Assembly (NCBI GenBank): GCA_024679065.1
Contig: JAGIQG010000009.1
Coordinates: 109,182,001-109,246,000 of the forward strand
Length of the DNA stretch: 64,000 nt
Reading direction: 5' to 3'
Source: Sphyrna mokarran
Taxonomy: Eukaryota
The position numbers were made by a program, and so were the translations under genes. The notes beneath the pieces are model-generated. The model searched no databases and had not been told where the DNA came from. It saw nothing but the letters and a program-made list of their open reading frames with translations. The first letter of the stretch is position 1; every line of letters begins with the position of its first letter. This document shows, in pieces, positions 1 through 64,000 of the stretch.

Positions 1-1889
1 CATGGGGAGAACATACAGACTCCGCACAGTCACCTTAGGCTGGAATTGAACTCAGGTCTTTGGCACTATGAGGCAATAGTGCTAACCACTGTGCCACTAT
101 AAATTCCTAATAAATGGAATACATGACAGTGGATGACTTTAGATATGAAAATACAGCAGCTAAAAACACTCAGCAACAAACGACAAAGTGTGAACGAAAT
201 GAATAAACAGTTAATCTTTCTCTTCAGTACGATGGCGTGAGGGATGAACAAGTGGTGCGTGAAATTCAATACAGGGAATTGTGAAGTATTTCATTTTGGT
301 AAGAAGAATATAGAATCCGTACAGTGCTGAAGGAGGCCGTTTAGTCGATCAAATATGTGCCAACTGTTACCCAGATCACATCCTCATCGCCCCATGTATG
401 TATTCCGTTAATCCGCCTTACCTGCACATCTTTGGACACTAAGGGGCAATTTAACTTGATCAATCCATTTAATCTACACATCTTTGGACTGTGGAAGGAA
501 GTCACTGCTGTTTGTATCTTCCTGAGACTTGTTTAATTTATTAATTTGCAGAGATACTACCTCTTTGCAATTCAATCAAGGCCACGTTTAGCTCAAGTGG
601 ATATTTCACATTTGAGAACAATGCGGAGCAAGACAATTCTCTTTATCCCTCGCCTCATCTCACTAAAGAAAGAGATTAACTGGTCATTCATTTCATTCAC
701 ACTTTGTAGTTTGTTGCTGAGTGCTTTGCTGTATTTTCAAATCTAAAGTCACCTACTGTATTAGTCAGTCATGTAATCCAATCACAGGAAAGGTCTGGAA
801 TAAAAAGAAAATGCTGGAAATACACAATGGTATCTTTAGAGAGAAAAACACAGCTGATTTCCCATATTTGTCATCACTTGTTTCATTTTGTTTCCTAGCA
901 CTTTAAAAAATTGACCAGGTAGCATATGCTGAGCAAATACAGAGACAGGGAAAATAGTAGCGAGAAGGGGAGTGTACTCTTTCCACAGTATTTCAGAGGC
1001 AATAGCATCTTGCTGCATTGCAGTTAAATAGAAACAACCAGAGTTTTTCTATTGTTCACGGATGCTGGTTTTTCCTGTGCAGATATTCCTATGAAGTTGG
1101 AGAGGAGGGTAATAGTGGGAATATATTTTGAATGTATTCCTCCTCCTTCCAGGTACCTCGTGGTGATTTGTTTGGAAATGTCTGACTGTCCTTTTGCACT
1201 TGCTGATGTGTTCTGGTACATCTCTGGTTTTTAACTGACTGCATTTGAATCTTGCAAAAACCTGTCTCCAGGCAGAATTGTCTCTGTGAAGTTTGGACCG
1301 AGGTATTCCCAGCATTCCTTACCTTTTGGCCAATTTCTGTGTCCTTTTTTTCAAATTTTAGCTGCTGTGTTTGTAGTTCCGACTCTATGGTTGGAGTTGG
1401 TTCATTTTTAATGATTCTGTTTTACTCGAGCAGTCGCAGGCTGCTACAACTTGCTTTACGTGCCAGACAATGAAGGAGGCAACAGGGCAGTGGTATGTCG
1501 CTGGGATAGTGGTATTGTTGCTGGATTAGTAACGCAGAGACCCAGGATAATGTTCTGGAAATCCCATCATGGTGAAATCTGGGGAAATCTGAATTCAATA
1601 AAAATCTGGAATTAAAAGTCTTAATGATGACTATGAAACCAGCGTCTTAAAAAAAACCATTGTCACAAAAGACCATCTGGTTCATTAATGTCCTCTAGGG
1701 ATGGAAATCTATTGCCTTTACCGGGTCTGGCCCACTTGTGACTCCAGATCCACTGCAATGTGGTTGACTCTCAAATGCCATCACAGATAGGCAATAAATG
1801 CTGATCCAGCTAGCGAAGCTCACATCTCATGGTTGAAGTAAAAAAAAACAGATGCAAAATTGAGAACATCTGACTTACTCTGACCAGAT

Positions 1890-2420
1890 CTGTACACAGC
1901 TTTATAGAAAGGATATTATTAAGCTGGAAAAAGAGTGCAAACAAGATTTACTAGGATGTTACCAGGATTTGATGGTTTGAGTGATAAGGAGAGGCTGGGT
2001 AGACTGGGACATTTTTCTCTGGAGGGTAGGAGGCTGCAGGCAGCAATCTTATAGAGGTCTATAAAATAATGAGGGGCATAGATCAGCTAGATAGTAAATA
2101 TCTCTTCCCAAAGGTAGGGGAGCCTAAAACTAGAAAGCATAGGTTTAAGGGGAGAGGGGAGAGATGCAAAAGAGTCCAGAAGGGCATTTTTTCACACAGA
2201 GGATGGTGAGTGTCTGAAACAAGCTGCCAGAGGTAGAAGTAGAGGCGGGTACAATTTTATCTTTTAAAAAGTGCTTTGTTACATGGGTAAGATGAGTGCA
2301 GAGAGATATGGACCAAATGCAGGCAATTGGGACTAACTTAGGAGTTTAAGAAAAGGGGCAGCATGGGCAAGTTGGGCCAAAGGGTCTGTTTCCATGCTGT
2401 AAATCTCTATGATTCTAATT
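1890..2420 (+). mobile_element. CR1 LINE 3' end
   Basis: aggatattattaagctggaa...ttcacacagaggatggtgag...gggccaaagggtctgtttccatgctgt tail. Confidence 0.8.
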
Positions 2421-3759
2421 AGTTTCTGCTCATCTTTTGCATATCCTTGGAAATCTGGCAAATAATTTTCCTTCAGTAGGAAAAGTTACCATAGTTACAG
2501 ATGGCTATAGGCTGCTCTCCTCTTTGAGAAAGAGTGTAGACTGGTGGTGATTTAACCTGAGGATCACCACACTTCAGTCAGTGCAGGAATTAAACCCACA
2601 ATTGTCACTCCACGCCATGAACCAGCTGTTGAGCTAACTGAGCTAACCAACCTCTGATATTGTCCTTCAATGAGCATTAGTCATACAAATTATTTGATCA
2701 TCATCATGTTGCTGTTTTTGACATTACAACAATTATTCTACTCCAAAACTGCATCATTCGCTGTACAACCTTGAGGGACATGGGGTTGTCACAGATTCTG
2801 GAAAGCACTGTTAAGTTTTTATTCTTTTTATATTAAGTTATATTCAAATAAGTTTTTTTTTCAAAGTTGTAATTGTATTTCAGAGTTTGGTTTGATATGT
2901 TGTATCCTGAAGAGTTTAATAAGATACAAAGTGTATCATTGTAATTCTCTATTGAAAGTGTTGAATGTTTTGAGTTGCTGTTTTGAAATGTTGGCTATAA
3001 ATTTTTTATTAAGCAATCATTATGATTCAAGATTGAACAATACTGGTAATAATAATGAAACTTTATTGAATATTAGTGAGATTTGAAACAGTATTTGATC
3101 ATTTACTTACATTGAGAATCATATCACACCATTTATGCCTTGAGTAAAAATCACTTTAACATGTGGCTGCATCTCTGGCCTAAAGCCCTGGCTCATCCTC
3201 CAACAGTCTCAGAGTTTTCTACACTGATGTAAGAAGGAGCATTGATTCTATTTGGAACAATTTCACAAATCAAAACAATTTCATTGACTTATAACCTTCA
3301 ACTTTATCCTCCAAATGTAGGGTTCACTCAGGATTTGCGTCTATAAACCTTTTAGAATATTTGTTTTTCTGAGATTGAATCAGGTGTGGAATTGCCAAGG
3401 AGCATCTTTTACACTTGTCAGTGTGTGCTGTTCTTGGTGGCCTAATGATTATTGCCAGAAACTCCCTCCTCAAATTTCCTTGAACCGAGACACCAATTCT
3501 CTCTAACTCCTTACCACGCTTCAATTAAGGTGTCTCGTCTATGTTTCCATGGCAATGTAATTCCCTCTGCTTGCTGGTCCATCCTTATAGTTATATTAGC
3601 TGTTATATAGTTATTGCAATGCAGACTGAGGCCATTCAGCCTGCTGAGTTCAGGTGGGCTCTTTGCACATCCATTAAGTTTCATTCACCTCTTCAGTCCT
3701 GCCTCACTTTGAAATTTAAGGTTTTTAGAGTTTTCTCTTTGGAAAATTTTATTCTCTCA

Positions 3760-4200
3760 AATCCAAGTTCCTTTTGAAATCATTAACCACCTCCAGTTCC
3801 ATAACCATTTTTGTCAGCCAGTTCCACATTATTGCCACTCACTGTGTATAAAGACATTCCTTGTATTCCCGTCACCACCCCCAGTATATCTGGTCTTACA
3901 CTTAAATTTGTATTTCCGAGTGTTTGAACCAATAGTTGAAGGGAACAGATTTTCTTTGTATTGCTGATATAAACCTGTCATAATGCTGCACATATTTATA
4001 AAAGCTTCCCTCAATCTCCTTTCTCCAAAGAGAACAACTCCACTTCTCCAACTTAACCTTCAGATAAAATCCGTTATCTCTGGAAAGCTTTTGGGCAAAT
4101 CTCTTCTGCCCTCTTTCAAACACCTTCTCACCCTTCTTAAAGTGTGGTGGCCAGAACTGGATACAATATTCTAGTTGTGGTGTAAATTCAATTTGATTAG
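3760..4200 (-). mobile_element. Decayed CR1 fragment
   Basis: PQLEYCIQFWPPHFKK. Confidence 0.7.
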
Positions 4201-5999
4201 ATACGTTACTGATTATATTGTATTTATATGTTCCCTCCCCTCTTACTACCCTCTCACTTTGCTCCACTTTACACAACTGCAAGGCATAATGGTCTATTAG
4301 ATTAATACAGAGACAAAATAATACAATTGGAAATATAAAACAACAACTTATATTTTTGTAGCTCAATTAAAGTGACAATGATCTCGCTCGGGCAAAATTC
4401 CCACCCAAGGTCAGTGGAGATTTCCATTGTCAGACCCTCGCCTGCACCGATTCCGTGACAGGTGAGGTGGTAGAGTGCCACTAAATGTTTCAAAGCACTT
4501 TATTTCAACATCATAGAACAAAACATAACATTGAACCAGAAATGAGGGATCAGGATACAGGATGTATATCTATGAACAAGCAGTATTCAGATTGCATAGC
4601 GTCTTTATTTTAACAGGTAAGCTTACTAATTAAACATTTATCTCAATAAGCAACTATATTGAATATCTGGGAAGCATCTCAGATGCACTAACATCTTACA
4701 TACAGAAATAAAATCATGTGTTTCATCTGGCTGAATTCCCTGTCTTCATCAGAAGGTGATATCGGAATGGTCAAGCACTGAGACATACAGATCACCCTGG
4801 GCTGGACTGTTGCTGACACATTCTATTTGAAGCAGCGTGACAGTGGAGGTGCAGAGATGGGACTCAGTGTTAGCAAAAGAACTAAAGCAAGTGAATATCT
4901 GGAAAACACTGCCTGAAGAATGGGGTGAGTCATTTCAATAGTAACTTTGAGAGGATAATTGAATGACAATCAACCAATCAACATGACAGTGTAATAGTTA
5001 AACCTATGGCAGCTGGAATGCAGCGGGCAGTGGAGAAGGGGGGAAGCGGTGGGTGTGCACCCAGTCGGCAAGTCAATTAATTGAGTCACAGCAGGCAGCC
5101 AGACTGAGTGATAGTTTTCTACAAGGTATCCCATCTGCAAGAGGGAGTCTTACCCACCATCCCTAATGTGGTGATGTCGCAGTGTCAGTGTAAACATTTA
5201 CACCATTTTCAGATTCCTGTCCCTTAGTTTATCAACTTCCTGGGGGTTATCATTGGCCAGAAATTGAAGTGGACAAACTATATAAATACTGTGGCTAAAA
5301 GATCCAGTCAAAAGGTAGAATTCTGTGGTGAATAACTCACCTCCTGACTCCCCAAAGCCTTTCCACCATCTACAATGCACAAGCCAGGAATTTGATGAAA
5401 TATTCTCACTTGCCTGGATGAGTACAGCCCCAACAATACTCAAGAAACTCAATACTTCCAGGAAAAAGAAGCCCGCTTGATTTCTACTTCTTCCACAAGC
5501 ATCCACTCCCTCCGCCACCGCGCATAGTGACTGCTCTGTGTATCATTTACTAGGGACTTGCCAAGAGTCCTTCGGCAACACCTTCCAAACCCACTGTAAG
5601 AGTGAATTAATTGATTTATTAAGGGGGGAGGGAGATAGATCCTACACCCCTGAATTAGAATAAAAGAATATGCTAGTCAAAGCTTATATCTCAAAGTTCT
5701 AACATTAGCAGAATTCACCAGCAAGTTTTTTTTAATTGTTTGAAGAACAGACAGTTTCTAGATTATAAACCAGCTTTTGGGTTACGGTTTAATTGTAAAT
5801 CTACCTAAGCAAGATTGGAATTTTAATACAATGTTCAGTGTATAACTAACTATAAGCAGTTTGTATCTGTGAGTTGGGAGGGAGACTTGTATTAGAATGC
5901 TGTCCCTGTGATCGCTGTGTTAAAGCTGTGACTTTGAGCTGTGACAGTGTATCACAGGAGAGTGCTCTTCCAGAGGTTGCTCTGGAGTTGTTCTATTTT

Positions 6000-6920
6000 A
6001 AATGATCTTGCAAGCAGGGATGAAGTGTCCGATAAAAAAATTATTGATGATACTACAATAGGTGGGAAAACAGGTAGCAAAGAGGAAAAAAGATTTTATA
6101 CCATCAAATAATGCTAGGAGATTGGGCCAGAATTTTGCAGATAGCGTTTTAATGCAGATAGTGTGAGTTTATCCATTTTGTCAGGAAAAATAGAAAGCAA
6201 ATTATTCTCTAAATAACAACCGGATGTTTTCAAAAGTCTGGTTAGAGGGATCTGGTGTTTTTTTGTCATACGAATTGCAGTAAGTCAGTGTGCAATAAAA
6301 AAATGGGATGGTTGGGCCTTTTGCAAAAGGCTGGGAATAAAAAGTAGGGAATGTTGTTGCATGGTACAGTGTTAGTGGGACCATCTGAGTACTGTTGAAG
6401 TTTATGATCTCCTTATTTGACAAGGCGTGATGTCTTGGAGCAGGTTCAGATGTTCAGGTTCACCAGATTAATCTGGAGATGAAGGGTTGATGTATGAAGA
6501 GATTAACCGTTGGGCTATAGTCTCATTATAGTTAGGGGATTAGTAGGGTATCTGATCAGGCATATAAATACTACATGCCATTGATAAAGAAACATTGATC
6601 AATGTTTCCTGCTCATGGAGTAATCTAGAACAAGAGGTCACAGGTATGAGTTGAGAGGCAGTAGATTTAAAAATGAGATGAGGAAGAATCACTTCTCGCT
6701 GAGGGTGATGAATTTGTGCTGCCCCATAGCACGGTGGAGTCGGAATCATCAAATAATTTCAAGAAGGAGATGTATTTCTAATAAAAATAAATCGACTAAA
6801 GGAATATGGGGAATTGGTGGGGAGGTGGAATTGAGACCAGGAAGTGATCAACCATGATTGGTAGAGCAAGCTCAAAGGGCTGAATTTGCCTACATTTGCT
6901 CCTCATTCCTATTTCCCTCC
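6000..6920 (+). mobile_element. Decayed CR1 3' fragment
   Basis: MRKNHFSLRVMNL and a CR1-type tail. Confidence 0.7.
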
Positions 6921-7458
6921 ATGTTTGAATCATGAATGATTGTAACCTGTGCCTGGGTCTCTTGTGGTTAGTTGGAATAAGTTCACCAGAACATCAGCAC
7001 CACTAAGGACAAGAGCAGCAGATACCTGGGAACACTGCCAACTGGAGGCTCCCCTCCAAGTCACTCACCATCCTGACTTGGGGATGTATCGCTGTCACTG
7101 GGTCAAAATCCTGGAGCTCTGTACCTACATCTTGGACTGCAGAAGTTCAAGAAGGCAGCTCAATGCCAGCTTCTCAAGGGGCAATGAGGGATTGATGGGA
7201 CATGCTGATCGAACCAATGACAACCACATCTTGTAAAGGAATTTTTAAAAGTTATAATTGGGGTCAATGATTTTGGAATTTTTTTTGTTAAGAATGCAAA
7301 AGGTAGAGCAAGGCGAAAATAAAGAAAATAATATTGCATTGGGGTATTGGGATCTACTGAGGCACAAATTGCATTTTAAGAACTGTCTATTGTTTGAGAC
7401 TCTTTCCCATCAGTTTACAGGAGGCAGTGAGACAGTGTGAAATTATGGGATGGATCTG

Positions 7459-8009
7459 TTAGAGACCTTTAATCCCGCAGATTGTCAGTGGGGCTGAGTT
7501 TTTCCCATCGCCATTCGATCCTGTACTGAAGTAAGGAAAGATTCTCTCAGTGAAAGTGTGGGTGAAAGTGTGGAGATGGGACATGTTGTCCGCATTGTAA
7601 AATGACACCTGTCCACCCTCACAGTCCAGGAAAACCCCAATTTTCTGGGGATTTACATTAGAAAAACAGAGGAAATCAACGTGGGTGCCACGACAAATAT
7701 GTAGTTCACTGTTTCTGAGCCACACAATCCAATATCCACCTTCAGGGCTTGTATCCAGTTTCCCTTTTCTTTTGACAGACTCTTGGGCCACTCCGATCTC
7801 CCAGTCAGTCTTGTCCTTTACCTCTACCTCCCAGTAATGTTTTCCTGATGTGAATCCCTCTGATCCCAGGACACTGTACCAGTAATCAAACCTCTCTGGG
7901 GTGTCAGGGGGCAGCTGGCATTTGGCTCCGAGTGTCACGCTGGTCCGGTTCTCAGACAGGATGAGCCGGGGATTCGCTGTGATCGGATCCAGAGTCAGAG
8001 AGGCTGGAA
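7459..8009 (-). CDS. TRIM exon 6: PRY-SPRY (B30.2) domain
   Basis: tttcccccag|TT; encodes VPASLTLDPITANPRLILSE...PERFD...GKHYWEVEV...KIGVFLDCEGGQVSFYNA...IFPYF; stop TAA at 7461-7459. Confidence 0.96.
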
Positions 8010-11000
8010 CTGGGGGAAAGTTAAAATAACACAGTCAGTGATTTAGAGAGGAGGGAAATCGCATTGGACAATGAGGGAGTGTGGCAAAGAGAGAGGAGGA
8101 AGAGGGAGCAAGAAGGTGAGGAATGGGAGAATTGAGGGAAGAGGAAGAGAGAGAAAGAGGGAGAGGTGAAGTAGGAAAGAGATGAAAGGTTAAAGAAAGA
8201 AGGAGGTGCAGGAGCAACACAGGTCAGCATGGTCAGGGAAGAGAAGGAGCATAGGACAGAGGAGAGAAAGAATCTGAAGAATTGAAGAGAACAGGCATAG
8301 AGAGAGAGATGAATTCAAGAACTAGTGGAAGACTAGAATTGGAAGGAGATAGCAGTCAGTGAGGGGTAAAGGGGGAGCACAGGAAGAGGAATAGAGAGCA
8401 AGAGATAGTGATGAAGGAGTGAGAGTAAGAATGGGGAGAGAAGGAGTGAAAGAGTTTATGAGAGTGGAATGGTGAGATAGGGGAGGATGGAAGATGGTAG
8501 AGAGTGCGAGAATTTTGGGTGAAGATGGTGAGGTGATGAGAGAATGATGCATGAGATTGAAAAGGGCAGTATGAGGAGTGGAGAGGTAATGTAGGATGTG
8601 GAGGAGAGAGGAAACAGGAAGAGCAACACAGAGAAGAGGTTTTGTAAGATAGGTGGAAGGAAAAGGGAAGAGATGGAAAAGATAAAAGAGAGAGCTAGTG
8701 TGGAAGGAGAACAATGCATTGGGTGAGGAGAGGAGAGCACTGATCAGGGGTCGAGAGAGTACAGGACAGGGTAGGGAGTGTGAGAGGATAAGGAAAAGGG
8801 TAAAGGGAGCGCACAGCGAGAGAGGGAGAAATAGTTCAGGGAAGGAATGTAAGATGTGGAGAATCGGGAGAAGACAGTAAGCAGGAGGGGGAGAGAGTAT
8901 GCTGCATTATTAGGGATGAAGAAAGAGGGAAAGAGAGAAGAGAAAGGGGTAAAAGAACTGTTAACAAGACTTGAATTGAAAGTTACTGCCCTTTACATCA
9001 AGCCATCATTCAATCAGTCATTCTTCCACAATAGGCATAGCCTAAGGTCATGGTTATGTCATTAAGACGTTAGGACGGCGGCGCGGGCTCGTTGGGCCGA
9101 AGGACCTGTTTCCCGTGCTGTGTTGCTCTTTGTTCTTTGTTCTTAATCAGTGTGGTCTCAATGTGCACTGACAAATTTAAACTCAATTGGGATTGGGAAA
9201 GTTTCTCTGCTGGTTGGAGTCAGATGAACACAAAGGAAGATGATTGTGGTTATTGGAGGTCAATCATATCAGTCCCAGGACATCATGGAAAGAATTCCTC
9301 AAGATTAGGATTCTAAGCTCAACCATCTTCAGTAGCTTCATCAATGACCTTCATTCAATCATAAGGTCAGAAGTCGGATGTTGACTGAGTTTTTATTACA
9401 ATGTATAGATACTGAAGCAGTCCCGTTCTTATGCAGCAAGACCTGGACTAAGAGTACAGCATGGGCTGAGAAGTGACAAGTGACATTTATCCCACAAGTT
9501 TGAAGCAATGACCATCTCCAATAAGACATGATCTAACCATCTCACCAAGACATTAAGTGGCATTACCGTCACTGAATCCCCCACAATCAATGTCCTGTGT
9601 ATTAACATTCAGCAGAACCTGAAGTAGACTAGCCATATTCACGTAGTGGCTACTGGAGCTGGACTCTCTGTGGTTACTAAATCCACTAGTCTGCTGATGC
9701 ACCAAAATCTGTTCACCATCCACAAGTTAGAAGCCTGCACTTTCTCCAACAGCCCTGAAGAAGCTCAACATCATCTGGATCAAAACAGCCTATTGGATCA
9801 GCACCCAATCCACCCTGTTGCAAAGTAGCTGTGTGTACATCTAAAAGATGCACTGCAGAAACTCACCAAGCATCTTTCAACAACACCTTCCAAATCTGAA
9901 ACTTCTATTAATGAGAATAAGGATGGCAGATAAATGAGACCACCACCAGTGGGAGTTCCTCTCTGATCCATTCACCACCCTGATTTGGATTTTGACCAGG
10001 TCAAAATCCTGGAATTCCCACCCTAACAACATTGTGGGTGTACCTACACTTCAGGGACTGCAGCAGATTCAAGAAGGCAGCTCACCACCCAACACCTTCT
10101 CAAGAGACAATTAGCAAAGAGCAATAAATACTGGTCTAGCAAGTGATGTTCTCATCACACGAGAAAAGTGAAAGAAATCACAGATTCCAGTGTTCAGCCA
10201 AATTGATTATTCCATGGGATATCCACAAACACTGAACATGGTGGATATGGGAAAGGGTCTAAACATTGACAACATTCTGGCTGTAACAGAAAAGACTTCT
10301 AGGCAGAGGAAACTGTATGGATAACCGTGCAGTTCCACTGCAGATACAGCAACTACCAAACAGCATGAAAAATTGCCCCGCTTTCTACAAAAATCAGGAC
10401 AAATCCAATCTGGCCAATTACTGCCCCATCTGCCCACTCCCAGGCATCAACTTCCTCAGCAATGGTCTGTTGACTGATGCTAAAGTTGGGACCCTTCAGA
10501 GCCACTTTTCTCCAGTCTTCATTATAATCTTGGTCCCAAACTGAACTGAATTCTTGAATTCTGAAAGTTGGGTGAGAGTGATGGATCTGGACATCAGGGC
10601 TGCATTTTTACCAAAGCAGCTCTAGTGAATGGTTGTCAATGGTAACCATGGGAACCTCTTCATAGAGACATATCTAGATAAGAAAGATGGTTATGTTTGT
10701 TGGAAGCCAATCATCTCAGCCTCAGGATATCACAGCAAGAGTTCCTCAGGATGGGATCCTAGACACAACTATCCTCAGTTATTTCTTCACTGACCTTCCT
10801 TCTATTATGAGGAGAGAATTGCTGACGATCACACAATTCCTCAGTAAAGTTCCTAGACCTTGAGACACTCAATCACACAGTCACTGGAAGCTGCATGGTG
10901 GCACAGTAATTAGCACTGCTGCCTCATAGTGCTAGGGACCCGAGTTCGATTCCTGGCTTGGATCATTGTCTGTGTGGGGTTTGCACATTCTCCCTATGTC

Positions 11001-14000
11001 TGCATGGGTTTCCTCCTGGTGGCCCGGTTTCCTCCCATAGTCTGAAAGATGTGTTGGTTAATTGCATTGGCCATGGTAAATTCTCCTTCAGTCAACCCAA
11101 ACAGGCGTTGAGTGTGGCGACCAGGAGATTTTCACAGTAACTTCATTGTAGTGTGAATGTAAGCCTCCTTGTGACTAATAAATAAACTTTAAACTTTACT
11201 TTGACTATGCTATAAGAAAAAACTGGAAAACATTCAAATTTAGGCTAACAAGTTGTTAGGCAAATAAGAGGCAATCAAATGCCATGCAATGATTACTTCA
11301 GAAACATAGAAACGTAGAAGATAGGAGCAGGAGGAGGCCATTTGGCTCTTTGTTTCTGCTTCACCATTCATCACGATCATGGCTAATCATCCCAACTCAA
11401 TAGCCTAATCCTGCTTTTACCTCATAACCTTTGATGCATTTGCCCCAGATGTTAAATCCATCCGCCTCTTGAATAAATTCATTGTTTTGGCATCAATTAC
11501 TTCCTGTGGTAATGAATTCCATAGCCTCACCACTCTTTGGGTGAAGAAATATCTCCTCATCTCCGTCCTAAATGGTCTACGCTGAATCCTCAGACTGTGA
11601 CCCCAAGTTCTGGATTCACCCACCATTGGGAATATCCGCCCTGCATCTACGCTGTCTAATCCTGTTAGAATTTTATAAGTCTCTATGAGATCCTCTCTTA
11701 TTCATCTGAGTTGCAGTGAAAACAATCCTAACCTAGTCAATCTCTCCTCATACATCAGTCCTGCCATCCCTGGAATCAGCCTAGTAAACCTTTGCTGCAT
11801 TTCCTCGACGGCAAGAACATCTTTTCTCAGAAAAGGAGACAAAAACTGTTCACAATATTCTAGCTGTGGATTCACCAAGGCCCTGTATAATTGCAACAAC
11901 ACAACCCTCCCCTTGTACTCAAAACCTCTCATAATGAAGGCCAACATGCCATTTACCTTCTTTACCGCCCACTGTCCCTGCATGCATTGACTAGTGCACA
12001 AGAACACCAAAGTTCTGCTGCACACTCCCCTCTGCCAATTTACAGCCATTCAGGTAGTAATCTGCCTTCTTGTTTTTGCTTCAAAAGCAACTTATCCAAA
12101 TTATACTGCATCTGCTATTGATTTACTCATTCACCCCACCTGTCCAGATCATTCTAAAGGATGTCTACATCCTTGTCACATTTCATCCTCCCACCCAACT
12201 TGATATCAAATTTCAAGAGTAGATTATTAGTTATGGGAGGATCTATGAAGGGGAAATCATGCTTAAAAATCTGTTGGAATTCTTTGAAGATGCAACTGGT
12301 AGAATTGACGGGGGGTGGCCAGTCAATGTGGTATATTTGAACTTTCAGAACGCATTTGATAAAGTGCCGCATAGAGATTATCATGCAAGGTTAAAGCACA
12401 TGGAATTGGGGAAAGCATATTGAGATGGCTAGAAAACTGATTGGCAGAGAGGAAAAAAAGATAGGAATTAATGATCCTTTTCTAATTGGCAGGCAGTAAC
12501 TAATGGGCTGCCACAGGGATCGGTACTGGGACCCCAAATATTCATAAAGTATCAATGATTTGGATGAGGTAACAAATATAACATCTCAAAGTTTGCAGAA
12601 GATACCAAATTGGGTAGGAGAGTGAACCATGACAAGGATGCAGGATCTTTCAGAATGACCTGGAAGGTTGGGTGAGTGGGTAAATCAATGGCAGATGCAG
12701 TATAATTTGGATAAATGTGAGGTTGTTCATTTTGGAAACAAAAATAAGGAGGAAGATTACTACCTTGAATGACTGTAAATTGGGAGAGGGGAATTTGCAG
12801 TGGGACCTGGATGTCCTTGTGCACCACTCGCTGAAGGTAAGCATGCAGGTGCAGCAGGCGATAAAGAAAGCAAATGGTATGTTGGTCTTCAATGGGTGAT
12901 GTTTTGAGTACAGAAGCTGGGGATGTGTTGTTGCAGTTATACAGGACTTTGGTGAGGCCACACCTAGAATATTGTGTGCAGTTTTGGTCTCATTTTCTGA
13001 GGAAGAATGGTGTTGCTCTCGAGGGAATGCAGCGAAGGTTTACCAGGCTAATTCCAGGGATAGCAGGATTGATGTATGAGGAGAAATTGACTAGTTTAAG
13101 ATTGTTTTCGCTGGAGTTATGATGAATGAGGGGGGAATCTCATAGAGACTTATAAAATTTGAACAGGACTAGACAGGGTAGATGCACTGAGAATGTTCCC
13201 AATGGTAGGGGTGTCCAGAACTCAGAGATGAGGATAGAGATGAGGAGACATTTTTTCACCCACAGGTGGGCCTGTGAAATTCATTACCACAGGAAGTAGT
13301 TGATGCCAAAACATTGAATGTATCCAAGTAGTGGCTAGATATAGCAAATGGGGCAAATGGGATCAAAAGTTAGGGGAGAAAGCAGGATTAGACTATTGAA
13401 ATGGCTCTTCAGCCATGATCATGATGAATGGTGGAGCAAGAACAAAGGACCAAGTGGCCTCCTGCTGCTCCTATCTTCTATGTTTCCATGCTAATATCTC
13501 TATAGACACATAACCCAGTGAAGATATACCATTGTCTTGGCACCAAGACTTATTGCTTGAGCTGGTACAATTGCAAATGGTCTGCTTTCATTGAATTTCT
13601 GAGTATCCATTCAATGCTTTTCACCCAACTGGTATCTCTCCCTGCACTCAAAACTGCACTCTAACTTCACAGTTGCTCTAACCACAGGGTGAATACGAGA
13701 GTTAACTGAACTTAGCTTCCAGTAACAAAAACTGCAAGATTACTGGGGGATCTGAGAACTCCTATCTTCAGTTTTTAATCTTACACGGTCTGAAGTTCTT
13801 TCTATATTTCTCTGTGTCTCTGTGTGTTCCTGGGTCGAACGTATGAACAAGGAATAGGAGCAGGAGCGGCCATTCAGCCTCTCATACTTGCTTTTCCATT
13901 TAATAAGATCATGGTTGATCTGGTAGTAACCTCAAATCTACATCCCGCCGATAACTGATCATTCCCTTGCTTAGCAAGAATCTACCTTGCTTTGTCTTAA

Positions 14001-17000
14001 AAACTCTGCTTCCAGCACCTCTTCACGGAGAGAGTTCTGATGTCTGTGCAGACGGTTCTGCCAGTGTGCTTACGCCCTGTTCATCTCTAGACAGTGTGAG
14101 TCACACCCCTTGGTATTTTTTGTCAGGGTGCTACAATCTAGAAAGAAAATCCAACAGTTTGCTGGAGAAAAGCACACTGCTTTTCTTACCAGAAACAAAC
14201 CTGCCATTTTTTTTGTAAGGTTTTGCCCAGTGAAGACTTCAACGCGAATGGGGCTTTAATGCAATGTTGGTCTTTCATTGGATAGTTATGAGCTGTGAAA
14301 GTCCCACCTAATGGAATGGATTAAAATGGGTTTTATTTAAGGCAGTTACCTTAAATAAAACCCATCAGAAATGATATAATTGTTAGTCTCCTGGTGCCCT
14401 ATGTATCTTACAACTAAAACAAGCAAACAGATAACTTTACCATTTTCACATGTTGTTTGCAATGCTTTGATGTTGTGAATTTGATCAGTTTACTTCCTAC
14501 ATTACAGCAATAATTATTCCTCAATAACACTTCATTAGTTGTGAGGCACTTTAGACCATGTTATGGGCAGTAAGGAAACGAATCAGATATATTTGTTTTT
14601 TCCATTCAAAACAATCGTTTTGCAGACCGGAGTGCATGAATTGTTACAGCTGCTCATCACTCTTTCATTTTCCCTCCAGCCATCCTCTCCGCCGCATCCT
14701 ACGTTGATATTTTCCCTCCACCACCCTCTCCATCAAGGAGTTGTGATGAATTTCCTGTCTCCCACCACCCTTCTCAAACTTCACCGAGCACATTCCAATG
14801 TTAGTGTAGACACTGAAAACTGAGCCAGCAATATTGTACTGAAGATTCTCAGAATGGATTGGGCTTTTGTCCAAATTCATTGATCAAGCTGTGGTCACTC
14901 AGAACAAACTTTTGTCTGGCCTCCTGATACATCTATGTTTAGCACAATTCCTATATTGTTTCAAACTTTTATGATGTTCATCCTCTCTATTCTGTTTTGA
15001 ACCTTGAATATTTCAATAAGTCACCATACATAAGAACATAAGAACTAGGAGCAGGAGTCAGCCTGGCCTCTCAAGCCTGCTCCATCATTCAATAAGATCA
15101 TGGCTGATCTTTTTGTGGACTCAGCTCCACATACCTACCCGCTCACCATAACCCTTAATTCCTTTACCGTTCAAAGATTTTTCTATTCTTGCCTTAAAAA
15201 CATTAAATGAGGTCGCTTCAACTGGGCAGGGAATTCCACAGATTCACAACCCTTTGTGTGAAGAAGTTTCTCCTCAACTCAGTCCTAAATGTGCTTCCCC
15301 TTATTTTGAGGCTATGCCCCCTAGTTTCACCCGCCAATGGAAACATATTCCCTGTTTCTATCTTATCTATTCCCTTCATAATCTGATAAATTTCTCTCAG
15401 ATCTCTTCTCGTTCTTCTGAATTACAGTGATTATAACTCCAGTCTACTCAGTCTCTCCTCATAAGCCAACACTCTCAATTCCGGAATCAACGTAGTGAAT
15501 CTCCTCTGCACCCCCTCCAGTGCCAGTATATCCTTTCTCAAGTAAGGAGATCAAAACTGTGCACAGCACTCCAGCTGTGGCCTCACCAGCACCTTATACA
15601 GCTGCAACATAACCCCGCTGTTTTTAAACTCCATCCCTCCAGCAATGAAGGAACAAAATTCCATTTGCCTTCTTAATAACCTACTGCAGCTGCAAACCAA
15701 CTCCTTGTCATTCTTGCACAAGGACCCTCTGCATTTTTACCATTTAAATAATAGTCCATTTTGCTATTATTCCTATCAAAATGAATGACTTCACATTTAT
15801 CAACATTGTACTCCATCTATCAGAATCTCGCCCACTCACTTAGACTACCTATATCTCTTTGCAGAATTTTAGCATCGTCTGCACACTTTGCTCTGTCACC
15901 CATCTTAATGTCATCTGCCAATTCACTACTCTTGGTTCCCAACTCCAAATCATCTATGTAAGTCGTAAACAATTGTGGTCCCAATACTGATCCCTGTGGC
16001 ACATCACTGGTCACTGATCACCAACTCTTTGCTTTCTGTTAGTTAACCAATCCTCTACCCATACTAATACATTACCTGTAACACTGTGCACCTTTATCTT
16101 ATGGAGCACCTTGTCAAATGCCTTCTGAAAATTCAGATACACCACACCCACAAATTCCCCATTGTCCACTTCATATGTAATGTTCTCAAGGAATTTTATC
16201 AAATTAGTCAAACATTACCTGCCCTTCATGAACCCGTGCTGCATCTTACCAATGGGACAATTTATATCCAGATGTCTCACTATTTCTCACTTGATGATAG
16301 ATTCAAGCATTTTCCCTACTACAGAAGTTAAGCTAATCAGCCTATAGTTACCCGCCTTTTGTTTTTAACAGTGGTGTCACATTTGCTGTTTTCCGATCTG
16401 TGGAAACCACTCCACAGGGTCAGTGAATTTTGGTAAATTACCACTATTGCATTTACTATTTCCCTGTCATCTTCTCTTATCCAAATAAAGGCAAGCTGCA
16501 GATGCTGGAATCTGAAACAAAAATTGAAAATGCTGACAAACCTCAGCAGGTCTGACAGTGTCTGTGGAAAGAGAATTGAGCCATTGTTTCGAGTATGGAT
16601 TACCCTTTCTCAGAGCTGAGAGCAAAGAGAATCGGCAGAGATTTATATGATGAGATGAGGGTGAAGGGAGGAGCAGTAATAGAACATAGGAAATGTAAAT
16701 GAGGGTACAGAGGCTGAGAAGATGCTAAAAGTGACCATTAAGTGATCAGAATGGCAGAACAGATGTACAGATTGTAAAAGGAATGCGGAATGTGACAGTT
16801 GCCCTGAACGGAGAGAGGTGGGGTGGGAGATGGGGGGAGGGAATTGAATTTTGATAGGAGAGTGAGGGGAAGATGTGTTGAGTCGTGGCTTCATTCTGGA
16901 ATTGGTGGAAATTGCAGAGGATGATCCTTTGAATGTGGAGATTGGTGGGGTGAACAGTGAGCACAAGGGGGACCTTATCCGTTCTGGAAGAACAGGATCT

Positions 17001-20000
17001 GGGTGAAAGCAGTGGCCAGGGGAATGAGTTGGATGTGGTTGAGAGCCCTGTCAACCACAGTGGGTGGAAAACCACGATTCAGGAAGAAGAAAGACATATT
17101 GGTAGCATTATTTTGGAAAGTTGCATCATCAGAACAGATGCAGCAGAGGAGAAGGAACTGAGAGAAAAGGTTGGCATCTGACAGTATGTGGGTATGAAAA
17201 GTTATAGTCCAGACAGGTGTGGGAATCGATGGGTTTGCAATAGATATTAGTGGACAGTTTATCAGCAGAAATGGAGACAGAAATGTAAATGAAGAGAAGT
17301 GTTAGAGATGAATCATGTCAAGGTGATAGAAAAGTGAAATTGGAAACAAAAGGTCCAGACGAGAGCATGAAGTAGCATGAAATAGTCCTCAATGTACCGA
17401 TAAAGGAGCTGTGGAAAAGGATGGAACAGGACTGGAACAGAGAATGCTGGACATAACTCACAAAGAGCTCAGCGTAACTGGGACCCATGCAGGTGTCCAC
17501 AACCTCACCTGTCATTTGGAGGAAGTGAGCCGAGTTAAAGGAGAAATTATTGAGTAAGAGAACAAGTTCAGCCAGATGGAGAAGAGAAGTGCTGGATGGG
17601 GATAGTTCAGATCTCTCTGCTCGAGGAAGAAGCGAAGGGCTTTCAGGCTACCTTGGTGGGGAATGGAGGTGTGGAGGGATTAGACATCCATGGTGAAGAG
17701 GGGGTAGTTTGGGTCGGGGAACCAGAAGTCGACAATGTGACATAAGGCATCAGAGGAATCGAGATTTAGTTGGAAAGGAACTGGACAAGAGAAGAGAGAA
17801 TGGAGTCAAGATAGGAGGAAGTGAATTTTATAGGGCAGAAACAGGCTGACATGATGGGAGATACAGAGGCAGTCTTGTTTGTGGATTTTGGGAAGCAGGA
17901 AGAAGTGGACTGGTTTGGGAGACTATGAGATTGAAGGTTGTGCAGTGAACATCTGGAGAGGAGATGAGGTCATTGATAGTTCTGAAAACAGTGGTTTGAT
18001 GTTCAGTGGTTGGGTTGGGGTCCGGGGAAAACAGGAGGAAGTGTCTGAGAGTTAGCACTCAGCTTCTGCGAGGTAGAGGTCCATGTGCCAGACACCAACA
18101 GCACTGCCTTTGTCGGTGGGTTTGATGACAAGCTCTGGATCTAAGAGAGAGAAATGCAGTAAGTTTGGAAGGAGACAAGTTAAATGGTGGAGAGGAGCGG
18201 AGGAATTGAGATGGCTGGTGTCACGCCGAGAGTCCTCAATGAAAAATCAAGAGCCGTAATAGGAATCCAGATGGAGGGGGAATGCTGGAAGTGGGTGAAA
18301 GGATCTGTTGATCAGGGGAAGTGAGCATGGAAACAAAAGTAACTAAAGAAGAGTTCAGTATCACGTCAAGCCTGAAATATGTTGAGATGAGGATGTAAGT
18401 GCAGTCTTCCAGTCTCGCAGTTTCTACAGCCTCATTGCACCCCATCACCATTCCTTTGACTTAGATGTCCAATACAATTTATACTTAAAAGGTCTCATAA
18501 CACCAGGCTAAAGTCCAACAGGTTTATTTGGAATCAGGAGCTTTTGGAGTGCTGCTTCTTCATCAGGTGAGTGGAGAGTTGGGTTCACAAACATGTCATA
18601 TATAGAGAGAGACTCAATTGAAAGATAATGATTGAAATCTGAGTCTTCACAGGCAATCAAGTGCAAGTGGAGAGAGAGATAATTACAGGTTAAAGAGCTG
18701 TGAATTATCTCAAGCCAGGACAGTTAGTAGGATTTTACAAGCCCAGGTCAGATGGTGGGTGTTATATGTAGTGTGACATGAACCCAAGATTTGGGTTGAG
18801 GCCATCCTCATACATGTGGAACTGATTACCTGTAAAGATTCACATTCCAACCACTATCTTGCAGTTGTATCTCTGTCTACATGTACCCCGTATGTGAACA
18901 CTCATCTGATGAAAGAGCTGTGCTCCAAAAGCTTGTGATTCCAAATAAACCTGTTGGACTTTAACCTGATGTTGTGAGATTTGTTACTGTGCCCACCGCA
19001 GCCCAATGCCAGAATCTCCATGTCATGAATGCAGTTCATCAAATTGGATGTCTTTTTTGCATTATCTTTGTTCCGCTGGTAAAACATTAATAAAATGTTT
19101 ACCAAAATTCCAGATAGTGCCAGACTATTATCCTCAACAGATAAATTATCATAAAATTTTGAAATTCATGCTCTGTTCCTCTGGATATACTCATCTAAGG
19201 ATCGTCAACCAGCAATAAGGACATTTATTGTGGGACTTGGAGTTTCTTTAGTTCTTAAACAACTGGATTTATAATAGAGAAGATTAATATAAGAGTTTTA
19301 CCAGGTTTAATGGATTTGATCATTTCTCTCCACGCTGTGAACTGTAAAGGACCTCTGAACTTTCCGATCAACAGGGAGACATCAGCTCCAGAAAGCATCT
19401 CAGATTCCTCACTAATCCTGTAAACAGTAAACAGTTGATGTTACATTATCAGAATATTGAGGAAATTATATAAATGATCAAGTTATCCCAACATTCTTAT
19501 ATTTCAGCACTTTTTGTATTCGAGAGGATGTGATGGAAAGTGAAATGCTGTAACTGAGTGAAATATAATTTGAAAATTCAAGGTCAGAGAATGGAAACCC
19601 CTGTGAATGAAATCTGGTGCAGGATGGTGAGAGTTTCATTGCTGGGATATTACATTGTCGGACGGGGGGGTGGAGGTGGTGGTTTCCTGGTAGCATCTCT
19701 GCTTCTGACCCACAAGCCCAGGTTCAATTCCTACTTGAGGACTTGCTGACCAAGGAAAGTACATTCATAAACCAGGGTGTCAATCATTTCAACTCACACC
19801 AATGGCAAGCAGCAAGAGTGGGAAAGATTCCTGGTCTGTCTGTGATCAAAATAAAATTGCAGCCTTAGTCATCACTATCGAAAACTCATGTCTAGAACAT
19901 GCTGTAAAAACTCATGTTACCATGGAACTCAGGTTTGTTGGTGAGCCAGTCTACTGGACTGCAGGTGTGGATCTGACTGATGTTAACACCATAGGGCTGG

Positions 20001-23000
20001 ATCCGTGTTCCGGCTGGTATGGATTGAGGACCTAGATCTTTACACTAACATTGGAGGAGCTGGGGATTAGAGGTCTCATTGTATAGAGAACTCAAGAAGA
20101 TAGCACATTAAACAGAACAAGATATATATTTAACCTACACACTTGCTATTTATAATCAAAGTTAATAAAACTCAGATAAAGGATCAAACTATTAAAATCA
20201 TGTAAACATCTAAAAATTGGACATTAGCTTATTATCCCATAATGTAACATATGGGTGCAAAACCCTCTCAGAATCCTCAGCTCCTCAATCTCTGGCCTCT
20301 TAACCATCTTTGATTCCACTTGGTCGGCTAATTGTGACTGCATCTTTAGTTGCCGAGTTCCTAAACTGGAATTTCAACCCTGAACAGCTCAGGATCTCAA
20401 CAGTGCAGAAAAAGGCCACTTGACTCATTGAGTCTGCATCAACTCTCCAATCGAGCATCTTGACCAGGCTCTAACCCCATAAGTCCACATACTTACCTCA
20501 GTAATTCCCCAATCCTACACATCTGGGACATTAAGGGGCAATTTAACATGGCCAATCCACCTAACCTGCACCTTTTTGAATGTTGGAGGAAACCGGAGCA
20601 CCCAGAGGAAACCCATGCAGACATGGGGAGAAGGTGCAGACTCCACACAAACAGTGACCCCAAGGCAAATTGAACCCAGGTCCTTGGTGCTGTGAGGCAG
20701 CAGTACAACCACTGTGTTACTGTACCTACTAATTAGCAACCTTTTCTCATACTGTATAAATACGTTGTTTGCTATTTGTTATTTATATTCCTGCACCATG
20801 TCTTGATGAGTGCAAGATAAGCTTCGACAAAAAAAAGTTTATTTTTCAGTATTCATCAAGTTCCTTATCGCCAAGCAATTATTATTTTCCTCCTTTAAGG
20901 CATCAAGGTATCCCCTGAAACTTTCCTTCTCCATCTGTGTTAATATCTCCTTAACTGGCTCAGCCCCTCAGTTTCTAAGTTCTAATGCTCCTACACTGTA
21001 TTTTCTAGTATGTTAAAGATGCTATACAAATACAGATTGTTGCTGTTATAATTGCTGGTTGTAGAGAAAGGTTGTATTAAAAAATAAAAATAGAACCCAG
21101 TTCTTCTTTATGGTGAGGATTTCTCAAGTCTGTACAGATGTTTGAATAACCCACACTTTGGAAACTCTCTCAGGGTCAGTCAGAAGGTCACTGTGTGTGT
21201 CTGTCTCTCTCAGCGTCAATCAGAAGGTCACTGCCTACCAGGCAGACTGCAGCTTGTAAATTACCACTGAGGGGCTTGGAATTTGGTTATGTTATTTTCC
21301 ACATCATCTTGTCATTTAATACAATATGGGAGAGCAGTTATTAATCACTGTGTTAAAGGGCTTCACCACAATGAAAATATTCTGCATGCATCACAACTAA
21401 GTTACTGTCACTCACTATTCTTTTGAAAATATAATGTCTGTAAACAGGAAACAAATCTCACAATCAGAATAACGTAATTGTTTTTACACAGACTTTGCAG
21501 AGTTTCTATGTCTTACCTCCTTTTCCGACAAGTTCCTTCCTGAAAGAAATAAATGATAAATAGTGAGGATGACAGTAACAGATATAATTGTGAAGGGTTC
21601 AATTTGATTCAATTTGATTTATTATTGTCATGTATTGGTTTACAGTGAACAGTATTGTTTCTTGTATACATTACAGATAAAGTATACAGTACAGAGAGTA
21701 CATAGGAGAGAAGGAAGGGAGAGAGGGCAGAATATAATAAGAGGAAACATTATAGAATCATAGAATAGAATCACAGAATCATTACAGTGCAGAAAGAGGC
21801 CATTCGGCCCATCAAACCTGGACTGTTAACAATCCCACCCAAGCCCCATCCTCGCAGCTCCATACATTTACCTTGCCAGTCCCCCTGACACTAAGGGTCA
21901 ATTTTATCATGGCCAATACACCTAACCCACATATTTTTGAATTGTGGAAGGAAACTGGAGGAAACCCACACAGACACGAAGAGAATGTGCAAACTCTACA
22001 CAGATAATGACCCAAACTGGGAATCACACCCAGTTTGTCTGGTGCTGTGTGGCAGCAGTGCTAACCACTGTGCTACCTTAATGTTACAGTGCCACTGTAA
22101 TGTTACAGTCATAGCTAGGGTGTAAAGAAAGATCAATTTAGTGTGAGGTAGAACCATTCAAAAGTCTGATGGTAGTGGGGAAGAAGCTGTTCTTGAGTCA
22201 GTTGGGATATAACCTCAGGCTTCTGTATGTCTTTTCCAATGTAAGAAGGTGGAAGAAAGTAAATCAGGGTAAAATACTGGGCAGTGGAGCTAATTGGAAT
22301 TTTCTTTCACTGAGCCAACACAGACCAGATGGAGAGAATTGTTTCCTATGTGTTGTAGAATTGATGATATTATTAAAATGATTTTTATATCAGACACTGG
22401 TACTCAACATCAATTCTGCTGACAAACACAGTTGCTGGAATGCTACCCGCCCACCATAGAATCAGCACGGGCAAGGTTCCGATGATGGAAATCTCCGTTA
22501 ACCTCAAGTGGGAATTTCTGGTCTCAACCCAGTGAGGCCCTAAAATTCTGCCCAATAACTCTCACACCCACACTGTTAGACACATCCACAAACTCACAAC
22601 ATGGAACTGGAGATAGATTACAATGGGAGTTCCAAGAGAAAATTACACTAAGGGAGCAAGGAAATGATTCCAAACAAGTGTCCAGATCAGGATAATTTAT
22701 TTCTAGGAAGTTGCCGGTATTCCTGAGATTCTGCAGATTTTGTAGGAGCGGTGAGTTCAGTGACAACAGCAGAAATATCTCAGAAGAAACACAAAATTGG
22801 TTTAATTTTGTTTCTACCTCTCAGTAAATTCTATATTTAGTGAAGTTTCCCTGAACTGAACCACAATATATTCCCTCACCTTTAGAAATATCAGCTCATC
22901 TTTTTGTTCCATCTGTTCTTGCAACTTTGAGAGTTTCTCCTCAATAGAATTTAAATTCTCCTGAATCTCTTGAAGGTTTTTCTTCATTGATTCTACAATC

Positions 23001-23801
23001 TTTTCCTCTTCTTCCCTGAGATCTCTTAGTAATTGCTGTTCTCTTGCGGTGAGAATCTGGTGCATTTTTTTGAATTCAGATGTGATGTGGGTCTGCAGAC
23101 TGCTCGACTGTTCCTACCCAATGAAATGTGAAATATAATTAATGTCCCGCGATAAAGGGAACAAAACTAACCGAGATCCCAGAAAACCAGCACAGGGAGA
23201 CCTTACCCTAACTTCAGAAATCTTCCGTTTCTGATTCTGTGCTGTTTCGAGAACTGCCAATTTCTTCAACTTGAAAGAATTTATGGAAGGTTTCAGCTGA
23301 TCCTGGGATTGGAAGAGAAAATCACAGAATGAAAGTTTTAAACTCTAAAAGTATGATAGAACTATCAGATAAATAGTATTTCCCTTTTACCTTGTAAGTT
23401 TCAAAAGCTTCTTTAATGGGCAGGAAGTGGTGCTCTCTGTGTTCCCGCGAGTCTCTACAAATCAGACAGATCAATTTCTTGTCAGTTTCACAAAACAGCT
23501 TCAGTTCTTCCTGATGTTCCTCACAGTGAAATTTACTTTCCTTCTCTTTCGGATTCAGGTTTAATTCTCGAGCTTTCTCGGCCAGATTCGCTAAGGCCCG
23601 ATTTACCCTGAGGTTTCTTTCCGGAAACTCCTCTCTACATTCTGGGCAGGAGTTTATCCCCTTCTTTTCCCAACTCCGGATGATACAGGAGCGGCAGAAG
23701 TTGTGATCACATTCCAGGATTACCGGATCAGTGAAGAAATTGAGACAAATGGAACAAATTGCCTCCTTGAGCCAACTCTCTGCTTGTTGTCTGGAAGCCA
23801 T
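7459..23801 (-). CDS. TRIM-B30.2 E3 ubiquitin ligase (RING-Bbox2-CC-PRY/SPRY; TRIM39/RFP/A33/NF7-like), 6 coding exons, 476 aa
   Basis: Manual splice: 23801-23391 (411), 23302-23207 (96), 23113-22880 (234), 21539-21517 (23), 19417-19302 (116), 8009-7459 (551) = 1431 nt, open frame, all introns GT-AG. The 96/~231-234/23/~116 exon sizes are the typical class IV TRIM layout. Confidence 0.95.
8040..8960 (+). repeat. GA-rich low-complexity tract (polypyrimidine on the TRIM sense strand)
   Basis: About 900 nt dominated by purines on the + strand, adjoining the TRIM last-exon acceptor. Confidence 0.9.
10895..11190 (+). mobile_element. tRNA-derived V-SINE (HE1-like), representative copy
   Basis: Head ggtggcacagtaattagcactgctgcctca...gttcgattcc and V core gtgtggggtttgcacattctcccc...gggtttcc. 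Similar copies near 1, 20400, 21760, 26905, 27410, 32140, 35160, 38650, 49230, 53015, 54910, 57910 and 59345. Confidence 0.85.
11305..12215 (-). mobile_element. CR1 LINE 3' fragment
   Basis: LLQLYRALVNPQLEYCEQF...QQRFTRLIPGM and YFFTQRVVRLWNSLP. Confidence 0.88.
12240..13490 (+). mobile_element. CR1 LINE 3' fragment (same family as, and opposite in orientation to, 11305-12215)
   Basis: LLQLYRTLVRPHLEYCVQFW...RRFTRLIPG; CR1 tail ctcctatcttctatg. Confidence 0.88.
15030..16450 (-). mobile_element. CR1 LINE RT fragment
   Basis: VYLNFQKAFDKV, WVEDWLTNRKQRV, SDVPQGSVLGPQLF. Confidence 0.9.
16480..19030 (-). mobile_element. Decayed Penelope-like element (RT body ~16480-18430) plus terminal-repeat fragments (~18490-19030)
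   Basis: MGPSYAELFV and DKVPLVLTVHPTNLHIQRIILCNF are typical PLE RT and linker motifs; adjacent hammerhead-like repeats. Confidence 0.75.
19302..19417 (-). CDS. TRIM exon 5 (116 nt, linker before PRY)
   Basis: tttacag|GATTAGT...AAACCTG|gtaaaa; encodes ISEESEMLSGADVSLLIGKFRGPLQFTAWREMIKSIKP. Confidence 0.92.
21517..21539 (-). CDS. TRIM exon 4 (23 nt linker)
   Basis: tttctttcag|GAAGGAACTTGTCGGAAAAGGAG|gtaaga; encodes EGTCRKR(R) and restores the frame to exon 5. Confidence 0.9.
22880..23113 (-). CDS. TRIM exon 3 (234 nt, coiled coil)
   Basis: ggtag|GAACAG...CTAAAG|gtgagg; encodes EQSSSLQTHITSEFKKMHQILTAREQQLLRDLREEEEK...KDELIFLK. Confidence 0.94.
23207..23302 (-). CDS. TRIM exon 2 (96 nt, coiled coil)
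   Basis: cccag|GATCAG...GTTAGG|gtaagg; encodes DQLKPSINSFKLKKLAVLETAQNQKRKISEVR. Confidence 0.93.
23391..23801 (-). CDS. TRIM coding exon 1: RING (C3HC4) and B-box2
   Basis: MASRQQAESW...CSIC...CDHNFCRSC...CPEC (RING) and CEEHQEELKLFCETDKKLICLICRDSREHREH (B-box2). Ends YK|GTAAAA, phase 0. Confidence 0.96.
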
Positions 23802-23831
23802 GTTCACACTCAGCTCTTCCCGATTCAAACC

Positions 23832-23873
23832 ACTTTCAGTTTGAATGTTACTGATTCCTGAACACTTTAAATA
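23832..23873 (-). promoter_or_regulatory. IRF-E-like motif (TTCAAACTGAAAGT, 23845-23832) and TATA-like TATTTAAA (23873-23866) just upstream of the TRIM ATG
   Basis: AANTGAAA IRF core 31 nt before the ATG; 13/14 identical to the motif at 63674-63687. Confidence 0.4.
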
Positions 23874-24004
23874 CTGTGATTTCCTGATGAAGTTCACTAC
23901 AACAGTCTAAGAATTATTATTAAAAGCTATTTTACTGTCCTATCGACTTTTTCAGGGGCAGAAACAAAACCTGACTGTTTTGAAGGACAGAGAGGTTTAG
24001 AAAA

Positions 24005-24103
24005 TGGAGGGAGGATTGAACCCTGGCCGCGAGGTTAAGGTCCATGGGGTGTTGGAGGGAGGATTGAACCCTGGCCGTGAGTTTAAAGTCCATGGGGTGT
24101 TGG
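24005..24103 (+). repeat. Two-copy 48-bp tandem duplication
   Basis: TGGAGGGAGGATTGAACCCTGGCCG...GTCCATGGGGTGT occurs twice (starts 24005 and 24053). Confidence 0.9.
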
Positions 24104-24439
24104 CAGTGGAGGATGGAGGTGCGGAGATGGGTGGGGACTGAGATTTCATTGCTCTTTTCTCCCTGTTGAATAACAACTCTCAGGTAAAACATAGAATAAG
24201 ATCCAGATTCACAAATTGAAATGTGTTCATGATTGCAGCCGCTTAACATTTAACACAAAGGGACAGAAAAGTCAAGCAGAAAAGTCGTTATGGATCACAG
24301 CTAGAGAAGGTTTTTACAGGGATTGGAGCTGTGAGGCTAAGAAACTTTTGGAAATATATAGTGCCTTTCACAACCTTGAGTGGCCCAGGCATGTTAAAGG
24401 TCACTAAGTATTTCTGAAGTGTAGACATATTTGTCACAG

Positions 24440-26340
24440 TGTCTTATCAGAGAGTTTTACTGCAGAGAAAGATGGGCTTTGGCCCATTGTGTTTGTGCTG
24501 ACTGTCAAGCTGTTCTCATCTAATTTTCCAGCACTTGGTCTGCAGCTTTGTATGCTGTGGCATTTGAAGTGTTCATCTAAATGCTTCTTAAATGTTGTGT
24601 GGATTTTTGCTTCTGCCACCCTTTCAGGCAGAGGGCTCTAGATTCCAACCACCCTCTGGGTGAATACATTTTCCCTCAAATCCCCTCTAAATCTCCTGCC
24701 ACTTAACTCAGCAATGCTGCCTGATTATTAACTTCTTTATTAAGGGGAAAAGTTTCTTTCTGTTTACTTTACCTATAATTTTGTACATCTCAATTAGGTT
24801 TCCTCTCTGCCTTCTCTGCTCTAAGGAAAACAATCCCAGTCTATCCAATCTGTTTTGATAGCTCAAGTGCTCCAGCCCAGGCAATGTCCTGGTGAATCTC
24901 CTCTGAACATTATCGGGTGCAATCACATCCTTATAATGTGGTGATCAGAATTACACACAAAACCCCAGCTGTGCCCAAACCAATATTTTATATAAACCCT
25001 GTGCTCTTACAGTCTGTGAATCAGCTAATAAAGGAAAGTAACTCATATGTCTTCTTAACCAGCTTATTTACCTCCCTTGCTACCTTCAGGGAACTTTAGA
25101 CATGCACAGAAAGGTCTCTCTGGTTCTCCCTACTTCCTTGGGTCTTACCATTCATTGTATATTCTCTTATCTTGTTAATCCTCTCAAAATGCATCAGCTC
25201 ACACTTTACAGGGTTGTATTCCATTTGCCACAATTCTCACATCTAGCCAGCCCGTCTGTATTGTCCTAAAACTTTCATCCTCACTATTTCCCGCACCTCC
25301 AACTCTTGTGTCAGCTGTAAACTTACTGGTCAAGCCTCCCACATTCCCCTCTCTGTCATTAATGTACACTACAAACAGCAAGAGAGCCGGCACCAATCCC
25401 TATGGACATCACTGGACACAGGTTCCCAGGCACCAGAACAACCTCCGGCCCTCAGCCTCTATCTCTTTGCACTAAGTCAATTTTGGATCCAATTTGCCAA
25501 TTGCCCTGCATTCCATGGGCTCTTACCTTCTTCTTCAGTCCCTCATATTGGACCTTGTCAGAATCCTTACTGAAGCCCATGCAGAATATTATCAACTACT
25601 CCACCCTCATCGACACATCTAACCACCTCCTTAAAAAATTCAATTAAATTTATTAAACAAGGGCTAGAATTCTCTGAATTTCTTCACCCCATCACCACTG
25701 CCAGCGAGAATGGTAAATTTGGCACTCGGGAAATCTCCATTCACTGCAGAAGGATCATAAAATCCCAGTTACTGATGAGACCGACCATGATCTCCCCCTG
25801 ACAAACCCACACTGACTAGCCTTTTCATTGAGTGACAGAGAAAAGAGATCCTTCGGCCTATCATATCCATGCCAGCCATTCAGCACCTATCTATTCTAAT
25901 CCCATTTTCCAGCACTTCTCTTTAACCGTTTTTTGGTACGGCATTACAAGTACTCTTCTAAATGCTTCTTAAACATTGTGTTGGTTCCTGCCTCCACTAC
26001 CCTTTCAGGCAGTGGGTTCTTGATTTCCACCATCCTCTGGGTTAAAAAGTTTTTCCTCAAATCCTCTCTAAATCTCCTGCCCCTTACCTTTAATCTACGC
26101 CTCCTGATTATTGATGTTCTGCAAAGAGGAACAGTTTATTCTTATCCACCCTATCAATAGTTCTCATAATTTTATACACCTCATGTTCCCCTCAGCCTTT
26201 TCTGTTCTAAGGAAAACAACCCCAGCGTCTCTTCAAAGCTGAAATGCTTCAGGCCAGACAGCATTCTGGTGAAACTCCTCTGCATCCTCTTCAGTGCAAT
26301 CACACCCTTCCTATAGTGTGGTGACCAGAACTGCACACAG
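24440..26340 (-). mobile_element. Two decayed CR1 fragments
   Basis: VQRRFTRTLPGLEHLSYQNRLDRLGLFSLEQRR; LLFVVYIND. Confidence 0.8.
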
Positions 26341-27299
26341 CACTCAGCATCAAGTGGAGATTAATTCTGTCCAGACTTTTTTTCCAAGAATTTCGCGATC
26401 AATTATGTTAGTTAGACTCACTGTTCTGTCATTACTTTGTTTCTCTTTACTTCCCTTCCTGAATAATGGTACTGCATTAATATTGGTCCCACAATACCAT
26501 TATTTGCTGATTTAATACCAGCTAATGTTGATCTCTTTAAGTACAGCTATGAAACAAATGTAACCAGAGCAACTGTTTTCCGTGTTGTTGAGGGATAAAT
26601 TTAAGTCACGAAACTGGGAAAATATTCCCATTTTCATGTTGAAATTATGCCATGGTATTATTTATACCTGCCTGTCAGACAGACTGGGCAATGGCTTAAC
26701 ATCTGGTCCAAGAAACATTACATTTCACACCCCCTGATTGCTGTACTGGAATGTCCATCTAAATTACATGTGCATATCTCGATTACCTGACCTGGTTCAG
26801 AGGTAAGAGCACAAACACTGAATTACAACTAACATCTATCGTTGGATCTGAGGCAATTTCCCACACAACACTGTAATTTTTTTTATAGAAGGAATCCAGA
26901 GAGGGTTGGCACAGTAGCACAGTGATTAATATTGCTGCTTTACAGTGCCAGGGACCTGGGTTTGATTTTCAGCTTGGGCCTCTGTGTGGAGTTTGCACAT
27001 TCCCCTCGTGTCTGCATGGGTTTCCTCGGTTTCTTACCACATTCTGAAAGATGTGCTGGTCGGGTGCATTGACCCAAACAGGTGCCAGAGTGTGGCGACC
27101 AGGGGAATTTCACAATAACTTCACTGCAATGTTAATGTGAGCCTTACTTGTGACAAATAAATAAACTTGAGAGATGACACAGTGGGAGTGGATGTTCTGT
27201 CAATGCGATGATCTCCCAGACATTTTCATAACACACATTGAATGGATTATTCCACTGACAATGATTCGGATGAAAGACACTTAAAAGTTAAGTTCAACA

Positions 27300-29180
27300 A
27301 TATCAACAAAATGAAGGAGATAGTCATCAACATCAGGGACGAAGTAGAAAGGGTCGAGACCTTCAAGTTTATAGATTTCCAGATCAACAATCTGTCATGC
27401 AATCTTTATAGTGCAGAATAAGACCATTCTGCCCATCAAACACACACCAACAACAATCTCACCCAGTCCTATCCCAGTAACATTATGTAATTATCCTGCT
27501 AATCCCCTGACACTAAGGGGCAATTTAGCGTGGTCAATCAATCTAACCTACACATCTTTGGACTGTGGGAGGAAACTGGAGAAAACCCATGCAGACACAG
27601 GGAGAATTTGCAAACTCCACACAGTCAGTCACCCAAATCCATAATTCAACCTGAATCTCTGGCGCTGTGAGGCAGGAGTGAAGCATCACTGTGCCATTAT
27701 CCTGGCTCATTCGTGCTGATGCCATAGTTAAAGAAGCCCACCAATGCCTCTAGTTTCTCAGGAAACTAAGGAAATTTGGCATGTCAGCTATGATTCTCAC
27801 CAAAAGACGCATCATTGAAAGCATTCTTTCTGGTTGTATCAAAGCTTGGTATAGCTCCTGCTCTGACCTAGTCCACAAGAAACTACAAAGGGTCAGGAAT
27901 GAAGCCCAGTTCATCATGCAAACCGGTCTCTCATCCACTGAAACTGTTAATACTTCCCGCTGCCTCAGAAAAACAGCCAACATAATCAAGGAACTTGTGC
28001 ACCCAGGACATCACTTGGAATACTGCGCCCAGTTCTGGTCTCCGTACTATCGGAAGGATGTGGAGTCCTTGGAGAGAGTGCAGAGGAGGTTTACCAGGAT
28101 GCTGCCTGGTATGGAAGGACTGTCCTATGAGGAACGATTAGATAGACAGGGGTTGTTTTCCCTTGAAAGACGTCGGCTTAGAGGGGATCTCATAGAGGTG
28201 TATAAGATTATAAAGGGTATAGATAGAGTAAATGGAGGGAAACTTTTTCCACCTTTAGAAATGGATAGGACGAGAGGTCATGGCCATAGGGTGAGGGGGG
28301 CTATGTATAGGACGAATATTAGAGGGCAGTTTTTCACACAAAGGGTAGTGGGGTGTGGAATGCACTGCCGAGTAAGGTGGTGGGAGCAGGCACGCTGGGG
28401 CTGTTTAAGGGTCTCTTGGACAGCCACATGAGCGGTATGCAGATAGAGGGATATATTAGGACTGTTTAACTACGGCTTTTTTCCCACAGGTAATTCGGTC
28501 CATAATTTGAGCACGCATTCGGCAGGTGGTGCGGGTACAGCTCTTGGATGTTGATTCATGGGTTGCCTGGTACCTCATGTCGTATATGAGTGCTTTATGT
28601 GACCACCTGAAGGGCACCATGACAGCTCAGAGACTATCGATGTGGCTGTGCAGACACTTGGAATTGGGCCGGTGTCTGCGGGAGTTTGCGCGTTCTCCCC
28701 GTGGTTGCGTGGGTTTTCTCCGGGCACTCCGGTTTCCTCCCACAACCCAAAAATTCGCTCTTAGGTTGATTGGGTAACAAATTGTCCCTATGGTGAAAAT
28801 TTTTCCAAATTAGGATTAATATATATATTATTATATAGGACTATTAAAATAGGATAATGATTTGGTATTACGGTGGCGCGGGCTCGTTGGGCCGAAGGGC
28901 CTGTTTCCCGTGCTATGTTGCTTTAAAAAAAAAAAAAATACTCTCTTCCACCTTCTTCCAACGGGAAAATATATAAAAGTCTGAGCACGTGTACCAACCA
29001 AATCTGCTGCATTAGCCTTTTGAATGGACCCACTTCACAATAAGTTGATTTTTCTCTATACACTGGCTATGATTGTAACATTACATTCTGCACTCTCTCC
29101 TTTCCTTCCTTATGTATGGTATGCTTTGACGGTATAGAATGCAAAGAACAATATTTTTCACTGTATGTTAATACATGTGA
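27300..29180 (+). mobile_element. Older L2/Rex-Babar-type LINE 3' fragment, interrupted by a SINE (27410-27700) and the young CR1
   Basis: FLRKLRKFGMS...IESILSGCIKAWY...KKLQRV motif; host sequence resumes at 28939 (tactctcttccacc). Confidence 0.75.
28012..28938 (+). mobile_element. Young 5'-truncated CR1 LINE with a V-SINE-like segment in its 3' region and an A tail, nested in an older LINE
   Basis: Intact CR1 ORF2 C-terminus HLEYCAQFWSP...VQRRFTRMLPG...LFSLERRRLRGDLIEVYKI; CpGs retained; ends GGGCCGAAGGGCCTGTTTCC...A14. Confidence 0.88.
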
Positions 29181-29189
29181 CAATGAGGA

Positions 29190-29825
29190 ATTGGGATTAG
29201 AGTTGAGCTGAGTGTTGCGGATTTGGGATAAGAGTTGAGTTAAATGTTGGGGATTTGGGATTAGAGTTGAGTTGAATGTTGGGGATTTGGACTTGAGTTT
29301 AAGTTCATGATTTGGGGAAAAGAGTTTATTTGAATGCTGGCATTTTTAGGATTAGAATTAAGTTGAATGTTGGAGTTTTGAAGAAAAGATTTTATTTGAA
29401 TGGTGGGGATGTGGAGGTAGAGTTGAGTTGAATGTTGGGTCTTTGGGATTAGTGTTGAGTTGAATGTTGGAGATTTGGGGATTCGAGTTGAGTTGAATGG
29501 TGGGACTTTGGGATTAGTGTTGAGTTGAATGTTGGGGATTTGGAGATTAGAGTTGGGTTAATGTTAGCGATTTGCGTATTAGATTTGAATTGAAAATTGG
29601 GGATTTGGGGATAGAGTTGAGTTGAAGATTGGGGATTTGGGATTAGAGTTGAGTTGAATGTTGGGGATTTAGGATCAGCATTGAGTTGAATGTTGAGGAT
29701 TGAGGGATTAGAGTTGAGTTGAATGTTGGGGATTTGGGATCAGCATTGAGTTGAATGTTGAGGATTGAGGGATTAGAGTTGAGTTGAATGTTAAGATTTG
29801 GAGTTAGAATTGAGTTGAATGTTGG
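29190..29825 (+). repeat. Degenerate minisatellite, ~30-32-bp unit (GGGATTAGAGTTGAGTTGAATGTTGGGGATTT), about 20 copies
   Basis: Repeated GAGTTGAGTTGAATGTTGGGGATT motif read directly. Confidence 0.92.
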
Positions 29826-29829
29826 TTGT

Positions 29830-30520
29830 TGATCATCAACATGGATGACATCATCACATGTGAGAATACCATCCACCAGATACACGGTACATACTCTTGC
29901 AACTTGGCCAACGTTGCCTATCTAATACGTTGCAGGAAAGGATGTCCCGAAGCATGGTACATTGGGGAGACCATGCAGACACTACGACAATGGGTGAATG
30001 AACATCGCTCGACAATCACTGGGCAAAACTGTTCCCTTCCTGTTGGCGAACACTTCAGCGGTCACAGGCATTCGGCCTCTGACCTTCGGATAATCATTCT
30101 CCAAGGCGGCCTTCACGACACATGACAGCGCAGAGTCACTGAGCAGAGTCTGATAGCCAAGTTCCACACACATGAGGATGGTCTCAACAGGGATCTTGGG
30201 TTCATGTCGCACTCTCTGTAACCCCCATAACTTGCCTGGGTTTGCAAAACCCCACTTACTGTGCTGTCTGGAGACAATACACATCTCTTTAACCTGTGTT
30301 TAATGCTCCTTCCATCCACATTGTCGGCATCTTTAAGACTTGAATAGCAGGTTAGTTGTAAAGACTCGCATTCTAATTAGTAATCTGTAAACTATGTGTG
30401 TTATTTGTTCTGTCTGAGGCTAGAACTGTCATTCACTTGGCGAAGGGACAAACCCCAAAAGCTTGTGAGTTTACTATGAAATAAATCAGTTGGACTTAAA
30501 CCTTGTCAGACTTCTTACTG
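29830..30520 (+). mobile_element. Penelope-like element 3' fragment (GIY-YIG endonuclease plus terminal repeat)
   Basis: YSCNLANVAYLIRCRKGCPEAWYIGETMQTLRQWVNEH...VGEHF. Confidence 0.88.
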
Positions 30521-30746
30521 AGGGTGGCTTAGCCAGGGGTTAATGTCAGGGGGCCATGTAGCTGGCGAATGTATTTGTAACTGAGTGTCCCTTCCTAATA
30601 TATGTGTGGAATTGATATCTGTGGTTGTACCTATTTGATGATTAAAAAGTCGTTGTCATTATGAAGCGTTTGAGGGTCTTCGATGCTTTTCAGACGTTAC
30701 TAGGGGTTCCATCCCTGGAAAAGTTTAGGAATTCCTGATCAAAATC

Positions 30747-31384
30747 ATTCATATAGATTTGAAATAGCTGAGGCCTAAGCACTGATCCTGTAGAACGTGA
30801 CTAGTTGTAGCTTGCCAGCCTGTAAATGACCCATCTATCTCAGCCCCCTTAGTTAGCCAATCCTCTATCCATACGATCATCAACCCCAGGATGATGTCTA
30901 CTCAGGGTCAGGGGTTTCTGCTGTGGGTCATGTAACTGAACAGGCTGATCCTTGACCCCACACATCCTGGTGCACATGTGGCAGGAAGTCCCATGCGTGG
31001 ATGGGATCCAATGAACAAGGTTTCCTTTCCTTCTCTGACACTGCTCTGCCTCATCATCCAGATATTTGGAAGCAAAGTGCGATACATCTTGATGGACAGC
31101 TTGCCACCATTTTGAATGGCGGACAACCATCCACGCATGGGACTTCCTGCCACATGTGCACCAGGATGTGTGGGGTCAAGGATCAGCCTGTTCAGTTACA
31201 TGACCCACAGCAGAAACCCCTGACCCTGAGTAGACATCATCCTGGGGTTGATGATCGTATGGATAGAGGATTGGCTAACTAAGGGGGCTGAGATAGATGG
31301 GTCATTTACAGGCTGGCAAGCTACAACTAGTCACGTTCTACAGGATCAGTGCTTAGGCATCAGCTATTTCAAATCTATACGAAT
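30747..31384. repeat. Near-perfect long inverted repeat: 258-bp arms with a 122-bp spacer
   Basis: 30747-31004 versus the reverse complement of 31127-31384, checked block by block: 256/258 identical. Confidence 0.97.
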
Positions 31385-33419
31385 ACATCCCGTCAGTAAC
31401 ATTAATGCTGCTGTGCTCCACAATAAGAATAAATGTCTTTGAAATGTTTTCTATTCTTTCATTTGAGCGCTGAAGACTTAGCAGGGGAGATACATTTTCA
31501 CTATACACACACAATAACCAGTCTGTTTTGGTTGATTTTGTCAGAGTTTTACCCAAATTCTTGAACAGTTTGCTATGAAAGAGAGATTGGGGTTTGTCTG
31601 ATGGTCATCCAATGGAATCTTGGGAATATGGTGGATACAATGGTGGTGGGACTTGTTCCTATCTGATACACAGTCCAAGTCTCACTGCTGTACACTACTG
31701 ACAATTATTACTCACTACTGTATGACTTGTGGAGATCCTTGTTAAACACTCAATGTTGTGGTTTATAGATGACTGAGCTGGAGGAGCTCCCCCCCATCAA
31801 TGATGGTATTTGAGAGAGGTAATTGCCAACGTATAGGAGGTGCTTCAAGTATTTGATGCTAACTTCTCACCCCACCCCTCCCAACTATCCACCATAGATA
31901 CTGAACATGAGTAGTTCATCTCCACCAATAACCTTGAATGAAACATCTTATGGAGCAACTTTGGAAATCTGAATCCTTCACACCTACTGGTTCCCCTTTA
32001 TTCTCCCTGCTTGTTACATCCACAAAAATTTCTAATAAATTTGATAAACCGCTGAATGATTAGAATTGCGGAAACTTGAGATGTCTCAATTAAAGGAGTG
32101 CAGAGATCTCTGGGGGTTACAGGAGAGTACAGAGATAGCGTGGTGACAAAGGGGTTAGCACTGCCCTGGTTCAATTCCAGCACTGAATCACTGTCTGTCT
32201 GGAGTTTGGACATTCGCTTCATGTCTGCATGAACCAGTGATCTGGTTTTCTCCCACAGTCACAAAAGTTAGGTGGATTGGTCATAATAAATTGCCTCTTA
32301 TTATTGAAAAATGTCTTGGTTAAGGGAATTAGCAGATTAAATAAGAAGGGTTATGGTGAGATGTCGGTGTTAGGTCTGGATAAGGTAATTGGTGTAAAGT
32401 TGATGGGCCAAATATCCTCACTCTGCACTGCAGAGATTCTATGAGTCCTTCCTACGAGAATGAGGGATGAGGCCATCGTGGGATTTGAAAACAAGGACAA
32501 GAATTTGGAACTAAAGAAATTGGTGGTTTGGGAGCCAATGTAAGTATGTGGAGGGATGGGTGAGGGGTGAAAGAGGTTCGATGGGAGGGGCTGAAGATTT
32601 TGGATGTGATGAAGTTTATAGAAAGTGAGAATAGCATTGAGCTAGTCAAATCTGGAATTAAAGATGTCGATGAGACCTTCAGTAAGAGGTGAGCCAAGAC
32701 AGAGACAGAATTGGGCAATGCTACAGGAATCAACAGTAACAGGGTGAAGGTATAGCGGGAATATCTGATCAGGGATTAGATCTGAAGTCACGGCTGGTCT
32801 GTACCTCATTGGCTGCTGGACTAGATCTCTAAGGAGAAAGAGGCAGAGAATTTCCACGCAATCAATGATTATTGACCAATGGGTATGCTGCCCCTAATTG
32901 CACCTATTCAGAGGAAAATATGAGCTTCCCTGAGCGTTTTCAGAACTTCCCATGGTCATTGCACCCCAGTAGTGTGTTCTGATTCCCCAGTGTTGTGGTC
33001 TGATTTCCAAATAAAATCAAAAATTAAACAGAATGAGAAAATCCTTTAAAAGCCGCCTTTTTTCACTAGGTCAAATCCTGTAACTCTCTCCCTAACAGCT
33101 CTGTGGATATACCTAAACCACATGGACTGCAACAATTCAAAATGGCAGCTCACCACCACCTCCTGAAGGGCAACTAGTTGTGGGCCTGGCCAGTGAGGCC
33201 CACTTCACTTGAACGTACTAAAGAAGTAACATCGTTGGACAATAAGGGGCATTTCAGCACAGCCAATCCACCCAACCTGCATACCTTTTTGAGTGTGGGA
33301 AAAAAACCCATGCAGACATAAGAAGAAAATGGGATTAGCACAACGTTAATGGTAGTTATTGCCATGCACACTCATCAGCAGGTCAAAGAGCCTTTTCTGT
33401 GCTGTACAACTCTATGACT

Positions 33420-36120
33420 CTATTTATTACAAGAGGATTTGAGTACATTGGAGTAAAGATGTCTTACTGCAATTAACAAGTGTCACAATAGCAGGTTAAC
33501 GTTCAACAAATGTATTTGGAATCATGAAATTTCGGAGCACTGCTTTTTCCTCAGCTGAGGAAGAAGCGGGGCTCCAAAAGCTCGTGATTGCAAATAAACC
33601 TGTTGGACTTCAACCTGGTTTTGTGAGACTTCTTACTGTGCATACCCTTGTCCAATGCCCGCATCTCCGCATTACTGCAATTATACAGAGACTGCAGCTG
33701 GAGTGCAGTTTTAGTCTTTTTACCTAAGGAAAGATATACTTACTATGGAGGGATTCCTGGGATGGAGTGGTTATGAGAAAAGATAAACAGACAGGGCTTT
33801 CAGGGTTTTTATTCTCTGGAGTTCAAGAGAATAAGATTCTGACATGGTGGATGTGAAGAGCATGTTTCCTTTTGTTGGAGAATCTGACACTAGGGATCAC
33901 TGTTTAATAATAAGGGCTTGTTCATTTAAAGCAGAAATGAGATTACTTTCCTTGCAGAATCTCTGGGGATCTCTTCCTCAAAAGGCAGTACAAACACCGT
34001 CTTTGAATATTTTAAAGACAGACCTAGATAATTCTTGATGAACAAGGGGAGTGAAAGATCATTGGAGTTAAGGGACATTAAGTCAGATCAGCCAGGAAAT
34101 TATTGGATGGTAGAGCAGGCTCGAGGGGCTGAGCGGTCTACTCCTGCTCCTCATTCATACATTCAAACATATAAAACTCTTACAGGGCTTGACAGAGTAA
34201 ATACGGGAAGGAAATTTCCCTGTTTGGGTGTCTAAAACCAGGGAAGGTAGTTTCAAAATAAAGGATAGACCATTGGTGACTGAGATGAGGAGGAATGTCT
34301 TCATTTGGAAGGTGGTCAATATTGGGAATTACTTGATTTGATTTATTATTGTCACATGTATTGGGATACAGTGAGAAGTATTATTTCTTGTGCATTATAT
34401 ACAGACGATGCATACCAGTCATTGAGTAGATAGGAGAGAAGGAAAGGAGAGGGTACAGAATGTAGAGTTACAGTCATGGATAGGGTATAGAGACAGGTCA
34501 ACTTTATATAATCTAGGCCCACTCAAAAACCTGATGGCAGCAGGGAAGAAGCTGTTCTTGAGTCGGTTGATACACGATCTCAGATTTTCTATCTTTTTCC
34601 CGATGGAAAAAGATGGAAGAGAGAATGTGTGGGGTGCATAAGGTCCTTAATTATGCTGGTTGCTTTTCTGAGGCAGCAGGAGGTGTAGACAGAGTCAATG
34701 GATGGGAGGCTGGTTTGCCTGATGGACTGGGCTATATTCAGAACCATTAGTAGTTTTTTATGGTCTTGGACAGAGCAGGAGCCATACCAAGCTGTGGTAC
34801 AACCAGAAAGAATACTTTCTATGATGCATCTGTAAAAGGTGGTGAGAGTTGTAGTGGATGTGCCAAATTTTCTTAGTGTCCAGTGAGCTTTCTTAATTAT
34901 AGCATCCGCATGGATGGACCAGAATAGGTTGCCCCAGAAGCTGTGGAGGCTCAGTCATTGAGTGTGTTCAAGACTGAGATTGATAGATTTCTACAGATTA
35001 ATAACATTAATGGATACGGGGAAAATAATGGAAATTTGTTTTCCAGAAGATCAGCCATAATCTGATTAAATGGAGGAACGGACTCGAAGGATTGAATGAC
35101 CTACTCTTACTCCTATGGCCAACCAGACCAATAAACCCATACTATAATGGCACCACTATCCATAGAATCCCTACAGTACAGAAGAAGGCCATTTGGCCCA
35201 TCGACTGTGCATTAACCCTCTGAAGGAGCAGTCTATCCAGATGAAATCCCCACCCTATCCCTGTAACACTGCACATTAATCACAACCAATCCTCCAGCCT
35301 ACACATCACTGGGCACTAAGGGACAATTTAGCATGGCCAATCCCTCTAACCGACACATCACTGGACATTAAAGCAGAATTTATCATGGCCAATGCACCTA
35401 ACCTGTACATCTCGGATTGTGGGAGGAAACTGGAGCACCCAGAGGAAACCCATGCAGGCATGGGGAAAACATGCAGGCTCCTCATAGACAGTGACCCAGT
35501 TAGGAATCAAATCCAGGTCCCTGGCACCGTGAGGCAGCAATGCTAACCTCATCCACTGCATAAAATCACTCTTTTTAATTCCTCCAATGATCCCAGCCCA
35601 AAAAGACTATTTCTATGGGTCCAATATACAAGATCACTCCTTAACAAATCCTCTCAATCTTTCTGCCTTGCTTCCCTGACATTTGATTTAATATTGTCAC
35701 ATACATTAATATACCATGAAAAATATTGTTTCTCACACACTATACGAAGCATACAGTTCATACAGAAGGAAATGAGAGTGCAGAATGTAGTGTTACAGTT
35801 ATAGCCAGAGTGTAGAGTCAGAACAACTTAATGTTAGATGGGTCCATTCAAAAGTCTGATGGCAAGAAGAAGCTGTTCTTGAGTCGGTTGGGACGTGACC
35901 TCAGACTTTTGCATCTTTTTCCTGATGGATGAAGGTGGAAGAGAGAATGTCTGGGGTGCATGGGGTCCTTAATTATGCTGGCTGCTTTTCTGAGGCAGCT
36001 GGAAGTATAGACAGAATCAATGGATGGGAGGGTGGTTTGTTTGATGGACTGGGCTACGTTCACAAGCCTTTGTAATTGCTTGCAGTCTTGGTCAGAGCAG
36101 GAGCCATATCAAGGTGTGAT
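33420..36120. mobile_element. Nested cluster of CR1, Penelope terminal-repeat, L2/Rex-type and SINE fragments
   Basis: CR1 (33420-34330, 34930-35120 +), L2/Rex-type (34335-34930, 35680-36120 -), SINE (35160-35550 -), identified by similarity to other copies in the window. Confidence 0.7.
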
Positions 36121-36487
36121 ATATCTAGAAAGTCTGCTGCAGTGCAAATTCAGATCTTATTATGGGAGAGATCAGTCTTGTCTCTATCTCTCTGAGAGAG
36201 TCTTTCTCTCTCCCAGGGTAAACTTAGAAACAGCTACTCTGAAGTACATCAGCCCGTACTGTCTCTCTCTCTCTCCCCAACATAAACTCCAGCTCCAGGG
36301 GGAGTTTCTCTCCCTGTAAACTCAGACCCTGTCCTACCCTGATTTGAGGGAGGTCAGTCCTCACTCTCTCAACCCCACAGTGAAATTGGCCTCATTATCA
36401 ATGTCAGTACACTCCCTTTAAAGTACCACCTCCTGGTGGAGCGAAACACAGCAGCTTTTGGCCGACACTGAAAATGACTTTAACACT

Positions 36488-36499
36488 GAAAGCGAAACT
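36488..36499. promoter_or_regulatory. ISRE (interferon-stimulated response element) at the probable butyrophilin promoter
   Basis: GAAAGCGAAACT is the reverse complement of AGTTTCGCTTTC, an exact match to AGTTTCNNTTTC. It lies in a non-repeat, CpG-containing segment about 110 nt before a strong donor. Confidence 0.7.
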
Positions 36500-36612
36500 T
36501 GCATTTGGGGCGAAGTCAGCTTGCTGGGCTGGACGGGAGGTCTGAGAGCGGGGAAAATGCGGTGAGAAAAGGGGTAAAAACGTGTCTTAGCCAGGCGGAA
36601 GAAGCAATCGGG
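36500..36612 (+). other. Probable non-coding first exon of the butyrophilin (start approximate)
   Basis: Donor GG|GTAAGT at 36613. The signal-peptide exon has its own acceptor at 40255, so an upstream exon is expected. Confidence 0.55.
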
Positions 36613-37109
36613 GTAAGTTCAAAATCTCCTTTCAAGATATCGCAATGCAGAAAGCCAGTCTACCAGAGATTCACAAAGAAACCCAGTCGATCCGTGCCTC
36701 ATTTCCGGGGTCTGGCCCACCCGGTTTAATATAACCTGATCCAGTTATTATTTATTCCCTGGGGTTAATTTGCCGTTCCTGTCTGACTCTGGGTGATATT
36801 GAGAAGTTGCCGATTCACTCAATGGATTGTGTCAATTTCCACAAATTGGATACATTGTGGCGCGCCTCCTTCCCTTCCTGTGTGTGTTTCTCTCTCTCTC
36901 TCTCTGATCCTATCTCGAATTTACAGACACAAATTTCATTCTTAGCACATCTTCTCGGACAGTGTGGACAATTTAAACCTCATGTGAGCCCCCCACTACA
37001 ATCCAAGTAAACGCGACCTCGCCCATACTGCTGCCTCCACCCTATTTGGTTCCTCCCGCGAGTTGTGTGTCCCTTCAGTCCTGCCCTCCAAGTGTGTATA
37101 CTCCGAGCT

Positions 37110-37826
37110 CTCCCCCGCCCCCGCCCCCGCCCCCACCCCCCCTTCTCGCCCCCCTCCCCCCCCCCCCCCCCCCCCCCCCCCCTCCTCGCCCCCCCCACCC
37201 CCCCTTCCTCGCCCCCCCCCCACCCCCCTTCCTCGCCCCCCCCCCACCCCCCTTCCTCGCCCCCCCCCCACCCCCCTCCTCCCCCCCCCCCCCCCCCTTC
37301 CCCCCTTCCTCGCCCCCCCCCCCCCACCCCCCCTTCCTCGCCCCCCCCCCACCCCCCCTTCCTCGCCCCCCCCCACCCCCCCTTCCTCGCCCCCCCCCAC
37401 CCCCCCTTTCCTCGCCCCCCCCACCCCCCTTCCTCGCCCCCCCCCACCCCCCCTTCCTCGCCCCCTCCCGCCCCCCCCCCCCCCTTCCCTCGCCCCCCCC
37501 ACCCCCCCTTCCTCGCCCCCCCACCCCCCCACCCCCCCTTCCCTCGCCCCCCCCACCCCCCCTTCCTCGCCCCCCCCACCCCCCCACCCCCCCTTCCTCG
37601 CCCCCCCCACCCCCCCTTCCTCGCCCCCCCACCCCCCCTTCCTCGCCCCCCCACCCCCTCCTCCCCCCCCACCCCCCCCTCCTCGCCCCCCCCACCCCCC
37701 CCTCCTCGCCCCCCCTCCTCCCCCCAATCCACTCCCCCTCGCCCCCAACCCATCCCGATCCCTCCCCCTCGCCCCCCCCCCAGTCCCGATCCCTCCCCCT
37801 CGCCCCCCCCCCCCCCCCCCCCCCCC
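37110..37826 (+). repeat. C-rich tandem repeat, (CnTTCCTCGCnA)n, ~22-24-bp unit
   Basis: Poly-C runs punctuated by TTCCTCG and A; explains the long Pro-rich and Gly-rich ORFs. Confidence 0.95.
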
Positions 37827-40288
37827 AAGTCCCGATTCCAACCCCAACCCCAACCATGGTGGCCTTGCCTTTATCTTCAGGCCCTAAACTCTGTATTCCC
37901 TCTTTCAACCGCCTCCCTCCCTGATTCACAAAAGTATTCCCTGAAATTTATCTCATTAAACAGGGAGAGAGAGGCCTGGGATTCTCTGTCCGATGTCCTG
38001 GGACGTTAATCATCCCTCAGCCAACATCACCAAAGACAGATTTATCTGACTAGGGTAGCAGTGCTGTTCGTGGGATCTTGCTGTGTACTGACGGACTTTC
38101 TGTACTTCTCTCCATGGGCCGCTCTCTCTGTTGAAATATGACAGGGTCAAATCGCACCCTCAGAAGACCTGAGCGCTCATTCTGCACTGCGGGAGTGCAA
38201 CACTGCCTTCTTTCTGAGGAAGTGGGAAACTGAGCCTCCCGCCTCCCAACATTCACCTCCCCCCAAACCCCATCAGTACGATCCCTAAAGCCATGATTTC
38301 AAAGGGGAGTTACCCCCAGTAAGCAAAACAGAAAATGCTGGCTAGAAGCAGCAGGTATGACTGTTTCTCTCTCCAGATACTGAGTTAACAATTGATTCCA
38401 ATGTAATTCTTCTGCAGAAGCGTCAAAATGTTAAGTTTGTATCTCTCTGTACAGATGCTGCCAGGCCTGAGTTGGGTATTTTCTGTTTTTATTCTAGATC
38501 TCCAGCATCCACAAGTCATTTATGTTTATTGTAGAATTATTCCCTGATCAATTTTTATCCCTCAATCAACATTGCAAACAAAAGGAGCAAATTATTAGGT
38601 TATCGTCACATTGTTCTGTTTGGGGTGTGAACAGACAAAATAGGAGCAAAATCATAGAGAACCTTCAGTGCAGAAGGAAGCCATTCGGCCCATTGAGTCT
38701 GCACTGACAACAATCCCACCCAGGCCCTATCCCCATATATTTACCCTGCTATTCTCTCTAACCTAAACATCTCGGGACGGTAAGGGCAACTTAACATGGC
38801 CAATCAACCTAATTCGCACATCTTTGGACTGTGGGAGAAAATCCACGCAAACACGAGGAGAATGTGCAAAATCTGCACAGACAGTGACCCAAGCTGGGAA
38901 TTGAACGCAGGTCCTTGGAGCTGTGAGGCAGCAGTGCTAACCATTGTGCTGCCCAGAAGTAGGCCAGACAGCCCCTTGAACCTATCCAATTAATAAGATC
39001 ATGGGTGATTTGTCTGTTTTTAGAATTCACATTTACTGCTGATATATCTTTGATTCCCTCCCCTGACAAGAATCAGTCTCCCCTGCCTTTAAAAGATTCA
39101 CCTTCCTCTGTCTTCTGAGGCTGAGAGTTCTAATGTCAAACACCCCCCAGAGAAAAAAATACCCCTCATCACCGCCTCCTAATTTTAAAGGTTCTGGACT
39201 CCTCACAAGGGGGAACATCCTTTCCACGTCCACCTTAGTGAGACCGTTCAGGATTTTATAGACTTTAATCAAGCCACTCCTCATTCTTCTAAACTGCATT
39301 GGAAACAAGCCCAGTCTGTCCAGCCTTTCCTCATAAGGCAAAGTACTTGTTACTTGGAGCTTGCGTCTGTGTTCCCGACCTGTACTGCCACCTGAATTGG
39401 CTTAATTGGCAGTAAAAACACTTTGGGGAAATCATGAGGTTGTGAAGGCTGCTTTAGAAGTAGGAATCATTCCCACACTGAGAATTGGGGGTCAGTAACT
39501 GAGGACTGGGGTGAGTGAGCATGAACTGACTTTACAAAATGGAAATGAAATATGTCAATAGCAATGAACGTAACACACTCTGTAGGAGCTCCTTAGACAG
39601 TACCTTCCAAACTCTTGGCCACTGTCATCCAGAGAGAGGAGGAACACCACCACCTGGAGGTTCTCCTCCAAGACACTCACCATCCTGACTTGGAAATGTA
39701 TTGGTATTCCTTCACTATCACTGGGTCAAAACCCTGGAATTCCCTCCCTAACGGCACTCTCGTTGCCCCTACACCCCAGGGACTGCAGTGGTTCAAAAAG
39801 GCAACTCACCACCACTTTCTCAAGGGGCAATTAATTTTTAAAGTTTATTTATTAGCGTCACATGTAGGCTTACATTAACACTGCAGTGAAGTTACTGTGA
39901 AAATCTCCTTCAGGAGGGGTAATAAATGCTGGCCTAGTCAGTGATGCCCATCTCCTAAAGATAAAGAAATCTAATAAATTCAGTCGAATATTCAGGAGAA
40001 ACTTACCCAGCGAGATGTGAGAATTTGGAACCTGCTTTAACAGGGTGTAGTTGAGGAGAATTGTGTGAATGAAGGTGAATTTGGATTAACGAGTGAGGGG
40101 AGGAGGAAGAGGGTGAGATAAAATAAAACAAGGAGGGTCATATCGAGCACAAATACCAGCCACAAACTGTCGGGCTGAATGGCCTTATTCTTTACTGTTA
40201 CTTAGATATGATTCCAAGGAGCGTTGAATCCTAATGGAAGCCTCTTATCTTTCAGGGCCTGCACTCAGGCTTCGGTGTTTTGCTGAGG

Positions 40289-52300: not shown

Positions 52301-55300
52301 TTGGCAATAAAGAGATGTCACTGGAGATGGAGATTTCCCTCACCGTTTCTATAATGGGAAAAAGTATTATATAACCTTATCTTGTGGAATCACACACCGT
52401 GATTATGTCAGTCAATGTGAAAACATACTCAATAAAGATCTCTCTGATAGCTATGTGAAGGTGTTGCTAATTGATGTCTTTTTCCTTTCAGACAAAATTC
52501 GCTGTCTCCCTAAAACAGGTAGGACCCAAGAGTATTGTTTTATGCATTCTGAGGATGTCAACGTGATTGAGGAGTGGGTGGGTGGAAATGGTAGTGACAG
52601 TGGACTAGTAATCCAAAGACCCAGCCTAATTTTCTGGGGCCATGGGTTCAAATCCCCACCACGGCAGTTGGTGGAATTTAAATGATTAAATCGGGAATAA
52701 AGAATATAACCAGTACAAGACATAGCTGATCCACTAATGTCCAAGGAAATCTGCTGTCCTCACCTGGTCTGGCCATGTGACTCAGGATGCTCAGCAATGT
52801 GCTTGGCTGGTGGATCCAGAACAAGAGGACGCTGTTTTAAAATTAATGCTCGCCCGTTTGGGACAGAGATGAGGAGAATTTGCTTCTCTGAGGGTTTGGC
52901 AACTTTGGAACTTGGAACTCAGAAGGAGGTAAGCGGGGCCATTGAGTATTTTAAGGCAGAGGTAGATAGGTTTTTGTTAGGCAAGGAAATCAAAGGTGAT
53001 CAAGGATAAAGTAAAGTTTATTTATTAGTCACAAGTAGGCTGATATTAACACTGCAATGAAATTATTGTGAAAATCCCCTAGTCGCCACACTCTGGCACC
53101 TGTTTGGATACACTGAGGGAGAATTTAGCATGGCCAATCCACCTAACCAGCACATCTTTCTGACTGTGGGAGAAACCGGAGCACTCGGAGGAAACCCACA
53201 CAGACATGGGGAGAATGTGCAAACTCCTCATGGGCAGTGACCCAAGCTGGGAATCGAACCCAGTTCCCTGGCACTGTGAGGCATCAGTGCTAACCACTGT
53301 GGCGCCCAACTTATTGAAGTTCTCTGAAGAAATTAATCCACATAATGTGGATAAAGGGGAACCTGTCGATGTGATATATGTGGATTTCCAAAATTTGATA
53401 AGGGGCCACATCAAGTTTTAAACACAAAATAACAGCTGATGGTGCAGGGTGTAACAGATTAGCGTGGATAAAAAGCCGGTTAGCTAACTGGAAGCAGCGA
53501 CTGGGGATAAGTGAGTCATTTTGATTTGGCAAGTTGTCCCCAGTAGATTAGCACAGGGATCAGTGCTGGCGTCTCAAACTGTGTAAGTGACTTGAATGAA
53601 GAAACAGAAGGTGTGGTTGCTAAATGTTCTGCTGACACAAAGTTAGGTAGGAAAGTAAGTTATGAAGAGGACGTGGAATTGAAAGGCTTGACTTACGAGG
53701 AGTGTTTGGGGACTGTGGGTTTGTACTTGATGGAGTTTAGAAAGATGAGGGGGAAATCTCATTGAAACGTACAGAATTCTGAAAGGCCTGGACAGAGTGG
53801 ATTTGGAGAAGGTGTTTCCATGAGTAGGAGAGACTAGCATCTGAGGGCACAGCCTCAGAGTAAAGGGACAATCCTTTAGAACCCAGATAGGGAGGAATTT
53901 CTTCAGTGAGAGGGTGGTGAATGTATGGAATTCATTGCCGCAGAAGGCTGTGGAGGCCGGGTCACTGAGTGTCTTTAACACAGAGATAGACAAGTTCTTG
54001 ATTGGTAAGGCAATCAAAGGCTATGGGGAAAAGGCAGGAGAATGGGGTTGAGAAACATATCAGCCGTGATTGAATGGCAGAGCAGACAATGGGCTGAATG
54101 GCCTAATTCTGAGCAAAGATTGACTGATGCATGATAATGTGAACTCATCAACTTAGTCAAGAGGATTAAGAAAGCAGCATTTTATTTAAATGGAGAGCAA
54201 ATGCAGAACTCTGAAGTACAAAGGGCTCTCAGTATCTTGATACATAGATCAGGAAAAGTTACTCTGCAGATACAGGAAGTGGTCAGAAAGCCTTCTGCAG
54301 TGTTGTTTCTTGCAAGAGAATGGTTATAAAAGTAGGGACGTTTTGCTAGGCCATTGGTGGGACCACATCTGGAGTACTTTGTACGGTTTTGGCCTTCTTA
54401 CTGGAGAAAGGATATAATGGCATTAGAAACAGTTCAGGAAATGTGCGCTCGACTAATCCTGGGAATGGGAGAGGTATCCTACGAGGATAAATTGGATAAA
54501 CTTGGCCTGATTTCTTAAGAGTTGAGAAATGTAAGATCCTGATTGGATGGATAGGAAGAGGCCAAATGGCCTACTCCTCTTAATCCATATGTGTGAATGT
54601 TCGTAAGGCTAGAGAACAGATTGCTGTATCCATCAAAATAAATCTTCAGAAAGAGTTCCTCTTTTAGATTTTAGCTAATGACTGAGATTAATTTACCTTC
54701 AAATAATTCATTACACATTTAATACTCAATCTCATTATTCTTTCAGCTTGTGAGAGAATGACTGCTGTTGCAGGTAAGATTTGCAAGTCACAAGTGCGTA
54801 GAATTTGCACCATCTTCCAAATCTCAGCCACAGGAGGAGGCCATTCAATCCATTAAAATTGAGTTATTGAAAGACATGTTCCACGATTCCAAACCTCTCC
54901 CCTGAAAAATTATAGAATCCCTACAGTGAGATGGAGGCCATTTGGCCCACTGAGCTTTTACCAACAAGTTCCACCCAAGTATTTATCCTGCTAATTCCCC
55001 CCGACGCTAAAGGACAATTTAGCATCGCCAGTCCACCTAACCCGCACATCTTTGGAGTGTGTGAGGAAACCAGAGCACCCGGAGGAAACCCACACAGACA
55101 CAGGGAGAACGTGTAAACTCCACACAGACAGACCCCAGCTAGAATTGAACCCGAATCCCTCGCACTTCATTTCCTCCAGTTTTCTTACTTGATTGCTGTG
55201 TTTAGCGAAATAAATTCCTCTTCCCCTCACAGTGCCAGGGACGCGGGTTCAATTCCAGCCTCGGGTAACTTGTTGGGCTCAATAACCTCCTCCTGCTCTG

Positions 55301-56973
55301 TTCAGATTCTATGATTCATTTTTAACCCACTATCATCAATCTGTATCCAGTTATTATTGACTCTACTGCCACTGGAAATAAAGTAGATAAGGGAGGTGGT
55401 GACATTGTGATATTGTCAGTGGGTTAATAATTCAATGACCCAGGATAATGCTCTGAGGAGGTTTGAATCCCATCACTGGCAGATGGTGAAATTTGAACTA
55501 AATAAAGTTTACTGATGACCGTTGTTGATCGATGTAAAACCCTGGCCCAATTCACTGATATCCCTTAGGGAAGGAAATCCACCATCCTTACCTGGTCTGG
55601 CCCACGTGTGACTTCAGAGACACAGCCACTTGGTTGACTTCTAACAAAATCTCTGAAATGGCCACTCGGTTCAAGGAATAGACAACAAATGCTGGCCCAG
55701 CCAGCAATGCCCACATCCAATGAATGAATTTACGGAACATCCGAGCAGGTCTATCCTGAAATTCGCTGGAATTAGGAACCTGCCACTTTAATTCCTTGCT
55801 GTTTTGCTATGGTTACCCTGTCCTTTTGCAAAGAATATTCCAACACACACACAGACTGTTCAGCTCAGCTAATAGTCCACACGAGTAACTTCTGGTGGAC
55901 TCACTTTCCCCATCTGCAGTGATCCATGTGTGAAATGCTTGGCCTCCGCTCCCTCTCCTTTTAATAACCTTTTTAAAGAGAGCTAAACCCTGTCCAGTGC
56001 CTGCAGTTAAACCTTTGAGGATTCTGGGTCTGTATTCATTGGAGTTAGAAGGATGAAGGGGGATCTTATTGAAACTTACAGGATACTGCGAGGCCTGGAT
56101 GTGGAGAAGATGTTTCTGCTAGCAGGGAAAACTAGAACCAGAGGGCACAACTCAGACTAAAGGAACAATTCTTTAAAACAGATGAGGAGGAGTTTCTTTA
56201 GCCAGAGGGTGGTGAACCTGTGGAAGGTTGTGGAGGGCAGGTCATTGAGTGTCTTTAAGACAGAGTTAGATGGGTTCCTGATCAATAAGGGGATCAGAGG
56301 TTATGGGGAAAAAGCAGGAGAATGCTGATACTTTTCTCATCCCCAATGATTGAATGCCGGAACAGACTCGATGGGCCGAGTGGCCTCATTCTGCTCCAGT
56401 GTCTTAATGGTTTTTCCCTTTATTTTTGTAGTTAGTGTCACCTTGGACAATGAGACTGCGCATCAGGACCTCGAGGTATCCTCCAACCAGACCACAGTGA
56501 GCTACGCTGCAGGAGATAAGATTCTCAGTGATACAGACAGGAGGTTTATTTCCAGGTCAGCCCTGCTGGGCAAGGATGGATACACGTCGGGCAGGCACTT
56601 CTGGACAGTGGAAGTGGAGAGCCATGTCCCCTGGGATTTGGGAATAGCCAGGGAGTCGGTGGACAGGAAGGTCAACCAACCTCTGAACCCCGAAAACGGG
56701 TATTGGACCATTGGGTATGATGGGCACAAATACTCAGTAAATGACACAAACCCTCTGGAAATATCAGTGAAGGACAAAATCCAGAAGATCGGAATATATG
56801 TCAACTATGAAGCTGGACAGGTTCTGTTCTGCGACGCTGCCACCTTTTGCCACCTGCACAGTTTCAACAGTTCTTTCAAGGAGCCAATCTACCCCTTCTT
56901 CAATCTCTTTCAAGATGGCAGAATTGTCATTTTACCATTGACCCCCGTCAAACACCTTAATAATTGCACTTGA
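40289..56973 (+). CDS. Butyrophilin-family protein (SP-IgV-IgC-TM-heptad stalk-B30.2), 11 coding exons, 499 aa
   Basis: Manual splice gives a 1500-nt open frame; every intron is phase 1 and GT-AG; domain order is that of BTN/BTNL genes. Extra symmetric micro-exons could have been missed. Confidence 0.92.
40525..41580 (-). mobile_element. Penelope-like fragments (GIY-YIG ~41330-41580 plus terminal repeats)
   Basis: Minus strand reads YIGETTQMLRQR...VGKHFSGHGHSAS, homologous to 29950-30200. Confidence 0.8.
40601..40640 (-). ncRNA. Penelope-type minimal (type I) hammerhead ribozyme motif
   Basis: Minus strand reads TCAC-CTGACGA-A-GGAG-CAGCA-CTCT-GAA-AGCT-T-GTGA: CUGANGA and GAAA cores, stem I TCAC/GTGA, stem II GGAG/CTCT, palindromic AGCT in place of stem III. 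Confidence 0.6.
41858..42202 (+). CDS. Butyrophilin IgV exon (345 nt)
   Basis: ccctcag|TG...GCGA|gtgagt; encodes VLECQL...LEVRW...VHLF...QDARYKDRT...GNISLKLTNVQLADEGVYKC (B7/BTN-type V-set). Confidence 0.95.
42810..43545. mobile_element. Head-to-head pair of HE1-like SINEs (42810-43115 -, 43265-43545 +)
   Basis: The same SINE head and core in opposite orientations, about 150 nt apart. Confidence 0.85.
44330..44608 (+). CDS. Butyrophilin IgC exon (279 nt)
   Basis: gtgcag|GT...CCAG|gtcagt; encodes LGNRPSV...GIQLLCESGSWYPMPEVEWKD...FSCSM (BTN IgC motif C-x-S-x-x-W-Y-P-x-P-x-V-x-W). Confidence 0.95.
45590..45890 (+). mobile_element. HE1-like V-SINE with CR1-type tail
   Basis: ggtggcacagtg...gttcgattcc head, V core, gactcgatgggccgaatggcct tail. 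Confidence 0.85.
46061..46180 (+). CDS. Butyrophilin transmembrane exon (120 nt)
   Basis: cctctag|AT...CGAG|gtatga; encodes DEFYPRTSNWLYVFLLIFFGTIGLIVGLILFYRKQKRYVR (hydrophobic span then basic stop-transfer). Confidence 0.93.
46779..46805 (+). CDS. Butyrophilin micro-exon a (27 nt)
   Basis: tctttcag|ATCTCGAAAAGAGGCCAACAACAAAAG|gtaaga; encodes DLEKRPTTK. Confidence 0.85.
46857..47760 (+). repeat. Minisatellite, ~45-47-bp unit (CAGACACTGTCCTTTCCCCCTCTGGGACTGGGTGGGACAGTGGGT), about 19-20 copies
   Basis: Highly similar tandem copies read directly; lies between micro-exons a and b. Confidence 0.96.
47881..47907 (+). CDS. Butyrophilin micro-exon b (27 nt)
   Basis: tgttttag|AACATGTGCACCATATTCGTCTGAACC|gtgagt; encodes EHVHHIRLN. 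Confidence 0.8.
48882..48902 (+). CDS. Butyrophilin micro-exon c (21 nt heptad)
   Basis: Long T/C tract, ttcag|AGAAGCTCAGCGTGGATTTCA|gtaaga; encodes QKLSVDF. Confidence 0.82.
50130..50240 (+). mobile_element. DeuSINE (SacSINE1/AmnSINE1-like) core fragment; others near 2690, 14450, 38020 and 38560
   Basis: ttgtttgtgg...ttgctgtgtgcaaaatggctgcc...aacagtgactac...ttggctgtaaa resembles the Deu domain as recalled. Confidence 0.6.
50806..50826 (+). CDS. Butyrophilin micro-exon d (21 nt heptad)
   Basis: ttgtccag|ACAATCTCCAGACCGAGCTAG|gtaaga; encodes NNLQTEL. Confidence 0.85.
   Translation, partial: TISRPS
51280..51460 (+). repeat. Degenerate (TG)n microsatellite
   Basis: Repeated tgtgtg/tatgtg runs. 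Confidence 0.85.
52492..52518 (+). CDS. Butyrophilin micro-exon e (27 nt)
   Basis: cctttcag|ACAAAATTCGCTGTCTCCCTAAAACAG|gtagga; encodes DKIRCLPKT. Confidence 0.8.
53300..54600 (+). mobile_element. CR1 fragments (a better-preserved 3' end at ~53680-54110 nested in an older copy)
   Basis: VDKGEPVDVIYVDFQ; NFFSERVVNVWNSLPQKAVEA. Confidence 0.8.
54747..54773 (+). CDS. Butyrophilin micro-exon f (27 nt, pre-B30.2)
   Basis: tctttcag|CTTGTGAGAGAATGACTGCTGTTGCAG|gtaaga; encodes ACERMTAVA. Confidence 0.85.
55990..56410 (+). mobile_element. CR1 3' end abutting the B30.2 exon acceptor
   Basis: gggggatcttattgaaacttacagg...gactcgatgggccgagtggcct tail. Confidence 0.82.
56432..56973 (+). CDS. Butyrophilin B30.2 (PRY-SPRY) exon
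   Basis: tttttgtag|TT; encodes VSVTLDNETAHQDLEVS...GRHFWTVEV...WDLGIARESV...PENGYW...KIGIYVNYEAGQVLF...IYPFF; stop TGA ends at 56973. Confidence 0.95.
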
Positions 56974-57880
56974 TGTCATTGCTGTGTCACCGTGAGGTGA
57001 TGATGTCACCCTCAGAGTCACATGACCCTACCAATAGATGCCATTTTGCCCCCAGAGTTGGCTCAAAGCTTTGGGAGTGAATGTTCCTCTCTCTCTTGTT
57101 TAGCAACACTAATCAGAAGGAACATCGGAAGGAATGAAGGCCATTCTATAGGATTAGAATTAGGCCATTCAGCCCACCGAGTCTGCTCTGCTCTGATAAG
57201 TTTCTCAACGCCATCCTACCATCTTTTTGCCATGATCTTTGATTCCCTTACTAATCAAGAACCTCTGTCTTAAATATACTCAGTGACCTGGCCTCCACAG
57301 CCTTCCATACATTCATCACCCTCCGGCTGAAGAACTTCCTCCTCCTCCTCCTCTCGGGGAGGAGGAAGGATTTCTCACTACAACTCTTCCCCCTCCATCT
57401 CCCCTTGAAAGAGAATCCTGCCTTGGCCTGGCCAATTTTTAAAGAAAAGTTTTTTGTTTTGTGTGTCATGGTGTCAGAAAGACCTGTTGACCAAATATGG
57501 TCTTGACAACTTGAAACCTGAGTGTAAAATTCTCACTGACCCTCCAGTGAGGGGGAGTGTTGCAGTGACTGAATACTGTCCTTCAGATGTAATTTTAAAC
57601 CTGTCTGTGCACCCCCCTGATCCTGTGACATATTACAAAGCAGAACCAGGGGAGTTTGCCAGCCCACTCGCTGGCCCGCTCTCTTGCAATCTTTCTAATC
57701 CAGGTCTCCATCCTTTATGATGGATATTGCAGCAAGTTCAATCCCGAAAAATGCTGTGGGGTTGGGAATTGTTCACAATTCCAGGTGATCGTACTTCAGA
57801 TGTTCAGAGAATACAGCATTCTGAGAGGTATCCTCTTCTATGTGAAATTCCAGTTGGGAACATTGCACTAAGTCTGCAGT

Positions 57881-58851
57881 TAAGGCTTCATATTGCAATT
57901 AGAATCAAAGAATAGAATTATAGAATCCCTACAGTGCAGAAGAAGCCATTTGGCCCATTGAATCTGCACCAACTCTCTGACAGAGTATCTTACTCAGGCC
58001 CTCCCTGTAACCATGCATTTACTATGGCCAATCTCCCTAAAGGGTAATTTAACATGGCCAATCCTTTTAACCTACATATCTTTAGACTGTGGAAGGAAAC
58101 CGAGCATCCAGAGGAAACCCACGCAGAAACGGGAAGAACATATACATGCAGTCACCTGAAGACTGGAATTGAACCTGGGTCCCCGATGCTGGGAGGCAGC
58201 AGTGCTAACCCTAAACACTGTGCCACTGTGCCGTCCTTTTAATATATGTTCCATTGACTGCCATGGTGGGACTTGTATCCGGGTCTCCAGCTTGGACCCC
58301 TGGATTATTCGCCCAGCGATGTTACCGGGGTTGGGGGCGCGGTGGTGGTCAGTTTGTGGGAAAATCACCACAGACTGTCCAAAAGGTGATCAAAGTGGGT
58401 TTGACTGACAGTTTACAGTGGAGTCTCCTGGTCTCTGAGTGCCAAATACATTAATCATCACCTATTCATGGAAACCCCACACCCAAAGTTTCTTGTTTAA
58501 GTGTTGCATGTAATATAATGCCTGTGTTTGTGTATTTTTATGTACAGTTTTTCAAATCACGCACTAGTAATGATGGAACTTTTATTGAGCAAAGATTATC
58601 CAGTGACGATGATTATCCAGCAAATAGAAATGAACATAGGAATTAGGATTGTTCACTTCTGCCCCTAATTCCTATCCTCATCTCAAGATCTTTGTACCTT
58701 ATGTTATTAAATATGGAAGTGAATGGCCGTAAGGCTTCATATTGCAATTAGAATCAAAGAATAGAATTATAGAATACATACAGTGCAGAAGAAGCCATTT
58801 GGCCCATTGAATCTGCACCAACTCTCTGACAGAGTATCTTACTCAGGCCCT
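57881..58851 (+). repeat. 122-bp direct duplication (57881-58002 and 58730-58851)
   Basis: TAAGGCTTCATATTGC...CTCAGGCCCT occurs twice with 2 mismatches. Confidence 0.92.
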
Positions 58852-59719
58852 GAGGGTTAATGTTTTGAAAGTGGATTTCACTGGCTAAACCAACATTTGT
58901 TACCCATCCCTAATTCCTGTTCGAGAAGGTGTTGGTGAGCTACCTTCTTGAACTTGCTGCAGTCCATGTGGTGCAGGTACACCTGCTATGTGTTAGGGTG
59001 GGAGCTCCAGGATTTTGACCCAGTGACAGTGAAGGAATGGTCAAGTTGGTGAGTGAGTTGGAGAGGAGGTTGCATGTGGTGGTGTTCCCCGGTATCTGCT
59101 GCTTTTGTCCTTCTGGATGGAAGTGGTTGTGAGTTTGGAAGGTGCTGCCTAAGTGAATTTTACAGTACTCTATAAACTGTGTGTGCCTTTTATATGCTGT
59201 ATTTGAGACCAGAACTCCCACTCACCTGCCAAAGAGGCAAACCCTGAAAGCTTGTGGGTCTATAATCAAATAAACTGGTTGGACTTTAACCTGGTGTTGT
59301 GAGACTTCTTACTAATTGAATTCCCAATAAATCTTTATCACATTGATCATGGCCAATCACCTAATCCGTATGTCTTTCCGACTGGGAGCACCCAGAGAAA
59401 TGCACACCGACACGGGGAGAATGTGAAAACTCCACACGGTCAGTGACCCGAGGCCAGAATTGAATCTGGGTCCCTGGCACCGTGAGGCAGCAGCAGGTTT
59501 AAGCACTGCGCCACCCGTCTGCACACGGGGAACTCTCCCAGTTACCCAAGACGTTACTGAGTTTTGCTGTAAAAAGTATTTAAAGACTCTGCTTCCACCG
59601 CCTTTCGAGGAAGAAAATTCCACAGACTCACCGCCCTCTGAGAGAACACCATTCTCATCTCTGTCTTACCTGGGTAACCCCTCATCTTTAAACGGTGACT
59701 CTCTAATTCTAGATAGGAA

Positions 59720-60580
59720 TATAGAAAGAAGAATAGGCCATTCAGCCCATTGAGTCAGCTCTGCCTCTCAATATGATTGTTGCTGATTGGACAGTTCAAT
59801 GGGCAGCGTGCATAAATTGGGCCAAAGGGCCTGTGTCCAAGCTGTAAACCTTATGACACTCTACTTTTATTGTTAAGCGGGGTCTCTACCTTAAACATGC
59901 TCAATGACTGAGCTTCCACAAACCTCTGTGTAGAGAACGCCAAAGATTCACAACCCTCTGTGCGAAGAAATTTCTCCTCACCTCAGTCCTAAGAGATATT
60001 GAGTCTGCTGGTTCTAGATTCCCCACCCAAGGGAAACATCTTGTCTGCATCGACCCTGTCTATTCCTTTAAGCATTTTGTGAGTTTCATTGAAATCACCT
60101 CTCATTCTTTGGAACTGTAGTGAATACAGGTCCAGTTTGCCTGATCTCTCTTCATAAGACAGTCCTGCTGTATTTGGAACAAGTCTGGTGAACCTTTGTT
60201 GAATTCTCTCTGTGGCAATTATATCCTTTTAGAGGTAAGGTGCAAATAGTACCCCGTGTGTGGTCTAACCAAAGTGTCTATATAATTAAAGCAAGACCTC
60301 TACTCATTTTGTGATAAAGGCTAATATTCCATTAGCTTGCTATATCTGTTAGCTTTCAGTGATTTATGGACAAGGACAATCCGATCTCTTTGTACATCTA
60401 CATTTCCTAATTTCTTACCGTTTAGGAAATACTTTGCACATCTGTTCCTTCTACCAAAGTACATCACCTCACATTTTTCCACGTTATATCTCCCTCTGTC
60501 CTGCTCTTTCACAAGAGGGAACATCCTTTCCTCATCCATCCCACTGAAGACCCTTCAGGATCTTCTCTGTTTCAATCAAG
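59720..60580 (-). mobile_element. CR1 fragments
   Basis: YNVEKCEVMYFGRRN and a CR1 3' UTR. Confidence 0.75.
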
Positions 60581-60819
60581 CAATCAGGCCTCGGAAATGT
60601 TGATAAACGGTTTGAGGGCACGCTGACAGAGTTTGAGAGAAAGTTTAAAAGCAGGATCTGTGAGAGGTGGTGATTTGAAGATCACTCCCCGTGATGATAG
60701 GAAGGTCGGCCAGGTTAATGCAGAGTTGGAGAAATGGTGCAGGAGATAGAATTTCAGGTTTGAGGGGTATTGTATACTGGGCAGGATAGTGATCTGTTCA
60801 CAAGGAATGGGGTTACTTT

Positions 60820-62080
60820 CAACATTTCTGCTATGGCTCTCACCAATTTTCACATATGCACAGTAGAAAGCATCCTTTCTGATTATATCACAGCCTAGTA
60901 TGGCTCCTGCTCTGCCCAAGACTGCAAGAAACTACAAAGGGTCATGAACGTAGCCCAATCCATCACACAAACGAGCCTCCATTCACTGACTCTGTCTACA
61001 CTTCTCACTGTCTCAGAAACACAGCCAGCAAAAACCCCACACACCCCGGACATTCTTTCTTCCACCTTTCTTTGAGAATAAGATATATAAGTCTGAGGTC
61101 ACGTACCAACTCGAGAACAGCTCCTTCCCTGCTACTATCAGAGACTTTTGAATGGATCCACCATATATTAAGCTGACCTTTCTCTACCCCCCAGCTATGA
61201 CTCTCTCTCCAGCTGCACCCTCTCCTTTCTCTCTCCCCTATGTACTCTATGCTTTATTTGTATGGTGTGTGAGAAACAATACTTTTCACTGCATCCCAAT
61301 ACATTTGATAACAATAAATCAAATCAAATCTGGTCAGGGATGGAGCTACGACTCTGTGTAGGGAGACCAGCTAGTGCTGCGAGGAGAGGGGCGCAAAATG
61401 AAGCATCAGAGAAGGCACAATTAACAGAGATTGAGAAAGGAAATATCATTAGAATAAAGAAGGGTAATCGCGAATGATGAAAAACAGTCTAAGATGACTG
61501 GAATGTTTGCACATCCGTGTATAGCTAAATAAGATTTTGATTTGATTTGATTAATTAGTGTCACATATTAGCATAATGTGAAAAGTATTTCTTGCTCGCT
61601 ATACAAACTATACCCTTCATAGAGAAGGAGACGAGAGTGCAGGATGTAGTGTTACAGTTATAGCTAGGGTGTAGAGAAAGATTAACTTAACGCAAGATAG
61701 GTCCATTCAAAAGTCTGACAGCAGCGGGGAAGGTGTTCCTGAGTCGGTTGGTACATGACCTCAGACTTTTGTATCTTTTTCCTCAATGGACAAAGGTGGA
61801 AGAGAGAATGTCTGGGGTGCGTGGGGTCCTTAATTATGCTGGCTGTTTTTCCGAGGCAGTGGGAAGTGTAGACAGAGTTAATGGATAGGAGGCTGGTTTG
61901 CGTGATGGATTGGGCTGCATTCACGACCTTTTGCAGTTTCTTGCTGTCTTGGTCAGAGCAGGAGCCAGACCAAGCTGTGATACAACCAGAAAGAATGCTT
62001 TCTATGGTGCATCTGTAAAAGCTGGTGAGAGTTGTAGCTGACATGCCAAATTTCCTTAGTCTTCGGAGAAAGTAGAATCT
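60820..62080. mobile_element. Two L2/Rex-type LINE 3' ends in inverted, tail-to-tail orientation (60820-61330 +; 61535-62080 -)
   Basis: FYFLRRLRKFGMSATTLTSFYRCTIESILSGCITAW; (CAAAT)n-type tails. Confidence 0.8.
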
Positions 62081-63639
62081 GTGAAAGATGCAGGCGTAAG
62101 TCACCATTTGAGATGATCTTTTTTCAGATAATCGATTAAACCAAATTAAGGGACAAAATAAGAGTTAAAGGGATATTGCATCAAAGAGACGTCACGAGAG
62201 AATGATAAACGACATTGCCAGAAACTTTAACAAGGCCAGGAATGGGAACTTAACCTGACTACGTGGTATTCAGGAGAATGGCAGAAGGAGAAGTTGTTGT
62301 TTGTGGCAGTATTGCTCTAGAAATTAGCGCTATTAGTAATAGAAAAGGATAATATACTGAGAGATCAAAGAATCGATCTGGCTGAAATAAAGGAGCAGCA
62401 GGAACACTGTGTGTAAGCTACAAACAGCTGAATAGTGCAAAGGAGATAATGGACTAAATCTACAGACACATTGCGGAAAAATATCGGAATGATGATAACG
62501 GAAGACTTCAAATATAGCTTCTGATCCTAGGATGGTTAGGGCACAGGCTGAGGGTGTTCGATCCATTATCTATGCTGCTCCTTTGCAAACTCTATCTGGA
62601 TTGAATCTCCTCCCACCCCACCACCAGCCACTCTCCCCTCCTCCCGGCCATTCATTCCAAACACTGGTCCATAACATTACACTCTGGCATCACCTAAACG
62701 CTTCCGAAATGTTGTGAGGATTCTCACCTCATCCACACCCCTTCAGGCAGTGAGTTCCTGATTCCCACCACCCTTTGACAAAGGGTCATCTGGACTCAAA
62801 ACATCAGCTCTTTTTTCTCCTTACGGTTCCTGCTGAGGGTTTTCAGCATTTTCTCTTTTGGTCCTACCATTCTCTACCATCCTTACCTTAAATCTATGCT
62901 CCCTATTGACCTCTCTATTAAAAGGAAAGATTTCTTCTGAGCCACCCTATCCATGTCCCTTATAATCTTGTGTATCCCAGTCAGGTCCCCCCCTCAGCCT
63001 CTCTGCTCCAAGGATAGCCAGCCTCTTCATAGCTGAAACCCCCTCCAGCTCAGGCAGCATCCTGGTGAATCTCCTTCTGCACCCTCTCCAGTACAATCAC
63101 ATCCTTCCTATAGAACTGCACACAGTTCTCCAGCTGTGGCTTCAGGAGTGTTTTGTACAGCTCCATTTTAACCTCTCTGCTCCTTTATTCCATGTCTCGG
63201 CTAATAAAAGGGACGGGAATACTTGGGAGATGACTGATGCAGATTCCATTTACACAGAGGCTTTGAGACATCCGCAGGCGCTGTACAAATGCAGATATTT
63301 GCTGTTTTTTTCCCCCTCCCCCCGCCTTTGGACTCGGATGTCTTTGGACTGGGTTAAATCTCACCCAGAAACCCTATCTGGATGGACGGTGTGGTGGAAG
63401 TGTAAATACAGACTGGAGTGTGTCATAAAAGACCAGTTCGGATCAGTACCACTTTTAATGCGCTTTATTTAGCGAGATTCGACCAAAACGCAGGAAAGGG
63501 CTGGCAGGGGAGCGACGGGCCGAATGGCCGTGACTAAAGCCGACATTTACATAAAATAACAATACAACAAAAAGCAAGGATGCAACTACCCCGCAGGAAA
63601 CATAACATGGAGGAAAGATTGAAACCATTTTCTGTCTAA

Positions 63640-63920
63640 ATAGCTACCGTGTTTCCGGCTCCGGGGCGGATGTTTCAAAGTGAAAGTAACAAAGATTAAG
63701 GTTGGGTTTTTTTTCCCCCTGTTTTGTCCGGCCTGTTTCTTCTCCGTTCTCCAGCTCAAACAAACCGGCAGAGAGACAGAGGGAAGAGAGGTGTTTGATG
63801 TAGCAGCAGGTAAGTGAATGAATGAGAGTGTTATCCTGGACAGTAAAAATTGGTTACATTAGGAAATTACAGCGTTCCCGGGTGGGGACCGCAGCCTCCG
63901 GGTTCAGGGTGGGATTCTCC
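63640..63920 (+). promoter_or_regulatory. Probable promoter and non-coding first exon of a third gene running off the window
   Basis: CpG-containing region with GC box GGGGCGGA (63663-63670), IRF-E AAAGTGAAAGT (63677-63687), perfect donor CAG|GTAAGT (intron starts 63810) and kappaB-like GGGATTCTCC (63911-63920). Confidence 0.55.
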
Positions 63921-64000
63921 ATTTCAATCATTATGAAAAACAAGAGATCAGAGGTTCAGAAATATCTCTGGAACACTAACCACCAGATCCCTATCCAGCG

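Follow-up and report, generated by a model that had tools for sequence, protein, structure and literature searches.

According to PMC12841164, butyrophilins occur in all jawed vertebrates tested, among them the epaulette shark, white shark, Atlantic stingray and elephant shark, and in the first three of these they lie on the MHC class I chromosome; that source also describes a class-specific phylogeny, squamates that retain butyrophilins while lacking gamma-delta T-cell receptors, and a location of human BTNL3/8 off the MHC chromosome. The pairing of immunoglobulin and SPRY domains is listed among those arising in jawed vertebrates (PMC11788884), and in mammals butyrophilins work as heteromers (PMC8968916, PMC8813856). 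For sharks, T cells of the bamboo shark are once said to carry a ‘btnl2’ marker, which is not assignable to the gene considered here (PMC11372145); ‘butyrophilin’, ‘BTN’ and ‘TRIM’ have no occurrence in the main text of PMC10751288. In the literature searched, mostly non-subscription papers, no functional study of any shark butyrophilin was found.

How does a hammerhead locus compare? The window, i.e., the whole 64,000-nucleotide stretch of Sphyrna mokarran DNA analysed, holds a gene that is a real and ordinary member of this known family, with annotated orthologues. A sequence-only reading had singled it out; a surprise it is not, as stand-alone models exist in eight of 13 species and the butyrophilins of four cartilaginous fishes are published (PMC12841164). 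Neither the lineage to which it belongs, lineage A below, nor that lineage’s extra cysteine was found described in the literature searched, which was mostly outside subscription papers and covered PMC12841164 apart from its tree figure.

Gene structure and the six micro-exons

Rebuilt from coordinates, 11 coding exons on the plus strand lead from an ATG at 40289 to a stop at 56973 (Table 1) and give a 1500-nt frame of 499 residues with a single terminal stop; all 10 introns are GT..AG and all are in phase 1. The rebuild and the Pfam matches bear out what had been proposed from the letters, a complete butyrophilin of 11 exons with canonical sites and an open 499-residue frame, and judged by its architecture the gene is intact and that of a type I membrane butyrophilin. 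Of the features by which the family is defined (PMC4046983, PMC8813856), it has a B7-type IgV followed by an IgC2, one membrane helix, heptads, an in-frame C-terminal B30.2 and exons laid out domain by domain. The leader in exon 1 resembles the one that the Mustelus model has for the tandem paralogue, and 20–33 of the 40 residues of the membrane-helix exon are identical in orthologues.

Since exon 1 starts behind a splice acceptor, a further 5′ exon lies upstream; a search for it in the window did not place it. The candidate donor at 38354 was tried for that role and rejected, as its likeness to the paralogue’s leader exon comes down to a few end bases and the motif around it is found again at 806. 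At the other end no AATAAA lies within 2.2 kb of the stop, the first ATTAAA being at 58706 and the first AATAAA at 59269. Upstream of the gene, 37110–37826 is a C-rich low-complexity array of locally ~79% G+C, which accounts for long ORFs rich in Pro or Gly on either strand, and in intron 5 a plus-strand minisatellite (46876–47759; 46-nt unit, 19.4 copies, 94% matches) makes several long spurious ORFs.

Table 1. Positions of the butyrophilin exons and of neighbouring features in the window
Feature	Position	Strand	Remarks
Exon 1	40256..40352	+	leader after AG acceptor; ATG 40289; signal peptide, 21 codons; coding 40289–40352
IgV exon	41858..42202	+	residues 22–136; Pfam V-set E 1e-13
IgC2 exon	44330..44608	+	residues 137–229; Cys158/Cys211; Pfam C2-set_3 (butyrophilin 3A2-like IgC) E 1.4e-14
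Membrane-helix exon	46061..46180	+	residues 230–269; basic stop-transfer segment; hydropathy peak 2.88 at residue 242
Micro-exon 5	46779..46805	+	27 nt; juxtamembrane; Leu271 and Pro275 invariant
Micro-exon 6	47881..47907	+	27 nt; coiled coil begins; Mustelus model matches, then runs into next intron
Micro-exon 7	48882..48902	+	21 nt; heptad
Micro-exon 8	50806..50826	+	21 nt; heptad
Micro-exon 9	52492..52518	+	27 nt; absent from Carcharodon isoform X2
Micro-exon 10	54747..54773	+	27 nt; helix into B30.2
B30.2 (PRY-SPRY) exon	56432..56973	+	residues 320–499 to stop; Pfam PRY E 2.3e-10, SPRY E 1.6e-14
Probable 5′ leader exon, next butyrophilin in tandem (lineage B)	63683..63811	+	donor after 63811; remainder beyond window
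TRIM gene, head to head with butyrophilin	21518..23801	-	Pfam RING, B-box, TRIM_CC
TRIM RING/B-box exon	23801-23391	-
TRIM 96-nt exon	23302-23207	-
TRIM coiled-coil exon	23113-22880	-
TRIM 23-nt exon	21540-21518	-
Second B30.2 exon	7462..8010	-	probably TRIM’s last exon

How far can six exons so short be trusted? Their lengths are, in order, 27, 27, 21, 21, 27 and 27 nt, for 50 residues together. The 10.25 kb separating the membrane and B30.2 exons was scanned for a pyrimidine tract with YAG, a frame-keeping 9–60 nt free of stops, and a donor, and the six acceptors returned are exactly those of the micro-exons (in seven rows, one being an alternative donor). At lengths of 21 or 27 the opposite strand yields 0, four other 10.25-kb plus-strand stretches, two of them overlapping, yield 0, 1, 0 and 0, and 300 first-order Markov resamples have a mean of 0.16 and a maximum of 2, none reaching 6, though with a filter chosen after the exons had been read this is a lenient control. 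Homology of the 50 residues is, at the level of sequence, a stronger check than a splice-site scan: they align gaplessly to five of the six complete orthologues and to all three tandem paralogues, and the sixth complete orthologue, Carcharodon isoform X2, is without exactly exon 9. Another database isoform from that shark, X4 (P0003), is without exactly the membrane exon and would have no membrane anchor.

The heptads call for one refinement, as only two of the six small exons are seven-residue exons. The 3-4 hydrophobic repeat runs over about residues 280–304, with hydrophobic columns at 280, 290, 294, 297, 301 and 304 in seven to nine of nine lineage-A rows, and is of sufficient length, as judged from the residues, for a short coiled coil.

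Lineage, annotation and neighbours

Searches with single exons lead to shark proteins that NCBI names butyrophilin-like (4 of 120 candidates, then 14 of 360). End-to-end identity is 53–57% to ‘butyrophilin 1A1-like’ proteins of Carcharodon, Stegostoma, Chiloscyllium, Hemiscyllium, Heterodontus and Rhincodon, the database name ‘butyrophilin subfamily 1 member A1-like’ being automatic and implying no orthology to mammalian BTN1A1. The nearest relative is that of another ground shark, Mustelus asterias, with 80% identity over residues 1–270. Among the 120 of 1230 matches listed, a profile search adds Cetorhinus, Pristiophorus, Pristis, Mobula, Narcine and a catshark fragment; a search of 50%-identity representatives gave, among the 150 of 3577 matches listed, mostly unnamed multi-Ig proteins, and of its rows only two, named through a different search, were used. 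The window gene’s own protein is absent from the protein-database search results.

Separate trees of IgV, IgC and B30.2, as the sequence-only reading had advised, were built from the window gene and 69 named database proteins, chosen from 15 found with single exons and the 120 listed profile matches (four unnamed profile-search rows and redundant isoforms being left out); they are unrooted, rest on alignments of 95–172 columns and contain no BTN2, BTNL3/8 or non-BTN B7 (B7-H4, CD276, HHLA2) sequence. In all three the window gene falls in the same 13-row clade of sharks and rays, lineage A, with support of 100/99 for IgV, 100/99 for B30.2 and 99 for IgC (a quick tree). About four further elasmobranch butyrophilin lineages stand beside it, making about five. 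A clade of lineage A with mammalian BTN/BTNL is rejected by the AU test, for IgV at p 0.0068 (23/69 rows) and for B30.2 at p 0.0196 (21/76 rows), the groups having been named after the free trees were seen and the mammalian rows being BTN1A1, BTN3 and marsupial BTN/BTNL2-like only. The label ‘ancestral-type’ is therefore not supported, since there is no special link to mammalian BTN/BTNL and lineage A is one of about five shark and ray paralogue lineages: on the present trees the gene is a lineage-specific paralogue, with nothing to mark it as more ancestral than its sisters. By the same sequence comparisons it is orthologous to a paralogue conserved across sharks and batoids.

Was the gene hidden from annotation? 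It was not. Stand-alone lineage-A models are present in eight of the 13 species, namely Carcharodon (475 aa, one micro-exon skipped), Cetorhinus (494), Chiloscyllium (500), Heterodontus (496), Rhincodon (503), Pristiophorus (494), Pristis (499) and Mobula (500). In the other five the model is faulty: in Mustelus, Stegostoma and Hemiscyllium lineage A is the first unit of a model that runs on into the paralogue after it, the Narcine model is garbled, and the catshark has a B30.2 fragment only. The expectation that automated annotation may fragment the gene was thus right as to faulty models and less so as to their kind, fusion with the next paralogue being commoner than fragmentation. In the Mustelus model exon 5 is missing and the reading continues into intron 6 before it passes to the next gene, and the model of Narcine is contaminated by repeat-derived pieces.

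That next gene, paralogue B, is probably entered at the window’s end, where the putative leader exon matches the linker of the fused Mustelus model (tblastn, 53% over 45 codons, E 2.5e-9). A precedes B in the three fused models, and in Chiloscyllium the two have neighbouring locus tags on a single contig; Heterodontus has A and B on contigs of equal size, and orthologue and paralogue matches go likewise together within each species.

On the other side, head to head with the butyrophilin, is a TRIM gene. A search for exons that would link its fourth exon with the B30.2 at 8010 found none, and reading on past the fourth exon leads to a stop, and because of both the TRIM gene may be truncated or decayed. 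The B30.2 at 8010–7462 stands apart from other TRIMs and clusters with one of the other butyrophilin lineages of sharks (Hemiscyllium P0186/P0198, Heterodontus P0212; 100/99), and the B30.2 of a Mobula TRIM clusters with a catshark butyrophilin (100/100), which suggests, from these sequences, that the TRIM and butyrophilin genes of this cluster have swapped B30.2 exons. Of such exchange lineage A gives no sign, the clade of 13 species being the same for all three domains. A six-frame search of the window for further IgV, IgC or B30.2 exons found only the gene’s three domains and the B30.2 at 8001–7492. Weak tblastn matches around 27100–27180 (E 0.4–0.9) are put down to chance, as the six-frame domain search found nothing there. 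No Pfam family was found for the plus-strand ORF at 27754–28431, which, with many shorter stretches, resembles fragments of decayed LINE and other interspersed repeats. There is no MHC gene within the window; the TRIM neighbour fits an MHC-type setting.

The ectodomain and its possible receptor face

The predicted structure of the IgV (pLDDT 94) has V-set strands, and its sequence has one N-glycan sequon, at residue 99. Besides the canonical Cys45/Cys117 there is an extra cysteine, Cys28 in strand A (codon 41875–41877, plus strand), with which the ectodomain has five. This third IgV cysteine is present in 13 of 13 lineage-A domains vs none of 56 other butyrophilin IgVs, three of the 56 being gapped there. 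No partner for it is found in the ectodomain or in paralogue B. Since the equivalent position of V domains usually faces inward, Cys28 may be buried. It may also, by analogy, form a link between chains; chicken BG molecules are disulfide-linked dimers (PMC4046983).

That the Ig domains belong with butyrophilins and not with other B7 members, an issue on which the sequence-only reading had staked its case, holds for one of the two. For the IgC the best PDB matches are BTNL8 (36.7 bits), BTNL3 (35.3) and BTN3A1 (30.7), with CD276 near 20 per domain. The IgV, however, is about equally near B7-H4 and MOG/BTN1A1: as a single sequence it scores 66.7 bits to B7-H4, 52.8 to MOG, 52.7 to PD-L1 and 52.0 to BTN1A1, while a six-sequence profile gives MOG 81.5, B7-H4 78.4, BTN1A1 74.1, BTNL8 69.3, BTN2A1 66.6 and CD276 58–66 per domain. 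With the predicted IgV, Foldseek puts B7-H4 first by E-value without separating B7-H4, MOG, PD-L1 and BTN2A1 (TM-scores 0.86–0.92), and the first match in an atlas search is a BTN3A2-named cluster (0.97). Within the clade conservation is 0.60 for IgV, 0.55 for IgC and 0.58 for B30.2, i.e., slightly highest for IgV.

For BTN2A1 the residues reported as important for V-gamma-9 binding are R65, K79, R124, Y126 and E135 (PMC7083227). The shark IgV has at these CFG positions, as read from printed alignments, R59, R71, K116, L118 and D128, so that one is identical, three are conservative and one, Y126, is changed. R59 and R71 are invariant in nine of nine lineage-A rows, and such CFG residues are widespread in the family; as a sequence the shark CFG face is compatible with receptor binding, by residues that are common family-wide.

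Proposed function and relation to known systems

What might such a protein do? On balance, and by analogy, we favour a surface dimer of A and B that would engage a lymphocyte receptor and so tune or select T cells; it is favoured because heteromers are the working form in mammals and a conserved partner lies in tandem. Everything in this mechanism beyond the gene model we infer, mainly from mammals. The protein would be displayed on the cell as a dimer, which IgC, membrane helix and short coiled coil would keep together, with paralogue B its most likely partner, in the manner of BTNL3–BTNL8 or Btnl1–Btnl6. The CFG face of the IgV would meet a lymphocyte receptor, for which the germline-encoded face of the gamma-delta receptor is the leading, unproven candidate, and the B30.2 would serve in the cytoplasm as a protein-binding module, not as a sensor of small metabolites. 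The net role would be one in T-cell tuning or selection.

By the same analogy the role of gamma-delta T-cell ligand is plausible. Butyrophilin architecture does not itself imply a gamma-delta partner, since squamates keep the one without the other (PMC12841164), and against this role are the changed Y126, CFG residues that are common in the family, an IgV no nearer to the BTN-family domains of mammals than to B7-H4, IgV conservation only slightly above that of IgC and B30.2, and the want of special kinship to mammalian gamma-delta ligands. It is rather doubtful, but if true of consequence, that A and B, side by side across galeomorph sharks, form an obligate heterodimer whose IgV, with its third cysteine and conserved C-C′ face, binds the germline-encoded face of shark V-gamma. 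Selection of gamma-delta T cells by butyrophilins would then be as old as the jawed vertebrates, and the A–B pair a reagent with which to test that age.

Best placed of the alternatives, and still unlikely, is a role outside T cells of the kind had by BTN1A1, ERMAP or MOG (lipid secretion, red-cell membrane, adhesion), with the B30.2 docking an enzyme or scaffold. It has to contend with the setting of the gene, in a TRIM/butyrophilin cluster, which for two sharks and a ray is reported from the chromosome that carries the MHC (PMC12841164), and with most characterised members of full architecture being immune regulators (PMC8968916). Could the protein instead work mainly inside the cell, its B30.2 serving restriction or sensing as in antiviral TRIMs? 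That B30.2 is intact and related to the domains of TRIM21, TRIM7 and pyrin, the B30.2 tree mingles shark TRIMs with the remaining shark butyrophilin lineages, and human BTN3A3 reportedly acts against avian influenza. Nonetheless, the lineage-A B30.2 tracks the IgV/IgC clade of 13 species with neither exchange with TRIMs nor expansion, and such a factor is quite improbable.

Metabolite sensing by the B30.2, as in mammalian butyrophilins, had also been brought up, and its phosphoantigen form can be judged from residues. The best PDB match of the domain is indeed the BTN3A3 B30.2 (E 1.3e-31), and BTN3A3, BTN2A and BTN3A1 are its top solved structures. The pocket of BTN3A1 is formed by H351, H378, K393, R412, R418 and R469 (PMC5829056), at which the shark domain has R361, D388, P403, S421, P427 and N477, none of the six identical and five basic positions lost, and arginine at BTN3A1 position 351 is the non-binding BTN3A3 state (PMC7348870). 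With the pocket residues lost and the non-sensing arginine in place, sensing of the BTN3A1 type is unlikely as far as residues can tell, and, BTN3 having originated with placental mammals (PMC5829056), that the gene is a phosphoantigen sensor of that type is hardly to be entertained. Just as scant is the prospect that the Ig and membrane exons and the B30.2 exon are separate genes, or the locus a pseudogene, for though these parts stay unconnected in the models of Mustelus and the catshark, the former is visibly wrong, continuous models of 475–503 residues exist in eight species, and the frame is open with canonical sites and the micro-exon lengths that the orthologues require.

The use of the locus is practical: there is now a checked 11-exon model where prediction often fails, a lineage placement and a candidate tandem partner, and these yield defined constructs for asking if butyrophilin control of gamma-delta T cells dates to the first jawed vertebrates.

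Set beside known systems, the gene has in human BTN3A3, BTN3A1 and BTN2A1 full-length profile matches in one stretch (E 1.7e-95 to 1e-89), and with BTN3A3 it has in common an exon plan of leader, V, C, membrane, small exons and B30.2 (PMC5829056), there being four small exons in the human gene and six in the shark. It differs from all three in having no phosphoantigen pocket, a C-C′ loop two residues shorter and the extra IgV cysteine, and it is not their orthologue. With BTNL3/BTNL8 and mouse Btnl1/Btnl6 the likeness is of two sorts, BTNL8 and BTNL3 being the best matches of the shark IgC exon and the arrangement being in each case a tandem pair of divergent paralogues; heterodimers and V-gamma binding would, for the shark pair, be a matter of analogy. 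B7-H4 (VTCN1) is the best single-domain sequence match of the shark IgV, but butyrophilins outscore B7-H4 and CD276 for the shark IgC and for the paired ectodomain, and neither of the two B7 proteins is known to have heptad exons or a B30.2. Closest of all are the elasmobranch BTN1A1-like models, which share the lineage-A clade, the domain order, the juxtamembrane length of 50 residues and the extra IgV cysteine, and from which the hammerhead gene differs in sequence divergence only.
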